Assembly (NCBI GenBank): GCA_030054015.1
Contig: JASGCR010000002.1
Coordinates: 1 to 27,420 of the forward strand
Direction: 5' to 3'
Length of the DNA stretch: 27,420 nucleotides
Origin: Candidatus Symbiobacter sp.
GTDB lineage: Bacteria > Pseudomonadota > Alphaproteobacteria > Elsterales > Elsteraceae
Program-made: the position numbers and the translations under genes
Shown: positions 1-27,420 of the stretch, one piece after another
Position numbering within the stretch: the first letter of the stretch is position 1
Layout of the letters: every line of letters starts with the position of its first letter
Notes under the pieces: model-generated
Databases searched by the model: none
What the model was told of the DNA's origin: nothing
The model's input: the letters and a program-made list of their open reading frames with translations, nothing else

Positions 1-165
1 TACCCACCGCGCTGTCCGTTATTAACGGACAGCGCGAGTTGGGTAATCCCCCAGGCATTTTGGGGAACAAAACTCCTGGGGGATTCCCCGACTCGAAATA
101 TCCGTGTAACACGGATATTTCGGCGGGGAATGACGCTCCTTTTCTACGACTTACTCAGACCTTCC
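1..165. repeat. REP-like palindromic doublet (CGTC-tagged type, ends CGGGGAATGACG) followed by an IS5-like terminal repeat; left part truncated by window edge
   Basis: Stems 8-21/23-36, 46-55/75-84 and 94-106/110-122; GATTCCCCG..CGGGGAATGAC frame; GACTTACTCAGACCTTCC at 148-165 followed by TTAA. Confidence 0.75.
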
Positions 166-188
166 TTAAACAGACACAGGTGATGGTG

Positions 189-998
189 ATGAGCGATCGA
201 TTGCAACCGATATTACAGGCCACACGACAAGATTTGGTCGCCAAAAAATTATCGCGCAAATTAACCCAATTGGAATCCGACCTGGCGGCCGGCCAGGCTC
301 CGCCGCGCCGCGATTTTATCGCCAGTTTGAGGAATGGGGCCAAAAACCATCATTTGGCAGTCATAGCCGAGATTAAAAAAAATTCGCCGTCCCAAGGTGC
401 CATTAGCGGCGAAAATATGAACGTGGCCGGCCAGGCCCAGGCCTACCAGGCGGGCGGTGCCGATTGCCTGTCGATTTTGACCGAGCCGCATTATTTCAAA
501 GGCAAATTAGCCGACATGCAGGACGGGCGGGCGGCGGTTCACCTGCCGGTCTTGCGCAAAGATTTCATGGTGGACGCTTGGCAATTGGCGGAATCGCGCC
601 TGGCTGGGGCCGATTGCGCTTTGCTGATTGTCGCCGCCTTGGGGGATGAGACGGCGCCGATGCACCAGGCCGCACGTGATTATGGCCTTGATGTGCTGGT
701 CGAAGTCCACAACCAGGCCGAATTGGACATCGCGCTCAAAGCCAATGCCCAAATCATCGGGGTCAATAACCGCAATTTGACCGATTTTTCGATTGATCTG
801 GCGGTGGCGGAAAGTTTGCGCCCCCATATTCCGTCGGGTGTCATCGCCATTGCCGAGAGCGGCCTGGAAAAGGACGGAGATTATCTGCGTATGCGCGACG
901 CCGGTTATGATGCCGTGTTGGTTGGTACATCCTTGATGAAAGCGGGCGATCCGGCCTTGCGGCTGAAAAAAATCTTTGCAAGCTTGGCGGAATCATGA
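189..998 (+). CDS. trpC: Indole-3-glycerol phosphate synthase
   Basis: IAEIKKNSPSQG, LSILTEPHYFKG, LRKDF, LVEVHN, GVNNRNL, AESG motifs; start moved to ATG 189 (AGGTGA upstream) because ORF-track residues 1-50 translate the repeat. Confidence 0.95.
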   Translation: MSDRLQPILQATRQDLVAKKLSRKLTQLESDLAAGQAPPRRDFIASLRNGAKNHHLAVIAEIKKNSPSQGAISGENMNVAGQAQAYQAGGADCLSILTEPHYFKGKLADMQDGRAAVHLPVLRKDFMVDAWQLAESRLAGADCALLIVAALGDETAPMHQAARDYGLDVLVEVHNQAELDIALKANAQIIGVNNRNLTDFSIDLAVAESLRPHIPSGVIAIAESGLEKDGDYLRMRDAGYDAVLVGTSLMKAGDPALRLKKIFASLAES

Positions 999-1687
999 CC
1001 CATATAAAGTTTTGCGGTATCACCAGGGCGGAAGATGCGGTTCAGGCGGTTGATCTGGGTGTCAATGCGTTGGGGTTTAATTTCTGGCCGGGCAGCAAAC
1101 GGTTTGTCGACAGTGAAATCGCCAAAGACATCATCAAAAACCTGCCCATTTTGGTGCAATCGGTCGGGATTTTTGTCAATCAATCGGCCCTTGACATAAA
1201 GGCCATCTATGACCAATGCGGCCTTAATATTTTGCAACTTCATGGCGACGAGACCCCCGAATTTGCCCGTAATCTGCCCAAAATTCCCCTGATCCGAGCC
1301 TTTCGTCATTTGGCGATCAAACATGCGCTGGATGAATGGAAAAAGCTTCGTACAACTTTTTTGGTTGATGGCGGGGCCGAATCGATAGTGATTATCGACG
1401 AAATTTATGAACGGCTTTCCGCCAGTGAGAAAAATAACCTAACCTATGGCGGGTCGGGCAAAACGGCCGATAAGAAATTAATCGAATTTTTTGCCCCTCA
1501 CGGCAGATTTATCCTGGCGGGCGGCCTTACTCCCGCCAATGTGGGCGAGCGGATACGGAAATTCCGCCCCTTTGCCGTCGATGTGGCCAGCGGCATCGAA
1601 TCCGCCCCCGGCATCAAAGACCCTGCCAAAATGCGCGATTTTGTCGCGGCGGTGCGGGCGGCAGATCATGCGTTGTTGCGGCCATAA
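995..1687 (+). CDS. trpF: N-(5'-phosphoribosyl)anthranilate isomerase
   Basis: IKFCGIT, LQLHGDE, YGGSG, LAGGLTPANV, DVASGIE; ATGA overlap with trpC. Confidence 0.95.
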   Translation: MTHIKFCGITRAEDAVQAVDLGVNALGFNFWPGSKRFVDSEIAKDIIKNLPILVQSVGIFVNQSALDIKAIYDQCGLNILQLHGDETPEFARNLPKIPLIRAFRHLAIKHALDEWKKLRTTFLVDGGAESIVIIDEIYERLSASEKNNLTYGGSGKTADKKLIEFFAPHGRFILAGGLTPANVGERIRKFRPFAVDVASGIESAPGIKDPAKMRDFVAAVRAADHALLRP

Positions 1688-1767
1688 TTCCGCTTTTTTT
1701 AATCACTTTCCTGCGATATATTATCCCGCGTATTGAACATCGCCGTGATGGGCAGAGGGGAAAAATC

Positions 1768-1908
1768 ATGAAATTAAACGACATTGGCGGCATAGCCGCC
1801 TGGGTGATCGTTCTGACCTTTTTGGTGATCGCGGCCGATAAAATGGGCGTGATTAAATTACGCAGCGATCCGCCAGTTGCCACCGCCGCCGCGCCGGTCA
1901 AAAAATAA
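1768..1908 (+). CDS. Small single-TM protein, 46 aa (MKLNDIGGIAAWVIVLTFLVIAADKMGVIKLRSDPPVATAAAPVKK), below ORF-track cutoff
   Basis: GAGGGG upstream of ATG 1768, TAA 1906-1908, one hydrophobic stretch, fills the trpF-sdhB gap. Confidence 0.6.
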   Translation: MKLNDIGGIAAWVIVLTFLVIAADKMGVIKLRSDPPVATAAAPVKK

Positions 1909-1928
1909 ATTTTGTTCCGTTGCGTCGC

Positions 1929-2732
1929 TTACCGCTCATGCATCATCTGTTTAATCCCGGCAATCGCCTTGGCGGGGTTTAAACCCTTGGGGCAGGTGCG
2001 GGTGCAATTCATGATGGTGTGGCAGCGATAAAGTTTGAACGGATCATGCAACGCGTCCAACCGCTCGCCGGTATTTTCGTCGCGGCTGTCGGATAAAAAT
2101 CGGTACGCCTGGAGCAAAATCGCCGGCCCCAAATAGCGGTCGCCGTTCCACCAATAACTGGGGCAAGACGTCGAACAACAAAAACACAAAATACATTCCC
2201 ACAAACCGTCCAATTTGGCGCGTTCCTCTGGCGATTGGAGGCGTTCGCGTTCGGGGTCGGCACTGTGGGTTTGCAGCCAGGGTTTGGTGTCGGCATATTG
2301 GGCATAAGGAACCGACAAATCCGGAACTAAATCCTTGATCACCGGCATGTGGGGGAGCGGGTAAATCGTGACGGCGTGGCTACATTCTTCGATGGGTTTG
2401 AGGCAGGCCAGGGTGTTCACCCCGTCAATATTCATGGCGCAGGAACCGCAAATCCCCTCGCGGCAGGAACGGCGAAAGGCCAGGCTGGAATCCATCTCGC
2501 CCTTCATTTTGATCAGGGCATCCAATACCATCGGGCCGCAATCATTGACATCGAGTTCGAACGTGTCGATGCGCGGGTTGCTGCCCTCATCCGGCGACCA
2601 GCGATAAACGCGGAATTCTTGGAGTTTGACCGGTTTGGCGGATGCGCCCGCCGCGCCTTGGCGACGCGGTTTCGCGCTGTGGCGGCGGCCTTTGGTGACT
2701 TTGGAATTTTTCGGCAGGGTAAGTTCGACCAT
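1929..2732 (-). CDS. sdhB: Succinate dehydrogenase iron-sulfur subunit
   Basis: [49 protein letters not shown]; GAGG RBS. Confidence 0.98.
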
Positions 2733-2775
2733 GTTAATCCTCAGGACGGTTTGCTTGATAGAGTTATGTTATGGG

Positions 2776-3474
2776 TTAAACATAATTCGGATTTAATAAC
2801 TTGTCGGTGCTGTAAACTAAATTTTCGATAAAATCGGCAACAATCTGCAACTCCGATTTATTGATGGGCAAAAGAGTATGTTCTAACGTCGTGATTGTAT
2901 CAGGTGGTTGTAAATCGGCTTGGTGAGCAATGATGTTACGACGGTCAACAATCTCTTTTAATTTTGCCTTTACTCGCCTAGATTTTTCAGACAATGGTAA
3001 AATCTCGCTTGTCTCTTGGACAAATAGTGCAGAATTTTCTTTGACTAATTCTTCCCAGAATTTTATATTTGTACAATATTTTAAATATTCTGTAATCTTA
3101 TCTGGTTGTTGCAAAGTCTGTCCCTGTAAAAACTCACGCACTTCAAGTTCAAAATATTTTACAGTATTTATGACGAAGACATCGAATTTTGTCGAATCAG
3201 CCCGATCAATCATTGAACCCAAGGTTCCTAGGGAAATTTTGAAATCCGAAAATTTATCTGTAGGTGAAATTTTTCCGAGATATATCATAACCATGCGGTC
3301 AAGGATAATTTCATGAAAATATAAATCCAACGCACTGACTCGCGCCACCCATTCCCATCTTAATAATTCATCGGGTTGCAAGGCGGTGCTGTAATTATTG
3401 GTTAAAAAACTATGGAGAGCAGAAACGTGATTGCACCTATCCCATGCGTCCTTGAATAAAATCAGTGCAGACAT
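2776..3474 (-). CDS. HEPN-domain protein, putative RNase (RiboL-PSP/MAE_18760-like by recollection of motif pattern)
   Basis: C-terminal RRNIIAH (Rx4H) at 2923-2943; N-terminal LLRWEWVARVSALDLYFHE helix; AT-rich (22/60 GC in 3001-3060). Confidence 0.75.
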   Translation of the reverse strand: MSALILFKDAWDRCNHVSALHSFLTNNYSTALQPDELLRWEWVARVSALDLYFHEIILDRMVMIYLGKISPTDKFSDFKISLGTLGSMIDRADSTKFDVFVINTVKYFELEVREFLQGQTLQQPDKITEYLKYCTNIKFWEELVKENSALFVQETSEILPLSEKSRRVKAKLKEIVDRRNIIAHQADLQPPDTITTLEHTLLPINKSELQIVADFIENLVYSTDKLLNPNYV

Positions 3475-3504
3475 GGCCTAATTCTCGCCTTAGATTGACG
3501 GCTA

Positions 3505-4572
3505 TTAAGCCGCCTTTGATGATTCTGAGGTGTTATGACGGCATTCTGAGAGGGCAAATATTTTATTTGCTAAAGTTTTGTATAAGTCATAATATTCTTG
3601 AATATTTCCTTCATTCGTTATAGCGCGTGTACCAGTTCCCTTTGCGTCGGGCGGCAAGCAAAATATCGGCACATTTTCTTCATGCGATTTTGCCATTAGG
3701 CTCTTAAAATCTTTTGCTTGGACGATAGATTCCGATGGGTCTATTCCCATGACTTTTTTAAATACATCGATATCCAACATGTGGTGGTCGCGCATTTTCG
3801 GTACAAACTTGTCTTTCATAGCCTGATTTATCCATTTTTGAAACAACACTGAAGCCTCCATACTATAAGGCTGGAAACGGGATATAATTGCACCAGCAAA
3901 TTGGACATGGGGGGGTAGAAACGGATAAGTTGCTTCGCGCAAGATATTCGTTTGACTGGCCTTTTCAGCCCATTTTTTCCAATTGGGCAAAGCCTTAGAC
4001 AGTGAATTAATTGCCATAGCCGAAAAATAATCTGGCTGCATCGGCACGATGAAATAATCCGAAGTCATGATGATATTCATATTAATTGGACTTAGGCTGG
4101 GGTTTAAATCAACCAAAACATAATCAATGTTATATTTTTCTGCCGTGCGATCAATCATATACTTCAAAGAACCTGGTATGTTTTTTAATACAATCAATTC
4201 ATGCCCCAATTGCTGGGCCAAGCCCAAAGTAGCCTCATACTGTGCCATTTCCAGGTGACCAGGCAGAATAAATAAATTTGGCTGCTTATCAATTTGTACA
4301 CATTCGGCCCCGGAAATAAGCACTGGCTGGCATTCAAAAGCCGGGGCTAAGGCATCCCTAACATTATTTGCCGGCTTGGCTGTGTAAAATTGCTCTAGAT
4401 CATCGATTTCCTTAAATTTCAGTGTAAGGCCGGTTAAATTACATTGCGGATCAAAATCCACCAACAAGACACGCTTTCCTAATTCCGCCATCATCCAGCC
4501 CAGGCTGAACACCGTGGTGGTTTTGCCGACTCCACCTTTGTGATTAAAAAAACTAATGATTTTTGCCATCAT
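3505..4572 (-). CDS. ParA/Soj-family ATPase (non-partition type)
   Basis: FFNHKGGVGKTT deviant Walker A, LVDFDPQCNLT, YVLVDLNPSL, SDYFIVP; GAGAGGAG upstream of ATG 4572/4569; no parB adjacent. Confidence 0.9.
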   Translation of the reverse strand: MMAKIISFFNHKGGVGKTTTVFSLGWMMAELGKRVLLVDFDPQCNLTGLTLKFKEIDDLEQFYTAKPANNVRDALAPAFECQPVLISGAECVQIDKQPNLFILPGHLEMAQYEATLGLAQQLGHELIVLKNIPGSLKYMIDRTAEKYNIDYVLVDLNPSLSPINMNIIMTSDYFIVPMQPDYFSAMAINSLSKALPNWKKWAEKASQTNILREATYPFLPPHVQFAGAIISRFQPYSMEASVLFQKWINQAMKDKFVPKMRDHHMLDIDVFKKVMGIDPSESIVQAKDFKSLMAKSHEENVPIFCLPPDAKGTGTRAITNEGNIQEYYDLYKTLANKIFALSECRHNTSESSKAA

Positions 4573-4674
4573 CCGAACTCCTCTCGCCATATATCACTTG
4601 AAATGACATCTCGCCAACACTTCGCCTAAAATAACACATAGATGCGCAAATAAAGATGGAAATTCTGACTCGAC

Positions 4675-6495
4675 TTAATACACCCTCGGCTTGGGCGGGA
4701 TATACTCAACCTCATCCGTCAGGGTATAATTATGCACCGGACGTGATCCCAAACGCGGCGATTTAACGTCGCCGCCAGCGACGGCACCCGCCACCGCGCC
4801 ATCATGCCAGGCCAGGCTGTGGATCATCCATTTTTCGTCGTCGCGGTTCGGGAAATCCTCACGCGAATGCGCCCCGCGGCTTTCGGTGCGGTTATGGGCA
4901 CAGGCCAGGGTGACCTCGGCTTGCGCCAACAGATTGTCATATTCCAAGGCCTCAACCAAATCGCTGTTCCAGATCAAAGATCGATCGCTAATCCCCAATT
5001 CACGGCTGTCGCTGCGAATTTCTGCCACGGCATGGATGCCCTCGGCGATAAATTTGCCATCGCGGAACACGGCGCAATGGGTTTGCATGGCGCGTTGCAA
5101 CCGCAGCCGCAATTCCGCCGTGCCGTATTTCCCCGCCGCCTGGCGGTGGCGGTCAAACCGCGCCAGGGCCTGGTCGGTGGCATCTTTGGCAAGCGGTTTA
5201 TGCGCCGCCCCCGGTTTGATCAATTCGGCGGTACGCAGGGCGGCGGCGCGACCAAACACCACCAAATCGACCAATGAATTGGTGCCAAGCCGATTCGCCC
5301 CATGCACCGAGACACAAGCCGCCTCGCCAATCGCCATAAGGCCAGGACAGACCGCATCGGGGTCGCTGGCGGTGGGGCGGAGGGCCTCGGCGTGATAATT
5401 GGTGGGTACCCCGCCCATATTGTAATGGACGGTCGGCAATACCGGAATCGGCTCGCGCGTCACATCCACGCCGGCGAAAATTTTGGCGGTCTCGGAAATG
5501 CCGGGTAATTTTTCATGCAAAGTGGCGGCGGGCAAATGTTCCAAATGCAGGAAAATATGGTCTTTTAACGGCCCGACGCCGCGGCCTTCATTGATTTCGA
5601 CCGTCATGGCGCGGCTTACGACATCGCGCGAGGCCAAATCCTTAGCCGATGGCGCGTATCTTTCCATGAAACGCTCCCCCGCCGAGTTGGTGAGATAACC
5701 GCCCTCCCCCCGCGTGCCTTCGGTGATTAAACAGCCCGCGCCGTAAATACCGGTGGGATGGAATTGGACAAATTCCATGTCTTGTAACGGCAAACCCGCC
5801 CGCAACGCCATGGCATTGCCGTCGCCGGTACAAGTATGGGCAGAGGTACAGGAAAAATAGGCGCGGCCATAACCACCAGTGGCCAAAACGGTCTGATGCC
5901 CACGGAACAAATGCAGAGAACCATCTTCCAGGCACCAGGCCAATACGCCAACGCACGACCCATCGGCAGACATGACCAAATCCAGGGCGATATATTCGAC
6001 GAAGAACTCGGCTTGGTGTTTCAAAGATTGTTGATACAAAGTATGCAATATCGCATGACCGGTGCGGTCGGCGGCAGCACAGGCGCGGGAGACCAATTTT
6101 TTGCCATAATCCGCCGTGTGGCCGCCAAACGGGCGTTGATAAATTTTGCCATCTGGGGTGCGGCTAAAGGGTACGCCAAAATGCTCTAACTCAATCACGG
6201 CCGGGATGGCGTTGCGGCAGAGATATTCAATCGCATCTTGGTCGCCGAGCCAATCCGAACCTTTGACCGTGTCATACATGTGGAACCGCCAATTATCCTC
6301 TTCCATATTGCCGAGGGCGGCCCCAATCCCGCCTTGGGCGGCGACGGTATGGCTGCGGGTGGGGAAAACCTTGGTGATACAGGCGGTGCGAAACCCACTC
6401 GCACTCATGCCCAGGGTGGCGCGTAAGCCGGCCCCGCCCGCCCCGACAATAACCACGTCGTAATGATGTTCGGTAATTTGATAGGATGGCGACAT
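4675..6495 (-). CDS. sdhA: Succinate dehydrogenase flavoprotein subunit
   Basis: [42 protein letters not shown]. Confidence 0.99.
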
Positions 6496-6562
6496 GTTTG
6501 GTCCGTGTCCGTCACAGGTTAAAAATTATAAAGACGCGCGCCGCTTGTTTAACCCAGCCTGA

Positions 6563-6979
6563 TTAGGATAAATACAAACGCACCAGGGCAAAGACCGAGA
6601 CAATGCCAAACCCGCCAAAGCCAGCAAAAGTGATCAGCAACAAGAAGGAACGCCATTTCACATTGGCGATGTAATCTTTATAGATCGTCTCTAACCCCAA
6701 ATAAGCATGATAATAGGCAAAGACGAAAAACACCATCATGCCGATGGCGACGCTGGGCCGATGCAGCGACGCGATAAATTGATCATACCCCTGGACGCAA
6801 TTGGCAACAATCACGGTGACCAACCACACGACCAAGGGAACCATAATAATCGCAGTCAGGCGTTGCATTTGCCAATGATGCAGGCCATGACCAGAGGCCC
6901 CGCGGTTGCGATGCTGGCGAAAGCCAGGCGACAGGCTGGCGGCGGGCGAAGATTTCTCAGCGGATCGGTCGAACGACAT
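6563..6979 (-). CDS. sdhD: Succinate dehydrogenase membrane anchor
   Basis: GASGHGLHHWQMQRLTA, YHAYLGLETIYKDY; GGAGG RBS; operon position. Confidence 0.92.
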   Translation of the reverse strand: MSFDRSAEKSSPAASLSPGFRQHRNRGASGHGLHHWQMQRLTAIIMVPLVVWLVTVIVANCVQGYDQFIASLHRPSVAIGMMVFFVFAYYHAYLGLETIYKDYIANVKWRSFLLLITFAGFGGFGIVSVFALVRLYLS

Positions 6980-7025
6980 GATTTCCTCCCTGGGCGATGC
7001 GTTTTAGCCGTCAAAGCAAAATTTA

Positions 7026-7451
7026 TTAGACATCCAACGGTATGACCCTAAAGGCAACGAGCCAGGTCAGGATTGACAAGACCAGACTCGCCCCGACCAC
7101 GAGATAACCGCTGCGATAGGTCGATGTTAGACTAAATCCATAGCCCGCATCCCAAAATAAATGTCGCACCCCATTGCATAAATGATAATACAAAGCCAGA
7201 GTCCAGCCAAATAATCCAAATTGGACAAAGATGTTCGCGGCGATGCGTTGCACCAGGGCGTATGATTCGGGGCCACTCGCCAAAGCAACCACAATGAACG
7301 TCAAGAAAACCGTCCCAACCGACAATGCGATGCCCGCCAGGCGATGAAGGATCGACATGACCGAGGTCAATTGCCAGCGATAAATCTGTAAATGCGGCGA
7401 CAAAGGGCGGTTGCTGTTGGCAAGCTTGGTGCTGTGACTGTGTGATGACAT
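7026..7451 (-). CDS. sdhC: Succinate dehydrogenase cytochrome b556 subunit
   Basis: RPLSPHLQIYRWQLTSVMSILHR, HLCNGVRHLFWDAG. Confidence 0.96.
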   Translation of the reverse strand: MSSHSHSTKLANSNRPLSPHLQIYRWQLTSVMSILHRLAGIALSVGTVFLTFIVVALASGPESYALVQRIAANIFVQFGLFGWTLALYYHLCNGVRHLFWDAGYGFSLTSTYRSGYLVVGASLVLSILTWLVAFRVIPLDV

Positions 7452-7507
7452 AAGGCGGTTCCATGGGGATAAATTTTAACGGGAATTTAGCGGTCTTATA
7501 GCCATTT

Positions 7508-7537
7508 TTCCGTAGGGAGGGACGGGCATAAAGCGAA
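7508..7537 (-). repeat. Degenerate relic of the intergenic element end upstream of sdhC
   Basis: Minus strand TTCGCTTTATGCCCGTCCCTCCCTACGGAA aligns 25/31 (one gap) with TTCGCCTTTATGCCCCCCCCTTTCTAAGGAA at 18871-18901. Confidence 0.4.
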
Positions 7538-7542
7538 CTCCA

Positions 7543-7574
7543 TTTATAACCTAACTTTATAACAATTTTATAAA
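7543..7574. promoter_or_regulatory. Direct-repeat candidate operator in AT-rich sdhC upstream region
   Basis: TTTATAAC at 7543-7550 and 7556-7563, TTTATAAA at 7567-7574. Confidence 0.3.
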
Positions 7575-7692
7575 ACCGCGAGGTTAAATTGAACGATTAT
7601 TTAAGCGCGCCTTCCATAAAACCTTGAAAAATAAAAATCAAGTTGAAAAAAAATATACTTACAATTTAATTTTTTGGCACAAAGTCGCAAAA

Positions 7693-8643
7693 CTAATCTG
7701 ACATAATCGCCTGGCATTGTAGCATCATCGCCGCGGCCAGGGGTGAAAAAGGTTCGCGTTCGGCAATCACCCAACCAATTTCATGTTTCAGGCTTGGCAA
7801 GACCAAGCTTGCGCTTAAAATCCCGTCGGGCCGGCCGATTTCGCTGAGCCAAGCGCGTGGCACAATCGTGGCACCACAATCTTGGCGCACCGCCCCGACC
7901 AGGGCGGATAAATTATCGGCCTCGAAGACCACATGCGGCGAAACGCCGCAACTGCGAAAGGCCGCGTCAATAATGCGGCGATTCTGCATGGATGAATCAA
8001 GCAGGCACAGGGGGTAATTCGCGGCATCGGCCCAGCCTATTGCGCCGCAACCAAGGGGATCGGAGCGATGGGGGTCGCGCCCCCCTTTCTGCCCCGTTTT
8101 TTGCCAATTATTATCCCCCTCGACGCGCGACTGCCGCAGCAACAGAAAATATTCTTCATAAAATAATTTTGCGCTGCGCACATCAGAAAGCGGCTCGTTA
8201 TCGAGATAGGTCAAACCAAGATCGAGATCAAAATTATGCAGGCCGCGCTCAATATCGATGGACGACATCGAACTGATTTTAAGGGTGACATTGGGGTGGC
8301 TGGCGCAAAACGGGGCGGTGATTTTCCCCAATAATGGCAGAACGGTCGGGATCGCCCCGATGCGAATTTGCCCAACAAGCCCCTGGCGCAAGGCCCCAAT
8401 TTCTTGCTCCAAACTCGACAATTCCGCCAAAACCCGCTTGGCATAGGTCAATAAAGTATGGCCGGCTGCGGTAAAGCCTTGGAATCGCTGCCCGCGTTCA
8501 ACCAAGGGGGTACCCATCTCGGCCTCTAATTGGCGCAAGGCGGCGGACAGGCTGGGTTGGGTCACTTTGCAGGCCTGGGCCGCCCGCGCGAAATGTTTCT
8601 CCCGCTCAAGGGCCACCATAAATTGCAATTGGCGAATCAGCAT
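7693..8643 (-). CDS. LysR-family transcriptional regulator
   Basis: HTH RQLQFMVALEREKHFARAAQACKVTQPSLSAALRQLE, substrate-binding domain; probable start ATG 8643 (ORF track 8679 is an alternative). Confidence 0.93.
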   Translation of the reverse strand: MLIRQLQFMVALEREKHFARAAQACKVTQPSLSAALRQLEAEMGTPLVERGQRFQGFTAAGHTLLTYAKRVLAELSSLEQEIGALRQGLVGQIRIGAIPTVLPLLGKITAPFCASHPNVTLKISSMSSIDIERGLHNFDLDLGLTYLDNEPLSDVRSAKLFYEEYFLLLRQSRVEGDNNWQKTGQKGGRDPHRSDPLGCGAIGWADAANYPLCLLDSSMQNRRIIDAAFRSCGVSPHVVFEADNLSALVGAVRQDCGATIVPRAWLSEIGRPDGILSASLVLPSLKHEIGWVIAEREPFSPLAAAMMLQCQAIMSD

Positions 8644-8697
8644 TTTTTCCGTTCCCTCTTTCTCGGCGGTTAAGAGCATGGTTCAAAATTAATGTTA

Positions 8698-8951
8698 TAC
8701 TCCGAGTCCTTGAAAATTCGCCTTTATGACCCCCCCTTCCTGCTTAGGAAGGGGGGGATAGCTCCGCTTAGGGCGAAGCCCTTAGCGGAGCTAGGGGGGG
8801 TTGGTGATGTTAAGAATCTATTAATATAATCAATATATTACACCAACCCCCCCAAGAAAAGCTACGTCGCCTGCTTCGCAGTCGCCTAGCTTTTCTATCC
8901 CCCCCTTCCTAAGCAGGAAGGGGGGGTCTAAAAGACTTATTCCGACCTTCC
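8698..8951. mobile_element. Composite non-autonomous element: TA-flanked outer terminus + C7/G7 REP-like doublet with IHF consensus + IS5-like TIR
   Basis: TA|TACTCCGAGTCC at 8696; hairpins 8730-8757 and 8899-8926 in inverted orientation; AATCAATATATTA 8828-8840; GACTTATTCCGACCTTCC 8934-8951 then TTAA. Confidence 0.75.
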
Positions 8952-10187
8952 TTAAAGCGATTTCACCGCCTGTCGCACCGCGATGAGCCAATCGGCGGCG
9001 GTCTCCAATTCGGCGGCGGTGGTCATGCGCCCCAAACCAATCCGCAAACTCGCCAAGGCTTGGTCTGGTCGCAGCCCCAAAGCCAGTAAACTGTCCGATG
9101 GCCTAAGCCTGGCGGTATGACAGGCCGATCCCGCCGCCACCGCCACATGCTTCGCCAAAGTCGGCAATAAATCCGCCGCCCGCACGCCGTTCCAACCCAG
9201 GCTGAGAATGCCCGCCACCCGTTGCGGCACCGGCGCGGACGAATCTGACAAGGGCAGGCCGTGCAAGACGAGATCGGGCCAGGCCTGGCTGATTTTGTCG
9301 AAAAACCGCGCCGCCAAAACCGCGATGCGGGACTCGTCGTCGCGGTAACGCGCCGTGGCCAGGGATGCCGCCTGGCCCAAACCCACCACCAACGGCACCG
9401 GAACGGTACCCGCCCGCATCCCGTGTTGCTGTCCCCCGCCAACCACCAGAGGCTGTAACGTCAGGGCGGAATTCTGGCAGAGATATAACGCGCCAATTCC
9501 CTTGGGGCCATAGGCTTTATGCGCCGAAAAACTGATCAGATCGGCATAATCGGCAAAATGCGCCACATCCACCCGTCCCAAGGCCTGGGCGGCATCGACA
9601 TGAAACACAATACCGCGTTGCCGCAACAAGGCTCCAAGCTCGGCGATGGGGTTAATCGTGCCAAATTCATTTTGCACCGCCATGACCGAGACCAATTTCG
9701 TCGCGGCGGTTAAATGTTCCGCCAATAAGGACGGCGTAATCCGACCCGACGGAAGCCGAACCCCCTCTGACCCCCCCTCTGACCTATGCGCCGCCAAAGG
9801 CAAAATGGTTTTGACCTTAATGGCGGGGTGGGAATAAGCGAGCATGTGGGCAGCTTGGCTGACCGACTCATGTTCGTAACCCGACAATAAGATTTCGCTG
9901 GGTGCGGGGGATTGGGCGGCGGCCAGACTCCCCCGGCCGGTAAACAGGCCAAAAAGGGCGAGGTTATTCGCCTCGGTCGCGCCAGAGGTAAAAATAATCT
10001 CTTGCGGCTTCGCCTGGATGGCGGCGGCAAGCTGGCTTTGGGCTTGGAAAACCGCTTCCTCGGCCTGCCAGCCCATTTCATGCTGGGTGGCATGGGGATT
10101 GGCAAAATCCTGGCTAAAATAGGGCAGCATCCGCGCCAAAATGGCCGGATCGAGCGGGGTCGATGCGGGATAATCAAGATAAATCAT
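8952..10187 (-). CDS. iscS: IscS/NifS-type cysteine desulfurase
   Basis: MIYLDYPASTPLD, IIFTSGATEANN, HVDAAQ, SAHKAYGPKG (PLP Lys), GSACH (catalytic Cys); start reset to ATG 10187 since the upstream ORF-track part overlaps the hemY-like gene; exact orthology uncertain. Confidence 0.85.
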   Translation of the reverse strand: MIYLDYPASTPLDPAILARMLPYFSQDFANPHATQHEMGWQAEEAVFQAQSQLAAAIQAKPQEIIFTSGATEANNLALFGLFTGRGSLAAAQSPAPSEILLSGYEHESVSQAAHMLAYSHPAIKVKTILPLAAHRSEGGSEGVRLPSGRITPSLLAEHLTAATKLVSVMAVQNEFGTINPIAELGALLRQRGIVFHVDAAQALGRVDVAHFADYADLISFSAHKAYGPKGIGALYLCQNSALTLQPLVVGGGQQHGMRAGTVPVPLVVGLGQAASLATARYRDDESRIAVLAARFFDKISQAWPDLVLHGLPLSDSSAPVPQRVAGILSLGWNGVRAADLLPTLAKHVAVAAGSACHTARLRPSDSLLALGLRPDQALASLRIGLGRMTTAAELETAADWLIAVRQAVKSL

Positions 10188-10233
10188 GCTTTTGCCCTCC
10201 CCCTCGGCGCGGCATTTGTGGCCGGATCGGTCT

Positions 10234-11568
10234 TTATTGCTCGATCCAGTGTAACGCATCGACCGCGCCGCATTGATGGCAATAAGATGTCCATTCGCTC
10301 GCCGTGCTGAGACAGGCCTGACACCGCCAGGCATCGGGCGCAGACAGACGGTCAGGCGGCGCACGGTCATAAAGTCGCGTCGAGTCGGATGGGCGCGGTT
10401 TTGTCCGCCCGCCATTGCCGTCCGGCCGTTGGTTTTCGCTGTGAATTTCCTGGGCGACATGTTGAATAATTTTCTCGGCCCGGCGGCGATATTGGCTGCC
10501 CATGCTGGATGCGCGTTCGGCATAGCGTCTGGCTTCGCCCCAAAGACTGGCCTCGATACAAATGGTTGCCATCACCAAATCGGTTTCGCCATCGCGCGGG
10601 GCGCGGCGTTCCAAGGCGGCAAAGCGACGCACATGTTCCAAAGCGGTGGCATTGGGGGCGGCGGCGCGGTAAATCGCGGCAATCTCGGCATGGCGGGTTT
10701 TATGCCATAATTTTTCGATCAAGCGTTCGGCCCCGCGATAATCGCGCTCGGCAATCATCAGGCGTGTCACCATGATAATGGCGGGGACGAAATCGCGTTG
10801 CCGCGCCAGGCCGCGGCTGGCCAGTGCGAGGGCGAGTTTATAATTGCCCAATTGCCGTTGTTCATCCGCCGCCCCCAATAAGGCAATCACGCGCTTGCGT
10901 TGGAGGGCTTGGGGGGTGAGGCCGGGAAAATTTTTGCGCCGCTCTAACAAAAGCCGGAGTGCTGCCCAATCATGGCGTTCCTCATAAAGCGACAGCAGCA
11001 TCCGATTGGCCCAAGGGGCTTGGTTGGCCAAGGCCAAGCCCTGTTCGGCGGCCAGCACGGCCTGTTCTTTTTCGCCCATCGCCAGGGCCAAACGCGCCAA
11101 ACCGTGATAGGCGGTTTGGGCTAATATGCGATCACTGGTGACGGATTGGTAGAGGTTTTTGGCCTCGTCGCGTTGTTCCGTCAGCTCGGCATAAATGGCC
11201 TCCAATAAACGCGCTTTTATCTTGCCGTCTTCCAACAGGGCGGTTTGTTTGGCGGCATGTTGCAGGCCGCGTACATCCCCAGCCTCGGCCAATAACAAGC
11301 CAATGCCAAAGGCGGCCTGGGCCTCACCCCGCCTGGCCCGCCAGTTTTGCCACCAAGCTTTGGGACGCGCCAAAACCAATGCCACCACGCCCGCAAGCAA
11401 CCGCCCCAACACCATGAGCAGGAACAGCAACAGGATCAAGACCGCCAAATCCGATTCAACCCGCCAGCCCAGCCATTCAATCACCAACAAACCAGGGTGA
11501 AAGGCCAGCCACAAAGCCGGAATCAGCAACAGGGTCAAAACCAGGATAAATTTGATGGCTTGGATCAT
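10234..11568 (-). CDS. hemY: Alphaproteobacterial HemY-like membrane/TPR protein (HemY_N type, not a protoporphyrinogen oxidase)
   Basis: Two N-terminal TM segments, helical repeats, C-terminal WRCQAC..YCHQCG; conserved position after COG4223-like gene. Confidence 0.8.
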   Translation of the reverse strand: MIQAIKFILVLTLLLIPALWLAFHPGLLVIEWLGWRVESDLAVLILLLFLLMVLGRLLAGVVALVLARPKAWWQNWRARRGEAQAAFGIGLLLAEAGDVRGLQHAAKQTALLEDGKIKARLLEAIYAELTEQRDEAKNLYQSVTSDRILAQTAYHGLARLALAMGEKEQAVLAAEQGLALANQAPWANRMLLSLYEERHDWAALRLLLERRKNFPGLTPQALQRKRVIALLGAADEQRQLGNYKLALALASRGLARQRDFVPAIIMVTRLMIAERDYRGAERLIEKLWHKTRHAEIAAIYRAAAPNATALEHVRRFAALERRAPRDGETDLVMATICIEASLWGEARRYAERASSMGSQYRRRAEKIIQHVAQEIHSENQRPDGNGGRTKPRPSDSTRLYDRAPPDRLSAPDAWRCQACLSTASEWTSYCHQCGAVDALHWIEQ

Positions 11569-11599
11569 TTTTTTCCTTTACCTCTCCGTCGCCAGGTTC

Positions 11600-12658
11600 T
11601 TACCTGGTACCAGGGCGGTTAAACAGGCTGGCAGTATAGCGGGTTAGGTGGGTCACCGCCGTCTCGGCGGCTAAGATATTTTGGGCTTGGCCGAGCCAAT
11701 CGGCAAAGGCCGGGGCCGCGCTGGCGGGCAGTCGCTGCAATAACGTGACGGCACTCCCCAAACCATCTTGGGTGAGGGCATTGTTGGCGGCGGCCAAAAT
11801 CGCATCGAGCGACTCGCCCGTGGTGCGGTCAATGCGGCGCACCACCACCAAATGCGAGAGCAACCGCATCACGCTTTGCCAAAAACCAGCTTGGCCTTCG
11901 CTCATGTAATTGGCTTTGGCCTCGCGGGCGGCGGCGGGAAAGGCCAAATACAGCGCGATTCGGTGCGGCACCCCGGTGGCGGCCAAGGGCGTTAAGGTCG
12001 CAATCGCTTGATCCGGCAGGGCATTGGCTTGCAGCGAGGTGCCATGCAGCAATCGGATCAGGGACAAAGTTTCGGCAAAGGGCAGCCCCGCTTGGACTTG
12101 GCGCGATAATTCGGCCACCAAAATCGCCAAGGAAGCCGCCCGCGTGGGGGCATCATCGGCGGGACGGGCGCGGTCTTTGGCCAGGCGGTTGACCAAATTG
12201 GTGACGCTGTCCAAACGGGTGGCCAATTGTTGGGTCGCTTCGCTGGCCGTATCCCCCTTGGCGGTGGACACCATCGCCAGGGCTTTTTCGAGTACCGTCA
12301 CCCGCGCCTGTAATTCCTCGATGCGGGCGAGCAGAGATTTTTCATTGGGTTTTTCACTGGGTTTTTCATTGGGTTTTGGTTGGGGCAATAAGGCGGCATT
12401 TTCTGTGGCGGGTTCGGCACCGTCATTGTCACCGACCGATTGACCCGCCAACCAGGGGACACGCCAAGCGGCGAGCAGTTTTGCCACCAAATCGGGCCGC
12501 TGCCAGGCCGTGATGCCGATCCCGGCCGCCAATATGAACAACACGGTCAAGCCAAAGCCCAGATTTTGCCGCCATCCTCGGCGCGACGATTTTATCGCTC
12601 TGGCCGGATTGGGCTGGCTCGAAGGATGGGGCGAAGGAGGGGGCGAAAGATCAGACAC
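11600..12658 (-). CDS. COG4223/mitofilin-like (HemX-position) membrane-anchored coiled-coil protein
   Basis: N-terminal TM, coiled coil, C-terminal GFWQSVMRLLSHLVVVRR..AFADWL pattern; located after hemD; GTG start. Confidence 0.8.
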   Translation of the reverse strand: MSDLSPPPSPHPSSQPNPARAIKSSRRGWRQNLGFGLTVLFILAAGIGITAWQRPDLVAKLLAAWRVPWLAGQSVGDNDGAEPATENAALLPQPKPNEKPSEKPNEKSLLARIEELQARVTVLEKALAMVSTAKGDTASEATQQLATRLDSVTNLVNRLAKDRARPADDAPTRAASLAILVAELSRQVQAGLPFAETLSLIRLLHGTSLQANALPDQAIATLTPLAATGVPHRIALYLAFPAAAREAKANYMSEGQAGFWQSVMRLLSHLVVVRRIDRTTGESLDAILAAANNALTQDGLGSAVTLLQRLPASAAPAFADWLGQAQNILAAETAVTHLTRYTASLFNRPGTR

Positions 12659-12673
12659 GAGAATTTTTCCTTA

Positions 12674-13227
12674 TACTCTGATTCCAAAAGAATCCGCTTT
12701 TAGACCCCCCCTTCCTGCTTAGGGAAAGTCTGAGTAAGTCTAGTTTTACCCCCCCTTCTTTAGAAGGGGGGGATTAGTTTCGCTTAGCTGCGAAGCAGCT
12801 TAGCGAAACTTGGGGGGGTTGGTAATAGTAAAAATCTGATCAGAATCAATATCTTGCACCAACCCCCCCAAGAAAAGCTTTGGCTCGCCTTCGCTCGCCA
12901 AGCTTTTCTATCCCCCCCTTCTAAAGAAGGGGGGGTAAATAAATTTTCGACTTAATCAGACCTTCCTTAGGAAGGGGGGAAACCGAAGCTTGGCAGCTTG
13001 CCGCCTAGCTTCGGTCGGGGGGGTTGGTGATTGCAGAGATTTAATTAGAATCAATGCCATTCACCAACCCCCCCAAGAAAAGCTAAGAATTTTTTTACAA
13101 AAAATTCTAGCTTTTCTATCCCCCCCTTCCTAAGCAGGAAGGGGGGGTCAGAGATTTTTTCGCCTTATTCTATGTTTCCCTAAGCACGAAGGGGATCATA
13201 AAAGTGAATTTTCGAGCACTCGCAGTA
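12674..13227. mobile_element. Nested element stack bounded by TA-flanked imperfect inverted termini, two REP-like doublets inside
   Basis: TA|TACTCTGATTCC left, GCACTCGCAGTA|TA right; doublets 12748-12936 and 12704-12722+12971-13148; orphan IS5-like TIR 13162-13179 followed by CTAA. Confidence 0.75.
12723..12966. mobile_element. 244-bp IS5-like MITE with 4-bp TTAG target site duplication
   Basis: TIRs GGAAAGTCTGAGTAAGTC / GACTTAATCAGACCTTCC (16/18); TTAG at 12719-12722 and 12967-12970; excision restores the hairpin seen intact at 27369-27402. Confidence 0.85.
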
Positions 13228-13264
13228 TAAATCTTATTTTGCCACCGCGATGTGACGCAAAGCC

Positions 13265-14080
13265 TTATCGCGCCAGCGCGGTGGCGGCAATTTCTGCGAC
13301 CAAAGCCGCTTGATTGGGGCGGGCGGCGCAATATTGGGCGGCATAGTCACAACGCGCCGCCGCCGCCACTGCCGGCGACAGAGAAAATAACACCACCCGC
13401 CGCAGGGCGGCCTCTCTGCCCGCTTGGCGCACCAAATTCTCGAACAAAGTCACCGAACGGGACGAAAACATAGCGGTGGCAAAGCACTCGGAACCGCCAT
13501 CGGCCTCGGCAGCCGCCAAAAATTGTTCCAAAGACGGGGGGTAGGCCGTCGCCGCCACCGCATCATAGAGCGGTAACGCACGAAGATCAAACCCAGCCGC
13601 GACCAGGGCCTCGCGCAAAGCCGGCGTGGTGACGCGGCCACAAAGATATTGTATCCATCCGTCTTTGGGGTGCAAATTATTTTGCACCAATTGGGCTAAA
13701 TCGCCACCATGGCCTTTGGCACTATAAATCCGGCGAAAGCCCCAGGGGGATAAATTTGGGGATAAATTTGGGGATAAAACTGGCGATAAAATTTCGGCAG
13801 TGGCATCTCCGACACAAAAAATCGGCAGCCCCCGCAGCCAATGGCGCTGCCCATCCGACCAGGACTTGATCGAATCGCGCATGACCCGCGCGGCATTGGC
13901 CGAACTCAGCATCACGGCCTGGCAGCTCTGAATTTGGCAATTGGTGGGCGCATCCAACTCCCAATGGGCGATGGTTTGGATGGTCATTAAGGGGACGATC
14001 ACCGCCTCATGCCCCATGGCCTGCAGGCTGGTTGCCAGCGATTCAGCATCTTCGCGCGGGCGGGTAATTAATATGCGCAT
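13265..14080 (-). CDS. hemD: Uroporphyrinogen-III synthase
   Basis: MRILITRPREDA, IFCVGDATAE, LYDAVAA, MFSSRS; start reset to ATG 14080, 8 nt after hemC stop. Confidence 0.9.
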   Translation of the reverse strand: MRILITRPREDAESLATSLQAMGHEAVIVPLMTIQTIAHWELDAPTNCQIQSCQAVMLSSANAARVMRDSIKSWSDGQRHWLRGLPIFCVGDATAEILSPVLSPNLSPNLSPWGFRRIYSAKGHGGDLAQLVQNNLHPKDGWIQYLCGRVTTPALREALVAAGFDLRALPLYDAVAATAYPPSLEQFLAAAEADGGSECFATAMFSSRSVTLFENLVRQAGREAALRRVVLFSLSPAVAAAARCDYAAQYCAARPNQAALVAEIAATALAR

Positions 14081-14088
14081 CTTCGCCG

Positions 14089-15093
14089 TCACGTTTGTTG
14101 CATCATTTGCAAAATATTTTTTCCCACCATTTGCCCCAATGACGCGGCTTGAATTTGAGTGCTGAATGAACCCATTGCGCCAATGTTCACCCAACCTTCA
14201 TAAGAAAATCCCAGGAAAATCTCGGCCTCATTTTGCCATAATTTTGAACCGTCTGGTTCCGCCAGTAACCCGCGCAGCCGCAGGTGTCCTTTGGGCAAAA
14301 TTTCGGCATAACTGGCAATGGGGGTGCGACAACTGCCATCCAATATTTCTAACATGGCGCGTTCGGCGATGACGGCATGTTGGGTGTCGGGGTGGTTAAT
14401 CGCCGCCAGCCAATGCGGTAACTGGGGATGATCTTGGCGATATTCGAGGGCTAAGGCTCCCTGGGCGACGGCGGGGAGCATGATTTCCGGCTCTAACACC
14501 ACCGCCATCGCGGCAAGTTGCTCCGCCAGGCCCAGGCGGTTAATGCCAGCCAGGGCCAAAAGGGTCGCATCGGCCACCCCGGATTCTAATTTGCGTAAGC
14601 GGGTGGCGACATTGCCGCGAAACAGCACGACCTCTAAATCCGGGCGGCGATGCAGCAATTGCGCCTTGCGCCGCAGGGCCGCCGAGCCAATTTTACAGCC
14701 GGACGGCAAGGCCGCAATCACTTGCGCGGCGGTACGACCGTCGCACAAATGCCGCAATTTTGGCCCCAACACCAACAGATCGCGCGGGTCTTCGCGCTTG
14801 GGGACGGCATCCATCACCAACCCATCGGGCAAGCGGGTGGGCAAATCTTTCATTGAATGCACCGCCAGATCGATGCGGCCCGTCGCCAGGGCGTTTTCGA
14901 TTTCAATTGTAAACAGACCTTTGCCGCCAATTTCCGCCAAAGACTGCGGGGATCGATCCCCCTCGGTCACAAAGGGGACAATGGTAATGGCCTCTGGCGC
15001 GGCCAATTCGGGCCAGGTTTGCGCCAAAATATCCCGCATAGAATGGGCTTGCGCCAAGGCCAAGGGGCTGTTACGAGTTCCGATGCGAAGCAT
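14089..15093 (-). CDS. hemC: Hydroxymethylbilane synthase
   Basis: LRIGTRNSPLALAQA, GGKGLFT, AVHSMKD, FRGNVATRLRKL, GSCRTPIA. Confidence 0.98.
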   Translation of the reverse strand: MLRIGTRNSPLALAQAHSMRDILAQTWPELAAPEAITIVPFVTEGDRSPQSLAEIGGKGLFTIEIENALATGRIDLAVHSMKDLPTRLPDGLVMDAVPKREDPRDLLVLGPKLRHLCDGRTAAQVIAALPSGCKIGSAALRRKAQLLHRRPDLEVVLFRGNVATRLRKLESGVADATLLALAGINRLGLAEQLAAMAVVLEPEIMLPAVAQGALALEYRQDHPQLPHWLAAINHPDTQHAVIAERAMLEILDGSCRTPIASYAEILPKGHLRLRGLLAEPDGSKLWQNEAEIFLGFSYEGWVNIGAMGSFSTQIQAASLGQMVGKNILQMMQQT

Positions 15094-15204
15094 TTTTTGT
15101 TCCGTTCATCGATCAATGCCGCGATTCCGATCACGGCGGGTCGTTGCCGCGTTAATGTGCAAAGCCCATAACATAGAATCCCCTCTGCAAACAGCGTAAG
15201 ATTT

Positions 15205-16335
15205 ATGGAAAAAATAATTTTGGCGATTGAAACCAGTTGCGATGAATGTGCCGCCGCCCTGGTGCGGGGGGATAAAACCATTCTGTCCTCGGTGATTCAT
15301 ACCCAATTGGAAACCCATCTCCAATATGGCGGGGTGGTGCCGGAATTGGCGGCGCGGGCGCATTTAGAGACCATTCAAGCCGTCGTGACACGTGCCTTGA
15401 CCGAGGCGGGATGCGGCTACCAAGATATCAACGCGGTGGCGGCGACGATTGGCCCTGGCCTGATTGGCGGGGTGTTGGTGGGGGCGAATTTTGCCAAAGC
15501 GGTGGCCTTGGCGCGGGGCTTGCCTTTTATGGGGGTGAATCACCTGGAAGGCCATGCTTTGACGGTGCGTTTGACGGATGATGTCGCTTTTCCCTATTTA
15601 TTGCTATTGGTGTCGGGCGGGCATAGCCAGATTCTGGCGGTCTTGGGGGTGGGGCAATACCGCCAATTGGGGACGACGCTGGATGATGCGGTGGGGGAGT
15701 GTTTTGACAAAGTGGCGAAAATTTTGGGCTTGGGCTTTCCGGGCGGCCCGGCGGTCGAGGCGGCGGCGCGGTTGGGCCAGGCGCAGCGATTCGCGCTGCC
15801 AACGCCGATGCGCGGGCGGCCGGGCTGTGATTTATCCTTTTCCGGTTTGAAAACGGCGGTGCGCCGCCAGGTTGACGCGTTGTTAAACACCCAACCAAAG
15901 GGTTTGTCGCCCCAAGACCGCACTGATATGGCCGCGAGTTTTCAACGCGCCGCCAGCGATTGCCTGACCGACCGCGTGAGTCAAGCGATGATTGTGTTTC
16001 GCCGCGATTATATCAACCAGGTCGGGTACCAGGTCGGGTACCGGGCGGGTGACCCGGCGCATGACCCGGCGGGCGCGTCGATGCGCCAGGAACCGACTTT
16101 GGTGGTGGCGGGGGGTGTGGCCGCCAACCAAACCTTGCGCCAGGATTTGGCGCAATTGGCGAGACAGCAAGGTTTTCGCTGGGTGGCACCGCCCTTGGCT
16201 TTATGTACCGATAATGCGGCCATGATTGGCTGGGCGGGGTTAGAACGTTTCCGCCTGGGGTTGATTGATCCCTTAACCGTACCGACCCGCCCGCGCTGGC
16301 CGCTGGATGAGATGAATGAGGGAGGGCGGGCGTAA
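15205..16335 (+). CDS. tsaD: tRNA N6-adenosine threonylcarbamoyltransferase
   Basis: IETSCDE, GGVVPELAARAH, NHLEGH, VSGGH, GGVAAN, TDNAAMI. Confidence 0.98.
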   Translation: MEKIILAIETSCDECAAALVRGDKTILSSVIHTQLETHLQYGGVVPELAARAHLETIQAVVTRALTEAGCGYQDINAVAATIGPGLIGGVLVGANFAKAVALARGLPFMGVNHLEGHALTVRLTDDVAFPYLLLLVSGGHSQILAVLGVGQYRQLGTTLDDAVGECFDKVAKILGLGFPGGPAVEAAARLGQAQRFALPTPMRGRPGCDLSFSGLKTAVRRQVDALLNTQPKGLSPQDRTDMAASFQRAASDCLTDRVSQAMIVFRRDYINQVGYQVGYRAGDPAHDPAGASMRQEPTLVVAGGVAANQTLRQDLAQLARQQGFRWVAPPLALCTDNAAMIGWAGLERFRLGLIDPLTVPTRPRWPLDEMNEGGRA

Positions 16336-17352
16336 ATGCAGCCAGCAGAGTCACACGCACCAGCTTTGACCGTGGTGGGCGGCGGGGCCTGGGGCACGGC
16401 CCTGGCCCAAACCCTGGCTGTGGCCGGAAAATACCAACCGATTCAATTGCTTGTGCGGACATCTGAACAAGCCAGGTTAATGATGGAAACCCGTGAAAAT
16501 CCGCGCTATTTGCCTGGCCTTCGCTTGCATCCGGCGATTATGCCGCACAGTGATCCCGCATTGGTTGCATCGTCAGAGATTGTGGTCTTGGTGGTGCCAG
16601 GGCAAAATTTGCGCGACTGTTTGGACGGGCTTGGCCGCCATCTTCATCCCCAGGCGACGATTATCCTGGCGATTAAAGGGCTTGAGAAAAACAGCCAACG
16701 CCGCATGAGTGAAATTGTCGCAGAGTATCTGCCCGGCCACCCTCTCGCGGTTTTGTCCGGCCCCAGTTTTGCCCATGAAGTCATGCGTGGCCTGCCTTGT
16801 TCCTTGGTGCTGGCGGCGAAAAATCTGGATGCGGCGACGGCATTATTGCCGATTTTTACCACCGCATCGATGCGGCTTTATCCCTCATCTGATATGGTCG
16901 GGGTGGAATTGGGCGGCGCGGTCAAAAATGTGTTGGCGATTGCCTGTGGCATTGCGGCGGGGCTTTGCTTGGGCGAGAATGCGCGGGCGGCTTTGATAAC
17001 GCGGGGCTTGGCGGAGATGATGCGCTTAGGCCTGGCGATGGGGGCGGCGGGCAAAACCCTCTCTGGCCTGTCGGGTTTGGGCGATTTGGTGCTGACCTGT
17101 GGCGGCGAGACCTCGCGCAATTTTCGCTTTGGGCTGGCCCTGGGCGGGGGGGAAAATGCCCGCCTGGCCGAGCGGCGGATTGGCACGGTCGAGGGGATTC
17201 ATACGGTGGATGCGGTGGTGAGCCTGGCCGCAAAATACCAGGTCGACACGCCAATCAGCCAAGCGGTACAGCGCATCATGGCGGAAGAATTATCGCCGCA
17301 GGCGGCGGTGATTGGCTTGATGACGCGCGATATTCGTAACCAGGGAGAATGA
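16336..17352 (+). CDS. gpsA: NAD(P)H-dependent glycerol-3-phosphate dehydrogenase
   Basis: GGGAWGTALA, SGPSFA, GGAVKNVLAIACG, SGLGDLVLTC, SRN. Confidence 0.97.
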   Translation: MQPAESHAPALTVVGGGAWGTALAQTLAVAGKYQPIQLLVRTSEQARLMMETRENPRYLPGLRLHPAIMPHSDPALVASSEIVVLVVPGQNLRDCLDGLGRHLHPQATIILAIKGLEKNSQRRMSEIVAEYLPGHPLAVLSGPSFAHEVMRGLPCSLVLAAKNLDAATALLPIFTTASMRLYPSSDMVGVELGGAVKNVLAIACGIAAGLCLGENARAALITRGLAEMMRLGLAMGAAGKTLSGLSGLGDLVLTCGGETSRNFRFGLALGGGENARLAERRIGTVEGIHTVDAVVSLAAKYQVDTPISQAVQRIMAEELSPQAAVIGLMTRDIRNQGE

Positions 17353-17356
17353 CACT

Positions 17357-18121
17357 ATGGCGAGCATCCTCCGATTTTATCACCGTCTGGCGCCGTTTTG
17401 GGCGAAAGCCACGACCCCCAGCGCGGTTTTGCGTCTTTTGGCCGCGATGCAGAGTTGGCTGGGCTGGGGCAGTGTGGTTTTATTGGCGATTGGTCTGGTG
17501 TGGTCGCTTTTGGTCGCTCCGCCCGATTACCAACAAGGCGAGGCGGTACGCATCATGTTTCTTCATGTTCCTTGTGCCTGGTTGGCTCTTGCGATTTACA
17601 GCATGATGGCAATAATGAGCGCGATGGCCTTGATTTGGCGGCATAATCTGGCCTTTATCACCATTCGTGCCATGGCCCCGGTGGGGGCGGTGTTTGCCTT
17701 TTTATGTTTGTTCACCGGCGCGATTTGGGGCAAACCCATGTGGGGAACTTGGTGGGTGTGGGACGCAAGATTGACCTCGATGCTGATTTTGTGGTTTTTT
17801 TATCTGGGCTATTTGGCCTTGCTCGCGGTCACCCAAGATCGCGGGCGGGGGGAGCGGGCGGCGGCGATTCTGGCCTTGGTCGGCGGCATTAACGTTCCCA
17901 TTGTTAAATATTCGGTCGATTGGTGGCACAGCCTGCACCAACCGGCGAGCATATTGCGCCTGGGCGGGCCGCGCATTGCGGCGGAAATCTTGGCCCCGCT
18001 TTTGCTCATGATTGTGGCGATGACGGTGTTTGCCCTTTATGTGATATGTCTTAATCTGCGGCGATTGCTCATTGAACGCAAAAATCTGGCGGCGCGGCTG
18101 CGGCAGAATCTGGTGGCTTGA
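17357..18121 (+). CDS. ccmC: Heme exporter protein C
   Basis: IMFLHVP, WGKPMWGTWWVWDARLT (WWD motif), SLHQ. Confidence 0.98.
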   Translation: MASILRFYHRLAPFWAKATTPSAVLRLLAAMQSWLGWGSVVLLAIGLVWSLLVAPPDYQQGEAVRIMFLHVPCAWLALAIYSMMAIMSAMALIWRHNLAFITIRAMAPVGAVFAFLCLFTGAIWGKPMWGTWWVWDARLTSMLILWFFYLGYLALLAVTQDRGRGERAAAILALVGGINVPIVKYSVDWWHSLHQPASILRLGGPRIAAEILAPLLLMIVAMTVFALYVICLNLRRLLIERKNLAARLRQNLVA

Positions 18122-18160
18122 CATAAGGTTAAACATGCTAAACAAAGGGGGCGGTCGCAC

Positions 18161-18379
18161 ATGGCAGAGGCATTAAGCAGCATTGGCTATAAATTAAGCC
18201 ATTTTTCTGAATTTATGGCGATGGGTGGCTATGGTTTTTACGTCTGGTCGTGTTATGGCCTGGGCTTGGTCGTTTTGGCCGCGTTGGTGATGTATTATCG
18301 CCGCCGTTTGCGCCAGGCTTTGCGCGACCAGGTTTTACGCGACCAGGTCACATCGGGTGATGGCACAACATGCGCATAA
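18161..18379 (+). CDS. ccmD: Heme exporter protein D
   Basis: MGGYGFYVWSCYG, single TM, basic tail; between ccmC and ccmE. Confidence 0.88.
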   Translation: MAEALSSIGYKLSHFSEFMAMGGYGFYVWSCYGLGLVVLAALVMYYRRRLRQALRDQVLRDQVTSGDGTTCA

Positions 18380-18867
18380 AACCCAAATATCGTCGGTTGC
18401 TGTTGGTGGTGGCCTCGTTGTTGCTCTTGGGCGGGGCGGTGGCCTTAATGTTGGTGGCGTTCAAAGATGGGGTGGTGTTTTTCTACACCCCGACCGAATT
18501 ACACCAACCCAAAAACCAAGCCAAAATAACGCCAGATCGCCCGGTGCGGGTGGGCGGCCTGGTGGCGGTGCATTCGCTGCAAGCTGGTGCGGATGGGCTT
18601 AGCTATCAGTTTATCATCACGGACTTGTCGGATCAGCTTGCGGTTGTTTATACTGGCGTCTTGCCGGATTTGTTCCGCGAAGGGCAAGGGGTGGTGGCCG
18701 AGGGGCATCTTCTCCCCACTGGCACCTTGGTGGCGACCACCGTTCTGGCCAAACATGACGAAAGATATATGCCAAAACCTCTGGTTGATCAGTTGAAAGC
18801 AACCGGCCGTTGGCAAGAAGGGCAAATGCCATCCGAACAAAATTATGTTAAAACACCGAGACCTTGA
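18370..18867 (+). CDS. ccmE: Cytochrome c maturation heme chaperone
   Basis: FFYTPT, VRVGGLV, LPDLFREGQGVVAEG, LAKHDERY. Confidence 0.97.
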   Translation: MRIKPKYRRLLLVVASLLLLGGAVALMLVAFKDGVVFFYTPTELHQPKNQAKITPDRPVRVGGLVAVHSLQAGADGLSYQFIITDLSDQLAVVYTGVLPDLFREGQGVVAEGHLLPTGTLVATTVLAKHDERYMPKPLVDQLKATGRWQEGQMPSEQNYVKTPRP

Positions 18868-19370
18868 AACTTCGCCTTTATGCCCCCCCCTTTCTAAGGA
18901 AGGTCTGATTAAGTCACTTTTTTGCCAAAAGAGACACGCATTTGCGAGCGGCGTAGCCGCGAAGCAATCCAGAAAAATCTAGCAATTTCAGGATGTTACT
19001 GGATTGCTTCGCGGGCGTAAACGCCCGCTCGCAAATGCCATTTCCTGGATTCTGAGACTTATTCGGACATTCCTAAAGGAACCTCTGAATAAGGCGAAAA
19101 AATCTCTGACCCCCCCTTCTTTAGAAGGGGGGGATAGAAAAGCTAGGCGACTGCGAAGCAGGCGACGTAGCTTTTCTTGGGGGGGTTGGTGCAATATATT
19201 GATTCTGATCAGATTTTTACCATCACCAACCCCCCCGACCGATCCTAGGCGGCAAGCCGCCATGGATCGGTTTCCCCCCCTTCCTAAGCAGGAAGGGGGG
19301 GGTCATAAATGTTCCTCGACTTAACCAGACCTTCCCTAAAGAAGGTCTGGTTAAGGCGCAAAGGCGAATC
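18851..19370. mobile_element. Stack of IS5-like mini-elements between ccmE and ccmF (18898-19073 and 19078-19335) plus outer-terminus remnants
   Basis: TIR pair 18898-18915/19056-19073 (15/18) flanked by TAA; pair 19078-19095/19318-19335; back-to-back TIR palindrome 19318-19357. Confidence 0.75.
18938..19038. repeat. REP/RPE-like palindrome (GCATTTGCGAGC..GCAATCC / GGATTGC..GCTCGCAAATGC)
   Basis: 12-bp outer IR; perfect 15-bp IR 18958-18972/18999-19013; side hairpins 18948-18960 and 19011-19028. Confidence 0.8.
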
Positions 19371-19418
19371 CCATGATCCTTAATCCCCCGCCCAACCGAC
19401 AGCCAAAGGTTAGATAAA

Positions 19419-21608
19419 TTGTATTTCACAGAATCGGGACATTTTGCCTTGATCTTGGCGGCGGTGATTGCGCTGTTGCAGGCGGTCTGTGGGTTTTATG
19501 GGGCCAGTGCGCGGCGACTGGTCTATGTGCAGGTGGCAGAGAGGGGGGCATTGCTGCAATTTACGGCGGTGGCGGTCAGTTTTGCCTGTTTAATGTCGCG
19601 CTTTATCGCCTCGGATTTTTCGGTGGCTCTGGTGGCGCAGGGGTCGCGTTATGATTTACCCTTAATGTATCGCATGACGGCTTTGTGGGGCAATCACGAA
19701 GGCTCGATGCTGTTATGGGTCACGATTTTGGCCTTGTTTGGCGCGGGTTTTGTCATAAGCAGTGGCAAATTGGCCCCGCTGTTGCGGGTGCGGGTGGTGG
19801 CGGTGATGGGGCTGATTGGGGTGGGGTTTTACGGCTTTATCTTATTCACCTCGGATCCGTTTGCGCGATTGTCGCCCGCCCCGATTGAGGGGCAAGGCCT
19901 CAATCCGATTTTAATGGACCCTGGCCTGGCGTTTCACCCGCCTTTGCTTTATTTGGGCTATGTCGGATTTGCGGTGGCTTTTGCCTTTGCGGTGGCGGGG
20001 TTGTTGGCGGGCGAGATTGATGCCGCCTGGTCGCGTTGGTTGCGGCCTTGGGTGCTGACGGCGTGGATTTTTCTGACGCTGGGCATTTGTTTGGGCAGTT
20101 GGTGGGCTTATTATACTTTGGGGTGGGGCGGCTGGTGGTTTTGGGACCCGGTCGAAAATGCCGCTTTGATGCCGTGGTTGCTGGGGACGGCCTTGCTGCA
20201 TTCGGTGTTGGTGGTGGAGCGGCGCGAGGCCTTAAAACGCTGGACATTATTATTGGCGATTTTGACCTTTGGACTTAGCCTGATCGGTACCTTTTTGGTG
20301 CGGTCGGGGGTTTTGACCTCGGTTCATGCCTTTGCCAGTGATCCTGAACGCGGGGTCTATATTTTGCTGTTGGTCGTGGTTTTATTGGGCGGCGCGTTGC
20401 TGTTATACGCGTTGCGGGTGCCGCGTCTGAGCCATGGAGGGATTTTTGCCCCGATCAGCCGTGAATCGGCCCTGGTGGTGAATAACATCGCTTTGTGTTC
20501 GGCGGCGGTGGCGGTGTTTGTGGGGACGCTCTACCCGATTGTCCTTGGCATTATTGGGGCGGCACCGGTGACGGTGGGGCCGCCTTATTTTATGATCACA
20601 TTTTTGCCGATGGTGACACCTTTATTGGTGGCGGTGGCGATTGGGCCGATGCTGGCTTGGAAACAGGCCGATCTTTGGGCAGCGATGCAACGACTTGGCG
20701 TGGCGGCACTGGGTCTGCTGTTGGTATTGGGCTGTGTGTATGGGGTGGTGGCGCATGTGCCGGCCTTGGCCTGGTTTGGGGTGGGGTTTGCGACATGGAT
20801 TGCCCTTGGTACCCTCACCGAATGGTCGGAACGGGTTGGCTTGTTTCATCTGCCGCTCCAGGTGGTGATGCGGCGGATGCGCTTTTTGCCGATGTCGGCC
20901 TGGGGCAAAAGCCTCGCTCATATGGGCTTGGCGGTGTCGATCTTGGGCATGGCCGGATCGGCGTTTCGGGACGAAGCCATCCAGGTCATGTACCCGCAAC
21001 AAAGCCTAACCCTGGGTCACCTAAGCTTGCAGATGAACCAGATCACCCGCGCCGACAAAGGCGGCTACCTCGCCGATAGGGCCGAATTCAGCGTGTGGCG
21101 CAAGGGCAAAAACATCAATAGCTTGGTGGCGGAGAGGCGGATTTTTGGCGAAAAATCTGATTCATCCGAGGGGCAGGTCACCCAGGTCACGGCGATTGCC
21201 TCGCATGGATTTTATAATCTTTATGTCGCTTTGGGCAATCTGGCACCGCCTAATTCCGGTTCCGGTTCCGGTTCCAGTTCCAGTTCCGGTTCCGGTTCCA
21301 GTTCCAATTCCAATTCCAATTCCAATGACACGGCGGGAAAGTTTTTGAAAAAAGGCAACATGTCGGCAGAAAAACCCAATTCTGCCGCCAACCCGCCACT
21401 GCCACCGCCAAGCCTCGCCGCGCCGCCGCCTGCGACCGGTTTCGTCGTGCGGGTTTATTTAACCCCTTTGGAATCGTTTATTTGGTTTGGGGCGGTGATG
21501 ATGGCGTTGGGCGGCGGGTTGGCTTTGTTGGACCGCACGTCGCATCAACGGCAATTGCGCTTATGGACGAAAATGGGCTTGGATGGCGGCGAGCGGAGGA
21601 CATTCTGA
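19419..21608 (+). CDS. ccmF: Cytochrome c heme lyase
   Basis: WGNHEGSMLLW, HPPLLYLGY, WGGWWFWDPVEN, VHAFA; TTG start uncertain by a few codons. Confidence 0.96.
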   Translation: MYFTESGHFALILAAVIALLQAVCGFYGASARRLVYVQVAERGALLQFTAVAVSFACLMSRFIASDFSVALVAQGSRYDLPLMYRMTALWGNHEGSMLLWVTILALFGAGFVISSGKLAPLLRVRVVAVMGLIGVGFYGFILFTSDPFARLSPAPIEGQGLNPILMDPGLAFHPPLLYLGYVGFAVAFAFAVAGLLAGEIDAAWSRWLRPWVLTAWIFLTLGICLGSWWAYYTLGWGGWWFWDPVENAALMPWLLGTALLHSVLVVERREALKRWTLLLAILTFGLSLIGTFLVRSGVLTSVHAFASDPERGVYILLLVVVLLGGALLLYALRVPRLSHGGIFAPISRESALVVNNIALCSAAVAVFVGTLYPIVLGIIGAAPVTVGPPYFMITFLPMVTPLLVAVAIGPMLAWKQADLWAAMQRLGVAALGLLLVLGCVYGVVAHVPALAWFGVGFATWIALGTLTEWSERVGLFHLPLQVVMRRMRFLPMSAWGKSLAHMGLAVSILGMAGSAFRDEAIQVMYPQQSLTLGHLSLQMNQITRADKGGYLADRAEFSVWRKGKNINSLVAERRIFGEKSDSSEGQVTQVTAIASHGFYNLYVALGNLAPPNSGSGSGSSSSSGSGSSSNSNSNSNDTAGKFLKKGNMSAEKPNSAANPPLPPPSLAAPPPATGFVVRVYLTPLESFIWFGAVMMALGGGLALLDRTSHQRQLRLWTKMGLDGGERRTF
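21255..21326 (+). repeat. In-frame hexamer array, 12 units TCCGGT/TCCAGT/TCCAAT, within ccmF
   Basis: Direct reading; encodes SGSGSGSSSSSGSGSSSNSNSNSN. Confidence 0.95.
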
Positions 21609-21609
21609 C

Positions 21610-22221
21610 ATGCGGCGCAATTTATGGGTGGTGATTCCGGTTTTGACGTTTATGCTGGTCGGGGTTGGGCTGTTTTTGGGGTTGCGCCATGACCCGCAAA
21701 ATTTGCCGTCGAATCTGCTGGGGCGGGCGGCCCCGCGGCTTAATTTGCCGCTTTATGCGGCGCCAGGGGCGGTACCGGGGGCGGCTCCAGGGTCACCGCC
21801 AGCAACGCCCGCCGTTTCCTCCGCCGCGGGAATGTCGCCCGCCCCGGTTGCTGGCGGCAAGGCGGCGGCACCCTTGGTGGTTAATTTTTTTGCCAGCTGG
21901 TGCGTACCCTGCCGGGCCGAGGCTGGCACCTTGCTGGCTTTGCGACAAAAACGGGATGAAGCTGGCCTTGGCCTGCGCATCATCGGCATTGTTTACAAAG
22001 ATACGCCCGCAAATATCGCGCGTTATCTCAAGGATTACGGCAATCCCTATGACCAAATCTTGGTCGATGGCGATGGGCAGGGCGGGATAGAGTTTGGGGT
22101 TTACGGCATCCCGGAAACATTTTTAATCGACCAGGGGGGCGTGATACGGCACCGTTATGCCGGAGTCTTAAGCCTGGCCGAGGATGTCCCCGCTATTTTG
22201 AAAAAATTTGGCAAAAATTAA
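21610..22221 (+). CDS. ccmG: Periplasmic thiol:disulfide oxidoreductase CcmG/DsbE
   Basis: HDPQNLPS, NFFASWCVPCRAE, GVYGIPETFLID; start ATG 21610 just after ccmF stop. Confidence 0.93.
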   Translation: MRRNLWVVIPVLTFMLVGVGLFLGLRHDPQNLPSNLLGRAAPRLNLPLYAAPGAVPGAAPGSPPATPAVSSAAGMSPAPVAGGKAAAPLVVNFFASWCVPCRAEAGTLLALRQKRDEAGLGLRIIGIVYKDTPANIARYLKDYGNPYDQILVDGDGQGGIEFGVYGIPETFLIDQGGVIRHRYAGVLSLAEDVPAILKKFGKN

Positions 22222-22232
22222 GGACTGATTCT

Positions 22233-23564
22233 GTGATTGCACGCGAAAACCCGTCGGATTCTGCGTTGCCAAACCAGGCCCCTCGCACCCTGTCGCTTTA
22301 CATCCATTTTCCCTATTGCTTGTCCAAATGTCCATATTGCGATTTTAATTCTCATGTGCGCCCTGACTTGGCATTTTTGCCCGAATCCAAGTTGCCCGCA
22401 TCGCATTTGCCCGAATCCAAATCCAAAGGTGATGGCGCGTCCAATCGCGCGGCGCGGGCGGCGGAGCAACGTTGGCAAGAATCGCTGTTGCTTGCGCTGG
22501 ATCGCCAGATGGCGCGTTTGGGGTATCCGCTCGGTTTGGCTCAAACCCATAGTGTCAGCTCGATTTTTTTTGGCGGCGGTACGCCTTCGCTGATTGACCC
22601 GATGGTGGTGGCCGAGATTCTGACCGCCATAAAACAGCGTTTTCGCCTCGATGCGGGGTGTGAAATTACCTTAGAAGCCAATCCGAACAGCTCGGAATCC
22701 CAGCGATTTTCCCAATTTCGCCAGGCCGGGATCAACCGCCTGTCTTTGGGGGTGCAATCGCTGGATGACCGGGCTTTGCGCTTTTTGGGGCGGGGGCATT
22801 CCGCCGCCGAAGCCCTCCACGCCATCCAGGCCGCCGCGCAAAATTTTGATTTTTTCTCATTTGATCTTATTTACGCCCGGCCCGAGCAAACCCTGGCGGA
22901 TTGGCATGATGAATTACGCCGCGCCTTGCAATTGGGGTCGTCGCATCTGTCGCTTTATCAATTGACGATTGAAGAAAACACGAAATTTTTTCATGCCTTT
23001 GCCCGTGGCGATTTTACCCTGCCCGATGATGATCTGGCGGGGGAATTTTATGAAACCACCCAGGCCATCATGACGGCGGCGGGCTTGCCCGCCTATGAAA
23101 TCTCCAACCATGCCAAAGCGGGGCATGAATCGCGCCACAATCTTGGCTATTGGCATTATGGCGATTATCTGGGGGTGGGGCCAGGGGCGCACGGGCGGAT
23201 GACCGATGCGGCGGGCGAGAAATTCGCTCTGGCCCAAGCCAAACTGCCCGAAACCTGGCAGAACCACATTGCCCAGGGCGGGGATGGTTTGTCCGAATAT
23301 AACAGATTGAGCCGACGGGATCGCTTTGCCGAGGCGTTGATGATGGGGCTGCGCCTGACGACAGGGATTTCCATGACGCATTTGGCGGATGAGGGAAATT
23401 TTTCGCGCGACAAAATCGATGGCTGGTTGGCATCGGTGCGCTGCCAAGCCTTGTTCCAGGAAAATTTTTTGCAGGTTAAGGGGGATTTTTTGTCCGCCAC
23501 CGCCGCCGGTCGGCAAAGGTTGAACGCGGTGTTGCGGGAAATGTTGGCCGAGGAAATTGTTTAA
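22233..23564 (+). CDS. hemW: Radical SAM heme chaperone (HemN-like)
   Basis: YIHFPYCLSKCPYCDFNSH, FFGGGTPS, EITLEANP, YEISN, HNLGYW..DYLGVGPGAH. Confidence 0.92.
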   Translation: MIARENPSDSALPNQAPRTLSLYIHFPYCLSKCPYCDFNSHVRPDLAFLPESKLPASHLPESKSKGDGASNRAARAAEQRWQESLLLALDRQMARLGYPLGLAQTHSVSSIFFGGGTPSLIDPMVVAEILTAIKQRFRLDAGCEITLEANPNSSESQRFSQFRQAGINRLSLGVQSLDDRALRFLGRGHSAAEALHAIQAAAQNFDFFSFDLIYARPEQTLADWHDELRRALQLGSSHLSLYQLTIEENTKFFHAFARGDFTLPDDDLAGEFYETTQAIMTAAGLPAYEISNHAKAGHESRHNLGYWHYGDYLGVGPGAHGRMTDAAGEKFALAQAKLPETWQNHIAQGGDGLSEYNRLSRRDRFAEALMMGLRLTTGISMTHLADEGNFSRDKIDGWLASVRCQALFQENFLQVKGDFLSATAAGRQRLNAVLREMLAEEIV

Positions 23565-24202
23565 TTCGAACTTGCCCACCGTATGGGTTTTAACAAAAGG
23601 CGGCCTTTGCTGTCGGTGATGATGTCGTTAAATTGGGCGGAGGCAAGCCGATTTGGCGTGATGTGGCGTACGTGATCGACGACCTGGCGTAATTGCGGTG
23701 CCGCCTGCCTTTGATCTAGCCAACCCAAGATAATGATTTTCTTAAGATCAGCTTTGACGAGTTTTAAGGGCAAAACAAAATCGGTATCTTGCGACATCAC
23801 CAAGGCGATGTCATAATTATCCTGCCAACCATCATGCAGGAGATGCGAGGCCAGATTAACGTCCGTCCCTTTTTCCTCGGTGGTATGTACCAGCACATAG
23901 CGGTTGTTCGGGTCGGGGGGATCGACCAAAGGTCGGGAAATTGTCTTTGGCAAAAAATTGCCGTAAATTATTTCAAGGGTTGGAATCGTTTCCAAGGCGC
24001 GGAGATAAATATGCTGGCGTTTGGGTTCGTCCGGATCATCGCGCCCCGACACACGGGCGGTGAAATATTTGATTTTGACAATGTGGTCGGTGGGGTCAAT
24101 CAGCGATGTCGATAATTTATGCAGATCAAGCCATTTATACGGGGTTTTGCGAAGGGCGCGGTAATAGAGGTTAAAGCCATCGATATACACCGCGACGCGC
24201 AT
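23561..24202 (-). CDS. NYN-domain (PIN-like, LabA/DUF88) putative RNase
   Basis: RVAVYIDGFNLY, EEKGTDVNLA, MSQDTDF acidic catalytic pattern; start ATG 24202 after GGGGAAG. Confidence 0.88.
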   Translation of the reverse strand: MRVAVYIDGFNLYYRALRKTPYKWLDLHKLSTSLIDPTDHIVKIKYFTARVSGRDDPDEPKRQHIYLRALETIPTLEIIYGNFLPKTISRPLVDPPDPNNRYVLVHTTEEKGTDVNLASHLLHDGWQDNYDIALVMSQDTDFVLPLKLVKADLKKIIILGWLDQRQAAPQLRQVVDHVRHITPNRLASAQFNDIITDSKGRLLLKPIRWASSN

Positions 24203-24206
24203 GACC

Positions 24207-24350
24207 GCTTCCCCCCGAAGCAATTTATTAATCAGCCGATTCTGTGACCGGGCTGATGCGATATTTGGTTAGTGTCAAAACAGCAAAGCCAGCAACTTAG
24301 TTCTAAAGAGTTCTAAGTTACTGGCTTTGTGCCAATAGCACGCTATTGGC
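24207..24350 (-). ncRNA. Candidate structured leader RNA of the NYN gene (four hairpins)
   Basis: Stems 24331-24350, 24284-24329 (17 bp incl. one G-U on minus strand), 24231-24257, 24207-24221; expression not shown. Confidence 0.4.
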
Positions 24351-24364
24351 GGGTTTATGAAATC

Positions 24365-24393
24365 AATATAGCAGTCCCAAAAATGTTTTTCAA
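24365..24393 (-). promoter_or_regulatory. Sigma70-like promoter TTGAAA-N17-TATATT for the NYN gene
   Basis: -35 at 24388-24393, -10 at 24365-24370, 17-nt spacer counted. Confidence 0.6.
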
Positions 24394-24428
24394 TCCCAAA
24401 AATGTTTTTCAATCCCAAAAATGTTTTT
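24375..24428. repeat. 19-bp tandem repeat, ~2.8 copies (TCCCAAAAATGTTTTTCAA)
   Basis: Units 24375-24393, 24394-24412, partial 24413-24428. Confidence 0.95.
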
Positions 24429-24819
24429 GGCCGCTGCCGCCTGCGACAAAACGGCCAGATAAAAATCTGCCCCTTGGGAGTGAATTGCCTGTAAACTGCT
24501 GACATGAAAGTTTGGCCCTAAGCAAATAGGCTCCACGAAAATCGGCAAAACAGAGATCATCCGACCCTACGGGCTGAAATCTTGAGGACTAAGTAGACTC
24601 AAATTCGGTGAAATGGCCGCGCCCACCGCCTTCCTCTCCTTGCAAAAACCGCAAATCTCAGTCTATTTTACCCATGAGCGCAATCGATGAAATAGAAATA
24701 AACCCACGAAAGACTGTCATGATCAAATTCGTACAAATAAATTAAAGGGCTTAACAACGGGCCATCAATTCGAGATCGGGTGAAGATTAGGCGTAAAAAC
24801 TTAACGCACCGACCATAAG

Positions 24820-26115
24820 ATGCAGGATTATTTATTGGGACAGCAGATATTGGCAACCGACACTTACACTCAGCTTTTCACCTCGGCTTTGGCCGAACTC
24901 AAACGCGAGGGGAGATACCGCGTTTTTGCCGAATTGGAACGGGTGGCGGGGGAGTTCCCGCGGGTGCGCTATCACGGCAACCGTGATACGGGCTTGGAGA
25001 TAAAAAGCAAGCTGGTCACTTTGTGGTGTTCCAATGATTATCTGGCGATGGGCGAGCATCCCAAAGTACGCCAAGCCATGATCGAATTTTTATCGCGTTC
25101 AAGTGCGGGGGCGGGCGGTACCCGCAATATTGGCGGTACCAGCCATGAACATGTAAAATTAGAGCGCATCTTGGCCGAGCTGCATGGCCGCGAACGCGCC
25201 TTGTTGTTTACGTCGGGTTATGTCGCCAATCAAACCTGTCTCACCACATTGGGGCGGATCATTCCCGGGTTGATTATTTATTCCGATGCCCATAACCACA
25301 ATTCGATGATCGAGGGGATTCGCCAAAGCGGGGCCAAAAAAATCATTTTTACCCATAATGATGTCACGGATTTGGCGCGGCATTTGGCGGCATCAGACCC
25401 CCAGGCCCCCAAATTAATCGCCTTTGAAAGCCTGTATTCGATGGATGGCGATATGGCCCCGATTGGTAAAATTTGTGATTTGGCCGAGCAACATAACGCC
25501 CTGACCTATTTGGATGAAGTCCACGCGGTCGGCATGTATGGGCCGCATGGCGGCGGCATTGCCGAAGCCATGGGCATCGCCGAGCGACCAACCCTGATCC
25601 AGGGTACGTTGGGCAAGGCGTTTGGGCTGGTGGGGGGCTATGTGGCGGGTTCGGGATTAATGATTGACACGCTGCGTTCCTTTGCGCCGGGATTTATTTT
25701 TACGACCTCGCTGCCGCCGGTGATTGCGGCCGGGGCGCAGGCAAGCATTTCCCATCTGATGTCGTCAAACCGCGAGCGCGAGGGGCAAAAATTGGCGGTC
25801 GCTCGGTTAAAACACGCCCTCATGGATGCGCATTTGCCCATCATGGAGTCTCCGAGCCATATCGTCCCCGTGATGGTCGGCGATGCGGCCTTGGCGAAAA
25901 AAATTTCCGATTTGTTGCTGGGTGATTTCGATATTTACGTGCAGGCGATTAATTTCCCGACCGTGCCGCGTGGCCGCGAAAGATTGCGCCTGGCCCCTGG
26001 CCCCTTGCATACCGAGGCCATGATTGCCGAATTGGTCGCGGCCCTGGCGGAAATTTGGTGGAAATTAGGCTTGCCCCTGGTGGGGGCGGAACCCTTACAA
26101 CGCAAGGCGTCGTGA
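24820..26115 (+). CDS. hemA: 5-aminolevulinate synthase
   Basis: [61 protein letters not shown]. Confidence 0.97.
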
Positions 26116-26163
26116 GGGGAATGGCTTGATTTAGAATTAAGGTTAATAGTTTCAATAAGTTAG

Positions 26164-26216
26164 CCCCCTCTTCCTGCTTAGCGAAGGGGGGACAGTACGA
26201 CTTAATCAGCCCTGCC
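26164..26216. repeat. Degenerate C/G hairpin plus IS5-like TIR between convergent hemA and dgoK
   Basis: CCCCCTCTTCCTGCTTAGCGAAGGGGGG 26164-26191; GACTTAATCAGCCCTGCC 26199-26216. Confidence 0.65.
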
Positions 26217-26230
26217 TTACGGAAAAGATT

Positions 26231-27334
26231 TTACGGGTGGGCGGCAGCCGCCGCGAATAATTTTTCTAATCCCGCCAAGGCCATCGCCGCCCCGTCGTAA
26301 AATTGAGCCTGGCAGTGGTGCGCCGCCAACGCCATTTGGTAATTTTTCGCCAGATTTTCCGCCCCGATCACGATAATTTGCGTCGGCGCATCGGCAGAAA
26401 TTTCCGCCGCCAATTCGGCCCCGATAAGCAAGCCCGATAGATAAGCGCGCAAATCATGCGGCGGCACATTATTTAACAAAGATTCGGCCCGAATGCCAAA
26501 CAACGAGGCCATCACCCCAGACCGCGCCGCCTGGTCAAGGCCGCGGTGAAACCAGCTTTGATCAACCGCTTGGTTGGTTTTTGCCGCATCATCCATAGAC
26601 AAAGAGCGTTGCAACAAAGAATGCTCCGACAGCAAGGAGAAAATTTCTCCGGTCATATAAGTGGTGAATTTGTCCAGATGCCATTTGCCCGCGCTGGTGT
26701 GGGTTAGGCTCACCCATTTGCTGTGCGTACCAGGCAGAATAATTTTGATTTTTTTGGCAACAGCTGCGCTGGCGGCATCACTGACCGCATCGCTGACCGC
26801 ATCGCCCTGGTTGGCATCTTCGCTCAAACGCGCCAGCCAGCCCAGGATTTGGGTTTCTTCGCCACGCATCACATCCGGCGGATTTTGTTGCTTAAGCCCT
26901 GGCACAATCGCCACCGCTATTTTCAGAGCGGCCTGCGGCGTGAGGGGCGGATGGGCGAGGGGGGGTTGCGTGCCAAAAAATCGGTCATCGTCGCTATCGC
27001 CATAAGCCGCCTCAACCCAGCCGCCGCGCGCCCCCGCCATGCCGCAAATATAGACCGGCACAGGCGTGGTGGTCACCGCCGCCAGCCAAGGGGTGATCAC
27101 CTCCAATAATTTAGCCTCAAATTCGTCGGGTTTTAATTTGCCGGCTCCAAATTCCGATTCGGCGGCGGCCAGGCATAATTCTTTGGCCGCGAGACCGCCC
27201 TCATGGGCGCGTCGCTGCCGCATGGCATAGGCCCGCAGCCGCGATGTCCCCCAATCAACGGCAATCCAATCCGGGGCTTTCCCAGCGGGGGCCTCCCCAG
27301 CCGGGGCTTTCCCCAAATTTTGCGGCAACGTCAT
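26231..27334 (-). CDS. dgoK: 2-dehydro-3-deoxygalactonokinase
   Basis: IAVDWGTSRLRAY, CGMAGARGGWVEA, DVMRGEETQ, LPGTHSKW, TYMTGE, YLSGLLIG; start ATG 27334 (TTG 27352 lies in the repeat). Confidence 0.92.
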   Translation of the reverse strand: MTLPQNLGKAPAGEAPAGKAPDWIAVDWGTSRLRAYAMRQRRAHEGGLAAKELCLAAAESEFGAGKLKPDEFEAKLLEVITPWLAAVTTTPVPVYICGMAGARGGWVEAAYGDSDDDRFFGTQPPLAHPPLTPQAALKIAVAIVPGLKQQNPPDVMRGEETQILGWLARLSEDANQGDAVSDAVSDAASAAVAKKIKIILPGTHSKWVSLTHTSAGKWHLDKFTTYMTGEIFSLLSEHSLLQRSLSMDDAAKTNQAVDQSWFHRGLDQAARSGVMASLFGIRAESLLNNVPPHDLRAYLSGLLIGAELAAEISADAPTQIIVIGAENLAKNYQMALAAHHCQAQFYDGAAMALAGLEKLFAAAAAHP

Positions 27335-27338
27335 TTTA

Positions 27339-27420
27339 CACTCTGTTTCCAAAAGAATCCGTACGATGACCCCCCCTTCCTGCTTAGGAAGGGGGGGAAA
27401 CCTATCCTTGGCGGCTTGCC
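27339..27420. repeat. Left end of another composite element (outer terminus + intact C7/G7 hairpin), truncated by window edge
   Basis: ACTCTGTTTCCAAAAGAATCCG matches 12675-12696 at 21/22; intact hairpin 27370-27397. Confidence 0.8.

Follow-up and report, generated by a model that had tools for sequence, protein, structure and literature searches.

A MITE with IS5-type ends, 244 bp long, has probably been placed by a transposase acting in trans into one hairpin (hairpin A) of a chimeric host repeat, and the targets that such elements carry within themselves would let copies build up in stacks. The element occupies 12723-12966 of the window, the whole 27,420-nucleotide stretch of Candidatus Symbiobacter sp. 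DNA that was analysed. The genome is a 2.30-Mb MAG from a sponge metagenome (350 contigs, 83.7% complete).

Direct reading of the sequence delimits the element, which is non-coding and has 18-nt inverted ends. No ORF of at least 60 aa lies within it; two such ORFs enter from the 5' flank (87 aa, ending at 12703; 70 aa, ending at 12722). The element and its insertion point comprise the following features:

12704..12718, + strand: 5' arm of the split host hairpin A, with part of its loop (A C7 TTCC TGC); pairs with 12971-12979 after removal of the element
12719..12722, + strand: first copy of the target-site duplication, TTAG (direct sequence reading)
12723..12740, + strand: left terminal inverted repeat, reading GGAAAGTCTGAGTAAGTC; 2 mismatches against the family consensus GGAAGGTCTGAATAAGTC
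12949..12966, − strand: right terminal inverted repeat, reverse complement GGAAGGTCTGATTAAGTC; 1 mismatch against the family consensus
12967..12970, + strand: second copy of the target-site duplication, TTAG (direct sequence reading)
12971..12979, + strand: split host hairpin A, 3' arm (GAA G6, lacking one G); the extra G is present in other metagenome copies
27369..27402, + strand: unoccupied paralogous hairpin A, a related empty site, preceded at about 27337-27368 by a TA-type terminus like that at 12672-12703

The original prediction gave inverted ends that match at 16 of 18 positions and a TTAG on either side, and both were found again on rereading. Removal of 12723-12970 leaves ACCCCCCCTTCCTGC+TTAG+GAAGGGGGG, or A-C7-TTCC-TGC-TTAG-GAA-G6. 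These joined flanks equal the hairpin at 27369-27402 minus one G in the 3' arm, as had also been predicted. The intact hairpin folds as single-stranded DNA into a 12-bp stem with the loop GCTT (-15.6 kcal/mol); TTAG spans the boundary between the loop and the 3' arm, at the centre of the palindrome. The joined flanks have related empty sites at C237, C111, and C91, where the sequence matches at 91.6-94.5% right through the insertion point and TTAG occurs once. The clean duplication, the restorable target, and the three paralogues (91-94.5% identical and uninterrupted at the site) all favour the proposed transposition event. The copy at 12723-12966 thus appears to be a real insertion, with the internal order that the MAG assembly gives it.

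The family consensus is also the commonest end form in the genome, and the exact 18-mer is present in many other species-representative genomes. At eight places in these an inverted copy lies 1169-1214 bp from it, each time with an ORF of 333-347 aa between the two; the hosts are Acidobacteriota, Pseudomonadales, and other MAGs. All eight full-length copies have identical flanks (CTAG, CTAA, TTAA, or TTAG), every one of them Py-T-A-Pu. Four of the eight ORFs contain DUF772 and DDE_Tnp_1 (PF05598, PF01609), and two that were compared with NCBIfam match the equivalog NF033581, "IS5 family transposase," at 318-334 bits. The ends of the 244-bp element are therefore IS5-type, in agreement with the earlier proposal of IS5 ends and YTAR duplication: the same 18-mer bounds IS5-family transposases that duplicate Py-T-A-Pu.

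Much shorter elements share these ends. Those of 130-170 bp occur in other Pseudomonadota MAGs. In an unrelated MAG, Pseudomonadota bacterium P2IB.100, many elements of 128-171 bp have the exact 18-mer (L021, L035, L039, L042, L047, L069, and others), with flanks mostly matching CTAA, TTAG, or CTAG. Short elements with the exact 18-mer in an unrelated MAG suggest that this IS5 lineage has spawned MITEs repeatedly.

A cognate transposase in the same genome had been put forward as a check on the original prediction, and here the search came back empty: in the 83.7%-complete MAG, the PF01609, PF13340, PF05598, and NF033581 profiles detected no IS5-type transposase gene or fragment, and no tblastn hit to any of four transposases taken from cognate-end elements had an E-value below 0.07. 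As candidate autonomous elements, three long pairs of ends (C90, 1829 bp; C315, 2402 bp; C158, 2546 bp) were considered and rejected; they contain long ORFs, none of them a transposase by profile or tblastn. The IS5_4 transposases of five relatives (G005, G007, G017, G021, and G022) have ends unrelated to those of the family. These results apply to an incomplete, repeat-broken assembly rather than to the whole organism, and a multi-copy IS could easily be unassembled, since 68% of contig ends lie in these repeats.

Between its ends the element carries a structured cargo:

12748..12936, + strand: five-hairpin unit, with A at 12749-12772, B at 12776-12810, C at 12809-12872, D at about 12873-12909, and inverted A at 12912-12935

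The five hairpins correspond to inverted repeats I1, I14, I15, I22, and I23. The two A hairpins are complementary to each other at 30 of 30 positions; as single-stranded DNA, the whole unit folds into a long stem that closes three arms (-89 kcal/mol, z = -17). The host repeat at 12704-13149, read without the element, has the same hairpin order (A, B, C, D, inverted A), and in both units hairpin C is long and has G7TTGG/CCAAC7 shoulders. Cargo and host share an 85-nt block at 76% identity.

The cargo-bearing 244-bp form is a multi-copy subfamily. Nine full-length copies stand at different loci with different flanks, at a mean pairwise identity of 86.6% (range 78-92%), and neither A hairpin varies among them. 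C211 begins with a truncated copy that matches the 244-bp-element cargo at 98.4% identity over 125 nt. Copies about 87% alike suggest that the family is either old or driven in trans, and the IS5-ended family as a whole would by now be old or active no more than sporadically. Relatives only 78-88 bp long retain the ends and linkers of the 244-bp form around a single hairpin A; the difference between the 244-bp form and the form of about 81 bp is the 163-bp interval from A to A', most simply explained by a deletion between the two A hairpins. Other IS5-ended subfamilies (131 bp and about 177 bp) have unrelated cargo.

The A hairpins never vary in the aligned 244-bp copies, unlike the B hairpins. 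In B (12776-12810, and the B arms at C337, C43, C70, C241, and C103), a difference between copies in one arm comes with a compensating change in the other, as in TTCG/CGAA against TGAG/CTCA. Template switching in quasi-palindromes or module swapping could produce such changes with no need for selection.

To describe the host, a second type of terminus must be introduced. It starts TATACTCYGTKTCC and ends with its inverse, with TA at both outer ends, and the genome has 177 such termini. Complete TA-flanked elements measure 92-95 bp (one hairpin A) or 262-289 bp (five hairpins), and so mirror the IS5-ended forms; examples are C149 8954-9242, C280 663-925, and C114 10856-10950. A search of the MAG for an IS630-type DDE_3 or other candidate transposase for this type found none. 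Outside the split hairpin A, the host comprises:

12672..12703, + strand: left terminus of the host, of the TA-flanked type, starting TATACTCTGATTCC; aligns with the complete elements C149, C280, C72, and C235
12980..13149, + strand: rest of the host five-hairpin unit, with B' at 12982-13015, C' at 13006-13085, D' at 13076-13117, and an intact inverted A' at 13119-13149
13150..13179, − strand: linker and degenerate IS5-type right end (13162-13179) of the host; 6 mismatches against the consensus end
13180..13194, + strand: CTAA and the 3' half of another hairpin A (GCACGAAGGGG), from repeats I3 and D6; has the form of the right flanks of other hairpin insertions
13195..13229, − strand: TA-type right terminus of the host (...GCAGTATA); complete TA-flanked elements have right termini that align with it

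The hairpins of the unit at 12980-13149 correspond to inverted repeats I4, I11, I12, and I17, and the 3' arm at 12971-12979 to I24. The cargo of the 252/253-bp IS5-ended elements at C237, C111, and C91 matches this unit at 91-94.5% identity, and the linker and right end at 13150-13179 align with those elements column for column. The host at 12672-13229 is thus a chimera of two element types, and the segment at 13180-13194 looks like an old target of its IS5-ended part. The simplest history would begin with a 253-bp IS5-ended element entering the right-hand hairpin of a TA-type one; the two bodies, being homologous, would then recombine, with the loss of one body and the left IS5 end. Entry of the 244-bp element into the left hairpin would be a further event, and may precede or follow the other two.

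The resulting 558-bp composite fills nearly all of the 606-bp spacer (12659-13264) between hemD and a COG4223-like gene. The locus is a minus-strand hemC-hemD-X-hemY cluster in which X is the COG4223-like gene, and the composite lies directly upstream of the start of X. It must either be transcribed through or else supply the promoter of the downstream genes. A known RNA family at 12300-13400 was considered and rejected: the Rfam matches there are sub-threshold and hairpin-driven, the strongest reaching 37 bits where the gathering score is 230.

How general is this arrangement? The end motif occurs nine times in the window (0 expected from 100 shuffles) and at 639-751 end-like sites in the genome, depending on the reference 18-mer; IS5-ended and TA-flanked repeats together make up at least 6.5% of the assembly. 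An IS5-type end or hairpin-A half lies within 300 nt of 477 of the 700 contig ends (68%), and these repeats are the main cause of the fragmentation of the MAG. Iterative removal of elements with perfect target-site duplications yielded 54 first-level excisions and no second level, so nesting was counted from flanks instead.

Among the 746 ends having enough flank to classify, 181 (24%) adjoin the end of another copy over a spacer of 3-5 nt, forming tandem arrays that have the duplication in common, and 168 (22.5%) adjoin the C-run half of a hairpin A; the remaining 397 have other flanks. The hosts of these 168 half-hairpin ends divide almost evenly: an IS5-type end at most 45 nt upstream (55; the hairpin is internal to another copy), a TA-type terminus (58), or neither (55). 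Nests three deep occur, for example at C232 9260/9300 and C195 61. Both strands of the genome hold 35,477 YTAR matches, against which stand 380 intact hairpins; hairpin centres are thus used far above random tetranucleotides. Self-nesting is genome-wide, with a bias towards hairpin centres and the ends of other copies. This accords with the original suggestion of stacks that grow in place: new copies enter the hairpins of older copies or adjoin older copies, in DNA that is already repeat.

The flanks themselves are more mixed. Identical 4-bp flanks bound 38 of 96 end pairs; 5000 shuffles gave 14.4 +/- 3.3 and never more than 28. YTAR accounts for 122 of 192 flanks. The genome-wide tabulation of duplications that had been suggested as a check therefore shows identical flanks well above chance, yet far from every pair has them. 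In short-loop hairpins the duplicated centre is TTTA or TAAA, not Py-T-A-Pu. Among unique-looking flanks, T stands at -7 in 62% (28% in the background) and C at -5 in 57% (24%); this is suggestive of an extended T-N-C/NTAN/G-N-A context, in a sample that may include other repeat families. The same context is present at hairpin centres and at the tandem ...TTCC/4 nt/GGAA... junctions.

These observations suggest a model for growth of the stacks. An IS5-type DDE transposase, supplied in trans, would insert the non-autonomous element into the centre of a GC-rich hairpin A and duplicate TTAG. Hairpin A is a building block of two MITE-like types, and here the left terminal hairpin of the chimera at 12672-13229. 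The incoming MITE brings two more copies of hairpin A, and its ends recreate ...TTCC/4 nt/GGAA... junctions. Each insertion would thereby add preferred targets, and later copies would land inside or beside earlier ones. Choice of site presumably reflects either the extended T-N-C/YTAR/G-N-A context or easily deformed palindromic DNA.

A more ambitious version is tentative, and on balance doubtful: hairpin A may act as a landing pad by resembling the abutted ends of the element, with the transposase drawn to the mimic. The arms of hairpin A end in ...TTCC and GGAA..., which are also the letters at the tips of the inverted repeats, so that the hairpin centre resembles the end/4 nt/end junction of tandem copies. 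Inverted-repeat targeting is known for IS30 and offers an analogue. If correct, this idea would explain the TTTA/TAAA centres, the end-to-end stacks, and the tolerance of about 750 ends in a small genome; the family would both build and carry its own safe havens.

Could the arrangement have arisen by homologous recombination or gene conversion between dispersed repeat copies, with no transposition at the site? The host is clearly recombinant, with a TA-type terminus on the left and an IS5-type end on the right; flanks fail to match in 60% of end pairs; and the B arm and like modules appear to have been swapped among copies. Such exchange does not, however, make a 4-bp direct duplication exactly at 18-nt inverted-repeat ends, nor would it leave a target palindrome that removal of the element restores to the base. 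TTAG...CTAA flank pairs, considered as a general mark of recombination between the two hairpins of one unit, were rejected in that role; reverse-complement flank pairs are not enriched (5 observed, 11 expected). Recombination in place of insertion is therefore improbable at this site.

Less probable again is an assembly artefact, in which a wrong short-read path through near-identical modules makes the insertion a chimeric join. The suspicion has grounds: in the two sponge runs containing the stretch, Logan contigs end at 12726 and begin again at 13141, none bridging the repeat; the order inside 12726-13141 depends on the MAG assembly; much of 12728-13140 consists of 31-mers that are not unique; and more than two thirds of the contig ends of the MAG fall in these repeats, as noted above. 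(Compared over 12000-13700, the Logan contigs, which break at the repeat, gave no joint of an empty allele; their very high summed depth over the repeats does not represent copy number.) At k = 77-99, however, only about 12828-12940 is common with another assembled copy, which makes the MAG assembly plausible. A perfect TTAG duplication and exact restoration of a hairpin are not expected from a wrong join, and independent loci show this architecture as well, among them C211 7917-8137, C233 7807-7983, C174 3106-3190, and C52 9380-9561. Insertion of the MITE remains the preferred reading of the locus.

It remains to place hairpin A itself. The assembly holds 380 intact copies, with two loop types, and hairpin A has one feature of a REP: it is a short, imperfect GC-rich palindrome, high-copy and intergenic. 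The surroundings of the copies tell otherwise. Apart from 17 at contig edges, not one of the 380 is free-standing: an IS5-type end is no more than 60 nt away from 290, a TA-type terminus is close to a further 50, and 23 sit inside five-hairpin units. That the doublet is a REPIN or BIME, moved as single-stranded DNA by a Y1 enzyme (RAYT) and merely captured by IS5-ended elements, is accordingly the least probable reading of all. In its favour, two inverted GC-rich palindromes around a spacer recall REP doublets, the single-stranded fold is extremely good, and the unit occurs with two different kinds of termini. Against it, the incomplete MAG has no match to PF01797 (Y1_Tnp), intact hairpins outside a bounded element or unit are lacking, copies of one subfamily have identical cargo-to-end junctions, and inspection found no conserved GTAG-type 5' tetranucleotide beside the hairpins (flanks read ...TTTATGA-C7, ...GTTTTA-C7, and ...TACTGA-C7).

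The original prediction had called the cargo a copy of the REP doublet of its host. The kinship holds, in that cargo and host have one hairpin order; an independent REP family does not. The doublet is instead the shared body of two MITE-like types, one IS5-ended and one TA-flanked with TATACTC... termini.

Several known systems offer comparisons. IS5 duplicates Py-T-A-Pu, and its hotspots need additional DNA-structural features (PMC5493358). The present family resembles Escherichia coli IS5, the IS5 group (DUF772 and DDE_Tnp_1), and the MITEs derived from it in its GGAAGG ends and 4-bp Py-T-A-Pu duplication. It differs in that the element is non-coding, with a five-hairpin cargo and no cognate transposase in the assembly, and in that TTTA/TAAA is used when it is the centre of a short-loop hairpin.

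IS elements of five families, among them IS5, target REPs (Tobes and Pareja 2006, PMC1525189). As with IS1397/ISKpn1, ISPpu9/ISPpu10, ISRm22, and ISNm1106 (IS5 family), insertion here is into a repeated GC-rich intergenic palindrome, away from genes. Unlike those cases, the inserting element is a MITE, and the palindrome is a module of MITE-like elements that include the inserting family, so that the target multiplies with the element. REP/BIME and REPIN-RAYT systems (PMC3333891, PMC3116915, PMC2817692) likewise consist of high-copy GC-rich intergenic palindromes with inverted pairs around a spacer; the present hairpins depart from them in never being free-standing, in having DDE-type inverted ends with duplications or TA-flanked termini, and in coming from an assembly where a RAYT was sought and not found.

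Nested MITEs are classic in plants, where Tourist and Stowaway form multimers (PMC5172404). The likeness lies in small non-autonomous copies inside one another and in a family sequence that holds its own short target. The present family is, in contrast, bacterial; its enzyme would be IS5-type; its target is the centre of an internal palindrome rather than any TA or TAA; and its tandem arrays have the 4-bp duplication in common. A literature search returned REP-targeting ISs and nested plant MITEs, and no bacterial MITE with its own internal palindrome as preferred target.

Among 30 relatives, only G008 (same family, another genus, fragmented assembly) has both the end and the short-loop hairpin: the hairpin occurs 37 times, and the end in 10 copies of a form with one mismatch. 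One element of G008 (L001:247-476, 230 bp) has IS5-type ends and two adjacent A-like hairpins in a different internal arrangement. The exact junction of end, linker, and hairpin had no match in the other species-representative genomes.

At its plainest, a self-nesting family is a tidy but fairly ordinary version of known transposon behaviour. One genome shows a non-coding transposon family at very high load with little gene damage, with stacks even in a hem operon, and with a preferred target that is at once a self-carried palindrome and a junction recreated by the ends of the family. The repeats explain the poor assembly of MAGs from such sponge-associated bacteria. They counsel caution as well: "REP-like" hairpins may be MITE modules and not a separate class of repeat. 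Finally, the family provides a testable case for target choice by IS5-type transposases beyond the 4-bp consensus.

Other IS5-type ends in the window lie at 148-165, 8934-8951, 18898-19073, 19078-19335, 19340-19357, and 26199-26216. At 18898-19335, elements of 176 bp and 258 bp stand in tandem with TAAA between them; their cargo is unlike that of the 244-bp form.

What the first reader, a model, noticed from the sequence alone, without database searches (positions are those of the whole stretch)
23561..24393. Orphan NYN nuclease with a ~155-nt four-hairpin leader: possible RNA-antitoxin or autoregulated RNase
Seen: a TTGAAA-N17-TATATT promoter predicts a start near 24358. It is followed by a 9-bp stem, a 17-bp stem that pairs fully (via G-U) only on the NYN strand, a 7-bp stem, and a GCTTC/GAAGC stem covering the RBS. 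No protein antitoxin is adjacent, and the gene shares a TTAA stop overlap with convergent hemW (23561-23564). Established: NYN/PIN proteins are RNases, and type III TA and AbiF-type systems use an upstream RNA as antitoxin. Inference: the leader is bound or cleaved by NYN.
Basis: partly seen in the sequence, partly recalled or inferred. Interest (0 to 1): 0.7.

Follow-up and report, generated by a model that had tools for sequence, protein, structure and literature searches.

The report
Conserved small RNA partnering NYN nuclease
The first two hairpins in front of this NYN nuclease gene belong to a conserved small RNA, found in no RNA catalogue, that sits beside this nuclease family in many bacterial phyla, plasmids and a prophage; it most likely holds the nuclease in check, as an RNA antitoxin would, but this is untested.

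Summary
The promoter, four hairpins, TTAA stop overlap and NYN ORF (23561-24202, minus strand) are all present.

Only hairpins 1 and 2 plus the U-rich tail (24274-24357) are conserved. They form a roughly 65-85 nt RNA motif: a short hairpin, then a terminator-like hairpin, then a U tract.
- A covariance model finds the motif directly upstream of 78 of 83 homologous NYN genes, from at least 15 phyla.
- All 15 modelled pairs show compensatory changes.
- G-U pairs outnumber A-C mismatches 114 to 20, so the fold belongs to the sense strand.
- The U tract is present in 80 of 82 copies.
- Rfam 15 has no match.

The protein is PADLOC candidate defence family HEC-09. No neighbouring protein is conserved.

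The module is also carried on plasmids. On 4.6-kb E. coli plasmids hairpin 1 is repeated four times before the terminator, a type III toxin-antitoxin-like layout. In two loci the RNA gene lies beside the NYN gene but outside its leader.

Hairpins 3 and 4 are specific to this lineage.

Best reading, about 50%: an RNA that gates NYN synthesis and inhibits the nuclease. Toxicity and binding are untested.

This scan has already noted the same RNA-NYN pairing on other DNA.

The parts
24365..24393 (-). Sigma-70-type promoter: -35 TTGAAA (24393-24388), 17-nt spacer, TG-extended -10 TATATT (24370-24365). Predicted start near A24358.
   Evidence: 10 of 12 matches. A comparable promoter (9 of 12 or better) lies just upstream of the motif in 46 of 81 homologous loci, against 1 of 79 control stretches.
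24375..24428 (.). Perfect tandem repeat, 19 nt x 2.8 (TTGAAAAACATTTTTGGGA). It overlaps the -35 box, and each unit carries a TTGAAA.
   Evidence: Seen only in this lineage: the syntenic relative L013 has an 11-nt x 2.5 TTGAAAGATTT repeat, and the other loci have none at the promoter.
24274..24357 (-). Conserved RNA motif: a C-rich 5' end (ACCC), hairpin 1, a one-base linker, terminator-like hairpin 2 and a U-rich tail.
   Evidence: Covariance model R1 hit, 47.4 bits, E about 1e-10. It is the only copy in this genome. Fold z = -6.9.
24331..24350 (-). Hairpin 1: 8 pairs with a CGUG loop.
   Evidence: Against the 82%-identical orthologue L013, the four outer pairs are all changed on both sides and still pair: GCCA/UGGC becomes AUUG/CAAU. 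The pairs also covary across the family.
24284..24329 (-). Hairpin 2: 17 pairs. The base AAAGCCAGUAAC/GUUGCUGGCUUU is identical in L013. The tip is lengthened here by a 10-nt insertion (the direct repeat UUAGAACU).
   Evidence: All nine modelled pairs of this helix covary across the family, with 98% of cells paired.
24274..24283 (-). U-rich tail CUGUUUUGAC following hairpin 2. With the hairpin it forms an intrinsic-terminator-like site.
   Evidence: Sequence. At least 4 T in the 9 nt after the stem in 80 of 82 family members.
24203..24273 (-). Lineage-specific spacer with hairpin 3 (24257-24231) and hairpin 4 (24221-24207, G-rich ribosome site in the loop).
   Evidence: The gap from motif end to start codon is 71-72 nt only here, in L013 and in L069; the median elsewhere is about 9 nt. 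Hairpin 3 has a counterpart in L013; hairpin 4 does not.
23561..24202 (-). NYN-domain nuclease gene, 213 aa. It is a member of PADLOC candidate defence family HEC-09.
   Evidence: Pfam PF01936, E 4e-11. PADLOC HEC-09, E 1.5e-46 over the full length. AlphaFold2 model with pLDDT 92.3. The nearest solved folds are VPA0982 (2qip) and the MARF1 NYN domain. D8, E109, E110, D114, D139 and D141 are invariant in 26 homologues.

Best explanation
The locus is a self-contained two-part module. One promoter drives a structured RNA of about 83 nt (hairpin 1, then terminator hairpin 2 with its U tract), and the NYN nuclease gene follows.

Shown here:
- The RNA belongs to a conserved family that travels with this NYN subfamily (HEC-09) in many phyla, on plasmids and in a prophage.
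- Its pairs covary.
- It folds on the sense strand.
- It starts at the promoter and ends in a U tract.
- No protein partner is conserved.

Inferred:
- Most transcripts stop at hairpin 2. This gives a small RNA in excess, and only read-through makes NYN mRNA.
- The small RNA binds NYN, probably through hairpin 1 and its flanks, and keeps the nuclease inactive, as the RNA antitoxins of ToxIN and AbiF/RCd22 do.
- When transcription of the module stops, for example on phage attack or loss of the plasmid, the RNA decays and NYN cuts cellular or phage RNA.

In this window an extra 71-nt spacer with two local hairpins adds a further layer over the ribosome site.
For: Conservation of the RNA:
- The motif lies directly upstream of 78 of 83 homologous NYN genes at E of 1e-5 or better. 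Twenty-six of these were not in the seed alignment.
- A sequence-only alignment gives 95.4% paired cells against 72.3% in shuffles, a covariation score of 0.744 against 0.286, and at most 0.22 when the partners are slid.
- All 15 pairs show compensatory changes.
- G-U pairs number 114 and A-C mismatches 20. The U tract is present in 80 of 82 copies.
- A promoter sits just upstream of the motif in 46 of 81 loci, against 1 of 79 controls.

Link between the RNA and NYN:
- A search starting from the RNA in 150 alphaproteobacterial genomes gave 11 strong hits. Nine are followed by an NYN gene or its remnant, and 2 are orphans.
- This genome has three NYN-domain genes, and only this one carries the motif.
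- No neighbouring protein is conserved.

Pointers to an antitoxin-like role:
- 205 plasmid records carry the family, including E. coli plasmids of 3.4-4.6 kb.
- On the 4.6-kb plasmid, four tandem hairpin-1 units precede the terminator and the NYN gene.
- In a Mycobacterium prophage, and in locus L077, the RNA gene lies beside the NYN gene but outside its leader. In the prophage it converges on the gene's 3' end and has a promoter-like site of its own; in L077 it lies upstream and diverges from the gene. This points to action in trans.
- Intact motif copies persist next to frameshifted or truncated NYN genes.
Against: - No experiment shows that NYN is toxic, that it binds or cuts this RNA, or that hairpin 2 terminates transcription.
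- HEC-09, cloned with its native promoter region, protected E. coli against none of the phages tested.
- Most loci, including this window, have a single RNA unit rather than the repeat array that defines type III antitoxins.
- The NYN fold is unrelated to ToxN.
- The seed alignment was picked with a fold-based filter, which inflates the share of paired cells, though not the compensatory changes or the recovery of loci outside the seed.
- Here the module sits among housekeeping haem and cytochrome c genes, not in a defence island.
Confidence: 0.5

Rival explanations
1. The motif is a cis-only control leader. It acts as a transcription attenuator and translation block that keeps NYN synthesis low. 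NYN may feed back by binding or cutting its own leader, as RNase III and RNase E do with theirs. The RNA has no antitoxin role in trans.
For: In most loci the U tract ends 5-15 nt before the start codon, so the motif is the whole 5' untranslated region and hairpin 2 would cover the ribosome landing site. Most loci have a single unit. HEC-09 was tolerated in E. coli and gave no defence.
Against: In the Mycobacterium prophage and in L077 the RNA lies outside the NYN leader but still next to the gene. Hairpin 1 is multiplied four times on E. coli plasmids. Orphan motif copies and copies beside decayed NYN genes keep high scores. No alternative antiterminator fold is conserved.
Confidence: 0.3
2. 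The roughly 65-nt terminated transcript is a base-pairing small RNA. Its C-rich 5' end pairs with G-rich ribosome sites, either that of NYN (type I-like antitoxin) or those of other mRNAs.
For: The 5' end holds CCC in 63 of 69 loci. The hairpin and U tail resemble the Hfq-binding end of many small RNAs.
Against: The 5' end pairs with its own ribosome-site region no better than with those of other loci (permutation p = 0.90). Only 12 of 69 loci have GGGG there. In several loci the start codon follows the U tract with no G-rich site at all.
Confidence: 0.07
3. The motif is a riboswitch that senses a small molecule and controls termination before the NYN gene.
For: It is a leader with a terminator in front of a coding gene.
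Against: Both hairpins are plain stems capped by stable, variable tetraloops (UUCG, GNRA, CGUG). There is no conserved internal loop or junction and no alternative fold. The conserved letters lie at the helix bases and flanks, as expected for a protein site.
Confidence: 0.03
4. The structure is not an RNA feature. It is a DNA palindrome, such as a recombination or operator site, or just the terminator of an upstream gene.
For: Inverted repeats also form DNA sites. Hairpin 2 folds nearly as well on the other strand in this window.
Against: Stems keep their pairing while their sequence changes. G-U pairs outnumber A-C mismatches 114 to 20, so the fold is strand-specific. A promoter lies just upstream in most loci, and the upstream genes differ in family and strand.
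Confidence: 0.03

Closest known systems
Type III toxin-antitoxin systems (ToxIN, CptIN, TenpIN)
   Same: One promoter drives a structured RNA, an intrinsic terminator follows, and an endoribonuclease gene comes next. There is no protein antitoxin. The modules occur on plasmids and prophages and are scattered across taxa. Some NYN loci carry tandem RNA units (4 on E. coli 4.6-kb plasmids).
   Different: The nuclease has an NYN (PIN-like) fold, not the ToxN/AbiQ fold. Most loci, including this window, have one RNA unit rather than a repeat array. Processing of the RNA by the toxin and inhibition of the toxin are not shown.
AbiF/RCd22 of the Clostridioides difficile phi027 prophage (Abi_2 protein with the abiF RNA motif, Rfam RF03085; PMC12373285)
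   Same: A conserved structured RNA upstream of a putative RNase gene. [quoted passage not shown]
   Different: A different protein family (HEPN-type Abi_2 against NYN) and a different RNA. No Rfam family, abiF included, matches the window or 24 homologous loci.
HEC-09, candidate defence gene of PADLOC (Payne et al., bioRxiv 10.1101/2024.01.29.577857)
   Same: The same protein family: full-length match at E 1.5e-46, NYN fold like MARF1, conserved acidic pocket.
   Different: That study describes a lone protein embedded in Hma systems and does not mention an RNA. It saw no protection against the phages tested. Here the gene sits among haem and cytochrome c genes.
Self-regulating leaders of ribonuclease genes (rnc and rne 5' untranslated regions)
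   Same: A nuclease gene preceded by conserved hairpins through which the enzyme could control its own mRNA.
   Different: Those leaders have no built-in terminator, belong to housekeeping enzymes inherited vertically, and are not mobile cassettes. No Rfam leader family matches.

Membership tests
NYN domain / PADLOC HEC-09 protein family | Sequence match to the family profiles above threshold and over the full length | tested here: met
   Pfam PF01936 scores 44 bits against a cut-off of 24.2. PADLOC HEC-09 gives E 1.5e-46 over residues 2-209 of 213.
NYN domain / PADLOC HEC-09 protein family | NYN (PIN-like) fold with a conserved acidic metal-binding pocket | tested here: met
   The AlphaFold2 model has pLDDT 92.3. 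The top Foldseek hits are 2qip (E 1.3e-8) and the MARF1 NYN domains 5yaa and 6fdl. D8, E109, E110, D114, D139 and D141 are invariant in 26 homologues. A residue-by-residue overlay on the MARF1 aspartates was not made here.
NYN domain / PADLOC HEC-09 protein family | Ribonuclease activity | not testable with these tools
   Needs a biochemical assay.
Type III toxin-antitoxin system | RNA gene directly upstream of the toxin gene under one promoter, with an intrinsic terminator between them | tested here: met
   Promoter at 24365-24393, RNA motif at 24274-24357 with a U tail, NYN start at 24202. The U tract is present in 80 of 82 family members.
Type III toxin-antitoxin system | Antitoxin made of tandem direct repeats of the RNA unit | tested here: not met
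   The window has one unit. The 19-nt repeat at 24375-24428 lies upstream of the -10 box and is unrelated to the motif. Arrays do exist in some homologues: four hairpin-1 units on E. coli plasmid CP057030.1.
Type III toxin-antitoxin system | Toxin of the ToxN/AbiQ (or CptN, TenpN) endoribonuclease fold | tested here: not met
   The fold is NYN (PIN-like).
Type III toxin-antitoxin system | The protein is toxic, and the RNA binds and neutralises it | not testable with these tools
   No experiment is available, and no RNA sequencing run was listed.
abiF RNA motif / AbiF system | RNA matches Rfam RF03085 and the protein is of the Abi_2 family | tested here: not met
   No Rfam hit in the window at E up to 10 except a chance snoRNA match. 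No hit in 20 loci at gathering score or in 4 loci at E up to 1. The protein is NYN.
NYN-associated two-hairpin RNA family (defined here, model R1) | Hairpin 1, a short linker, a GC-rich hairpin 2 and a U tract, on the NYN sense strand next to an HEC-09-type gene | tested here: met
   The window scores 47.4 bits with E about 1e-10 over the full model. It carries compensatory changes against L013.

The most novel reading that the evidence does not exclude
The NYN nuclease and its two-hairpin RNA form a new, very widespread class of RNA-protein toxin-antitoxin or abortive-infection module. The family has about 6400 protein homologues, spans at least 15 phyla and is carried on plasmids and prophages. 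A built-in terminator sets an excess of a single-hairpin RNA that directly inhibits a PIN-like RNase. This would be a type III-like logic that evolved independently with a different toxin fold and a non-repetitive antitoxin.
Probability: 0.45. Interest if true: 0.8.

Novelty: new variant of a known kind. Interest (0 to 1): 0.68.

Why it matters
If the RNA really restrains the nuclease, this would add a large and phylogenetically broad family to the few known RNA-antitoxin systems, with a toxin fold not used by any of them.

It could also explain why HEC-09 looked inert when tested, since the clone would have carried its own inhibitor and needs the right trigger.

It would give the RNA field a compact and very well-covarying protein-binding motif. 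The module is small, about 0.9 kb, and natural E. coli plasmids carry it, so it is directly testable.

For this genome, it shows that the 'orphan' NYN gene between hemW and hemA is a two-part cassette rather than a lone gene.

Tried and rejected
- Rfam 15 gave no real match. The window at E up to 10 returned only a chance SNORA12 hit at 14.7 bits. Twenty loci at gathering score returned nothing. Four loci at E up to 1 returned only RNAI of the ColE1-type plasmid, which serves as a positive control.
- Sequencing runs: no RNA holder was listed for the window, so expression could not be examined.
- I tested whether the C-rich 5' end pairs with the ribosome site to close a three-way junction. Own pairs are no better than cross-locus pairs (p = 0.90). 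Rejected.
- I considered an antiterminator made by ACCC pairing with the GGG of hairpin 2. The window has AAAGCC there, so the feature is not general. Rejected by inspection.
- I looked for a conserved protein partner. The 78 nearest upstream ORFs fall into 84 Pfam families, and the commonest is phage integrase in 4. No ORF cluster of 35 aa or more within 700 nt spans more than 4 of 83 loci.
- I looked for an empty insertion site in relatives. In 15 genomes of the same family, hemW is not next to ccmG or hemA, so no empty site could be defined.
- A sequence search of the Protein Data Bank gave nothing. NCBIfam gave only a sub-threshold match to TIGR00288.
- The leader has no other copy in this genome by BLAST or by the RNA model.
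- Literature searches pairing NYN with type III toxin-antitoxin, anti-phage non-coding RNA or structured-RNA discovery found no description of this RNA. The library does not hold most subscription-journal papers.
Full report
**The observation**

On the minus strand, a promoter lies upstream of the NYN gene: TTGAAA (24393-24388), 17 nt, then TG-extended TATATT (24370-24365). It matches 10 of 12 consensus positions and places the start near A24358. Four hairpins follow.
- Hairpin 2 (24329-24284) has 17 unbroken pairs on this strand, including one U-G. On the opposite strand that position is an A-C mismatch.
- Hairpin 3 lies at 24257-24231.
- Hairpin 4 lies at 24221-24207, with the G-rich ribosome site in its loop.

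The leader folds well beyond shuffles: z = -4.3 for 171 nt and z = -6.9 for the first 85 nt. The NYN ORF runs from ATG 24202 to 23561 and encodes 213 aa (Pfam NYN, E 4e-11). Its stop overlaps the stop of the convergent hemW in TTAA.

Hairpin 2 is followed by GCUGUUUUGA, so it looks like an intrinsic terminator. A perfect 19-nt x 2.8 tandem repeat (24375-24428) overlaps the -35 box.

**The nearest relative**

A metagenome-assembled alphaproteobacterium (GCA_026461565.1, locus L013) carries the orthologue, 82% identical in protein, in the same setting: ccmF, ccmG, hemW, NYN, then hemA.

In the alignment of the leaders, the four outer pairs of hairpin 1 are all changed on both sides and still pair: GCCA/UGGC becomes AUUG/CAAU. 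The 12-pair base of hairpin 2 and its U-rich tail are nearly identical. The window has a 10-nt insertion that lengthens the tip of hairpin 2. Downstream of the tail the sequences diverge. Hairpin 3 has a counterpart in L013; hairpin 4 does not.

**The family**

The protein has about 6400 homologues of roughly 207-213 aa in the large protein collection. I fetched 80 loci from one-genome-per-species contigs. They come from at least 15 phyla, including Proteobacteria, Chloroflexota, Acidobacteriota, Verrucomicrobiota, Planctomycetota, Armatimonadota, Gemmatimonadota, Nitrospirota and candidate phyla.

Printing the 160 nt upstream of each gene showed the same layout almost everywhere: a C-rich 5' end, a 6-9 pair hairpin capped by a tetraloop (C-UUCG-G, or G-CGUG-C in the proteobacterial form), a 1-3 nt linker, a 9-17 pair GC-rich hairpin with a variable tip, and then GCUUUUU.

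A sequence-only MAFFT alignment of 52 such stretches (A3) gave an RNAalifold structure of 15 pairs, every one with compensatory changes.
- On that alignment 95.4% of cells pair, against 72.3% in shuffles.
- The covariation score is 0.744 against 0.286, with 0 of 500 shuffles reaching it. It is at most 0.22 when the partners are slid by 1-3 columns.
- The seed was chosen with a fold-based filter, which favours pairing.
- However, the covariance model built from it (R1) then found the motif directly upstream of the NYN gene in 78 of 83 loci at E of 1e-5 or better. Twenty-six of these were not in the seed, and 3 more loci matched weakly.
- The window scores 47.4 bits.
- G-U pairs outnumber A-C mismatches 114 to 20, so the fold belongs to the sense strand.
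- 80 of 82 copies have at least 4 T in the 9 nt after hairpin 2.
- A sigma-70-type promoter (9 of 12 or better) lies within 60 nt upstream of the motif in 46 of 81 loci, against 1 of 79 control stretches. Its -10 box ends a few bases before the motif starts.

The RNA therefore begins at the motif and the motif ends in a terminator-like site. The gap from motif end to start codon has a median of about 9 nt. Only the window, L013 and L069 have 71-72 nt. Hairpins 3 and 4 are thus a local addition and not part of the conserved element.

**Specificity**

- Starting from the RNA, a search of 150 alphaproteobacterial genomes gave 11 strong hits besides the window's own copy. Nine are followed by an NYN gene or a recognisable remnant (one frameshifted, two truncated or degenerate), and 2 are orphans.
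- The window's genome holds one motif copy and three NYN-domain genes. Only this gene has the motif.
- No neighbouring protein is conserved. The 78 nearest upstream ORFs fall into 84 Pfam families, with integrase commonest at 4. No ORF of 35 aa or more within 700 nt clusters across more than 4 loci.
- Rfam 15 has no match in the window or in 24 homologous loci, although it did find RNAI on a plasmid in the same run.

**Mobility and variants**

The protein matches PADLOC's HEC-09 model over its full length (E 1.5e-46). HEC-09 is a candidate defence gene found embedded in Hma systems. Cloned with its native promoter region, it protected E. coli against none of the phages tested, and the paper mentions no RNA.

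The family is on 205 plasmid records, among them E. coli, Serratia and Salmonella plasmids of 3.4-4.6 kb, and in a Mycobacterium prophage. R1 finds the motif in front of the NYN gene on Phaeobacter, Leptospira and E. coli plasmids.

On the 4.6-kb ColE1-type E. coli plasmid, the hairpin-1 unit with its C-rich flank is repeated four times (33-nt period), followed by one terminator hairpin and the NYN start. That is the layout of a type III antitoxin array. The 3.4-kb plasmid shows two tandem full units by eye.

In the Mycobacterium prophage the motif has its own promoter-like site and lies convergent at the 3' end of the NYN gene, with no motif in the NYN leader. In L077 the motif is divergent, about 100 nt upstream of the gene. 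The RNA thus stays next to the gene even when it is not the leader, which argues for a role in trans.

**The protein**

The AlphaFold2 model is confident (pLDDT 92.3). Its nearest solved folds are the LabA-like VPA0982 (2qip) and the NYN domains of MARF1. D8, E109, E110, D114, D139 and D141 are invariant among 26 homologues, so an active metal-dependent nuclease is likely.

**How it most likely works**

Shown:
- The unit is conserved, covarying and sense-strand.
- It is promoter-proximal and terminator-ended.
- It is tied to one NYN subfamily.
- It has no protein partner.

Inferred:
- Most transcripts stop at hairpin 2, giving a small RNA in excess, and read-through gives NYN mRNA.
- The RNA binds NYN and holds it inactive until its supply fails.

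I give this RNA-antitoxin-like reading about 0.5. A purely cis attenuator or self-regulating leader gets about 0.3, and the remainder goes to minor rivals. The closest experimentally studied analogue is AbiF/RCd22, where an upstream RNA lowers expression of the nuclease gene and neutralises the protein in cis and in trans. The RNA and protein families there are different.

Against the bold reading:
- There are no toxicity or binding data.
- The HEC-09 phage test was negative.
- Most loci have a single RNA unit.
- This copy sits in a housekeeping neighbourhood.

**Relation to earlier notes of this scan**

After I had reached this reading, a look-up showed that the scan has reported the same pairing of an NYN gene with a conserved hairpin/terminator RNA several times on other DNA, including prophages and E. 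coli. Those notes agree with what I tested here. I did not use them as evidence.

**Verdict**

The first two hairpins are a member of an apparently undescribed RNA family partnered with HEC-09-type NYN nucleases. This is a new variant of the RNA-controlled nuclease (type III-like) theme, and its function is still untested.

Noticed in passing
window 24375-24428: A perfect 19-nt x 2.8 tandem repeat (TTGAAAAACATTTTTGGGA) overlaps the -35 box. Each unit holds a TTGAAA and a short A5/T5 inverted repeat. The orthologous locus L013 has an 11-nt x 2.5 TTGAAAGATTT repeat at the same place, and the other 79 loci examined have none there. It could be a slipped duplication of the -35 region or a regulator site.
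   Followed up: partly
window about 24440-24720 (minus strand): This is the remnant of a pentapeptide-repeat gene. It aligns with the first 290 nt or so of an intact 231-aa ORF in L013 (2614-3309). Here it has an early stop after about 20 codons, and homology ends abruptly at about 24440. Roughly 1 kb present in L013 between this point and the NYN promoter is missing from the window.
   Followed up: partly
L013 3370-3560: In the stretch missing from the window, L013 has two tandem copies of about 110 nt. Each seems to encode, on the reverse strand, a very short hydrophobic peptide (beginning MTPLSYALIGIMIF...) after a GGA-rich ribosome site. These may be small membrane peptides.
   Followed up: no
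L097 (Mycobacterium phage prophiGD43A-1) 3617-3688 minus strand; L077 2328-2394 minus strand: These motif copies are not in the NYN leader. One converges on the NYN stop codon and has its own promoter-like site. The other lies about 100 nt upstream of the gene and diverges from it.
   Followed up: partly
L082 4273-4339: A second motif copy (43 bits), 1.1 kb downstream of the NYN gene, is followed after 41 nt by a 70-aa ORF that looks like a HicB-type antitoxin (MDMRTIEVVLYREGAVWVAQ...). This is the only case seen of the motif in front of another gene type.
   Followed up: no
L095 (E. coli plasmid NZ_CP063347.1, 3461 bp): This tiny non-mobilizable plasmid has only two annotated genes: the NYN gene and a VbhA-family antitoxin gene. 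Two tandem motif-like units precede the NYN gene by eye, but model R1 did not score them.
   Followed up: partly
L072 3170-3234; L115, L116, L117: Intact, high-scoring motif copies sit next to frameshifted, truncated or degenerate NYN reading frames. Genomes G063 and G129 each have two motif copies and no intact NYN gene found with this query.
   Followed up: partly
window 19419-21608 (CcmF): The CcmF homologue carries a low-complexity Ser/Gly/Asn and Pro-rich insertion (…SGSGSGSSSSSGSGSSSNSNSNSN… PPLPPPSLAAPPP) near its C-terminal part.
   Followed up: no
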